DNA of 64,000 bases from Eledone cirrhosa (lineage: Eukaryota), in contig OZ024741.1 in NCBI GenBank assembly GCA_964016885.1, forward strand, positions 320,292,001-320,356,000. The letters run 5' to 3'. Below are positions 1 through 64,000 of this stretch, piece after piece. The position numbers were made by a program, and so were the translations under genes. Numbering within the stretch: the stretch's first letter is position 1; each line of letters begins with the position of its first letter. Under the pieces are notes generated by a model. The model did no database searches, was not told where the DNA came from, and was given only the letters and a program-made list of their open reading frames with translations.

Positions 1-759
1 TATAGGAAGGAAAAAATACTGAGAGTGAAGAAAAGCAAATAAGGAAAGAAAAAAGTAAGGTAAATTAAATTCTACGACCTAGATGTCAGGCTATTGTTAG
101 GCTAGAATAAAATAAAGAAAGAAGGAAAGAAGTAAAGAAATAAATAAATAAAGAAATAACGAAATAAGTAAAAGAACTAGGTGGGACGGATTAGGCAAAG
201 ACCCTTTTAAGAGGTATAAGTACGTAAATGATACGGTGACGGGTCAACAAAAGGGGCCAAAATACTAAAGAGACTACCACGAAATAAACAATAAAGGTTT
301 CCATCCCGGGCCAGCAACGACCCAGTGCAGCAAAGTGAACTTGTACGAGATAATAATTCTGAGTCCCGAGAAAAATATATACTAATGCTAACTCTAAAAG
401 ATCTAAAACAAGCTACATGAAAGTTCGTACGAAATAAAGGTAGAAAACGGAGAAATAAATTCAGAATCCACCCCGCCCAGAAGAAAAGCGAAGCAAGAAA
501 TACTGAAACGAAAAAATAAGGCATAAGTGCCACTAAGAAATATAGAGGGCACAGAGAATAGTGGGAGCGGTCGGAAAGAGGGGGCAAGTATCCGGGGTCT
601 AAGCCAACTGCTATAAAGGGCGGAGTCCGCCAAATCTATCATAGACTAGGGGAGGGGGTGGTGGGGGTACTTTCGATTTCATCTTTTTTTCTTTATACTT
701 TCACTCGTGTAGGACACCTCGCTTATTTTTCATTTTGTAAAAAAAACCTCACTTTCTAA

Positions 760-1159
<400 letters not shown>

Positions 1160-1812
1160 AACGGAAAAAATGAAACGAAATTTCATTTCTCAATCTTAGT
1201 ACGGCTGTTACTTGATTAAAAGTATGTATACGTACATACATATATGTATACAGACGTACAGTAGTATGTATATATATATATATTCATGCATGCACACATA
1301 TATACATGTACGTATGGATTCACCGAACATTTATTATAATGCTCGGTGTGTTTGTAAACAAACATCTCGAATTAAGCCGTTCGGTGTTCGGCAACCATCG
1401 TTGCTCATTTGTTCAACACTGACAAAGGAACGCTGTACTAGTTTCAAGCTTATTAGCTATCGTCAGCAACGTATACCTTCCTGCCAGATGATTGAACGTC
1501 TGAAAGTATATACTTTCCTTATGTATATTAACGGCTGAGCAGCCTAATTTGCATATCGAGTGAGTTAATCGGCGTGGCACCGAAAACAGCCGTACTAAGA
1601 GTAAGAAATGAAATTTCGTTTCATTATTTCCGTTTATCGTTTTCAGGACTCCACGAACCAAAGTATCGTCTTCCTATCTTCCTCCGGCTGCAACGTTCAT
1701 CGAAATATTTACTTCTGCGTTCACAGATTGATTTTTTTTAGTTTCGGAAGATCCCGTTAAGGGTGAAAGCAGCGATTCTTTGCTTAACTTTAATCTGTTA
1801 TTTTAATAAATA
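1160..1812 (+). mobile_element. Non-coding PLE family A terminal (pseudo-LTR) remnant with internal inverted segment
   Basis: ~1650-1812 matches the 3' end of the PLE at ~59960-60120. 1160-1209 is the reverse complement of ~1585-1632. Flanked by (TA)n on both sides. Confidence 0.75.
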
Positions 1813-2240
1813 TATATATATATATATATGATATAACAAGTTATCGATTTAGGTAATCCAGTTAGAGGTTGTGAGTACTATGTACTATGGATAGTTCTAA
1901 CGTACGGCTGTGTTTGACTCAACAAGAGGTTTGCTTAGTTAGGTAGCGACTTTGCGAGAATTCCCATGCAGATCATTCTTGGAGTAAAAGTAGTGAAAGA
2001 GTGAAGAATAACATGGTTTTAAAGGGTTTTGTTTACAGTATTAACAATTGTTTCATTGATCAGGTGAGTCTAAAGGCCGCTAATCACTCGAAATTGCGTC
2101 ACCGGACCTTAAACACGCTATGTGTCTATGATCAAATCATCGGACGATCAGAGACACACACTGTATAAACCAGGTTTATAGTATAGATGGAGTCATTAGA
2201 CTAATATTCTATTTATGATTCTCGGCTTCGGAGTTAAGAA

Positions 2241-2425
2241 TAATTGTTTCTACTTTTGGCACAAGGCCAGCAATTATACCAGTGCATTACTGGTACTTTA
2301 TTTTATCGACCCCGTAAGGATGAAAGACAAAGTTAACCTCGACGAGATTTGAACTCAGTCCGTAAAGGGATGTAACTGTGCTGCAAAGCATGGCGTCCGA
2401 CCCTCTACCGATGCTGCCAATCCAC
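2241..2425 (-). mobile_element. tRNA-derived SINE (Nin/Deu-domain-like core), family 1
   Basis: Minus strand has A-box-like TGGCAGCATCGG, B-box GAGTTCAAATC and core TTAACTTTGTCTTTCATCCTTACGGGGTCGATAAAATAAAGTACCAGT, shared with ~10 other copies here. Confidence 0.85.
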
Positions 2426-3599
2426 AATAAATTAGTTGAACGAAAATGACAGAGGTTATTAAAATCATAAAAGAAATAATAATTAAATATATACATACAC
2501 ACATCTATATCCGTACATACGCGAAAACACGCCATGCATACATAAACATGCACGTACACGTAAACAAGCGCGACACATATAACCGCACACATACGAACGT
2601 ATACATCAAATACACATATAAATATATGTGTGTGTGTATGTGTGTATACGTATAATTACATATACATATATAAATGTACGTGCATGTTTATGCATGCATG
2701 GCGTGTGTTTTCGGGTATGCACGTGTATGTACGTATATAGATGTGTATATGTGTATATTTGATTATTATTACTTTTATTATTACTATATATATGTGTGCG
2801 TGTGTGTGTGTGTGCGTGTGTGTGTGAATAGGGGGGGGGTGCGTGTGAGTAGGTGTGTATGTGTGTGCGTATGAGTAGGTGTGTTTGTGTGTGTGTGAGT
2901 AGGTGTGTATGCGTGTGTGTGTGCGCGCCGGTGTGTGTGTGAGTAGGTGTGTGTGTGTATGCTTGTGTATGTGCGGGTGTGGGTGTGTGCGTGCGTGTGA
3001 GTAGGTGTGTGTGTGCGGAGGTGTGTGTGTGTGTATGAGTAGGTGTGTGTGTGTGTGAGGTCACCCATGTGCGCTACTCATAATATATTACCTGACAATC
3101 TTTTACATGGTCGAGTCATCGGCGACTAAACCGGCAATTGCACTAAGATTGCTTTGTAAGGGGGTGGGGTGATGTTTGTACATCCTGCGGGATGAAAAGC
3201 AAAACCCATCAAAGGGCAAACGAACGTTTGAGAGACAACGACCATCCGGTACCTGATGTGGTGTTTTCATTGGGTTTGTGACAAGGTTTTCACCCATCCT
3301 TTGTTATCAACATTTCAGAAAACGTGTGGCTGGTCCAACACAATCTTTTCCACAATAAACAATTCATTTGGGTGGGTAGCTTAACATCTCTACCAGTTCT
3401 GTCTATTTGATATCGCACTATTAATGCTAATCCCACTGGCGTAAAAGCAAAGCCACGAGCACAAGTAAAATGTGTTACAGTAAGTCCTTAGCTGGAGCTA
3501 TACACAGTGACTACCAGTAAATGATGCCCGTTCATGCTAGAAACATAAGCAATATGTGCTTTCATGTCCTCTGATGCTGATAAAGCAGACCCTTTTAGA

Positions 3600-5990
3600 C
3601 TTAGCACTGTTTTCCATACACAGGTTGGCGGCAGTAAAAAGAGCCCTAAATAATTGCTTAATCTGTCAACTTGGCAGCCAACCACGATTGTATTGTTATC
3701 CAAATGTGCGGTCGAAAAAACAAAACATTTAAATTTTGGTTCCTGGACTATTAGAATACTCTGGGATAGAAGATCAGCCCTCATCTACAATGCACACAAT
3801 AGATATAATATTGATATCTGTGCTATAAGTGAGATCCGACTTCCTAGCACATCCCAAATGGAAGAAGTGGGAGACGGGTACACAGTCTTCTAGTCCGGAA
3901 AAAGTGAAGAAGACGATCGTCAATCTGGCGTTGATTTTATCATTAGATCTGACATTGCCAAATTCCTAACATCATTCTCCAAATGTGTCAGTGATCGTGT
4001 CACAACTCGTCCTCTGTATCTAGCTAACAACACCTCTGTTACACAAGTGAATTGCTACGCCCAACTCTCCATCCATCTCAGCAGGATATCGAAACATTCT
4101 ATGATTAGCTTCAGACTATGATTAGCTTCGGTCTCCACTGTTCCATAAATAATTAAGCTCATCATAATGGGATATTTCAATACTAGAGTTAGAAATTACT
4201 ATCAAACATGGCATGACGTTCTTGGGTTTAATGGAGTTGGAGCTATGGACTCAAATGGGATTAAGCTGCTTTCACTCAAGAAATTTCATCAACAACCTGA
4301 AAACCATAAGATATGAGCGATCCATCTTAGAGCTAAGGATTGGCACATGATTGACTATGTAATCACACAAGCGTGGCCTAAATCATTTAAAAATCATTCA
4401 CTCTTGTCACTATACTTGCTATGTATCTGATCATGCACTGCTGCGCAATAAGTTTCATTCAATCTTCAGAAAAATGCATCTTCAAAAGCCACCTATCTCA
4501 TCCAATGTTGATGTGAGTGTTTTGAGATCCATTGATAAGAGGCTGGAACATTCTAAAAACCTTGACTCATTCCTCGACTCTGTCCAGATTTCCGATGAAA
4601 TTGAGGCTTCCTGGAAAGCGTTCAAATATGCGTCCTTTGTAGGCTCCATAGAAATGATAGGATTTCCTATGAGAAAATACCAGACCTGGTTCGATGAAAT
4701 CAACTCATATCTAGAACATTATCAACGAGATGCACAACCTACACAGGCTTTGGATTAAGGATAAAAAACTCAAAAACTAAAAAGAATGCCTATAAATAGT
4801 ATGTACAGTCCTCACTTAAAAAGATTAAGAATGCTAAAATAGCTGAGCTACAAAAAGCTACTGATGAAAAGGTATGAAGCGGGAGGGCAGGTCAAATCCA
4901 GTTCTCTCTTTTAATGGTACAAACCTACGCACAGTCAATGCTTAGATACTCTCGCGATGACAGGAACACTTTGAAATTATCTGAGTCGAACGTAGATGAA
5001 GATATAATATCATCTATTCCACAAACGCCGGAGATACTCGAATTAGCATTCAACCCAAGCTTGAATCAAATACGAACCTTTATCAAGCAACTGTCATCCA
5101 ATATAACTCCTGATAAAGATGGCATCTCACCTAAAATTTTCAAATATAGTGTTCAAAGCTTGTGCATGAGCCTCTTCGTTTTTTTTTTGTTGAAATCTGG
5201 AAAGTCGAATATGTACCTCAAGTCTTCAGAGATGCATCTATAATCCATCTCTTCAAGAACAAAGTAAACAATTTGTGACAACTTTTGTAGTATCTCCCTT
5301 CTCTGTATTGCTGGTGAGGTTCTTGCCCATGTCAGTCTCAACATAATTACATCCAGAACTATTGATGATGTCCACCCTGAAAACCAATGGGACTTTTCCG
5401 CACAGGTTGTGGTTTATGATCTCTCGTCACCATGTTGCAGAGACGGTTGGTGAAAGAACCATGAAAAGATCATGCCGAATTGTCAAAAGTCTTTGACAAT
5501 CTCAAACACAAAGCTCTCTGAGAAACACCCCAAAAGATTTGCATACCCGACAATATACTGACTGTAATCATGTATTTTCATGAGGGCATAAAAGTATCAA
5601 ACATGTCAAAAGTCGAATGCTCTGAACTCTTTGGTATGACAAACGTTACGAAGCAGGGCTGTGTCATGGGCCCTGTTCTCTTTGTTTTTTCTTCTCTCTA
5701 ATGCTCTAGTATGCATTTGGAGACTTAGACACTGGAGTCAGATTTGAGTTCCGTACACCGAGTGGGCTATTTAATTATCACCGCTTTGAGCCTAAAACAC
5801 TTACATGAACAAGAGTTATTCGTGATTTACTGTTTGCTGATGATGCTGTACTTGCTGCAAAATGCCTCACAAAGGCACACGAATTAATCAATCATCTCTC
5901 GCTTACCTGTAAGGCGCTTGGTTTAACAATTAGCATTAAGAAGACTGAGGTGTTACATACACCCAGACACGTAGATGTTAAACAGTAACA
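3600..5990 (+). pseudogene. Degenerate RTE-clade LINE (APE endonuclease + RT), many stops and frameshifts
   Basis: Fragments LNFGSWTIRIL..RYNIDICAISEIRL (APE N-terminus), TPDKDGISPKIFK, ISLLCIAGEVLA, KQGCVMGPVLF and DLLFADDAVL (RT motifs). Boundaries approximate. Confidence 0.85.
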
Positions 5991-7100
5991 GCTAAGGCAT
6001 GGACACACGTACATACCCATGTTTCCTAGGTGGGATATCCAGTAAACTGGCAGTTGCTACCTCCCAACGTGGTAAGCGGCTGCTCTGTCTAGGATACTCA
6101 ATTTGATATAAGGGATATTGATTCCTTCATCCTGACACCTCAGGACGAAACGAAAGAAATTTTAAGGCTCTCTCTTCCTGCACTAAATAAGTTAATATGC
6201 TGGGTGAACTTGCACTTGCCCTTAAAACCATTAGCTGGTAGAACAGTGTAAGTCTTTCGCGGTATCATTTGGTGGTGCATTCGTGTAAGCCACATCATTT
6301 GAGTAGCAGAATCCTTTCAGATGACAATTGGCAATTTTGCAGCTGTTACACGTTGGTTATTGAGGGAAGTATGACATACATGTTATTTTCTACCACGTGT
6401 TATCAAATTTTGCTCTAAGACAATACTACTTACCGCACATCTTTTTTATCATGAAATGTATTGAGCGGCTGGTTTAAGAATGACAGAATTGCAAAAAATA
6501 CAAACTGATTATTCACTTGTATATATTTTATTTATTACTAGTTCTAATATCACTTTTTAAGAAATATATACTTCCCTTCTAGCTTTCTGCAACCCCCTAC
6601 CTATCTTAATTCGTTGAACATTTACCTGAAACTGATTTTCTTTATAATTATTCTGTTCTTGCAGTAGCATGGTGTAATCTAGCTATAATTTGTTTTTAAA
6701 TCTAATAATAAACCCACAGCAACAAATATTAAATCAGTAGAAATGATTAGATTTGAGAATTATTTATACCAGTGTGATGGTTTCACCACTGTAGCGTCGT
6801 GCTCATCATGAAAACAATCATCACATATAACCCAGCAGAATTTGTGTTGTCTTATAATTTCAGTTGTTATTTCAGAGATTAAGCAATACTTAAGCCTTAT
6901 ATTTTGAATAACAGTTTCGAGGGATTATAATCATTTAAATAAGAATCATTTGGCCCTATCTATGAACCAGAAAATGAAACTTATAAATAATTTAGAGATT
7001 TATAGTTCAGTGGCTAGAGATTGTGAAGCTTATAATATTAAAGAGCTCTTTGTATGGATCGACGTATGAATAATATTTATGTGCACACATACACACACTC

Positions 7101-7222
<122 letters not shown>

Positions 7223-7590
7223 ACACACACACACACACGCATATATATATATATATATTATTATTTATACATTAGATATACAAGCATAACCCACTAACAC
7301 ATTTTCTATGTACATGAATATATACATGAATACAGAGCTATCTATGCATATGTGTCTATATGTACATGTGTATGAGTGTGTCGCTGGATGTATGTGTGTA
7401 ATACTATACTTTCTGCCTGTGGTCCTCTTCCACATCAATTTGTTCATCAGCTCTAAAGACGATGATAACATCATTTCATATTTCCATAGACATCTCTGAA
7501 GAACACATCAAGAATTAGGCCATACATACATACACATAAATGTATGTATATAAATATATGTATGTGTATATATATACATGTATATATATG

Positions 7591-7680
<90 letters not shown>

Positions 7681-7696
7681 TATAGATATATATATA

Positions 7697-7894
7697 TAAC
7701 AAAGGAATTGTGGTAAGGAACCAGATGGACCATAACGCACCAGAGTACTCAATACTTAGGGTAGTAGAGTGGGAAATAGGAAAAAGTATGACCCCGACGG
7801 CAGAGCTCAAGCCGTTTCGACGGCTATTTCTGGACTCAGTCCAGAAATAGACTTCGAAACGGCTTGAGCTCTGCCGTCGGGGTCATACTTTTTC
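7697..7894. mobile_element. Short (TA)n-flanked insert ending in a ~115-bp fold-back; related rearranged copy at 47701-47810
   Basis: 7780-7820 is the reverse complement of 7854-7894. The same sequence blocks recur at 47701-47810 with a different inversion junction. Confidence 0.75.
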
Positions 7895-7895
7895 T

Positions 7896-7939
<44 letters not shown>

Positions 7940-8004
7940 TAAGACGATATGCCAATGTGGCTGCATGAGCGTCTTCGTCTCGCACGCTCTATCTCCCTAT
8001 ATAT

Positions 8005-8040
<36 letters not shown>

Positions 8041-8092
8041 TAAAAGAGAAAACACACACACACAGGCACACATATATATATACGTCTTCTCT

Positions 8093-8162
<70 letters not shown>

Positions 8163-8213
8163 AATATATATATACATATATATACATATATATACATATA
8201 CATACATACGTAC

Positions 8214-8265
<52 letters not shown>

Positions 8266-8340
8266 ATGTACATAAATATATATATACATATATATACATA
8301 TATATACATATATATATATATACATACATACATACATACG

Positions 8341-8372
<32 letters not shown>

Positions 8373-8389
8373 CATATACATATATATAC

Positions 8390-8436
<47 letters not shown>

Positions 8437-8469
8437 TAAATATATATATATATGTTTTCTATACCTTTC

Positions 8470-8500
<31 letters not shown>

Positions 8501-8505
<5 letters not shown>

Positions 8506-9933
8506 GGAAGCAGGAAAATGCTTATTGTGATTCAGTTCGTGGTTAAGAAAGGCAGTTTCATGGACGGTTTCAACGTACGGTTAGGGGTAACTCCACAAGT
8601 TTGTAAGAATTCCGTTCAATCTTGGAGTATAAAGTATAAAAGAGAAAACACCGGTAAGCATTAAGGAAAGGATTTTATCCAGGTATTTACGACCGTTTCA
8701 TTGGTAAGTGCAACCTTATATTGCTTAACTGCAAATAGCAGCCACTCAATCATAATTGTTGTTCACGTCCAAATTTTCCAAATAGTGAGTAAGTTACTCT
8801 TAAAAAAGTTCTTAAGATTTAGAGAAAAACATTTTTTGGGAATTGTATTTACTAGTATAGAGAGAGAGGAAGATGAAACTTTCGGCAGGATAAATACGCG
8901 GAAACAAAAACTAAGATAAACCCCTATTTTCCTGCACCAAATCGCATTTGAACAGAAGCCCCCTCAATTCAATCTATACATGGACAAATTGACAATCATA
9001 TGGATCATTTTGCATATATGTACTCTGTGTTTTTGCATTTATTCATTATTGGTTCTTTTCTTTTATGTACTTTATATCGTTTTTTTTTTATTTTGTTCCA
9101 TGTGATGGAAATTATGACTATGTAACAGATTGACTACTGCCTTTAATACTGTAATTTACCCTCCGTTCTAATGTGGATAGTGTAACTGCGACATTAGGGC
9201 CCCTTTCAGAACTTCTTACTTAAACATCTCTCTGCATATTATTTAATCACTTCAATCTATATGTTTTTTTACTCACCTCAATCCGGATTCTCACTTGAAA
9301 CATTTTTTAATTTCTAATTGTTAATTTTTTAATTTTTTAATTTTTTAATTTATAATTTCTATTTGATTTAGGATTTTCGATTTAAAATTTTAATTTTTAT
9401 TTCCAACTCTCACACATAACTTCCAATGTAAAACCATGATACCTAGAATTAAGTATATTTTCTCTTAGGGGTTGATGGTCAGTTGTACTGTCCATGCTTG
9501 GTGAGAGTTAGTAAATACTAACACTCTCCCATCCCCCCTGGCTTTCGGCTGACTGCCACAGACGGGTAGCAGTAAACTATGGTACAGGCCTGAATGGGTC
9601 ATTGTTTGGCTGAGAGGGGGAGCTGACTAAGCGAATTTCGTTGAAATCTGCGGTAGCTAATGGTCAACTTCCTTCGGACATGCGCCTGCGCAGACCGGTG
9701 CGGGTGAATTGGTACTCACAAGGGAACGGATGAAGAACCCAAAAGCACACACTTCGTCCGTTCCCATGTCGATTCAATTTGGATTGCCTCGGAAACATAA
9801 CCTTATTATGTAACAAGCTGTCTGACGATGTCGCGACACTTGCACACACAACAATGTGGCCAGTGTCGTCATTGAAATATATAACACAGCATTATTAAAA
9901 GACTTGAACATCTGAAACTACTTCGCTTTTCCT

Positions 9934-9935
<2 letters not shown>
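8501..9935. mobile_element. Unclassified (TA)n-flanked interspersed repeat; inverted/rearranged relative at 21932-22354
   Basis: First ~300 bp (GTTAGGGAAGCAG...) recur at 21933-22354, where the second half is inverted. No coding signal. Confidence 0.65.
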
Positions 9936-10013
<78 letters not shown>

Positions 10014-10164
10014 ATATATGTATGTATGTATGTATGTATATGTATATATATGTATATATATGTATATATTTATATATACATATATACATATATATACACA
10101 CACACAAGAGAAGGCGTATATATATATGTGCATGTGTGTATGTGTGTGTGTGGCTGTGTGTGTG

Positions 10165-10195
<31 letters not shown>

Positions 10196-10680
10196 TCACA
10201 TCTTTATCTTTATATATTTGTAGGAACACATACAGGCCACCACATCATAGTAGTTGTACATTTTCTCCCTGTGGTTCTACAACACTTTCATTTGTTCCTT
10301 AACTCTAAACATATTGTTAACGGACTTCCATCTCTATAGACATATCTTACGAAGGACATCTCGAAGCATTTACCCACTCAAGCTCAAATAAAGTAATATA
10401 CATAAAGTAATATACCGCCGCTTTCTTGAATCAGTTTATATAAATACCCACGCATTAGCACATGATTATATATGTACACACACACGCACAAGCACACACA
10501 TGCACACACACATATATATATACACGTACACATTGATATATATCTCTCTCCCATTCTTTCTCTCTATCTATCTATTTATCTATATACAATACATACACAC
10601 ACACACACACATACACACACACACGCGCGCGCGCGCACACACACACACACACAGACACACACACATATATATATATATAT

Positions 10681-11580
<900 letters not shown>

Positions 11581-13445
11581 ATGTATGCCTCTGTGAGTGT
11601 AGTATGTATGAATACATAAATGGATACAGAAATACTTAGTCGGTATGTTACAAAACAAAGTGATTCCGAAAGAAACACATATTTCAGATGTGTTTTTATT
11701 TATATTTATATCATTAAAATTCTCTATAGAAAATGGCGCTCCTACACTCTTACTGAATAGCTGCTCATAGACTTTATAAAGATTCCGATAGATGTGAAGA
11801 AGAATGTGCAACAAGATTAAATAAAATGTGTATGATAACAACACATATATTTGTGCCCAACAAACCACTATAGGAATGTATAGTGAAAACACATTGCCAG
11901 AATTTGCTGATATATACATACAATAAAATATCTGAATATGCAAAAACTTCAGTAGGATAAATAGTCAAATGCAATTAGTGTATAAAATGAGGGTTGTGAG
12001 CATTACAAACAAGATATGATTGTGGCAAACGTTATAAAAAAAATAAATTCTTAATATGTATTTTGCCTAAGTGTGAAAATGGGAGTGCTGCACTCACGGA
12101 CGTGGATTCTATTCACATCTAGACTGCTAGTCAGTATTGCGAAAACATACATAATATATGGTGTAACTAATTCTCTCAACAAGTATTCCCCTTGGATATC
12201 AAATATATGCACGTAGAATATTTTATATCAGGGAGATTTAATGGGTTGAGGCCTTCAAATGTTGGGTAGACAGCACAATACTGACAACAAATAGTTCTCT
12301 ATTGTCCGATAGACAAAGACGTTTCATGCACGCATCCATGATGTGGCCTGCATTTCAATACAGTCCAGCTAACATGTCTACAAGTATATCAACAAAGTCT
12401 CTGAATCATTCATTTTCTAAACAATTCTATATTTTCTTACTTCAGCAAATTATATTTACTTAGTGGTCCACTCCTTATTATTACAATAATTTATGACAAT
12501 CATACTACACATTGACTAATATTGTGCTTCTTCTTAATCACACAATTATTTCTAGTTAGCTTTTAAATGTTTCATGCATTAAACATGCTGCCAGAAACCT
12601 TTTTATTGAACACAACAGCCAGGGAACGTTCAATATATTACGCTATCTTCCAGAATACAAAGTGACTAGCGTCGATTACGTCAATTCATAAGCGATAAAC
12701 AAACGAATAAGTGTACTAGCTTTCCCATCGAGGCAACCTTCTACACATAATAAACAAACATAATGCAGAAAAAGTATGATTATACATGAATTCTAAGCAT
12801 TCAGTGTGTAACTACAGATGGCGTCTCTGATTTATTTATACTCTGAACAATTCTTTCTACGTCAAGCAATGTGCAAACTAATACAGTTATTTATAATTAT
12901 TCGATATCTATTTCGGTTAAGAAGTTGAAAGATATGATTCCTTGATGGGGTCAGAATAAAACGTAATCATATGTGCTATTAATTGTACTTGTTATTAAAA
13001 ATAATATTGGTAATTAAATAATATGCCTTTTATTTTTACTTTTGCTTCACTGTATAATATTTCAAGCTAGATCCTTAATGCTCTCCTCATTAAATATATT
13101 AACACTTAATTAACCAAGATATATCTTAGTACACTGAACAGAAATGCGATATAAAAGAGAATAAATATATTAGCAATATATTCTCATTCTAATTGGCGGC
13201 TTATTCAAATTCATTTGAACATGGTGTGTGAGTAGTATATAGTTGAGGCAAAATGGGGAATCACAATCTCCTCTCTCTCTCCCTCGTATATATATATATA
13301 TAATACTTGTTTCTACTTTAGGCACAAGGCCAGCAATTACCCAGTTCATTACTGGTACTTTATATATATATATAATATAGTTCATTACTGGTACTATATA
13401 TATATATATAATACTGTTCCATATTTATGATCCGTTTAATGTATA

Positions 13446-13589
<144 letters not shown>

Positions 13590-13636
13590 GTGTGTGCACT
13601 CGTGCATGTGTATGTATGTATCTATCTATCTATAAG

Positions 13637-14556
13637 AGGAAACGGAAATCACCCGAGACTCCACTTCGACATTCTATAGGGGATTAGTGGAGGATAAGTG
13701 CGACGACGTTCACGAGGAAACTCTAGGCATCGAGTAAGACGAACTGACCAGTCTGTTCGGGAGGACTTTGCGTCCAGGGCCTATGGATAACTTCCAGAGG
13801 TCTCTGGCCTGGCAGTGCTACCGAGGAGCTCTAATAGTTCAAGACAAAATCTACAGGCACGGACGCCCTGGCAAAGATCCTGTCCAAGATGCGAGCAGTA
13901 CATCGAAACCGTTCTGCACGCAATTGTTCAGTGCCCAGGGGTGATCAACCTGTGGAATTATTTCGAACAGCTACTGTCACGTGTGGGACGCATCCAGTTG
14001 TCAGCCGAGTCCATCGTGCAGATCACCCCGCCACCTTCATTTAAGAATGAAGGAGAGGCGGTCTTCCTCTGTCTGATGGTTATGGCATAAGAGGTAATAT
14101 GGTGGACGAGGTTAAAAGGACTGAGGGCAAATACCTTTCTCTCTGGACAACAACTTATCCCCTTCTTTAAGTACCACTTCAGGAGGAAGGTGAGAGTGGA
14201 AAGAGAGGTGCTACACCTCAGTAAATTCGCTGAAAGGTGGGTGAATGTAGCGAAAATGGCCCGAGTGAATGGGCCTTCTCTGTATATAAACCTGTAGGTT
14301 GAGGAAGATAGACAGAGGGAAGACGGGAACACCTACAAAACGTATTCCTGGTGTTGAGGGTTGTTCTATCCACGGGGTGTAAAACAACCCTGCAGTAACG
14401 TCACCCCACCCCTATTGGGGATTTCAATTGTTATTTTATTTTTATAGTCTATTGTTATTTATTAATGTTAAAGTTATATGATTTTTATTTAAAACCCCCA
14501 CCATCACGTCTTGTAATGTTCTATTTTTGTACGACCCTGTGGCAAATAAAGAAAGA
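13637..14556 (+). pseudogene. 3' fragment of Tx1/L1-clade LINE ORF2 (zf-RVT CCHC region) with 3' UTR
   Basis: CPRCEQYIETVLHAIVQC zinc knuckle, WWTRLKGLRANTFL...RWVNVAKMARVNG C-terminus, AATAAA-containing tail. Related copy at 63540-64000. Confidence 0.75.
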
Positions 14557-14962
14557 TATCTATCTATCTATACATACATTAAAACAACAATAGAAGGCCG
14601 GACTGTAACATTTACTTTAGAGTTTTAATTCCGCGAAACCATTATACATATTTCGGTGGCTGAGCTTTATCATCTGACTAGCATTAAAGCTCGGCGTTGC
14701 TCGGGGTCATTAAGTTACCAAAGTTAGGTTGCACCACCCATTTTATGGCAGCTCTTTTTGTCTGCCAGGCACTGGGTGAATGAATTGCAGACCTGGAAGC
14801 AGGAGCTGCGCCAGCAGTGACAATTGTAGTTTCGCCTATGGATATTATCTCTGTGCAAAAAAGTGTTGAAATTTATTGTTTCACAGTACTTGCGCAACAC
14901 GCGCGTAGACGATGCCAGCCGAACAACAGAGCTGCGATGGAGTTGTTCTGCATGGTTGTCTG

Positions 14963-15240
14963 TGTGTTTTCTAAATTTAAGACAGTAGGGAGGGTTGTGA
15001 TATGAGGGAGAGTTAGCTGTTGTTTCTAGCAGGTTTAGTGACCTCATAGAGGATATGTGTTTTCTAAATTTAAGACAGTAGGGAGTGGTGTGATATGGAG
15101 GAGAGTTAGCTGCTGTTTCTAGCAGGTTTAGTGACCTCATAGAAGATATGTTTTCTAAATTTAAGACAGTAGGGAGAGGTGTGGTATGAGGGAGAGTTAG
15201 CTGCTGTTTCTAGCAGGTTTAGTGACCTCATAGAGGATAT
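14963..15240. repeat. Three tandem copies of a ~91-93 bp unit
   Basis: CTAAATTTAAGACAGTAGGGAG...GTTTCTAGCAGGTTTAGTGACCTCATAG starts at 14971, 15064 and 15155. Confidence 0.9.
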
Positions 15241-15817
15241 TATTGTTTATCATTATCTATAAAAGGCAGATTGTTGTTGTTGTTGTTGAAGTGAGTGTGT
15301 GTTTGTATGCGTTTGGAAAAGAGGTTTTAAAAAAGATTTATCGCTTGTTGTTGAATAAATGTATCTGTTGCTTTTGAATAATTGTCGTTTCGTATGAAAT
15401 GTAATAATTTGAAGTATAAAAGAGAAAGTAGCAAAATGTGTGGGTTGTAGATAGAGGGTGGCAGATGATATGACAGGGTAAAACGGACAGTATCACCATC
15501 AAGCTTGGAAAGAGAAAGTAGCAGAAAGTATGAAGTTGTATAGATTTTGAATGGTAGCGGAAAGAGTTTAGCAGTTTAAATGACAGAGAAAAATCGTAAA
15601 ATATTGAGTTTTGTCTATTTTTTGCGTAATTGTGGGTGAAATTGAAAAAATGAGATGTGCCAAGACGCAATCGAAACTATTTCGAATACTGAATTGTAAA
15701 TTTCAATTGAAGAAATTCTATATCGTAGATTTCTATAAGAAAGGAGCATGACCACACACTGAGCTTTATAGATTATGATTATGGTTTAAGATTAAACGAT
15801 TTCATCGGGTATTATTG

Positions 15818-16000
15818 AATTGGCAGTATCGGTAGAGGGTTGGACGCCATGCTTTGACGCATAGAGTTACGGCCCTTGCCATTCTGAGTTCAAATCCCGC
15901 CGAGGTTAACTTTGCCTTTCATCCTTATGGGGTCGATAAAATAAAGTACCAGTAATGTACTGGATAATTGCTGGCCTTGTGCCAAAAGTAGAAACAATTA
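15818..16000 (+). mobile_element. tRNA-derived SINE, family 1
   Basis: TGGCAGTATCGG A-box-like, GAGTTCAAATCC B-box, conserved core, tail GGCCTTGTGCCAAAAGTAGAAACAATTA. Confidence 0.9.
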
Positions 16001-16129
16001 TTTGCAGAATTATATTATATAATTGAACCCAAACAGAGAACAGAAGAGAAAAGAGACAAAGAAATTGAAAATAGAAAATAGAAAATAGAGAATCATCTTG
16101 TTTTTGTGTGTTGTGCGGGGCAGAACAAA

Positions 16130-16328
16130 GGAGAGACACAAAAAATAAAAACCTAGTCACTGAGGAGGTCACAGAATGTGTGATAAAAGAGCTTTGAAAA
16201 TATATCAACAACCTTCTGGTTATCGAACCAACCAACCAACCAACTGGAAATCTATAATAAATTGAAGTGAAAACCAATAGATGCGTGTGTTTTTATTGGC
16301 AGCATGACTCTCCCAAAGTATAAGAATA
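16130..16328 (+). mobile_element. PLE family B-related terminal fragment
   Basis: Ends ATGACTCTCCCAAAGTATAA like 38781-38800; homologous to ~54930-55143. Confidence 0.6.
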
Positions 16329-16377
16329 TATGTACATATATATATGTATATATGTATATACATATATATATGTATAT

Positions 16378-16462
<85 letters not shown>

Positions 16463-17239
16463 GGAGTGTGCGTGTGTCATTTATATACTCATATCCCCAT
16501 TATGATAAAAGTAAGTAAAAAGCTCGACATAGGGGAGCTAATTAGTATTTCTGTATATTGTTCATGTAGACAATCCTTACATATACAAAGTAAGATTATC
16601 AATATATCAAGGTGTATTGAGAGTAAAGTTCTTTATTCATTGCTCCTTTATGATAAGTGTCAGCCAATTTACTTACATACATCATAATGGACAAACGAAT
16701 AACAAATATAACTTACACTACACACTGAAATATTGTTATTGCTATCTGTAAGCATTGTTTGTATGAATAAAATTCATGAGTGTTAAAATGCTTTCAAATA
16801 TCGAACAATTTAGTTTGCCTTTATGAAGAAAATAATTGAGTACTCACTCGCATGCCCGTCAATACTAAACGTATATACATACATGTGTTGTTGGAAACAA
16901 CAACAACAATAGCACCGGCAGCAAAAAGGCCAGAAAGGAACTGTTAGACCTGATCGGTGCCCTTTCTAGTTGTGGTGTGGACAATAAAAGCACTAGTAGC
17001 TGTGAAACCTCATAAACGCCAAACTCATGAAAATGATGACGAGAAGAAATATGAATTCAAACTGATAGGGAGGTGAAATTCCTGATGTGAGTCTCATTGA
17101 GTCAACCGGAGGTGAAGCCGTCGGGGCCAAGGCAAGTGTTCGGGAGTGGAGCTGTTAACAGCTTACCTCAGAGGGTACAGGTATCCACAGGTCCTCATCA
17201 TGCAGTTGTACCTCAAAATAAACAAGAGGTTTATAACCT

Positions 17240-17790
17240 CAGAAAAGTAATGTGACGCAATGAAACCGGAGGTAGAAGGAAATATAGCCAAGAATGTAAT
17301 AAAATCACAATGAAGTATCACATTCTTTCAACAGAAAGAGGAGTACTTGATGTGGGTGAACTGATGCTTCAGCAGTGGAAAAGGTTTGGAATGGGTGAGC
17401 TATTAGGTAGTAAGTGGACGGAAAGGGGAGATGAAAGGAACCCTGATGGAAGATAAGATTGGAAGATGATATAGCTGATCTCAGAAAAGATCTATGTAAA
17501 ATTGATGCATGGTATAGAGGTAGATGGAACAAGTGCAAAGTAGGGGAGCAACGACGCATGGACATGAAGTACAAAATAAAGATGAAAGGTTTAAATGTAC
17601 GGATGGAAGAATTAAGGCGAAATCTGATCGGGTTAGGCGCTATCAAAATAGACAAAAACAATACGAACAGAACCGATTGTACTCTGCAAATCAAGAAATG
17701 CTCATTAGAACGCTGTCGGGAAAAAATTGTTATCCAAGGGAAATGGAAATGTCGATAGAGCTTGTAGTGCGGGAATATAACAGCTAGCCT
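17240..17790 (+). pseudogene. Degenerate R4/Dong-like non-LTR retrotransposon fragment (pre-RT region)
   Basis: IADLRKDLCKIDAW...EELRRNL and VRRYQNRQKQYEQNRLY resemble the pre-RT region of R4/Dong ORFs; broken frames. Confidence 0.5.
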
Positions 17791-18015
17791 ATTTCGGTAC
17801 TTCCAAACAATGTCGTTATTTCCAGTGGTAACAACGGCATTGAGGCTAGCAAGGAATGTCCAGATTTATGCCCCACAATGTCTCCCCTCGTTATTCATGT
17901 ACACCGTGGATGGCAAGGGAGCCAACCCATTATCTGCTCATGGAGACTTAACCACTTAGAGTTATCATCCTTCTTCACAATAATAATATTCCTCATATAT
18001 ACAGTTACATAAGAC

Positions 18016-18051
<36 letters not shown>

Positions 18052-18058
<7 letters not shown>

Positions 18059-18181
18059 TAACAGATTAAAGTTTAAACAAAGAATCGCTGCTTTCACCCT
18101 AGGGTTCTTATATATTTGATTTGTATTTATCCTTATCGAGCCCTCTTTGGATTTTAGTCTTCACATATTTTTATTATTACT
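18052..18181. mobile_element. PLE family A terminal remnant with inversion junction
   Basis: 18052-18100 matches ~55319-55367 in the same orientation, then 18103-18180 is the reverse complement of ~55228-55303. Confidence 0.75.
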
Positions 18182-19134
18182 AAGTTTGAAGAACAGTCAG
18201 ACAAAATATATCCCATTTTTCTTCTCCTTAGTCCGCAGAAATTAACTAGATAAATAATTATTTATACGGAGCTAAGTTTAAAGTGTAACTTTGAAGAAAT
18301 AACAGATAAATGTCACCGACTATCCTCTGTGAGGAACAGTCAGATAAAATTTACCTAGTCTTTCCTCTTAACCCGCAGAAATTAACTAGACAAATAATTA
18401 ATGAAACGGAGGTAAGTCTAAAATGCAAGTTTGAAGAAAAAGTGTATATAAACTTTACCAAAGTTCTTCTAGTCCCGACTATCGATAGTTTCCCTCGTAC
18501 TTTGTGGAAATGTCCAATCCTGGTATAATCCATGAGGCTTCGAGCTTCTCAAGAGACTCCCTCAGTTAGGAGTAAATTTTCTACAGTGATCGCCGCCAGA
18601 AATGAATTCAAAAGGGGCTTAGAAGCAGTCAAAGTAGAAGGGTGTGAAGGATAGGCCGGATGGCAGGTAGGTTCACTGCTAGAAGGGTCAAACTTATAAT
18701 TTTAAATAGCTCTGATTAATAATTATTTCCTTAATTAATTTTTTCATAGAGCCACAGTGTGGAAGGAAGCCACACTGACATATGTATCTGTGACTATGTC
18801 TAAATATATACATATATATATCCCATATATATATGAGTATATAAGTATGTATGTGTGTATGTGTGTGTGTGTGTATACGTAGGTGCGTGAAAGAGAATAA
18901 TAATAAAGATTTGAAAATGTGCCTATTGTTTTTCCATATACAAGCACGTTTCATATACAAGCAACGAAAATAAATTAGCTCATACAAAATAAATCATAGT
19001 TATTTTTAAAATATCATTAGATTTTCACAAACAGGCATGACTGTCTTATTAGATTTTGCGTTAACCGATTTCTTTCAGACTAACTTTTCAAAGTTCCATT
19101 TTGATTTGTGCTGATATATAACTATATCTATATG

Positions 19135-19287
<153 letters not shown>

Positions 19288-19290
19288 ATA

Positions 19291-19918
19291 TATCACGATA
19301 AATTAACGGAGGCATAGGCCGTCGTTATTCCCTGTAAATAATGTGCTCAAAGGGGAAGAGATCCTGAGCCCTTTAGAATATAATATGTTGAGAAGGTAAC
19401 ACACCAGAGAGAGATATATAGTGCGTTATCAATAATACAGGGAAAAAACCACCAGTGTATGGAATCTATAACCTATGAAAGGCAGACTATAGACACGATA
19501 ATTAAAAATATAAATTAAAGCGTAAATAAATACCTCTATAACTATATTACACACGTACAAATCCAGAGATATGTTTCGCCAGAGAAATTGTTGAAAGAAA
19601 TGTTAGTCTCGGTTCATCAGCGTGTGTAAGGCTATACATCTCAGACAACACTAAGAGAATTTTACAATTGACTGTCCAGCCACACGTGGGAGAGAGAAGT
19701 CACAGCGTGTTTAAGGGCAGTGAACCAGTGGCCTCTGAGAGACGAACTGCTAGAAAGGGCAGCCCAAAGCCACTCAGAGAGAGTGCTCAACCAAACAGAG
19801 ATAGGAAAGGCTGTTGTTAGGAGCGAAATATCACGATAAATTAACGGAGGCATAGGCCGTCGTTATTCCCTGTAAATAATGTGCTCAAAGGGGAAGAGAT
19901 CCTGAGCCCTTTAGAATA
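19291..19918 (-). mobile_element. ~538-bp non-coding unit plus ~90-bp terminal repeat, with degenerate HHR (pLTR/retrozyme-like)
   Basis: 19291-19380 is repeated at 19829-19918. The minus strand has CTGATGA...GAAA at ~19568-19625. Confidence 0.7.
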
Positions 19919-19919
19919 G

Positions 19920-21900
19920 AATAATGTAATGGACAGGTTTCAGGTAGATGGCAATTACAATTCTTGTCATGGGCAACCTTGGCATTATTAGTGGGCTGCG
20001 ATGCCTGTACAAGTGTGTTGCGTCTTGTTTGCCTATTAGTGGGTGGTTGTGCATTAGATATTATGTTGCGTTCAATGGTAATTGTATTGTTATTGCTATA
20101 AATTTGTGTTCTGGTGTTGTTACGTATCTTTTTAACGTTAAGCATCTTAATGTGTGCCTCTATGTTTGGTGCCGTGGAGTAAGATAGTCTAATAGATTTA
20201 GTGTTAAGGATTTTGCTGTATCTATGTGAATCTGGAAAGTGCTTATTTATTATTCTAAAGAAGATAGAGGGTAGGTTAGTACTAATAGAGGTGTTAAATA
20301 TGGGGTTATACCAAATATATTTTCTACTGCATGACCTGCTTGATTTCGATGTTGTATTTCTATTTTCATTATAATTTGTAGTTCTATGCGTAAATGTGTG
20401 CGTGTGTGTGTTTCTGGAGTTTGTGTTATGCGTGTTCCTGTGTGCTTTGCGGAGGCTTTCATCTATATATTCTACTCTATCTAAGAGGCGTGCCTTGTTT
20501 AGTGCGGTATTGTAGTACTCTGCATGTTCCTCGAAGATTTGTTGGTTAGACGAGAGGCGGGAGATTTTAAGGGATATGCTGCGCGGAACGGATTTAATTA
20601 TGGATAGTGGGTGGTTCGAATTACACTTGATGTATGCTAAGTTTTCATTAATCTTGTGAAAAGGTCTTATAAGTCACGTATTTAGGTTAAGCATCGTGTC
20701 TAGAAAGTTAACTATTTTAGTTCTATATTCATACGTTATGCTAAGGCCCAGTTTCCCGATAGTCTTTCTAATATTCTTACGCAGTCTTTCTATGCTCTGG
20801 TTATTTAGGTTCTTAACTAGGAGAAGGGCGTCGTCTCTGTAGATTCTACCGTGAAGGTCGCTAAACTCCCTCTGTTAATTATGGGCTATGTAAATACCTA
20901 CTAAATCTGTGACTTGAGCCGAGTCATTAGCCCGTATCGTGATGTCGAAGTTATTTAATCTATCCTTACGTTCCCAATAGGCGTTTTCAAATTTAATTAT
21001 TGTTTTCCTAGCAGCTAATATAATTTTTATCTCGTCGTCTGTTAGGTCAGAATTGGCTTTGGCGAATGCTAAGGCTTTATCCAAGGTGTTGGGGGATATA
21101 GAGGAGTAATAGTCGTTAATGTCAAATTGTATAAACTTAGATACTTCTTTGTTAGCTATATTGTTAAACCATTTAATTGTTTCGGTAGTGTTACCCCATA
21201 GTTTAATTACTAGTTTATTGTTCATTTGTGCTATCACTCTGTCTAATATATGTTTACTAATTTTCCCAATGTCCGATTTGGACGGGCATATAAGTCTAAT
21301 TGTGGGATTCTAATCAAAATTTACCTTATGGTCCTTGAGATTAAATGTGGGGGTACTCGCCTAAGTGGCTCCGTTCTGTCGTCTATTCCTAGGTGTTTGA
21401 TTATATTGTGTGCCTCGTTGTTGATGTTTATTAGTGCCGTCTCGTTAGTTTTTTGTATTTCCTATGTAATTCCTTCCGTATGAAGCTATTGTATGTATTA
21501 ATATCCATCGCATACACCTTTGAGGTTTTGTCCGCTTTGACAATAATTCCATTGGTGGTTCGCAGCTTTTTAGGAATGTATTCATGTCAATCTGGAGTTT
21601 ATTATTCCTCCGATTTTTGAATTTGATATTCATAATCATCTTCAGTAAGTCCTGTTCAAAGGCATCCAGTTGAGGGTTGGTAGGTGGGTTCCTACATGAT
21701 TTGAAGCCGTATATTTCCTTGTTGCATTCTACGGTGCGACCGTTACGTCCTTTGTCGAAATGGAAAGTTTTCCATCTAACCCAGCGTATGAAGTCGTTTG
21801 TTCGCTGTATCACCCCGAGGGTATAATGCTTTCTCAAAGGTATAGGAATGTTCTTTAGGGACATACCTATGTAATGCTTTTCCATAGTAGCACTGTATAT
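19920..21900 (-). pseudogene. Degenerate Penelope-like retroelement ORF (RT, truncated in the CxC linker; GIY-YIG missing), related to family A
   Basis: MSLKNIPIP..YGFKS..FEQDL N-terminus, FIQFDINDYYSSI (motif A), DSAQVTDLVG (B), GRIYRDDALL (C), CNCHLPETCPL linker; several frameshifts. Confidence 0.88.
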
Positions 21901-21931
21901 TTAGGTGGTTGCTCAACCGATAAGGAGTCTA

Positions 21932-22354
21932 TAGTTAGGGAAGCAGAAAATTGCTTAATGTAATCCAGTTCGTGGTTAAGACAGCCAGTTTCATGGATGG
22001 TTTCAACGTACGGTTAGGGGTAACTCCAGAAGTTTGTAAGAATCACGTTCAATCTTGGAGTGTAAAGGATAAAAGAGAAAACACAGGTAAGCATTAAAAA
22101 AAAAGGATTTCATCTTGTTAAGAGTAACTTATTCACTATTTTGAAAATTTGGACGTGTACAACAATTATTATTGAGTGGCTGCTATTTGCAGTATAGCAA
22201 TATAAGGTTGCATTTACCAATGAAACGGTCGTAAATACCTGGATAAAATCCTTTTTTTTAATGCTTACCTGTGTTTTCTCTTTTATCCTAACCGTACGTT
22301 GAAACCGTCTTAACTACGAACTGGATTACATTAAGCAATTTTCTGCTTCCCTAA
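21932..22354. mobile_element. Fold-back copy of the 8501-type repeat
   Basis: Starts TTAGGGAAGCAGAAAATTGCTTAATGTAATCCAGTTCGT and ends with its reverse complement. Confidence 0.75.
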
Positions 22355-22366
22355 ATATATATATAT

Positions 22367-22469
<103 letters not shown>

Positions 22470-23059
22470 TGTAATGTCCACTTACTGTAGGTTCACCAGA
22501 TTGAGCACTCGATCCGTAGACTCCAGTAGGTATATATTGTATATATGTATGTATTAATTATGTCGGTATGTTTATATGAATGTATGTATAGTTAAGAGGT
22601 TGAATGGCAGCCGTTTCAACTTATTTCCACAAGTATTTTCAAGACTAATGTTTGCTTCTTTCCTTTCTTAGGTGTTTGGTCACTCAGCGTGCAAATAACT
22701 TGAGAAGTGCAGGGAAGATGTGCGAAATTAGGTCACTGGTTCCAGACATGTTTCGATCCGACGCAAGCATGAACCTTGAAGTAGATATTAGTTTGGTGTT
22801 GGAGTCTCCCTACTGTATTTGTGAACGGTCATTTTGTATAAGTGATAGATAATGAAAGAATATCACACTGAAGCTTGTGGAGGGGTCGGATAAAATAGAG
22901 TTTGAAGTGGACAAAGAAGGCGAAGAAGCAGAAATCTATATTGTACAGTGTATCTTTATACAGACACACACATACACACACATATACAAGTAACTTGTAG
23001 AATTGAACTCGTTGTATATGCATCTATGATTAATTATATAGATATATATATATACACGT

Positions 23060-23315
23060 GGAGGCACGGGGCCTAGTAGTAAGGGTGTTGGACTTACTAT
23101 CACAATGTCGTGGGTTCGATTCTTGGGTTGTGTTATGGTCTTGAGCAAAACAAATCCATTTCCTTTTGATACATATACTCAGCTGAAAATAAGTACCAGC
23201 AATAGCTGTGGGTTTAACCCTGCGTTGGACTGGCGTCCTGTCCAGGGGGGAGTCTAGCTATGAAACCGGGATAAGCACCGGCCAAATGAGCCTTCTGGCT
23301 GAAGGCAGGCTTAAG
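23060..23315 (+). mobile_element. tRNA-derived SINE with Meta-domain-like body
   Basis: GGCCTAGTAGTAAG A-box-like, GGGTTCGATTC B-box, AACCCTGCGTTGGACTGGCGTCCTGTCCAGGGG..GAAACCGGGATAAGC body. Confidence 0.7.
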
Positions 23316-23352
23316 ACTTTTAGATATATACACATAGTAACATATATGTTTA

Positions 23353-23423
<71 letters not shown>

Positions 23424-23456
23424 TTGTCTTTCTTTTCGTTCTATTTCTTTCTATCA

Positions 23457-23506
<50 letters not shown>

Positions 23507-23618
23507 GTTTGAATATGTGTAATAAAGCCAAAACAATGCAGGTATGGACATGGAAAAAAGAATGCAATTGTAAAAGATATTGTTGACAATTCGTCCTTTA
23601 CCTTAGATTTATTTAAAT

Positions 23619-23657
23619 GTCCTTAATTTTCGAGATAATATCTCTTCTTCAGAGGCA
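23619..23657 (-). ncRNA. Minimal type I hammerhead ribozyme motif
   Basis: Minus strand: CCT-CTGAAGA-A-GAGAT att ATCTC-GAAA-A-TTA-AGG. Intact core, 5-bp stem II, palindromic micro stem III, CCT/AGG stem I. Confidence 0.7.
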
Positions 23658-24645
23658 AATAAAGGTCTCAAACCAGCGTTCTAAATATCTTGCCAAGCTT
23701 GGCAAGATATTTAGAACGTTGGTTTTATCTATAGCAGTTTATATTAAATGGTAAATAATAGAAGAGTTGATAGAATTAAGACTAATAGAGAATGTTAATA
23801 TGTATTTTGACAATCAAACGGAGATGGAGACAGGCGTTCAATCCTGGTAGTATTTATAATATGAAAATCTAGATTTTAAGCGATAGTTACAGTATAACGA
23901 TCGCTCTATTCTGTTATTTAATAAAATGTTTTTGGATTTCATAATACAAAATAATTCCAAATTACATAATTTACAAAATTATAATATAAACTGCTATAGA
24001 TAAAATGAGATTTCTGATTTCTTAATTCAATTCCCTAATGCATATACCAGCTGGCTACTAGCATTGATCTTATTCAGTAGCAATCGAAATCTCCCCCTGC
24101 CCCAATTGACACTTTATAATTAATACTACTACACCAAATGACCAGCCCTGTCCAATGTCTAATGGGTCAAGTATAGATTAAAATTGGCACTCCCAAAAAT
24201 TCTTATTTAGATAAAATAAACCATTTACTCATCGTATTCTCATTAGAAACCCTTTATATACTTGTTTAGCAGTAAATTCAATTACCATCTGTCATATACT
24301 ATCCCCTCTCTTCTTCCTCTATTACTAATATAAATACTTCAATCTTTCTGATTTTATCCAATTTATCCAAAATCTCTGAAGAAGTGACAACTGTTTATAC
24401 ATTTGCTATCGAATACTTGCTAACATTATATGATTACGCAAGCAGCGGTACATAGGTATTCCGTCTGTTACAGAAACATATGTCAATACCTAATATATTC
24501 CTTTTTTAAAAAAAGCACTTTCATTTTATATTCATCTTTTCTACATTTTCTCCGGAATAGAATTTCTACTCGTTGAGCAAACCTACACGTACGCTGTTCA
24601 TCTCTAACGTAACGATATATTATCACTACATTATTGATAACCTGA

Positions 24646-24741
<96 letters not shown>

Positions 24742-25286
24742 GTATATATATATTTTAAATCGACAGTAATCGGATTTATGTATGGTTTTAATTCTTCAGA
24801 GGACAAGGAAAACATACAAAAAAGATAAGTTTTTGTGCTTTGACGCAATTATTTTGAAGTATATTTTACATATATTACCGTTTTGAACATGTTTATTTTC
24901 ACTGTATGATTCATTCATAGGAGACAACACATACACGTGCTTTCTATTTTTGTTTGTCTACCATACAGAGCATTTTTGTTTAACTTAAGCAGATCTTGTA
25001 TTAATTTTGATTTTTCTGAGTAACATAATTTAATTTGATATAATCTTGTTTGATTTTGTATAATCTTATCTGTATTTGACCCGATTTCGTTGTTTCTTGT
25101 ATGATATGCTGATATTGCAATAACTTCGTGTATTTGTAAACAGACATTTACATCGTGTTTCTATATCTCTATGTTTCCGGTTTCTTCCATTCATTAATTT
25201 AAATTTAAATTTAAAAATTTATTTTTGTATTTGTGAACTGCTGTTGCTCACGTTCTCACGCTGTCTCTATCTCTCTCCTTCCTTCC

Positions 25287-25332
<46 letters not shown>

Positions 25333-25397
25333 TCTCTCTCTCTCCCCCTCTCTCTCGATCAACGAGCTCTCTTTCTCCCTCTCTCTAGATCAACGAG

Positions 25398-25443
<46 letters not shown>

Positions 25444-25645
25444 TCTCTCTCCCTCTGACCCCCCCGACTCTTCCCGCTATCTCTCTCGCTCCCCTCTTCT
25501 GTCTCCCCCTTTTCTTTTCTTTTCTTCTGTTTCTCTTTCTTTTTCTCTCGCTGGAGTTATATCTCTATCTCCCTCCCTCACTCTGTCCCTCTCTAACCTC
25601 TACCCTACACCTCCCACTGTCTCTCTTTCTCCCCTCCACAGCGAA

Positions 25646-26599
25646 ATGGACTGCATGCAGGAAAAAAGTGAAATCAGGAGTCAGCGAAACTGGTCGAAGA
25701 TTGAACTAGCGGTTTTGATCAAGGGGTGGACTATGGCTGATGGGTCTCCACCAAGCAAAAAGATGGCGGAGAACCTGAAGAGCCATGGGTTTCTGAGGAC
25801 CCTGGTACAGATAGAGAGAAAGAGAAAAGAAATTGAGAAGGCGTATGTCCTCATAGCGCCTCATATGGCGATGCTAAGCCGTGTCCTCAGGGAGGAGAAA
25901 ACCGAAGGGAGGGATGAGGAGAAGGAGAGGGAAAAGGAAGAGGAAAAAGAGGGGGAAAAGGAAAAGGAGGAGAGCACAAGCACGGACCTGAAAGAAAATG
26001 ATATACCCTCCGCTACAGGCAGGGAGGGCAGGCCGGGCAACCAACAAGCTAAGGGCAAAGGTGAAAAGCGAAATCACCTTCCGAAGGAGAACCAAGCGCA
26101 GAGGGACCAGTGGACAACTGTTCAAAGAAAGAACAGAAAGCACCGAGACACTGGGAGCAAAAAAACCCAAGTAATGTGCAAGTTTTTCAAGAACGGGACA
26201 TGCTGGCATGGAGAGACAGGGATGGGATGCAGATTCGCCCACCCTAGGTCTCAAACGAACTATGCCCATCATACTCGCGCAACATGCCCCAGCCTAAGCC
26301 GAAATAAGCCGCTCCAGAAGTATGCTGATGTCGCGCGTGCTGCACCAACAAGGAGAAGGCACGCACATGCCGACGAGATACAGATGGCAGCAGCAGATCA
26401 GAAAATTTTTTTAGTGATGGCAGAGAAGATTGTGGGACAGCTGACCTGGCTGCATCGTCTCCAGAGCCAGGGTCATCCACACCAGCACTCGAGACCACCG
26501 CAGTTAAGGGACCCAGAGTGGCCGCCGCTGACACCAGACCAGGTGTCATACCGACAGCCATTACTGGCACCCCAAAAGTCACACCAGTGCTGCTGCTGA
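25646..26599 (+). CDS. LINE ORF1, 317 aa: Myb/SANT-like N-terminal region, acidic linker, CCCH zinc finger
   Basis: First ATG at 25646 (upstream in-frame part is a (TC)n tract). WSKIELAVLIKGW...LKSHGFLRTLVQIERKRKEIEKAY and CKFFKNGTCWHGETGMGCRFAH. Confidence 0.75.
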   Translation: MDCMQEKSEIRSQRNWSKIELAVLIKGWTMADGSPPSKKMAENLKSHGFLRTLVQIERKRKEIEKAYVLIAPHMAMLSRVLREEKTEGRDEEKEREKEEEKEGEKEKEESTSTDLKENDIPSATGREGRPGNQQAKGKGEKRNHLPKENQAQRDQWTTVQRKNRKHRDTGSKKTQVMCKFFKNGTCWHGETGMGCRFAHPRSQTNYAHHTRATCPSLSRNKPLQKYADVARAAPTRRRHAHADEIQMAAADQKIFLVMAEKIVGQLTWLHRLQSQGHPHQHSRPPQLRDPEWPPLTPDQVSYRQPLLAPQKSHQCCC

Positions 26600-29559
26600 A
26601 TGTCAGGGGCCTGGTGAAACTCAGCAACATGAGTAAAATTTCCTACCTGGGAGACTTAGCCATAAGCAATCAAGCACTATGCATGGCACTAACCGAAACG
26701 CACCTGACAAGCAGTATAGCAGATGCAGAAATACATATACCGAAATATACTGTATTTCGTTCGGACAGGAAGGAGAGAACTCATGGTGGGGTTGCTCTGT
26801 ATATCCGTGAAGATGTCACACCAATTGTACTGTTGACACATTCAAACTCAGTCTGTGACACACTGATAATACATATGAAGCAACTACAGACGGTAATATG
26901 TGTCACATATCGGCCGCCCGATGCCTCCAGTCATGAGGGTAAATTTGAGGATAGCCTAAGTAGGATAGAAGAGGTCCTTGACAAACTGGACCAGGGTCTC
27001 AACATCCTACTGCTGGGAGACTTCAACCTACCAAAGGTCAAATGGCCTGAGGGCCACCTCCTCCCTGGAATGACGTCAATAGAACAGAGACAGACGGAAT
27101 CCCTGCTGGCCCTCACACACGGGCTGTTCATGGAGCAAGCAATACTCCTCCCAACAAGAGGCGAAAATGTCCTGGACCTCTGTTTTACAAACAACGAAGT
27201 GCTCATCCACAATGTAAAGGTGACACCAACAATTCTCTCGGATCATAACTTGGTAGAGCTAATGATATGTGGTCCAAGAGAACCAACAGAGACAAAACCA
27301 CCAAGAAGCTCCGGGACGCTATCCAGCCTTAACTTCTACGGGGCTGACTGGAAGAAGATTAAGAGTGAAATCCGGAAGCAAACATGGAGTGCAAACATCG
27401 CCACACAAGACACTAACACACAATTTCAACACTTCATGACAACGATACACACCGTATGCAAAAAGTGTGTCCCGGAGAAAGATGCAAACAGACACAAAAA
27501 TCTTATTCCCAGAGATAGGAAAATCCTTATGAGACGTAGAACTAAACTCTCAAACCAGTTGAATAGTCAACAAAACCAAAACAAGAAGGAATCCTATTTG
27601 AAACGTGCACTACTTGACACCGAGATTGCACTCAAGCTTTCACATGAGAATGAGAGGGCAAGGAAAGAGAACAGGGCCATAGAAAACATTAAAACAAACC
27701 CTAAGGCCTTCTTTAAATTTGCAAAAGAAACTGCCTCAGTACACTGCAAGATTGGACCACTCTTCCACACGGACGGTTCATTAACCGAAAATCCCCAAGA
27801 GATATGTGAAATACTGAACGAACAGTACAAAAGTGTCTTCACATGTCCACTGAGGCACATGCAAATAACGAAGCCAGAGGAGTTCTTTGATGCCACAACA
27901 CTACATCAAGCAATGGCAACCATCAACCACATAGACATAACGGAAGAGGATGTGGTGTACGCCATTGATGAAATTAGAACAGACTCGGCTGCTGGACCTG
28001 ATGGATTCCCAGCAGTTCTCCTAAAAATATGTAAGCGGGCCTTAGCAACTCCACTGAAGATGCTCTTCAGAAGCTCCTTGGCTAGCGGTGTACTACCCAG
28101 GGAGCTGAAAGAAGGCACAATATGCCCTATCCATAAAGGAGGTAGTAGAGCGGAGGCCAATAACTATAGGCCAGTCTCCCTGACGTCGCATATCAGTAAG
28201 GTCATGGAGCGAGTCGTCAGAAAGAAACTAATCACTTTCCTCGAAGAAAATGACCGCCTGACTAGCACGCAACATGGCTTCCGCCCAGGAAGAAGCTGCC
28301 TTACACAGCTGCTACATCACTACGACTGGGTACTGAGACAGCTACTAGACAGCTCACATGTAGACGTGATATATCTTGACTTTGCGAAGGCCTTTGACAA
28401 GGTCGACCACGGAATGATATGTCACAAACTACACGGACTCGGCATAACTGGAAAAGTAGGTGAGTGGCTGCATGGCTTCCTGAGGGACAGAAGCCAGGCA
28501 GTCGCAGCAAATGGGGCCCTCTCGAGGGAAACACCGATAACAAGTGGGGTGCCTCAGGGGACAGTCCTGGGACCACTACTGTTTTTGGTGGCTCTCTCGG
28601 ACATGCACTCTGTGGTGCATGCAACAACATCCCTCACTAGCTATGCTGATGACACTAAGGTAGCACAGGCAATCAAAAACCCGGCTGACGCTGCCCTCTT
28701 ACAGCAGGATCTGGATGCCATATACAGATGGGCGGAAGAAAACAACATGCAGTTTAATGCTGGAAAATTCCAAGCCCTACAATACAAACCTGCAAACACA
28801 AACACAAATATAGCGGAACACAGCTACACAGGACCAGGAGGGACCGATATCCCCGTGTCAAAATCGATACGAGACCTGGGCATAGACATGAGCGATGATG
28901 CATCTTTTTCTTCACACATCATGAAGGTGGCGACAGCATGTAGACGATTCGCTGGCTGGATCTTGAGGACTTTCCTTACAAGAGATCGAGACACCATGTT
29001 GACACTGTGGAGGACTTTTGTCCTAAGCCGCCTGGACTACTGCTCCCAGCTGTGGTCACCCCATAGTGTCAAACTAACCACAGAGCTTGAGGCAATCCAG
29101 CGAAGCTACACCAAGAGGATTGCCAAGATGAGGGAGACAAGCTACTGGGAGAGGCTGAAGGAACTGAACCTCTACTCCTTGGAGCGAAGACGGGAGAGAT
29201 ACGCAGTGATCTACATGTGGAAAATCCTGGAGGGACTAGCACCAAACTTTGGCATTGGGAGCTGGACCAACCGTCGAACAGGACGTCACTGTGTGGTGCC
29301 AAAGGTCCCGTCTTCCACATCTAGAATAAGGAGCAGGTATTGCAATAGCCTGGGATTCAAGGGCCCTCAACTCTTCAACAGGCTGCCGAGGCATCTGCGA
29401 GACTTGCATGACGTGGAGGTGGATGTCTTTAAGAAACATCTCGACACCTTGTTATCCAGGATCCCGGATGAGCCCACAGCAAGACACGAGGGAAACCTAA
29501 GGGCAGCAGCAACAAACTCCCTCCTACACCAGTGGCCAACCTATACAGGCTGGAGATAA
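26518..29559 (+). CDS. LINE ORF2, APE endonuclease + reverse transcriptase, uninterrupted (true start uncertain; frame open from 26329)
   Basis: [26 protein letters not shown] (APE); [51 protein letters not shown] (RT). Confidence 0.95.
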
Positions 29560-29633
29560 AATGTGTAGCAACAAGGGCGGTGCCCCAGCATGGCCTCAGC
29601 CGGATGGCTGAAACAGGTAAAAGAGTAAAAGAG

Positions 29634-33375
<3,742 letters not shown>

Positions 33376-33396
33376 TATATATATATATTTATATAA

Positions 33397-33513
<117 letters not shown>

Positions 33514-34266
33514 TATATATGTGTGTGTATATATATATATATACAAATGTACAAACTTACGTACATGTTTTAACGATTTTACTATTGTGTATTTAGATGT
33601 TTGCGCTTGTGTAGTTAAGAGAATTAGGAGAAACTGCTACGCATGCGCCTCTCCTCCAGCGCTACAGCTTTTCATACGCCGACCATCTATCTTCACTAAA
33701 CCTAATCGATTACTATTGTTAAGCGGGGCGCATTTCTACGTAACAATATTATTGTTATCGATTAGAAACAAGGATGCCAACGAATGGTTATTGGAAAGTT
33801 ATTGTTACTGCTATGAACTTACTACCACTGCGACCATTTCTCTTAGAAACACTTTTCCCAGAAAGTTGATGGGAGCAAATACTGCTAGATGAGATGAAAT
33901 GATAGATTTCTAAATATTGTAAGGGCTTAGATAAACGGAAACAATATAGTTTACATTTATTTGTCAATTTCGCTACATATGTATTTATAGGTCCATCTTT
34001 CTATTTATCTACGTGTTCATCAAGCTATCTTTTTATCTAGGTATCTCTTAGACTATATATATATCTCTCTATCTCTTTCTCTCTCCTCTCTCTCTCCTCC
34101 CTCTATCTCTATTTCTACACACACACACACACACACCACACGCACATATATATATATATATATATTATTATATATATATGTATATATATATATATATGTA
34201 TACATATATATATTTGTTTGTCTCACTCTCTCTCTTTATCTATATAAATAAATAAATATATATATA

Positions 34267-34309
<43 letters not shown>

Positions 34310-34363
34310 TTATTTATATAGATAAAGAGAGAGAGAGTGAGACAAACAAATATATATATGTAT

Positions 34364-34507
<144 letters not shown>

Positions 34508-34580
34508 ACATATATATATTTGTAAATATATGTATACATATATATATTTGTAAATAAATATATATATATATATATATATA

Positions 34581-36635
34581 GTAGAATAATCGAGTATCGA
34601 AAAATCGGCGCACGAGTTCACGATAAACAAAATTCGAGATGATCGGCAGAGGGCTCTATAATTCAAATAAATTAGAGCTATAACTATCGTTAAAATACCG
34701 TCACACGTAGAATATGTCTACAATCAACCAAATAACCGAAAAGTTCGATATGGAAGATTCGGGCCACTCAGATAAATTATCAATAAATCAATAAATGAAA
34801 TGAATGTAAAATGCATACCCGGACCCACTAGAGAGATGGAATATCTAGCTTCTTGGGTTTCTGTAAATCCTTAAACCGTCATCTATCAGCTCATATAAAA
34901 ATATAAGCCTTACAGAAAATGGGGGACTGGAGTTACTTCATCAACGAGCTTCGTCCGAATGGATAAAAAGATAAGACCCAGGCTAAAAATACGCACATGG
35001 ATTTCAGCAAGGGAGATAACCTTTATATCCGCAAAAATATTCGGAAAAATGTGACAAAAACACATATCGAATAAGAGTGCTCAATAGACATGTTAAAATA
35101 AACAGGGGCTATTCATCATTTAATAGAATCGACAGAAAATGAACAATAAAATTAACTGGTCAATAGCTAAGTCTAGAGCTAAATATAGTAGAATAATCGA
35201 GTATCGAAAAATCGGCGCACGAGTTCACGATAAACAAAATTCGAGATGATCGGCAGAGGGCTCTATAATTCAAATAAATTAGAGCTATAACTATCGTTAA
35301 AATACCGTCACACGTAGAATATGTCTACAATCAACCAAATAACCGAAAAGTTCGATATGGAAGATTCGGGCCACTCAGATAAATTATCAATAAATCAATA
35401 AATGAAATGAATGTAAAATGCATACCCGGACCCACTAGAGAGATGGAATATCTAGCTTCTTGGGTTTCTGTAAATCCTTAAACCGTCATCTATCAGCTCA
35501 TATAAAAATATAAGCCTTACAGAAAATGGGGGACTGGAGTTACTTCATCAACGAGCTTCGTCCGAATGGATAAAAAGATAAGACCCAGGCTAAAAATACG
35601 CACATGGATTTCAGCAAGGGAGATAACCTTTATATCCGCAAAAATATTCGGAAAAATGTGACAAAAACACATATCGAATAAGAGTGCTCAATAGACATGT
35701 TAAAATAAACAGGGGCTATTCATCATTTAATAGAATCGACAGAAAATGAACAATAAAATTAACTGGTCAATAGCTAAGTCTAGAGCTAAATATAGTAGAA
35801 TAATCGAGTATCGAAAAATCGGCGCACGAGTTCACGATAAACAAAATTCGAGATGATCGGCAGAGGGCTCTATAATTCAAATAAATTAGAGCTATAACTA
35901 TCGTTAAAATACCGTCACACGTAGAATATGTCTACAATCAACCAAATAACCGAAAAGTTCGATATGGAAGATTCGGGCCACTCAGATAAATTATCAATAA
36001 ATCAATAAATGAAATGAATGTAAAATGCATACCCGGACCCACTAGAGAGATGGAATATCTAGCTTCTTGGGTTTCTGTAAATCCTTAAACCGTCATCTAT
36101 CAGCTCATATAAAAATATAAGCCTTACAGAAAATGGGGGACTGGAGTTACTTCATCAACGAGCTTCGTCCGAATGGATAAAAAGATAAGACCCAGGCTAA
36201 AAATACGCACATGGATTTCAGCAAGGGAGATAACCTTTATATCCGCAAAAATATTCGGAAAAATGTGACAAAAACACATATCGAATAAGAGTGCTCAATA
36301 GACATGTTAAAATAAACAGGGGCTATTCATCATTTAATAGAATCGACAGAAAATGAACAATAAAATTAACTGGTCAATAGCTAAGTCTAGAGCTAAATAT
36401 AGTAGAATAATCGAGTATCGAAAAATCGGCGCACGAGTTCACGATAAACAAAATTCGAGATGATCGGCAGAGGGCTCTATAATTCAAATAAATTAGAGCT
36501 ATAACTATCGTTAAAATACCGTCACACGTAGAATATGTCTACAATCAACCAAATAACCGAAAAGTTCGATATGGAAGATTCGGGCCACTCAGATAAATTA
36601 TCAATAAATCAATAAATGAAATGAATGTAAAATGC

Positions 36636-36638
<3 letters not shown>
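34581..36638. repeat. Head-to-tail array of a 607-bp non-coding unit, ~3.4 copies, inside (TA)n
   Basis: GTAGAATAATCGAGTATCG starts at 34581, 35188, 35795 and 36402. I saw no differences between copies by eye. Confidence 0.95.
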
Positions 36639-36670
<32 letters not shown>

Positions 36671-36878
36671 TTAACATCTAACTATATACCTCAGTCTCTC
36701 CACCATTATCTCATCGCTATTACGATTGACTGTATACATGAATTGCTTTAGAATTAGTTCCACCACAACACGCTCTTTCAAATTGACTTCAATAAGACTT
36801 TGTAAATGTATGAGTATGAGTGTGTTTTTGTATCTGTTGCGTTTTGTGTGTGTATGTGTATGTATATATACATGTGTG

Positions 36879-36919
<41 letters not shown>

Positions 36920-36920
<1 letters not shown>

Positions 36921-38801
36921 AGCGGCGATGAATTAGTTTAGCGAGGTTTATTATATGAAATCGTGTGTCGAAACAAATATTGTTATACTTGGGTAGGGTC
37001 ATATTTGTGTCAGCATCGGCGTCAGCATAGCTGGTGATGTTGCCAACCTTTTCATGGTATGGTGGGAAAGGAGACTTAAAGATCTCCTTAATGAAAGCTC
37101 CATAGACCTCATCATGTACTCTCGTTATGTAGACGATATCAATATAGTTATAAGAACACCCCCACTAGAGAGCACTAACAAGTTTGAATTAGAACGTAGC
37201 CCGATGGAAAGCATCCAGCAGATAGCTAATTCCATACACCAGAGTATAACTGTAACTATCGACTTCCCTTCCAAACACCCTAACAATAGACTACCTGTAT
37301 TAGACACGGAACTCTCGATTAACACTATAGACGAGAGAGCCCAAATTCTCCACTCACACTATGCTAAACCCATGGCCTCCAAATACCTGATACTCAAAAA
37401 CTCAGCAATGTCCAGTAGTGCTAAGTTTAATATTCTGATCGCAGATTTGGTACGAGTGATGAAGAATGTGTCCAGCATGTGCGACCCAACAGAAATGGAA
37501 AGACACATCCAACACTTCATCAACCGCATGCAGTTCTCTGGCTACAACCAAAGAGACAGAGTTAGAGCATACGAAGGAGCCATGGAAAAGTATAAGACCC
37601 TCATAAAACTGGACATGAAAGGAATTTGCCCATTATACAGGAGCAAATCATGGAATAGCTTAGATAGGGCTAGACATAAGATAGGGAAGGCCACATTATG
37701 GTACGACAACCAGAGATATCAGAGTGTCATGTTTGTGGACGCCACCCCTGGAGGGAAATTATCTAACCAGTGTAGAAAGGCCCTGAGAAAGAACTACTTA
37801 AAAATAAAGGTGGTAGAAAAGCCAGGAACCACCATAAAATCCCTGATCAGCAAAACCTACCCCTTTAAGAAAACCCACTGTACCAATAGGAAATGTATCA
37901 TATGTAAGGTGAACCCCCGGATAAACTGTAAAACTAGAAACGTAGTCTATAGCATAAGATGTACAGAGGGTACTTGCAGAAACATGACAACAACATACAT
38001 AGGCGAAACAGCTCGTAGCATAGGTGAAAGGATAGACCAACACTGGGGCGAACTAAAAGGACGAAAAAACGGGTCAGTACTATACGAACATGCTAGACAA
38101 CAACATGACGGTAACATAGACAACATAGAAATTAGAATAATATCTAAACATAGGAATGACCCAGCAGATAGGCAAATCAGAGAGGCCAGTGAAATAGAAA
38201 TTAGAAGACCAAAGCTAAACAGAAAGAATGAGTGGAACAACAACAACACCCAAACAAACAATACTGACCTAAGAGAAGTATAAATAAGTAAATAAAATAA
38301 AATAAAATAAGATAAATAAATACATACACAAGCACAATAACAACAAGCACATAAACACACACTAGTCACCCAGCAGACACAACACTATACACACTAGTCA
38401 CACAGCAAACGTAACACTATACACACACGCAAACGCATGCGCAAAGAAGACAAAATAAAATAAACAAACAAGCAAATAAATAAATAAATATATAGACAGA
38501 CTGAATAAAAAATGGCGTAGACATACAACACAACAGGAGGAAAAAATATAACACCACTGACGATGTTGCAGATGTGCAACGAAAGATTTATGTAAATTAT
38601 GTAAACTATATATATGTGTTTGTGTCTATATTGTATCTGTATTATTTTTGACCGTCGGTCAGTCAATGGCAACATTGAGGACCGAGTAAGTTAGATCGCA
38701 GATATAAAAGACAGCGAGAAGCGAAAACCAACCAAACAGTGAGTGTGTTCTGTTATTAATTCTGGCAATATTACACAAATATGACCATCCCCAAGTATAA
38801 C
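36920..38801 (+). mobile_element. 5'-truncated Penelope-like element family B with inverted terminal segment at its 5' end
   Basis: 36983-37010 is the reverse complement (1-2 mismatches) of the 3' end 38773-38800. RT/GIY-YIG ORF in between; HHR motif at 38557-38584; (TA)n flanks. Confidence 0.9.
37015..38283 (+). CDS. PLE RT (from motif B) + Cys-rich linker + GIY-YIG endonuclease, 5'-truncated but open
   Basis: IGVSIAGDVANLFM, RYVDDI, LPVLDT, CTNRKCIIC..C, NVVYSIRC..C..TYIGETARSIGERIDQH, EH..H, REASEI, LNRKNEW. Confidence 0.9.
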   Translation: MGVSIAGDVANLFMVWWERRLKDLLNESSIDLIMYSRYVDDINIVIRTPPLESTNKFELERSPMESIQQIANSIHQSITVTIDFPSKHPNNRLPVLDTELSINTIDERAQILHSHYAKPMASKYLILKNSAMSSSAKFNILIADLVRVMKNVSSMCDPTEMERHIQHFINRMQFSGYNQRDRVRAYEGAMEKYKTLIKLDMKGICPLYRSKSWNSLDRARHKIGKATLWYDNQRYQSVMFVDATPGGKLSNQCRKALRKNYLKIKVVEKPGTTIKSLISKTYPFKKTHCTNRKCIICKVNPRINCKTRNVVYSIRCTEGTCRNMTTTYIGETARSIGERIDQHWGELKGRKNGSVLYEHARQQHDGNIDNIEIRIISKHRNDPADRQIREASEIEIRRPKLNRKNEWNNNNTQTNNTDLREV

Positions 38802-38848
38802 TATATATATACATATATAAATATATATATATCTTTTTTTATATCTTT

Positions 38849-39297
38849 TTTTAACCTACAATCCTTCGTAAAATTCGATCCTGTAGATATACTGTCGCAC
38901 ACACCACCATCGTCACCATTAGATACAACTCCATACTTCAACAATCATTAACATCATTAACATCACCAACACATATCATCCCTCACTCCCAGAACGACTG
39001 TGTTATAGCTGCCCTCTCTGTCAGCTTTACCTTGTAAAAAAAACCGTAACATCAGATCATGTAAATATATTGTTGAACATATCACCCCATCGGCACCACC
39101 ACCACCATGACCACACACATCGCTATATGTTCACAACCTTGTTTTCCCCGTGATCCCTATGTCACTTTTTAACCTGTAACCCATCGTATAATTCGATCCT
39201 GTACATTTTTTGTCGCACACAACACCTCCACCGTCACCACAAGGCACATCCCCATACTTCAACAATCATTAACATCATTAACATCACCAACACATAT
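38849..39297. repeat. Imperfect ~130-bp direct repeat pair
   Basis: TTTTAACCT..ATTCGATCCTGTA..CCATACTTCAACAATCATTAACATCATTAACATCACCAACACATAT at ~38849-38977 and ~39167-39297. Confidence 0.75.
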
Positions 39298-39423
39298 ATT
39301 TCCCTCCCTAAACAACGCAAGTGTGTGTGTCTGTGTGTAAGTATATTTATATGTACAACGCCATCTCCATTGGCTCTCCCCCCTCTCTCTATGTACTACG
39401 CCATCACCACTGGCTCCCCTCCC

Positions 39424-39454
<31 letters not shown>

Positions 39455-40123
39455 CAAATGTATATATATTTATATATATACGGGGTAACAAATAATAGTT
39501 ATATGCAGTCCACTTAGGTGTAGTCCACAACCCTCGCCAAAAAAATATGGGAACTGAAGGACAACAACACTAACTACAGTATTAACTGGTCGAAGTTGTC
39601 GGCTGCTAAAACCTATAGTACAGGTATGTCCCACTGCGGGCTATGTGATCTAGAACTAATGTATATCCTCAAAAATGTAAAAAGGCTACTTAACAATAAG
39701 TTAGAAAGATCTATCTTCTGCAGACATAGAATTGTCACTAAATTCATAAGATTCAAACCTCCGTGAATCGAACCAACATAACATAGCTTTAAACTAGGAT
39801 ACCCACTACCCTGCATAAATCACAACAGAAATATACTCATTAAGTACACTCGAGCCTTCACAGTTCTATACCACACAAATGTCTGTAAGTACCTCATCAA
39901 CCCATAAACTTATTCCTTCTCAGCTGCTGCCATCACTTGATCCTAAATCCTAGAATTTCTCAAATCACTACTACAATGTAACTTTACCTTCCTTTTGCCA
40001 TAATTACAGTCAGCATGTTTATCTCTTTGCATGTATGTATGTATGTATTTGTACGAGTGTATATTGATGTGTATGTATATGTCTATGTACACGTGCGTGT
40101 GTATATATATATATGTGTGTGTA

Positions 40124-40198
<75 letters not shown>

Positions 40199-40654
40199 CC
40201 TCCTTAACCTCTGTATTAACTTGCCCATTATTTAGCTTTGACAGTGTTGTCCCATTCATGTATGTTATTGAAGATGAAAAGAAAGACTGTATTCTCATCT
40301 AATGTAGACCACACAAATTCTACTCAATGATAAATACTTCGTCGGTCAGATAAATACTGAACATTACGGCCACCTGACCTACACTGTTGATAAACACCGG
40401 CTTATCTTTAAAATTGATATAATACACCCTACGACACTCCTTACATGTCAACCTTATACTTCTGCTTCATGTCAGCTAGTTTTACACGCCGAAATCTTAG
40501 ATACACTATACCCTCCACCTAATGTAATGTCAGGGTCTCCTCAAATAATTTATTACTAGCATTGTTGTAATTGTTGTTATTGTTCTAACTGAATGCCATT
40601 ACTACTTCATATAGTAGCCTGTATATTCCTTTCATGCCTGTATATCCTCTTCAT

Positions 40655-40775
40655 TCTCGCATGCTCCGAAGAACTGACTGGTTATAATTTTGTATTGGCG
40701 ATCGAGTAAGGTGAAAACAAGCGAATAGAGATCTCTAGACCTACCAGTTCAGAGAAACAATTGTCAGCAATGAGA
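40655..40775 (+). ncRNA. Hammerhead-like motif with extended stem II (core variant CCGAAGA)
   Basis: CATGCT-CCGAAGA-A-CTGACTGGT...ACCAGTTCAG-A-GAAA-CAATTG-TC-AGCAATG: stem I, long stem II, palindromic stem III, GUC site. Confidence 0.6.
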
Positions 40776-40821
40776 TTAAAAACCTTTTTTGTATAGCAAA
40801 ACATGTCAATCTTCTTTCCTG

Positions 40822-40882
<61 letters not shown>

Positions 40883-40883
40883 T

Positions 40884-41670
<787 letters not shown>

Positions 41671-41905
41671 CAAATATATATATATTTATAAAACCATATT
41701 TATTTTATTATACATATTTGGTTGCTCTTGAAATATGTATAATAAAAATAAATATGGTTTTATAAATATAGTTTCCATTTATTAATATATTGTGTATTTA
41801 CTCCACTGAACGGTTGAGTGCTTTATATCAGTTATAAAAATGTTTAAGCTTGTTGAATCCCAACAAATTAAATATAACCTCTGCATATATATATATATAT
41901 ATATA

Positions 41906-44414
41906 GACACATTTAATAACTTGCAGGACACATTTAATAACTTGCCCAGCCATGACATCAAACTACTGATCGGTGATTTCAATGCTCAGATTGGCTGGAA
42001 CAGACAGGGACTGGAACAGGTCACTGGGCCATTCGTTTCCGCTGCAGTCACCACAGACAACGGCGAGAGACTGCAGCTGGTTTGTGCCATCAACAGCTTG
42101 TGCATTAGCAACACCTATTTCAAACACAAGGCTACCTGGCAGTCTCCGGACCAGAAAATCCGAAACGAGATCGACTACATCTGTATCAACCAGCGCTGGC
42201 GGTCCTCGGTACGTGACGTCAGAGTGTACCGAGGTGCGGACGTGGACTCAGACCATCACCTACTGTGTGCGGAACTTCATCTGCGCCTGAAGAACGGACA
42301 CGACAGAAAAGACCAAAGCCATATGTAGTGGAGAAACTGAAGTTTCCCGGTCAAGCGCGACTGTACCAACTGGCGCTACAAAACCGACTCCAACAGTTGA
42401 GTGAGGCTGCAGATCTGGAAGATCAATGGACGATGTTCACGACAGCGGTGACTGAGGCAGCACAAGAAACTATTGGCCGAAGACGAGCAACGAGGAGGGA
42501 AAAATGGATCCAAGAACCAACGTGGGACCTAATTGACTGAAGAAAAAACCCAAAAGTCGAGCGAGATTCTTCCAGATCGGAGGAAGACCAAAAGAAAAGA
42601 GATGCCGTATACCGCCAAATCGACCGACTGGTAAAGCGAAGCTGCTGGCGGGACAAACGTGACTGGCTGGAGAAAAAGGGTTCTGAGGCAGAGGAAGCTG
42701 CTGGTCGAAACGATACAAAAGCACTGTTCCGCATCGTGAGGGAGTTGACAGGAATGTCGAGCGGTGCCAGCATGCCAGTGAAGGACAAAAATGGCTAGAC
42801 GTTGACCACTGGAGTGGAACAGGAGCGGAGGTGGATGGAGCACTTCCGGGAGACGCTGAACCAACCAAATCCGGTCGCCCTGATAGACATGACCGCAGAG
42901 ACTCCAGCAACCACTGAGGTACTCAAGCGCGGACCATATCACCAAGCAAGAGACGAGAGAGCGATTCGCCACTTGAGGAACGGCAAAGCAGGCGGACTGG
43001 ATGAGATCTCTGCTGAGCTGCTCAAATTCGGTGAGGAGAGCACGATAACAGCGTTGACAGACTTGATGAACCACTGCTGGAGGGTTGGTCGGGTTCCCCT
43101 AGAATGGCAGCGCGGTGTCATCGTCAAACTGCTGAAGAAGGGAAACCTGACAGACTGCAATAACTGGCGTGGTATCACATTGCTGTCAGTCCCAGGCAAG
43201 GCGTTCTGCACTGTGCTGCCGCGTCGACTCCGGCAGGCTGTCGACTCTGTGCTCCGGGAGGAACAAGCCGGCTTCCGAAAAAATCGATCTTGCATGGAAC
43301 AGATCTTTACACTACGCAACATTCTCGAACAATAGGTTGAGCTACAACAGCCTTAGGCGGTCAATTTTATTGATTTCCAGAAGGCATTCGAGAGTGTACG
43401 CCAGGAGTCGCTGTGGAATATTGCGCAACTGTACGGCATTCCTGCAAGATACATCACCATTTTCAAGGCCCTGTATGAAAACTCCAGCTGCTGCGTGCGG
43501 AATAAATCCGGTGTGACGTAGTTCTTTGACATTGTCTCCGGAGTCAGACAGGGTTGCATTCTCTCTCCGCTGTTGTTCCTGCTGGCAGCCGATTTCGTAG
43601 TAAGGCGAATGGATGAAGGACTCGGTCGAGGAATCCCAGTCGAGGCCGTGGGACCTGGCATTCGCCGATGACTTCGCTTTGATCGCTGAAAACAGTGCAG
43701 ATCTGCAGGCCCTAACAACATGCCTACAAGAGAGTGCGGAAATGATCGGTCTGAGAATCAACACCAAAAAGACCAAGGTCATGAGAACAGCCAGCAACTC
43801 GGGGAAGATGATCACTTCACCTATCTAGGCAGCATCCTGACAAGCAGCGGCGACGCGGAGCTCGACATCAACTGTTGGATCAGCAAAGGAGCCGCAGTTT
43901 TCCAGCGGCTGTGCCCAGTCTGGTCGTCATCATGCATTAGCTCCAAGACCAAGCTCCGCCTGTACAAGAGCATCGTGTTGCCGACAGTGCTTTATGCGAG
44001 CGAGACCTGGAAGAGTACGGCAAAAATAGAGAGACGGCTGAACACTTTCCACCAGTGGTGCCTGCAAAAGATCCTTCGTGTGTCCTGGCACGACCGAGTG
44101 GGAAACGAGGAGATCCTGCGGAGAGCCGAGTCGTGGACGCTACAGAGAGTGGTCACGGAGCGTCGGTGCCGTCTGGCTGGCCATATTCTGCGTCTTCCAA
44201 ATGAACGACATTCGAAAACAGCGATGAACTGGACTTCGCCTGGCGGTAAACGGAGGCAGGTTTGCCCAAGGATCACCTGACGATGAGCGTTCCGGAAGGA
44301 CCTGATGGCAGTCAACATCACCTGGCACGGTCTCGAAAAAATTGCCGCTGATCGTAACCGTTGGCGAGTACTTACTGTTCGATGCGCCGAACGGAGCGGA
44401 AGAATCTAAGACTA

Positions 44415-44417
<3 letters not shown>
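41906..44417 (+). pseudogene. 5'-truncated RTE-clade LINE (partial APE + RT) with stops and frameshifts
   Basis: LLIGDFNAQIG, NEIDYI, DSDH; CNNWRGITLLS, EQAGFRKNRSC, FIDFQKAF, GVRQGCILSPLLF, DLAFADD; tail TAAGACTAAGA then (TA)n. Confidence 0.92.
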
Positions 44418-44457
<40 letters not shown>

Positions 44458-44559
44458 TATAAATCACCAATAATGCACTGGGGGTCGGTTTTATCGACTT
44501 TCCCCTCCCCTCAAAATGTCGGCCTTGCGCCTAAATCAGAAACCATTATTAGTATCATT

Positions 44560-44746
44560 GCGGATTGGCAATATCGGTAGAGAGTCGGACGCCATGCTTT
44601 CCAGCATAGTTACGTCCCTTTATAGTCTGAGTTCAAATCCCGTCGAGGTTAACTTTGCCTTTCATCCTTACGGGGTCGATAGAATAAAGTACCAGTAATG
44701 CACTGGAATAATTGCTGGCCTTGTGCCAAAAGTAGAAACAATTATT
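44560..44746 (+). mobile_element. tRNA-derived SINE, family 1
   Basis: Full head, core and tail as in 15818-16000; a diverged copy follows at ~44920-45040. Confidence 0.9.
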
Positions 44747-46356
44747 AGTATCATTATTATTTCGTGTAATTGTTAGGGGAATGTTCATTGCTGGTAGTTA
44801 AATAATATACAGACAGAGAATAAAGATAAAAGCAGAAAGCAAAAAGTAAAAATAGTCCAGAGGCCAAAATAGTAATTAGTTTTCGCATTAATGGATATGC
44901 AATATGAAAAAAGAATGCAGCGCATTGGTAGAGTCATTAGAACTTTGGATTGAATCCGTTGTGTTATTCCTTTCGACTCTCTGTACTCCCCGAGTTCAAA
45001 TCCGACGGAGGTCAACTTTGCCTTTCATCCTATCGAGGAACTAGGGTCGAATCTTCCGCTATATTTATCTCTTATTTCCTCTTTCTCTCACTCTCCTTCT
45101 CCGGAAGAAATCTGCAGCACTCAGACATGGAGAAAGATAGGCACTGCTACGTTTAAAAATGTCCTAGAAACACTATACCTCAATATGGTGCCCGTACGAC
45201 CTCTTCACGAATTACGGTGATGAAGAAGAATATAAAAAAACATAGTTATTATTAATATTACTCCGGTTCCTGGCTCCAATATAAAGGCAGATCAGCAGTA
45301 GAGAACATAATACTGGTTGACGATATCGCGTTCAGTGTTCCGATTTCTCGCGGGAAATTTAAAACCATGTAGCGGTGTAATTTAACCGAGCGGTGTTTTG
45401 CGTCGCAAATTAGCCTGCATAATTTTTGCCCTGCGTTAGAATGTCTATTTATAATTATGTTACTTAATGAATTAATGACTAAGGATCGCCGTGTCATTAG
45501 TGATGTTGGTTTTTATTCTAACTATGGATTACATAAGTAAAGTGGTGCTCAGATGTGTACACATACACATATATATACATATGCGCGTGTATGTGTGTGC
45601 GTGTGTGTATGTGTGTGTGCGTATGTGTGTGTAGGATGTATTATGAAAAATATATTTTAAAAGGCTATATTTTTTAAACACAAGAACATATAATCATAGG
45701 GCAACATGTACAATACTTTTCTAAGTATATAGTTTTATTCTTTTTTATAACTTTTATACAGTAATATTATATATTGAGCATTTGTAAAAGTTTTAAATAT
45801 AATCGAATGATTCTTTATGATACACACTTTATATATATGTGTGGGTGCGTGTGAACATTTGTATCAGGAGAATATATTGAACTCGTACCGATGAGAATTG
45901 AATACTCACTTAAGTTTAATTGATATCAAGTAATACGAAATATTTCGCACACATAAGTTTTGTATATAGAGATGTTATGAGGTTTTTAAAGATGATATCA
46001 AAGGAGTTTCCCTAGCCGTTTTTCTTCAAATTAAAACTACAATATTTGTACTAAATAAAATGTTTATAGGTACTTAGAGTGAATTTGAACATAAATAACA
46101 TATTTAACGTTGAAGATGAAATAACAGCTACGATATTTTCACTAAATATTTTTTAATGCTTGCTGGAATACCTATTCATACGCACATATATATATAGAGA
46201 TACATACGCGCGAACAGACACGCATACACACACATATACACATATATACATACATATATACACATAGAAACATACATACGCATTTACATTCATACATGCA
46301 TGCAAGCAGACATACGTATATTCATTTAAGTATATATATATATATATATATATATA

Positions 46357-46650
46357 GGCAAAGGGGATATTCAATTTGTTGGTAATTCAACAAATATAAA
46401 TGTTTATAACTGATTTAAAGCACTCGACAAGTTTTCTGGAGTATAATATTCAATGATATGAAATAAATGGAAATTATATATATAAAACAATGTTTATTCT
46501 ATTATATATATTTCCAGGGTACCAAAACTTTGGTACGCCCTCATCAGATAAAATACAAAGTTTGTTTTATAAATATTGGCATAACCAGGAAAGAAGAACT
46601 TAACGGTTAAAGTTTTTCCTGGATATATTGACGATCCAGGAAAAACTTGA
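46357..46650 (-). mobile_element. Non-coding family C terminal element with HHR; other copies at 61384-61670 and (inverted) 41680-41885
   Basis: Shared blocks TTTATAACTGAT.TAAAGCACTC and TCATCAGATAAAATA. Minus-strand TTTTAT-CTGATGA..GTACCAAA/TTTGGTAC..GAAA-TATATA-TA-ATAGAA at 46497-46553. Confidence 0.7.
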
Positions 46651-47032
46651 ATTAGGGTGGGAGTGAAAAATAGACGGCTGAGAAGAATGTAGTAGAAGAC
46701 AAGTGTTAGAGAGTCGTGGAATATTTAAATGCAAGAAGCAAAGAAAATTTCAAAGATACGAAAGATTTCCTGGTGGAAGTTCACGTGTACACCGGGTTGG
46801 TATCCAGTTTCGAGGTGAAAGTCCAATCAGAAAATCCAACGAATTTTGAGAGGTCCACGTAAGCGTTGATATATATATATGTATGTAAAAGGTAAACAGA
46901 TCATACATAAAGCGCCAGCACCAACAGTTTTGCAAGAGATGTCAACATGAATGGACCTATTATTTCTTTCTAAAGACATTTTTTTCAATTCCATCCTACC
47001 CGTCCCCTTAATCTATTTTATTTCTCATTCTT

Positions 47033-47068
47033 TCTTCTGATGAAGGACCAGCGTCCGAAACGTTAAGA
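47033..47068 (+). ncRNA. Minimal type I hammerhead ribozyme motif (PLE-type)
   Basis: TCTT-CTGATGA-A-GGAC cagc GTCC-GAAA-CG-TT-AAGA: canonical core, 4-bp stems I and II, palindromic ACGT stem III. Confidence 0.8.
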
Positions 47069-47152
47069 CTCCCTTCCTTCTATATCAAGCGTTAACCTAA
47101 TAGATACCTTCCATATACTGTACCGATTGTGTTGTTGTTTCTGTTTACCTTC

Positions 47153-47217
<65 letters not shown>

Positions 47218-47411
47218 GAAGTATTTCTGTCGGAAAGATACGGGAAAAACGAATACTCTATGTAGGCTACAGAGCTTATTAGTTATGTAATAAAGAACAT
47301 TAGATAATTATTTCATTTACCAGTGGTTTCTTTAAGGCAGATATATATATATATCTGTCTTCAGTCGTCAGCATGAATAAATAACATGGTGTTTTTATTA
47401 AATATGGATTA

Positions 47412-47473
47412 TTCATTCTGACGACTGAAGACAGATATAAATATCTGCCTTCAAGAAACCACTGGTAAATGAA
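47412..47473 (+). ncRNA. Type I hammerhead ribozyme motif; inverted twin at 47312-47377
   Basis: TTCATT-CTGACGA-C-TGAAGACAGATAT aa ATATCTGCCTTCA-A-GAAA-CCA c TGG-TA-AATGAA: 6-bp stem I, GUA site. Confidence 0.78.
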
Positions 47474-47503
47474 ATAATTATTTAATGTTGTTTATTACAT
47501 AAC

Positions 47504-47539
<36 letters not shown>

Positions 47540-47634
47540 CGTACCCATGAAACTCATACCTTATCGGTTGAAAATTCAATATACATATATATAAATGTAT
47601 ATGATATATATATACGCACACATATATGTATATA

Positions 47635-47704
<70 letters not shown>

Positions 47705-47848
47705 AAAATGTTTAACCTCGACGGCAGAGCTCAAGCCGTTTCGATGGTTATTTCTGAGTCCAGAAATAGCCGTTATGGTCCATCTGGTTCCTTACCATAC
47801 TTCCTTCGTTATATATATATACTTATTTATTTAGTCATACATATGTCT

Positions 47849-48155
47849 GAAGGCGCGTGACTAAGAAGTCAGGTTATTAGATTCAAGATCGTAAAGTCGT
47901 GAGTTCGATTGTCTGTGGTGCGATGTGCTTGGACAAGACACTGTATTTCCCGTTACTCCAATCCACTGTACCTGTAATTCGATAGGAGCAGCCATATCAC
48001 ACACTATGTCATGCCAAATGTCCGTGCGAATTGTGTTAAGAATACTCATGTCTGTGGAATACTGACACACTTGCAAGTTAATTTCACGTAGTGTTTGTTC
48101 TGTTAATCGTATCAAGTGGAACATTCGACGTTGTAGCCGTCGGAATGCCAGTTTA
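47849..48155 (+). mobile_element. tRNA-derived SINE, third family
   Basis: GGCGCGTGACTAAGAAG head, GAGTTCGATT B-box, CTTGGACAAGACACTGTATTTC body. Confidence 0.65.
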
Positions 48156-48238
48156 ATGTGTCTGTACACACAGACACATACACACGCACACACACACACA
48201 CACACACACGCATACATATATATATATATGTGTGTGTT

Positions 48239-48310
<72 letters not shown>

Positions 48311-48370
48311 ATATATATATATATATATACCTATGCGTGTGCAGGCATGTGAACGTACATGTATATATGT

Positions 48371-49141
48371 AGTATCGGTAGAAGGTCGGACATGCTTTCC
48401 AGCGTAGTTAAGTCCATTTACGATCTGAGTTCAAATCCCGCCGAGGTTAACTTTGCCTTTCATCCTTACGGGATCGATAAAATAAAGTACCAGTAATGTA
48501 CTGGTGATTTGCTGGCCTTCTGCCAAAAGTAGAAACAATTATTATTATTAATTTCATACATGTATATGTAATAATTGTTTCTACTTTTGGCACAAGGCTA
48601 GCAGTTAACCAGTGCATTACTGGTACTTTATTTTATCGACCCCGTAAGTATGAAAGGCAAAGTGAACCTCGGCGGGATTTGAACTCAGATCGTAAAGGAA
48701 CGTATCTATGCTGGAAAGCATGGCGCCCGACCCTCTACCGATACTGCCAATCCACCGATGTATATGTAATAATGATATATATTTATACATATGATATATG
48801 TATATATATATATATTTCATTATCATTATTAATTTCAATAAGGTTAACTTTGCCTTTCATCTTTACAGGATCGATAAAATAAAGTACCAGTAATGTACTG
48901 AGTAATTACTGGCCTTGTGCCAAAAGTAGAAACAATTATTAATTTCAATAAGGCGGTGAATTGGCAGTATCGGTAGAGGGTCGGACGCCATGCTTTCCAG
49001 CATAGTTATGTTCCTTTACGGTTTGAGTTCAAATCCCGTCGAGGTTAACTTTGCCTTTCATCCTTACGGGGTCGATAAAATCAAGTACCAGTAATGTATT
49101 GGGTAATTGCTGGCCTTGTTCCAGAAGTAGAAACAATTATT
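48371..49141. mobile_element. Cluster of four family 1 SINE copies (+, -, + partial, +)
   Basis: Copies at ~48371-48543 (+), 48570-48756 (-), 48841-48940 (+, headless) and 48951-49141 (+). Confidence 0.9.
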
Positions 49142-50260
49142 AATTTCAATGTTTTACTTTTTGAGGTTTAAAATATAATTTACTGCTATATTTATTGTAT
49201 AAATCTGAAAATATTTACATCAAAGACATGTTAAAATGATTACCTTTCCTTTACGCGACAAAAATTTGTCGAGCTGCTAATAACCACGCAGAAATATATA
49301 TGATGGCTGCAAACTCTGCTAAGAATATTGCAATCGCTTGTCAGATTATAGAATTTGGTGCACCTTTAGGCTACCGCCAGCCATACGAGCCTGTGACATA
49401 TCTTGAACAAGCAATGTCTGTGCTTTGAAGGGTTTTTAAGTGGGAAAAGGCCTTGCACTCGACCAATCCCACTCTCTCGAAAACACTACCCGAAAAGGAG
49501 AACTGGTCAACATCACAGGTGCTTCCGACGCAGCTTCTTTTTCAGAGTTTCCCTCTCCTAGAAAGGTGTTCTGACAACAATTGAGGGCCTTTCCCTCCCA
49601 GGTCAAATTAGTTAAAAATAAATAAATATATATATATATATATATAAAGAGAGAGTAATATAAAGGTGTGTGTGTGTTTGTATTTCTGTGGGTTTATAAT
49701 TGCACATCCCCCGCACACATATACACACGCGCTCATGCACACATAAATATATATATGTCACTGATCGGTAAGACGTAAGGAACGCTTTGTTTGTATGTGT
49801 ACTCATATGTGTTTAAAATAGTTGACACATACCTACTAGTTCAGCTTTTGTCATTCCCTAAGCTGGTCACTTCGCGCATGCACTCTCACTCTCACACATA
49901 GACAACAGTACAACTTTGTAAATACAAACACAACACACACTTATTCAACTTTCTCAATTTATCTATATTTATCTCCTTTTGATCCACGAGTCTTGTTTGA
50001 AAATACTGTCTTCTAAAATGATGGATATTCTACAAAGCTGTTTTCCTTTGGAAACATATTTTTGGCCTCTTTTATTTCTTATTCTACTCTATTCCTTTTC
50101 ATCATTCTCTCATTCTATCGTTCGATACAAAAACCAATCATATGAAAACGTTAAAACAGTTTGGTACTATATCAAGCGTTAAAATAATATATATATCATC
50201 ATTGGATTGCATCGTTATCGAGCGTTTATCCTTGTTTATTTTAGTCATACATAAATATAT

Positions 50261-50293
<33 letters not shown>

Positions 50294-51037
50294 AATGTGA
50301 GTGCCTGCATGTGCGCGTGTGTGTATGTATGTCACCAGTTCTTTGACAAAACAACACCATACTGGATTGAGCATATCAAAAGATCGAAAAAACAGCTGTA
50401 AACTTTATTCCAACATTATGTTTTTTCTGCTTTTTCTGTTCAAGTTCTAGCTGTCTGATGAAGTCATAGCTGTTGCATAATGGTTATCACCAAAATATAT
50501 ATAACAGCGATTATGGATAAACAAAATTGATCTTAACCTGTTAACTTACACTTCTTGTTTATATATATATATAAACAAGAAGTGTTATATATATATTAGT
50601 GATATATATGTATAACTGAGTCCTGTGATATAATATTCCAGGTGTTAATACATGAGTATTTTACAGGTTCTAATAATTTCTAAATGAACATGTTATACAT
50701 GTTGAGAATACTATTCAGTAAGCAGCTCTTCATTAATAACTCCACAAGTTTGATTTTAGTAACAAAAAGTGAAAACCCCCCCTATCATCTAATTATACAG
50801 CTTGGAAACTACTGTGTGGTTTAACTCTTCATTGATCATTCAGGACCAAGTGTGTTAGGTCAAATTAGATGGATACTTTACTTTTGTGGGAGTTCGTATT
50901 TGATTTGGTTTAATCTTAATGTATTTACACACGTATATAGGTGCTCATTTTTATATAATTTGTTATTTGTGTAACAATATACAAATGGTGTAATACAGTA
51001 GAAAGTCTACATGAGCATTTGGTGTGATATTGGTTCC

Positions 51038-51237
51038 NNNNNNNNNNNNNNNNNNNNNNNNNNNNNNNNNNNNNNNNNNNNNNNNNNNNNNNNNNNNNNN
51101 NNNNNNNNNNNNNNNNNNNNNNNNNNNNNNNNNNNNNNNNNNNNNNNNNNNNNNNNNNNNNNNNNNNNNNNNNNNNNNNNNNNNNNNNNNNNNNNNNNNN
51201 NNNNNNNNNNNNNNNNNNNNNNNNNNNNNNNNNNNNN
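51038..51237. other. Assembly gap (200 N)
   Basis: Exactly 200 Ns; probably a fixed-length scaffolding spacer, so true distance is unknown. Confidence 0.98.
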
Positions 51238-51634
51238 CAGATATCTCTCTCAACGCCCACCATATTAGGGTCTCCCTGTCTCTAACCTCCCCACATCATT
51301 ATCCAGATATCTCTCTCAACACTCACCATATTCCACTCCCAATGTCTCTCTAGCTTCCTTCCATCTTTGCTCAGATTTCTCCATCAGCTGTCGCCTCCCA
51401 TTCAACTCACATTCAAGTTTTCAACTAAATTTTATTATGCTAGAACTTTAACCAGCAATTTACCAATCATATACTGCAACCTATATAACATCTGAGCTAA
51501 CGATTATGTTGGACAACATATTATTTCTATTGAATATCGTGTTGAAATAGTTGTTACATTAATAATTATTTTAGGCCTAATTATTGTCGTAATTGCCAAT
51601 GTTATCGTTAGCCTCATCAACACCATCTCACAAA

Positions 51635-51921
51635 TCATCATCATCATCACATCTTCAACATCACCATTATCGTCATCGTCGTCGTCATCATCATCATCAT
51701 CATCATCATAATCATCATCATCATCACCACTACCATTATCGTCATCATCGGTATCACCATCATCATCATCATCATCATCATCGCTATCATCATCGTTATC
51801 ATCATCGCTATCATCATCATTATCATCGCTATCATCATCATTGTCATCGTCATCGCCATTATTGTCATCATCACTATCAGCAGCAGCATCGCTATCATCA
51901 TCATCATCATCATCATCATCA
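51635..51921. repeat. Imperfect (CAT)n trinucleotide microsatellite
   Basis: CAT/CGT/TAT/CAC units; yields the poly-His and poly-Met ORFs. Confidence 0.95.
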
Positions 51922-52102
51922 TTAACACAACGGTATTTCTAGTATTTTTGCCATCTGTTATTCCCGGTGTGACTGTTGTTACATTTGATGTCTCCAAACA
52001 CAAATCATAATAACAAATACAAATTAATAATGGCACCAGCAATAATAACAATAACAATAACAATAAAGTTAATACAACTATTATTAGTATTGACGTTTTC
52101 AA

Positions 52103-52296
52103 GGGGCGGTGGATTGGCAGTATCGGTAGAGGGTCGGACGTCATGCTTTGACGCATAGAGTTACGGCCCTTGCCATTCTAAGTTCAAATCCCGCCGAGAT
52201 TAACTTTGCCTTTCATCCTTACGGGGGTCGATAAAATATAGTACCAGTAATCCACTGTGTATTTGCTGTCCTTGTGCCAAAAGTAGAAACAATTAT
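52103..52296 (+). mobile_element. tRNA-derived SINE, family 1
   Basis: GGCGGTGGATTGGCAGTATCGG head, core and tail. Confidence 0.9.
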
Positions 52297-52638
52297 GTTA
52301 TAGGAAATTATGTTATATGAAATTTTTGTTTGAACATTATTCAATATTTTAGATATTTTCTTCTTTTGTATTTAGTCTTGTTATATTTTCTGAAATGATT
52401 TACGCCGAATGACGAATATAACTAAAATTCATAGAGAGATAAATAAATACATTGCTTAATTATGTTAGTGATGTTTAGTGTGAAAGGTCACTTTCTAAAT
52501 AGGTTTTATTTCCTGAGTGACTAATGCTACTTACTAATTGTTGTATCACAATCACACGCTTTCACACACCTGCATACACAGGTATATGGTATATATATAC
52601 ACGTGTATACATAAATACATAAACACACACACACACAC

Positions 52639-52683
<45 letters not shown>

Positions 52684-53214
52684 AAGCCGTGAATAGAGAC
52701 ACATACACACATTCACACACACACATTCACACATTCACACACACACACATACACAGATACACTCTCACACACACACACATATATATATATACATACATAG
52801 AGATAGAGACGAAAATACAGACACATACATAAACACAAACACACATACACACATTCATCCACACTAACACACACACACACGCACACGCACACACACATAT
52901 TTGTATGTGTATATAGATATACATAGAGATAGAGACACATATATAGGCGCGCACACAATTATAAATACGTATAAGTTTATACTGATATTTACTCAAGTAC
53001 AGTGGCATTGTGGGAGAAAAATACACTCACAAATACACAAATGCACAAAAATAGATAGATATATTTGTATATACGTACACACTTTAATATAAAATTATAC
53101 GCATATAATGACATTAACATACAGAAATATAGACACAAGCATGAAGATAAATATGGTTATACCAGCAGAAATATATGCAATATATATATGCATATATATA
53201 TATATATATATATA

Positions 53215-53402
53215 TAATTGTTCCTACTTTTGGCACAAGGCCAGCAAATACTCAGTGCATTACTGGTACTTTATTTTATCGACCCCGTAAGGATGAAAGG
53301 CAAAGTTAACCTCGGCGGTATTTGAACTCAGAATGGCAAGGGCCGTAACTCTATATGTCAAAGCATGGCGTCCGACCCTCTACCGATACTGCCAATCCGC
53401 CA
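53215..53402 (-). mobile_element. tRNA-derived SINE, family 1
   Basis: Reverse complement of the 52103-52296 copy. Confidence 0.9.
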
Positions 53403-53418
53403 ATTATATATATATACA

Positions 53419-53449
<31 letters not shown>

Positions 53450-53469
53450 TAACGCTGAGTGTTGTGTGT

Positions 53470-53990
53470 ATTATGTATGTATGTATCCTACACACCTCCC
53501 TATAATTTCTTACCTTTACTCTCTCCGTCGCTCTTCCCTCTCTCTATAATAGAGCATTCCCCCTCTCTATAATTTAACTCTTTTACTCTCTCTTGACTCT
53601 CAAATATTATAAAACTGAGCGTCGTCTCTCTCTCTCCCTCTTTCACCCTCTCTATAATTTAACTGCTTTACTCTCTGTCTTCCTTTACTCTCTATATGAC
53701 AACCCTCTTTTACTTTCCGTAGAGATGAGCGTCGTATGTAAATTCGGTCAACACGTATGTATCCTACACACCTCCCTATAGTTTCTTAGCTTTACTCTCT
53801 CTGTCGCTCTTCCCTCTCTCTATAATAGATCATCCCCCCTCTCTATAATTTAAATGCTTTACTCTCTCTGTCGCTCTTCACTCTCTAATATTATAAAGCT
53901 GAGCGTCGTCTCTCTCTCTCTCTCCCTCTTTCACCCTCTCTATAATTTAACTGCTTTACTCTCTGTCTCTCTTCACTCTCTATATGACAG
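53470..53990. repeat. Degenerate pyrimidine-rich tandem repeat (CTCTCTATAATTTAACTGCTTTACTCTCT-like units)
   Basis: Motif recurs ~6 times and again at ~54600-54650. Confidence 0.75.
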
Positions 53991-54100
53991 TAGGTAATAC
54001 ATACATCAAAAGGCAACCCTTTCAGAGAGACAGAGAGTGAGAGAGACAGATTAGGAAAACTACACACACACATCTAAAGAGAAAGAGAGGAGAGAGGAGA

Positions 54101-54214
<114 letters not shown>

Positions 54215-54312
54215 TACAAATATCATAATATAATGGTTGCAAAACGAAAATACAGACAAATATAATAATGTATGTATCCCACACACTTTTTCTGTCTGTC
54301 GTCGTTCGCATA

Positions 54313-54410
<98 letters not shown>

Positions 54411-54556
54411 TTTCACACCTGATTTCGCCAATTACGGGATATCAAAACAAAACACACAGACACACACACACATACACAAACACACATACATATACAAAAA
54501 CACAAACACACACGCATATCTTTACTTTATAGTATGTATGTATGTATGTATGTATG

Positions 54557-54587
<31 letters not shown>

Positions 54588-54730
54588 GATCATTCCCCCT
54601 CCCTATAATTTAACTGCATTACTCTCTCTGTCGCTCTTCACTCTCTATATGACAACACTGTTTTAGTTTCCGTATCTCCCTTCAATATACACAGCTAGTA
54701 TATATATATATCCTTCAATATACACAGCTA

Positions 54731-54780
<50 letters not shown>

Positions 54781-54786
<6 letters not shown>

Positions 54787-55200
54787 ATACTTTGGGAGGG
54801 TCATGTTGCCAATAAGAAACACACGCACCAGTTGCTTTCACTTCAATTTATTATATATTTATAAATTTATAAATTTACAAATCTACAAAGGACAGAAGAA
54901 AGGAAAGGCACAGAAACAAAGAAAGGAATCCCCAGTCACTGAAGAGGTCATAGAGTGTGTGACGAAAGGACTATGACTATATATAAACAACTATCTGGTT
55001 GTGGAACCAACCAACCAACCAGAAATTTATAAGTTTGTAGATTTGTAAATTTATAAATTTATAAATATATAATAAATTGAAGTGAAAGCAACTGGTGCGT
55101 GTGTTTCTTATTGGCATTATGACCCTCCCAAAGTATAACAATATGCGTTTCAACACACGATTTCAGATAAAGAATCTTGCTAAACAAATTCAGAAACGAA
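54781..55200. mobile_element. Fold-back PLE family B-related terminal remnant
   Basis: 54781-54889 is nearly the reverse complement of ~55032-55143; (TA)n flanks. Confidence 0.75.
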
Positions 55201-56315
55201 ATATATATATATATATATATATATATAGCAATAATAATAAAATTGAAGACTAAAATCCAAAGAGGGCTCGATAAGGAAAATATATATCAAATATATAAGA
55301 ACCGTAGAGCAAATATTTATTAAAATAACAGATTAAAGTTTAAGCAAAGAATCGCTGCTTTCACCCTTAACGGGATCTTCTGAAACTAACAAAGTCAATC
55401 TGTAAACGCAGAACTGGATATTTCAAAAAACGTTGCAACCGGAGGAAGACAGGAAGACGATACTTTGGTTCGTGGTAACGTTCGCTGGCAAAGAACGGGG
55501 AAAAACGAATAATACGTCATTAATAGGAGCGGTGAAAAACAATTACGCGCAAAGACAAAACCACGTTTATGGTATAAAAGAGGTCGTAGACTAATGTTCT
55601 CTTAGGTGGTGCATAGAGACGTTCTCTGTCAATGAACGAAAAAACGAAGATAATAAGTCATATGTGGAGCGTGGAGAACAAAAGCACGCAAAGACAAAAC
55701 CACGTAAATGGTATAGCAGAAGTCGTAGACTAAAATTCTAACTAGGAGACCAAATGAATCTCCGCTACAGAGTTAAGAACAAAGTAAATAAATACAATAC
55801 AGAAGTAATAGAAACAAATAAATACATACACGCAAACAGATACGTACATACATAAGCATACGCAAAACCTTACCATAGGTATACAAAACCACGCACATAT
55901 AAATATGTGTGTGTGTGTATGCTTGTGTACAAATAAATAAATAATTATATAAACGTATATAAGTAAATAAATACGTATATAACAAGCGCACACACATACC
56001 TACACATAAATACACGAATGTTCGGAGACGTAAGTCAACTAAAACAAGAAGTACACATATACACACACCCACCATACGTACGAACCTGCATACTCACTCG
56101 GACGCAAAACTCCCGTATACACATAGCCAAACCCAAAATCCAGAATATGTAAAAAGGATACGCCATTACAGTCAAATATAACGTACGAGAAGGTATACAT
56201 ACCTTCACAAAACATATGGGTAATATATACTTACCTATGCAAATAAGTAAAGGAATAAACAAAACATATACATGGCTCTCACATCAAGACGTAAAATATC
56301 CACGTATAGATCGTG

Positions 56316-57311
56316 CTATCCGTTAGGGTATAACGTGGGGCTGTAATACAGGAAAGTTTTGTGCAATTTATGTTTACAAGCCGAAATTGCCTCAGATTTT
56401 TTGTTTAAGATGTGGTCTGTGGCGTAGAGTATTTCCAGGGCCTCAGCGGCGCAGAGGTCACATGGTCTTTTATTTCCGTTATACGATCTAGCCCTAGCTA
56501 GGAACTCCCAGTGTAACTTATATTGGGTGTGGTTGTCTTTTAGACTCCAGATATAAGCTGAAAGTGACGTCATATTCCTTCTTAGAGGGTAACGAAAAGA
56601 ATGGGTATGCATGTAAAGACGCTGCTTGAAACTATTGGCGGTTAACTCTATGTAAGCCCTACGGGACGTGGGTGTTACAACCTTACATTTGTAGACAATG
56701 TTACTAGAGAGGCATTTCCCGGATAGGGGGCAATCAGCCCGATTCCTACAATTACAGTTAGTACTAACTACAGGGTTGCACGTGTTCCTACGGATAGGTA
56801 GTTTAGCTAAATTTGAAGCTGTGATGTTATGTGCAAGGTTAGGAGTCGTAGAGTAAGAAATTTTAATAGTATTTCTATTAAAAATTTTACTATATTTATG
56901 TGTAGGGGGAAAATGCTTCGTAATAAGGGAAAGAAAGATCTTAGCTAATGGTGTGGCCACCTCCATATTATATGGTGGGTTAAACCAACAAATGCGACGG
57001 GATCTATTTTTTCTAGGTCTATTTTCATACTCTGTATATGCTACCTTATCGACAAATCCACTTCGAGCAAGAGCTTCATTGTAATAAGTGGAATGGTCGT
57101 TGAAAATGCGCTCGTTGGTGGAAAGACGGGAAAGCCTCAACGAAACGTTTCTTACCAGGTTCTTGGTTATGCTGGCAGGATGGTTGGAATGCTTACTTAT
57201 GTAATTAAGCGTATCATTCGGCTTTCTATACGGGTAATACAACCCATTCAATAAATTGAGGGTAACGTCGAGGTAATTATGTAGTAGTTGATGGTAAGTA
57301 CTGCGCTCCAC
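56316..57311 (-). pseudogene. PLE family A ORF, internally deleted copy (RT thumb + CxC linker + GIY-YIG)
   Basis: ERSTYHQLLHN fused directly to YLDVTLN; RT motifs A-C absent. Confidence 0.85.
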
Positions 57312-57357
57312 TTTATATAGGTTGCCAGTACTGCGCTCAACTTGATACCTATATCAA

Positions 57358-59120
57358 GTGGAGCGCAGTACTTACCATCAACTACTACATAATGCTGTAA
57401 CTAAGGATTACCGTAAAACTAATCGGTGCGTCATCAATGAAATCAACGATGCTGGGTTTAAAATCACATCTGATCTCAACATCCTGGACCGGACCGAACC
57501 TCTGGACCCTATCTCTCCCCACTTTACCCTGAAGGATCACAAATCCAATTTTCCGAACAACCCCTCTATTCGGCTTATTAACCCTACGAAGTCCGATTTA
57601 GGTAGACTTAGTAAAACGATTCTTGATAGAATTATACCTGAAATTAGAAGTTTGGCCCCTCTCGCACTGTGGAACAATTCTTTCGCGGTGATTGATTGGT
57701 TCAACGGCATATGTAACAAGGAACATTGCCGTTTTATCCAATTCGACATCAACAATTACTACTCCTCCATCACATTACCACTTCTCCTCAGAGCTATCAA
57801 TTTCGCTAAAACACTCACAGTGGTTAAGGATTTTGAAGTTGATGTCATCCTTAATGCCCGAGAGTCGGTGATTAATTTCGACGTCTCTATTTGGATTAAA
57901 AAACCAATAGTACCCCATTCGACGTGAGTATGGGCGCCAGTGACTCTGCGGAGGTTACTGATCTTATTGGCCTTTTCCTTCTTTTCTCTATCAAGGACGA
58001 ATTCCCCAACGCGGGTGGTGGTTTGTACCGTGACGATGGTCTTTTGATCATGACTAAGTGCGGACCTCGTGCTTGCGACAGGTTCAGAAAAGAACTCACA
58101 GCCTTCTTTAAAGGCTTCAACCTCTCTATACAGGTTGAGGCCAATCTCTCGGTCGTTAATTACCTCGACGTTACCCTCAATTTATTGAATGGGTTGTATT
58201 ACCCGTATAGAAAGCCGAATGATTCGCTTAATTACATAAGTAAGCATTCCAACCATCCTGCCAGCATAACCAAGAACCTGGTAAGAAACATTTCGTTGAG
58301 GCTTTCCCGTCTTTCCACCAACGAGCGCATTTTCAACGACCATTCCACTTATTACAATGAAGCTCTTGCTCGAAGTGGATTTGTCGATAAGGTAGCATAT
58401 ACAGAGTATGAAAATAGACCTAGAAGAAATAGATCCCGTCGCATTTGTTTGTTTAACCCACCATATAATATGGAGGTGGCCACACCATTAACTAAGATCT
58501 TTCTTTCCCTTATTACGAAGCATTTTCCCCCTACACATAAATATAGTAAAATTTTTAATAGAAATACTATTAAAATTTCTTACTCTACGACTCCTAACCT
58601 TGCACATAACATCACAGCTTCAAATTTAGCTAAACTACCTAGCCGTAGGAACACGTGCAACCCTGTAGTTAGTACTAACTGTAATTGTAGGAATCGGGCT
58701 GATTGCCCCCTATCCGGGAAATGCCTCTCTAGTAACATTGTCTACAAATGTAAGGTTGTAACACCCACGTCCCGTAGGGCTTACATAGAGTTAACCGCCA
58801 ATAATTTCAAGCAGCGTCTTTACATGCATACCCATTCTTTTCGTTACCCTCTAAGAAGGAATATGACGTCACTTTCAGCTTATATCTGGAGTCTAAAAGA
58901 CAACCACACCCAATATAAGTTACACTGGGAGATCCTAGCTAGGGCTAGATCGTATAATGGAAATAAAAGACCATGTGACCTCTGCGCCGCTGAGGCCCTG
59001 GAAATACTCTACGCCACAGACCACATCTTAAACAAAAAATCTGAGGCAATTTCGGCTTGTAAACATAAATTGCACAAAACTTTCCTGTATTACAGCCCCA
59101 CGTTATACCCTAACGGATAG
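57358..59120 (+). CDS. PLE family A RT + GIY-YIG endonuclease, 5'-truncated, one frameshift near 57900
   Basis: FIQFDINNYYSSI, MGASDSAEVTDLIG, GGLYRDDGL, NYLDVTLN, CNCRNRADCPLSGKCL, IVYKC..YIELT..FKQRLYMH, CDLC, LNKKSE..CKH. Confidence 0.9.
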
Positions 59121-60140
59121 CACGATCTATACGTGGATATTTTATGTCTTGATGTGAGAGCTAAGTATATGTTTTGTTTATTCCTTTACTTATTTGCATA
59201 GGTAAGTATATATTACCCATATGTTTTGTGAAGGTATGTATACCTTCTCGTACGTATATTTGACTGTTATGGCGTATCATTTTTACATATTCTAGTATTT
59301 AGGGTTTGGCTATGTGTATACGGGAGTTTTGCGTCCGAGTGAGTATGCAGGTTCGTACGTATGGTGGGTGTGTGTATATGTGTACTTCTTGTTTTAGTTG
59401 ACTTACGTCTCCGAACATTCGTGTATTTATATGTAGGTATGTGTGTGCGCTTGTTATATACGTATTTATTTACTTATATACGTTTATATAATTATTTATT
59501 TATTTGTACACAAGCATACACACACACACATATTTATATGTGCGTGGTTTTGTATACCTATGGTAAGGTTTTGCGTATGCTTGTGTATGTACGTATCTGT
59601 TTGCGTGTATGTATTTATTTATTTCTATTACTTCTGTATTGTATTTATTTACTTTGTTCTTAACTCTGTAGCGGAGATTCATTTGGTCTCCTAGTTAGAA
59701 TTTTAGTCTACGACTTCTGCTATACCATTTACGTGGTTTTGTCTTTGCGTGCTTTTGTTCTCCACGCTCCACATATGACTTATTATCTTCGTTTTTTCGT
59801 TCATTGCCAGAGAACGTCTCTATGCACCACTTAGAGAACATTAGTCTACGACTTCTTTTATACCATAAACGTGGTTCTGTCTTTGCGCGTAATTGTTTTT
59901 CACCGCTCCTATTAATGACGTATTATTCGTTTTTCCCCGTTCTTTGCCAGCGAACGTTACCACGAACCAAAGTATCGTCTTCCTGTCTTCCTCCGGTTGC
60001 AACGTTTTTTGAAATATCCAGTTCTGCGTTTACAGATTGACTTTGTTAGTTTCAGAAGATCCCGTTAAGGGTGAAAGCAGCGATTCTTTGCTTAAACTTT
60101 AATCTGTTATTTTAATAAATATATATATATATATATATAA

Positions 60141-60760
60141 TATAGTGAAAAGATAACAAGGACGATTGGTTACTCCTTCATTACATTTATTGGTTGGTGA
60201 CGCGCGTTTCGCCACTGATCGGCTCAAGGTTTGATCTGTATCGATCTTACGCGATTCTGACTTTATCATATAGCATGTATTCATTTTCTACTAACATTAC
60301 AAGGGGTCTGACGAACCGCGGATTACAGAGTCGGGTAAGATCGATACAGATCGAACCTTGAGGTGATCAGTGGCGAAACCCGCGTCACCAACCAATAAAT
60401 GTAATGAAAGAGTAACCAATCGTTCTTGTTATCTTTTCACTATAATACACTCTGTCTAGCTCGACACTGAAGTGAACCTAAACATCGAGTGCTCACCTGG
60501 CTGAACCTACAGTAACTCCAAGTTACACTCCCTGGATATATATATATATATATATATATATTGAAAGGATAACAAGGACGATTGGTTACTCCTTCATTAC
60601 ATTTGTTGGTAGGTGACGCGCGTTTCGCCACTGATCAGCTCAAGGTTCAATCTGTTTCGATCTTACCCGACTCTATAATACGCAGCTCGGCAGACCCCTT
60701 AAAATGCTATTAGAAAATGAATGCATGCCATACGATAAAGACAGAAGTTCATATGTTGGT
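60141..60760. mobile_element. Non-coding family D: three alternately oriented copies carrying an extended-stem-II HHR
   Basis: 60141-60260 (-), 60300-60445 (+) and 60561-60760 (-) share GAAACGCGCGTCACC...; intact CTGACGA at 60308-60314. Confidence 0.75.
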
Positions 60761-61297
60761 CAATATGGGTTGTTTTGATTGGTGATGTTTTCGCCTGTGG
60801 TGTATGTGGGGATGGATGTGATGAAAAGATATTGGTGACGATCACTGGCTGGGATGGGCTGTGGTGTGGGGGTGGTGGATTGACTTTCGCCTGTAGTGTA
60901 TGTAGGGGTGGATGTGATGGTGATGGTGACGGTCGCTGGCTGGGATGGGCTGTGGTGTGGGGGTGGTGGGTTGTCGATAGACAGATTGGCGTATATCTGT
61001 GGTTGATTATTGTGTGTGGTGTGGGTGTGGTGGTGTTGTTTATGGTAGTGGTGTTTATGGTGGTGTGGTGGATGTGTTGGTGGTGTCAAATCAATGGGGG
61101 AGATACATACATAGACACTCTTAGTCTGACAGAAACGTTGTATACATATACATGCGTATATATACTGACATATATACACACATGCACCCATATACACACA
61201 CATACATACGTACACGTACCCCCACACACATATCCATACATACACACACACATATAGATACACATATATATACACATACACACACACACGTATATAC

Positions 61298-61383
<86 letters not shown>

Positions 61384-61386
<3 letters not shown>

Positions 61387-61670
61387 GAGGTTATATTTAA
61401 TTTGTTGCGATTCAACAAGCTTAAAAATGTTTATAACTGATATAAAGCACTCAACAACTTAGTGGAGTAAATATACAATATATTAATAAATGGAAACTAT
61501 ATTTATAAAACCGTAATTATTTTATTATATATATTTCAAGGGCGACCAAGGTAAATTATGTTGCGCTTTCATCAGATAAAATATGGATTTGTTTTATAAA
61601 TAAATATTGACATACCCGGAAAAAAGACAACCTCAACGGTTGAAATTCGCTGGATAGTGGAGATAATTGA
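61384..61670 (-). mobile_element. Family C terminal element with HHR motif
   Basis: Minus-strand TTTTAT-CTGATGA...GAAA-TATATA-TA-ATAAAA at 61520-61581; homologous to 46357-46650. Confidence 0.7.
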
Positions 61671-63254
61671 GGGTGATACAAAGTTCTGAGTGAGTATGCA
61701 AATGAGTGTCGGAAAAATTGAAAAAAACAACGGTTTATTTAAATTAAACTGTTGGAAGAAAATAGATGTAAAAGGGAGAGAGACAAAATAGATGTAAAAG
61801 GGAGAGAGACAAGATAGATGTAAAGGGGAGAGAGACAAAAAATTGAGAGGGAGAGAGATAAAGAGAAAAAAATTGAGAGGGAGAGAGATAGAGAGAAAAC
61901 ATATATTGAAAGGGAGGGAGATAGAATAGTGAGATGGGAGAGAGAAGAGAATAGAAAGAGAAAGAGAGAGATAGAAGAAAAAAGAGAAAATATATAATAT
62001 TGAGAGAGAGTGAAGGAAAGAACAAATATTGAGATGGAGAGAGAAAAGAAAAAGTATTGAGAGGGAGAGAGAAAAAAATATTGAAAAAAAGAGGGAAAAA
62101 AAGTAGTGAGAGGAAGAGAGAAGAAAGAGAATGAGAAAGAGGGGCGAAATGAGCGAAGAAATAAATTATATTTGGATGAGTAGTCAGAATGTAATGTAAT
62201 TCATTATGTTATGTTTATATTATTTATAAAGGTAAAGTTAAAAAATTAAATTAATGATAAAAAAATTCTTTACAAAAGAATATTGTTATAATTTAGTTAA
62301 AAATTTAATTAAAATTTAATTAATTACAATAAGATATATTACAAAAATAAGTATTTAAAAATTTATTAAGATGTATTAATATTATATAGGTTTAGATGTG
62401 TATTTTATGTTATAGGTTATAAATTATTTGAATGTATAGTATTTTGCATTGGAAAAAAAAAAACAAGTATAGTTTAATTGATTAAAGTAAGTTTGCCAAA
62501 ATTATATTTAGCCAGAGTTTATTAATAGTTTTATGTCAAATCTTAAACATCAAATATTTATGAAGATTTACGACAGTTTAGAAACGAAAAATTATTTAAT
62601 TAGGAGTATATATTAAAACAATTTACAATTTCGACTATAAATTAAGACTATAAAGATTGAGATTATAAAAACAATAAGGAAGTTTAAAGGAAGTTAAAAG
62701 GATTTTTTAAAAACTCAAATGACTCCAAGGATAGATAAAAATCACTACGAAAGTTATAAGAAGTTATAAAAATTCATCTTAAAATATAACTAAAATATAA
62801 GACATAATTATTCAACATATATATAAATAATATAAATGATTGGATATATATGAAAATACATAAGTATTAAACATGTTTGGAATATTGGAAGATGTAGGGG
62901 TAATGGAAGATATGAAAATAGTGGTTTTTCGTATCTTTCAAAAGAACCTTTCAAAAACTTAATCATAAGTTTTACAAAAATTTCCAGGTGGTGTTTCGAA
63001 GGCAATTTTTAGAATTTTTCAAAACATTTTTATAAAAGATTTTCTGGAGGTAGGATTGAAAAGTGCGATAATATAAGTATTAGAAAGTAAAGGTTTTAAG
63101 GAGTAAATTAAAATTAATAAGTGTACTTTATATATTTAGGATGATTAGAATTATATTGATATATATAATCTGAGGGAAGAGATTATAGGTGTTTGGATGG
63201 AGAAAAACATTATGTAAGGAAGAATGAACATATATTACATTTTATATATATATA

Positions 63255-63515
63255 TATAAAAGTTGCGTTTAACCGATGTTTACAAGAACTAAATAAATTA
63301 TTCCGCAAATTAATAGAGTTCTTAGATTTTAGTATAAAGAATATTTCCTCTACGCAAAGGCTACAAAATTTGGATAGAGCTGTGTAAGATGGTGCTTTGG
63401 AGACAATATTCCAAGATAAAGAGTAGTTTATATTCTTGGATTTTAAATTCCATAATAAGTTGTATAGAGAAGTTGAAGATTTCTTGGTAATATTCGTAAA
63501 AGATATATGTTCAAA
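63255..63515 (-). pseudogene. C-terminal GIY-YIG fragment of another family A-like PLE
   Basis: SFTNITKKSSTSLYNLLWNLK..YSLSWNIVSKAPSY..CSLCVEE..INLRNNL..CKH aligns by eye to the 58830-59070 translation. Confidence 0.75.
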
Positions 63516-63539
63516 TGAACCAGCTAACATCGCATGCTC

Positions 63540-64000
63540 AGAGTAGGCCCATTCACATGAGCTATTCTCACTACATTCACCCACCTTTTACCAAATGTAC
63601 TGAGGAGCAGCAATTATCTCTCCACCCTCACCCTCCTTTCCAAGTGAAACTTGAAAAAGTTGATCAGAGATTGGTGGAAGAGAAAAGTGTCTGTCTTCAG
63701 TCCTTTCAACCTGGTCCACCGCGTAGAGGGTTCTGGCAGTAGACGGATCGCCTCACCAATTAAACCTGTCCCTTTCACAAAAATCAAAAATGCAGACGCT
63801 CCAATTTGGGGAGGGGGAATGAGGAGGGGGGTCAAGGGACGACGGTCAGGTGGTAGTAGATGAAGGAGGCAATGTCGCGTTCGCCACCTCTGCCCGACCT
63901 TTCAAGGATAGCTTCCTATCGGACAATATCTTATCCACCTTTAGGTCCGGTCCGAACCAGAATCCAAGCAAATTCACCGGTCTGTCCGTCCAGCGTTAGA
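63540..64000 (-). pseudogene. Tx1/L1-clade LINE ORF2 fragments
   Basis: RWTDRPVNLLGFWFGPDL..RKLSLKGRAEVAN and WTRLKGLKTDTFL..FFKFHLERRVRVER, the latter homologous to 14100-14270. Confidence 0.7.

Follow-up and report, generated by a model that had tools for sequence, protein, structure and literature searches.

How does a LINE make its endonuclease-reverse transcriptase when the reading frame that encodes it overlaps the upstream gene and has no adequate start codon? The question is raised by a LINE in the window analysed here (64,000 nt in total; Eledone cirrhosa assembly GCA_964016885.1, OZ024741.1:320,292,001-320,356,000, forward strand). CR1-group LINEs are among the largest transposon groups of animals, and the window copy is a young and abundant element of this group, with approximately 100% identity over 501 nt in all 40 scored DNA matches (853 candidates); sibling copies run at least 40 nt further 5' than its first base. 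As is typical of the CR1 group, its 3' end is a short tandem repeat in place of poly(A), its copies are 5'-truncated, and Pfam detects only APE and RVT_1 domains in ORF2, with neither an RNase H nor a restriction-like endonuclease. The homologue search also returned bird CR1-type proteins, and in a quick, midpoint-rooted RT tree that lacked named references for L2, Jockey, RTE and L1 the window clade (support 99) stands beside a clade containing such proteins. A same-genome search (P0001, P0003 and a degenerate pattern) recovered only older layers of the family, down to approximately 78% DNA identity, and a search of viral contigs for relatives gave no loci.

Features of the LINE copy, in window coordinates
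Feature	Position	Strand	Description
CR1-group LINE copy	24752..29636	+	about 4.9 kb, slight 5' truncation, (AT)n on both flanks
ORF1	25646..26599	+	317 aa; helical N-terminus, acidic/basic linker, CCCH finger, C-terminal helix, Q/P-rich tail
CCCH-type zinc finger of ORF1	26177..26248	+	weak Pfam match, aa 178-201
ORF2 reading frame, stop to stop	26329..29559	+	1076 codons; -1 relative to ORF1
Predicted C-terminal helix of ORF1	26369..26467	+	aa 242-274, AlphaFold2
Slippery heptamer U_UUU_UUA, candidate -1 frameshift site	26407..26413	+	third base of codon 254, Phe255, Leu256
-1 frame linker, T/S/P/A-rich	26413..26586	+	shift site to endonuclease; dual-coding with ORF1 tail
Predicted hairpin	26431..26481	+	17 nt 3' of heptamer; candidate stimulator; MFE -19.6 kcal/mol, z -1.05
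APE endonuclease domain	26587..27246	+	Pfam
Reverse transcriptase domain of ORF2	28129..28782	+	RVT_1, E 2.2e-29
3' tail	29617..29636	+	2.5 copies of an 8-bp unit, two small hairpins ahead of tail

The ORF1 product gives two Pfam matches, zf-CCCH (E 0.024) and Myb/SANT-like (E 0.088), neither of which reaches the Pfam cut-off; the zinc-finger residues C178, C186, C195 and H199 are invariant in four of four homologues. Its AlphaFold2 model, built on 4 sequences, is of low overall confidence (pLDDT 54, pTM 0.25), with values of 68-78 at aa 251-270, and the motif FLxMA[EQ][KR]IV[GR]QLTWLH of the C-terminal helix is conserved among homologues. Since the candidate shift site lies in the first half of this predicted helix, a fusion made there would lose most of it.

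The sequence-only reading described ORF2 as lying in the -1 frame and open from 26329, which the sequence bears out. The overlap of about 270 nt that it gave stands as an open frame, but about 190 nt of it, counted from 26407, can be regarded as working overlap: among 23 older copies, shared -1 stops occur at 26374 in eight and at 26404 in six, so the part 5' of the heptamer is unconstrained. Three older copies of the same genome (L087, L090 and L092) carry a -1 stop directly before the heptamer. The first in-frame ATG (26629) does lie downstream of the endonuclease motif LLLNVRGL, and the ATG following the ORF1 stop, at 26600, is indeed in the wrong frame, that of ORF1, where it opens 5 codons. 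The Asn codon of this motif (26599-26601) thus precedes the first ATG and overlaps the ORF1 stop (26597-99). This Asn is invariant in all ten sequences compared and aligns to Asn14 of the L1 endonuclease in a profile search against the PDB (1VYB, E 2.6e-11), whereas phmmer with the single endonuclease sequence returned nothing relevant from the same database. Asn14 is described in PMC8565326 as a water-coordinating active-site residue of L1, and initiation at 26629 would discard the strand bearing its equivalent. The window ORF2 is therefore open in -1 from the heptamer without an adequate start of its own, and 12 of the 22 elements whose ORFs overlap in -1 have an AUG-free stretch ahead of the endonuclease.

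At the point where this frame becomes usable, T TTT TTA sits in ORF1 phase within ATT TTT TTA (K-I-F-L), as had been noticed from the sequence, and it is the only in-phase XXXYYYZ heptamer within ORF1. Slippage there would yield a transframe product whose conceptual translation has the predicted 1304 aa, with the junction ..QKIFL/SDGREDCG... The heptamer is kept in all 32 of the closest copies that span the site, 28 of which read AAT TTT TTA; in older copies the codon before Phe-Leu varies (Asn, Ile, His, Ser, Asp) and its third base is constantly T. Of five further copies, L031-L034, which have unusually long open frames, and L035, three are 5'-truncated before the site and two carry the heptamer. 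The proposal that siblings might have T8, the family being a single-ORF element and the window copy a homopolymer error, was rejected, as 309 of 328 exact-flank copies hold the same register, three being one base longer and 16 one base shorter.

Conservation within the family is incomplete, which counts against a functional site: the heptamer is intact in only 14 of 29 copies below 97% identity, compared with 54 of 57 above, and among the first 100 listed of the 309 same-length copies 75 retain it (counted by eye). Ten copies share the same T-to-G change in the heptamer. A propagating sub-lineage devoid of the heptamer was considered and rejected, since these ten are scattered on the family tree, form no clade and have no other site in common; this indicates, short of proof, decay after insertion.

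Relatives were sought among 80 metagenome loci, in 35 of which the ORF1-ORF2 junction could be scored. In all of the four most similar scorable loci (L095-L098; best-segment identity 37-45%) ORF2 is in -1, T TTT TTA is in phase, and the -1 frame is stop-free from heptamer to endonuclease, so that conservation of phase and of the open frame in siblings, two checks proposed with the original reading, holds at this distance. The heptamer lies 9, 9, 3 and 9 nt, respectively, past the stop after which the -1 frame is open, in surroundings that otherwise share no sequence. Three of these loci join the window element in a clade with SH-aLRT 99 in the quick tree, for which L096 is too short. Comparable linkers are present in P0004, P0005, P0022 and L095-L098, and among older copies of the window family the linker carries 24 shared changes, none of them a shared stop.

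The heptamer might be a by-product of the conserved ORF1 Phe-Leu, with ORF2 translated from the internal AUG at 26629 or by internal entry. Phe-Leu is conserved at the protein level and begins the conserved ORF1 helix, as A-K-N-L is a protein motif in other lineages, so that protein requirements dictate part of each heptamer; furthermore, the 5-codon frame 26600-26617 ends 11 nt before ATG 26629. A null model in which the ORF1 amino acids were fixed and codons resampled, which accounts for protein constraint and not for shared descent, nevertheless speaks against a by-product. It gave P 0.005 for the window heptamer and 0.039, 0.255, 0.081 and 0.118 for L095-L098 (product approximately 1e-4 by simple multiplication). 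These values are from the unconditioned version; the -1 frame remained open in only 37-310 of 4000 draws for L095-L098, and conditioning on an open -1 frame left only 0-16 accepted draws for several loci. As the internal start would also remove the invariant Asn, and its Met is missing in P0004-P0006, we consider this explanation very unlikely.

In the wider group, -1 overlaps outnumber +1 overlaps by 22 to 4 (P 5e-4), and a perfect in-phase heptamer is present in 18 of the 22 (17 of 21 without the window element) against 5.6 expected (P approximately 1e-11 before relatedness). The heptamer is thus conserved beyond protein requirement, in four of four close relatives and across the wider group, with relatedness not fully corrected. 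Seven kinds occur: UUUUUUA, AAAAAAC, GGGAAAC, UUUAAAC, AAAAAAA, AAAAAAU and CCCUUUA. Two of the four elements without a perfect heptamer have G_GAA_AAC; in L124 and L122 the overlap is in -1 and contains no canonical site. On contigs of other organisms, one diverged family has T TTT TTG, and the heptamer is missing from one low-depth pair. This variety bears on slippage of RNA polymerase, which on the A5-T6 run could add one base to some transcripts and so fuse ORF1 and ORF2 at the RNA level: the commonest form of the site is indeed five A followed by six T, and run length is altered in 19 of 328 genomic copies, but G_GGA_AAC and U_UUA_AAC of the relatives contain no long run and the sites sit in ribosomal phase (18 of 22), which makes such an origin of the fusion very unlikely.

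Termination at the ORF1 UGA followed by restart at a near-cognate GUG or CUG 1-10 nt upstream would produce a separate ORF2 protein, comparable to the coupling of SART1 or to L1, which restarts independently of an AUG; reinitiation is the published mode for both. In five of five clade members the ORF1 stop lies -14 to +4 nt from the endonuclease start, and GTG CTG CTG CTG stands at 26587-26598 in the ORF2 frame. However, the stop at +4 is a consequence of the Leu and Asn codons in the endonuclease motif, four elements (L106, L114, L120 and L122) have their ORF1 stop 100-240 nt before the endonuclease, and reinitiation leaves unexplained both the in-phase heptamer where the -1 frame opens and the 190-410 nt of open -1 frame ahead of the endonuclease. 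Nor is the arrangement that of SART1, as the stop-adjacent ATG belongs to the ORF1 frame and the ORF2 frame offers CUG and GUG only. We therefore regard reinitiation as unlikely.

Programmed -1 ribosomal frameshifting at U_UUU_UUA is, by contrast, the probable source of the enzyme of the window LINE, which a minority of ribosomes would make as a fusion of about 1304 residues. Ribosomes would begin at ORF1 and in their majority complete its 317-aa product; a few would move back by one base at Phe255-Leu256 and continue via the linker to the endonuclease and RT. Such a product would retain the N-terminal helices and zinc finger of ORF1, the linker replacing the C-terminal helix and Q/P tail. Single-ORF fused relatives (P0030 and P0025) within the window clade make a fused layout plausible. 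Against the frameshift stand an in-frame AUG ahead of the endonuclease in 9 of 22 elements, including L098, and the predicted start of P0004, which coincides with the last base of the heptamer.

The stimulatory pseudoknot that the sequence-only reading proposed found no support. The MFE fold is instead the hairpin 17 nt from the heptamer, which does no better than shuffled sequence (z from -1.05 for the hairpin to +0.44 for 26414-26500; the folding was not pseudoknot-aware). Among 23 older copies, five have lost one pair of the proposed 4-bp stem 1, and the covariation looked for in the stems was not seen, no pair showing a two-sided change among these copies; the hairpin pairs are retained in 19-23 of them, with one-sided changes only. 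Downstream folding was not enriched across 18 elements (mean z -0.37; window element +0.37) compared with 35 control windows (-0.27), although L096 has a 7-bp hairpin 7 nt after the heptamer (z -1.36). Rfam over 26300-26700 gave no frameshift-element match and three weak unrelated ones. With no strong downstream structure in evidence, a low frameshift efficiency is predicted, which would suit an element that requires ORF1 protein in quantity and its enzyme only sparingly.

It is somewhat more likely than not that CR1-group LINEs more broadly make their enzyme as a Gag-Pol-like ORF1-ORF2 fusion by recoding, most lineages by -1 shifts at independently chosen heptamers and one by readthrough of a leaky stop. 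If so, ORF2 annotations that begin at the first ATG would be truncated artefacts, the predicted N-terminus of CR1 enzymes would change, and the enzyme would be physically attached to the ORF1 particle; fusion would also account for the frequent start of this clade's predicted ORF2 proteins inside the endonuclease. A large LINE group would then have arrived at the retroviral solution for the ratio of structural protein to enzyme, and its heptamers would constitute a natural collection of frameshift sites able to function with scant downstream structure. Reviews call LINE ORF2 translation an open question (PMC3894237, PMC3708506), and our search found no published report of frameshifting for CR1.

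The closest functional parallel is HIV-1 gag-pol, whose -1 frameshift site is U_UUU_UUA (PMC5009743), and which shares with the window LINE the heptamer, its phase, an upstream structural ORF and a -1 enzyme ORF without a usable start. Unlike HIV-1, the window LINE is a non-LTR element with APE and RT, has no protease to cleave the predicted fusion, and shows no strong hairpin at the short distance usual for such sites. The statement that LINEs generally translate ORF2 by reinitiation holds for the tested cases, L1 and SART1, but frameshifting is not unheard of: according to a review's figure legend (PMC5911963), the Dictyostelium APE-type LINEs TRE5-A and TRE3-A require a -1 frameshift for ORF2. 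They differ from the window LINE in being amoebal and targeted to tRNA genes. SART1 and human L1 are likewise bicistronic APE-type LINEs that have to get ORF2 expressed; they make ORF2 as a protein of its own, either at a stop-start site or beyond a spacer, in contrast to a -1 overlap with a conserved slip site. For the Paramecium LINE groups 1-3, PMC5405496 suggests recoding from consensus sequences (a +1 shift or readthrough); these belong to a ciliate clade, are +1 or in-frame, and lack a -1 heptamer. Vertebrate CR1 elements (bird-type, P0057/P0061, L121) have an APE-RT ORF2 and an 8-bp 3' repeat like the window LINE (PMC4316615), and the broken copy L121 has T TTA AAC TAG at the end of ORF1 with ORF2 in -1; the window lineage differs by its separate RT clade, a CCCH/PHD-type ORF1 and a long overlap in place of a heptamer followed by a stop.

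The element under study is a single, nearly full-length LINE, whose 3' terminus consists of 2.5 copies of an 8-bp unit, an ending described for CR1 elements in the accessible text of PMC4316615. Its family is young and large: a first look gave 853 candidates, and 40 of the 40 scored matched at ~100% over 501 nt. The nearest named homologues of ORF1 carry the label Octopus vulgaris, pointing to an octopod as the probable host. In a quick, midpoint-rooted RT tree that retained 46 of 49 rows and had no named outgroups, the LINE shares a clade (support 99) with the metagenome loci L095, L097 and L098 and with homologues from other invertebrates, and this clade adjoins one holding bird CR1-type proteins. 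Elsewhere in the window, Penelope-like ORFs were recognized by eye, for which a Pfam search at 0.01 gave no match.

Features of the LINE and its surroundings (window positions)
Feature	Position	Description
LINE	~24752-29636	bounded by (AT)n tracts
(AT)n tracts	24651-24751; 29636 onward	such tracts also adjoin several 5'-truncated siblings
CT-rich tract	25276-25640	5' UTR, ahead of ORF1 ATG; long, variable in length
ORF1	25646-26599	317 aa
ORF2 frame	26329-29559	open; -1 relative to ORF1; APE and RT domains
Heptamer T TTT TTA	26407-26413	in ORF1 phase
First ORF2 ATG	26629	
Short repeat	29690-29960	also adjoins several siblings
Penelope-like ORFs	31865-32536; 36997-38283; 56316-59120	RT C-terminal part, GIY-YIG-like motifs; at 56316-59120 two near-identical copies in opposite orientation
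Second LINE	41810-44280	broken, with fragments of APE, RT and DUF6451; 30% identical to ORF2

The sequence-only reading had placed ORF2 in the -1 frame, a heptamer in phase within ORF1 and the first ORF2 ATG past a conserved APE motif, and all three placements were confirmed; the ~1304-aa transframe fusion it proposed agrees in length with the computed -1 slip product of 1304 aa. The heptamer is the sole one of its type in phase within ORF1. The ATG lies ten codons past an Asn that is invariant in 10/10 aligned relatives and aligns with Asn14 of the L1 endonuclease, listed among the conserved active-site residues in the available part of PMC8565326.

Among exact-flank copies genome-wide, 309 match the window copy in length, while three carry an extra base and 16 lack one. 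The family therefore normally has ORF2 in the -1 register, and the homopolymer error considered earlier, in which siblings would carry an extra T, is not what the copies display. Near-identical contigs covering the site had no indel there in three of four public runs (organisms A, B and C). The heptamer is kept in 32/32 of the closest copies covering it, in 75 of the first 100 exact-flank copies listed (counted by eye), and in 68/86 copies compared in detail. Older copies form a ladder reaching down to about 78% identity. Among the 86, retention falls from 54/57 above 97% identity to 14/29 below, which, like the 75 of 100, counts against a slip site. The commonest break, T-to-G, occurred without clustering in ten examined copies of 88 to 99% identity, which fits repeated decay after insertion. 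This change, at position 26408, the second T of an A5-T6 run, recurs independently in at least ten sibling copies, and the position is possibly a mutation hotspot. In the 68 intact copies the codon before F-L is free in amino acid with T as third base (AAT 50, ATT 8, CAT 7, and AGT, GAT and TCT once each). Among the 23 copies below 95% identity, shared changes introduce -1 stops upstream of the heptamer at four positions, one of them immediately before it (older copies L087, L090 and L092). Between heptamer and endonuclease 24 changes are shared, a number too small for significance alone, and none creates a stop that would have closed the -1 frame.

The metagenome scan listed at least 80 relatives, of which the best 80 loci were taken; 38 were without an endonuclease start, three ran off the contig end and four were without an ORF1 of at least 150 aa, leaving 35 to be scored with the window element. 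In L095-L098, the four most similar among the loci scored, both heptamer phase and open -1 frame are kept (4/4): ORF2 is in -1, and T TTT TTA follows by 3-9 nt the stop from which the -1 frame is open. The site is always an x-F-L with which a helix-like segment begins, a Q/P-rich tail coming next, and the -1 frame encodes a linker rich in T/S/P/A and about 75-140 aa long. In all five clade members the ORF1 stop falls between -14 and +4 nt relative to the start of the endonuclease. This fits the main rival, reinitiation at a CUG or GUG adjoining that stop, a reading that accounts for neither the heptamer nor the long open linker and that we consider unlikely.

Across the 36 elements, ORF2 is in -1 in 23 (22 overlapping), in frame in nine and in +1 in four. 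Perfect heptamers in phase, seven kinds in all, occur in 18 of the 22 overlapping -1 elements, against 5.6 expected when synonymous codons are resampled at each element's own usage with amino acids kept (P about 1e-11, shared descent ignored) and 4.5 expected from heptamer density elsewhere in the same ORFs. The different heptamers, ORF1 positions and tree branches argue for several independent choices. Polymerase slippage, which cannot account for the relatives with G_GGA_AAC or U_UUA_AAC, is very improbable. An AUG ahead of the endonuclease is absent in 12 of the 22, present in nine and at the start in one. Of the controls in frame 0 or +1, 2/13 had a heptamer in phase within the final 80 ORF1 codons; L121 was scored as frame 0, but its true ORF1 frame carries T TTA AAC TAG, and the element is a broken bird-type CR1. 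In this fragment (L121:687-812) and the related locus L106, ORF1 ends in T TTA AAC plus a stop, with ORF2 in -1.

Other junctions occur among the relatives. Seven (L107, L111, L129, L136, L140, L141, L146) have both ORFs in one frame separated by a single stop; C follows this stop in 6/7, versus 10/60 other stops (Fisher P 5e-4), with TGA-C four times and TAG-CAA twice, and 0/7 have a Met ahead of the endonuclease, so that these junctions appear readthrough-like. In L125, L126, L138 and L162 ORF2 overlaps in +1, and L138 and L162 cluster with the in-frame-stop elements in the tree. The relatives P0030 and P0025, known from protein only, carry ORF1-like fingers and APE-RT fused within a single ORF.

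The pseudoknot proposed earlier is unsupported. Its 4-bp first stem loses one pair in 5/23 older copies. The long stem is indeed the MFE fold, but its start is 17 nt downstream and its z is +0.44 to -1.05; its pairs survive in 19-23 of the 23 older copies, with changes confined to one side and without the anticipated covariation. Over the 70 nt past the heptamer, the folding of 18 elements is no more stable than that of controls (mean z -0.37 vs -0.27), although fair local hairpins are present in L096, L103, L106 and L120. A weak or absent stimulator would imply low shift efficiency.

The heptamer is a real and conserved feature, its anatomy being directly observed; the ribosomal slip itself we infer. 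Programmed -1 frameshifting probably fuses ORF1 to APE-RT, most likely at a site without a strong stimulator. A minority of ribosomes would slip on Phe255-Leu256, yielding an ORF1(1-256)-linker-APE-RT fusion that would retain the zinc finger and give up most of a C-terminal helix (aa 242-274) predicted by a low-confidence structure model.

This candidate site would represent a known mechanism in a group, the CR1-group elements, for which our literature search, mostly outside subscription journals, found no paper on -1 frameshifting. Descriptions of CR1/T1 elements from the 1990s may have proposed a shift from ORF overlap. The word 'frameshift' is absent from the main text, as far as available, of PMC13343379, PMC4120745, PMC4316615, PMC3708506, PMC3894237, PMC2881922 and PMC9115989. 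The accessible portion of PMC5009743 names shifty heptamers and describes reinitiation in mammalian LINEs as well as gag frameshifting in HeT-A. According to a figure legend in PMC5911963, a -1 frameshift is needed by both TRE5-A and TRE3-A, and for Paramecium LINEs +1 shifting or readthrough was suggested in the part available of PMC5405496.
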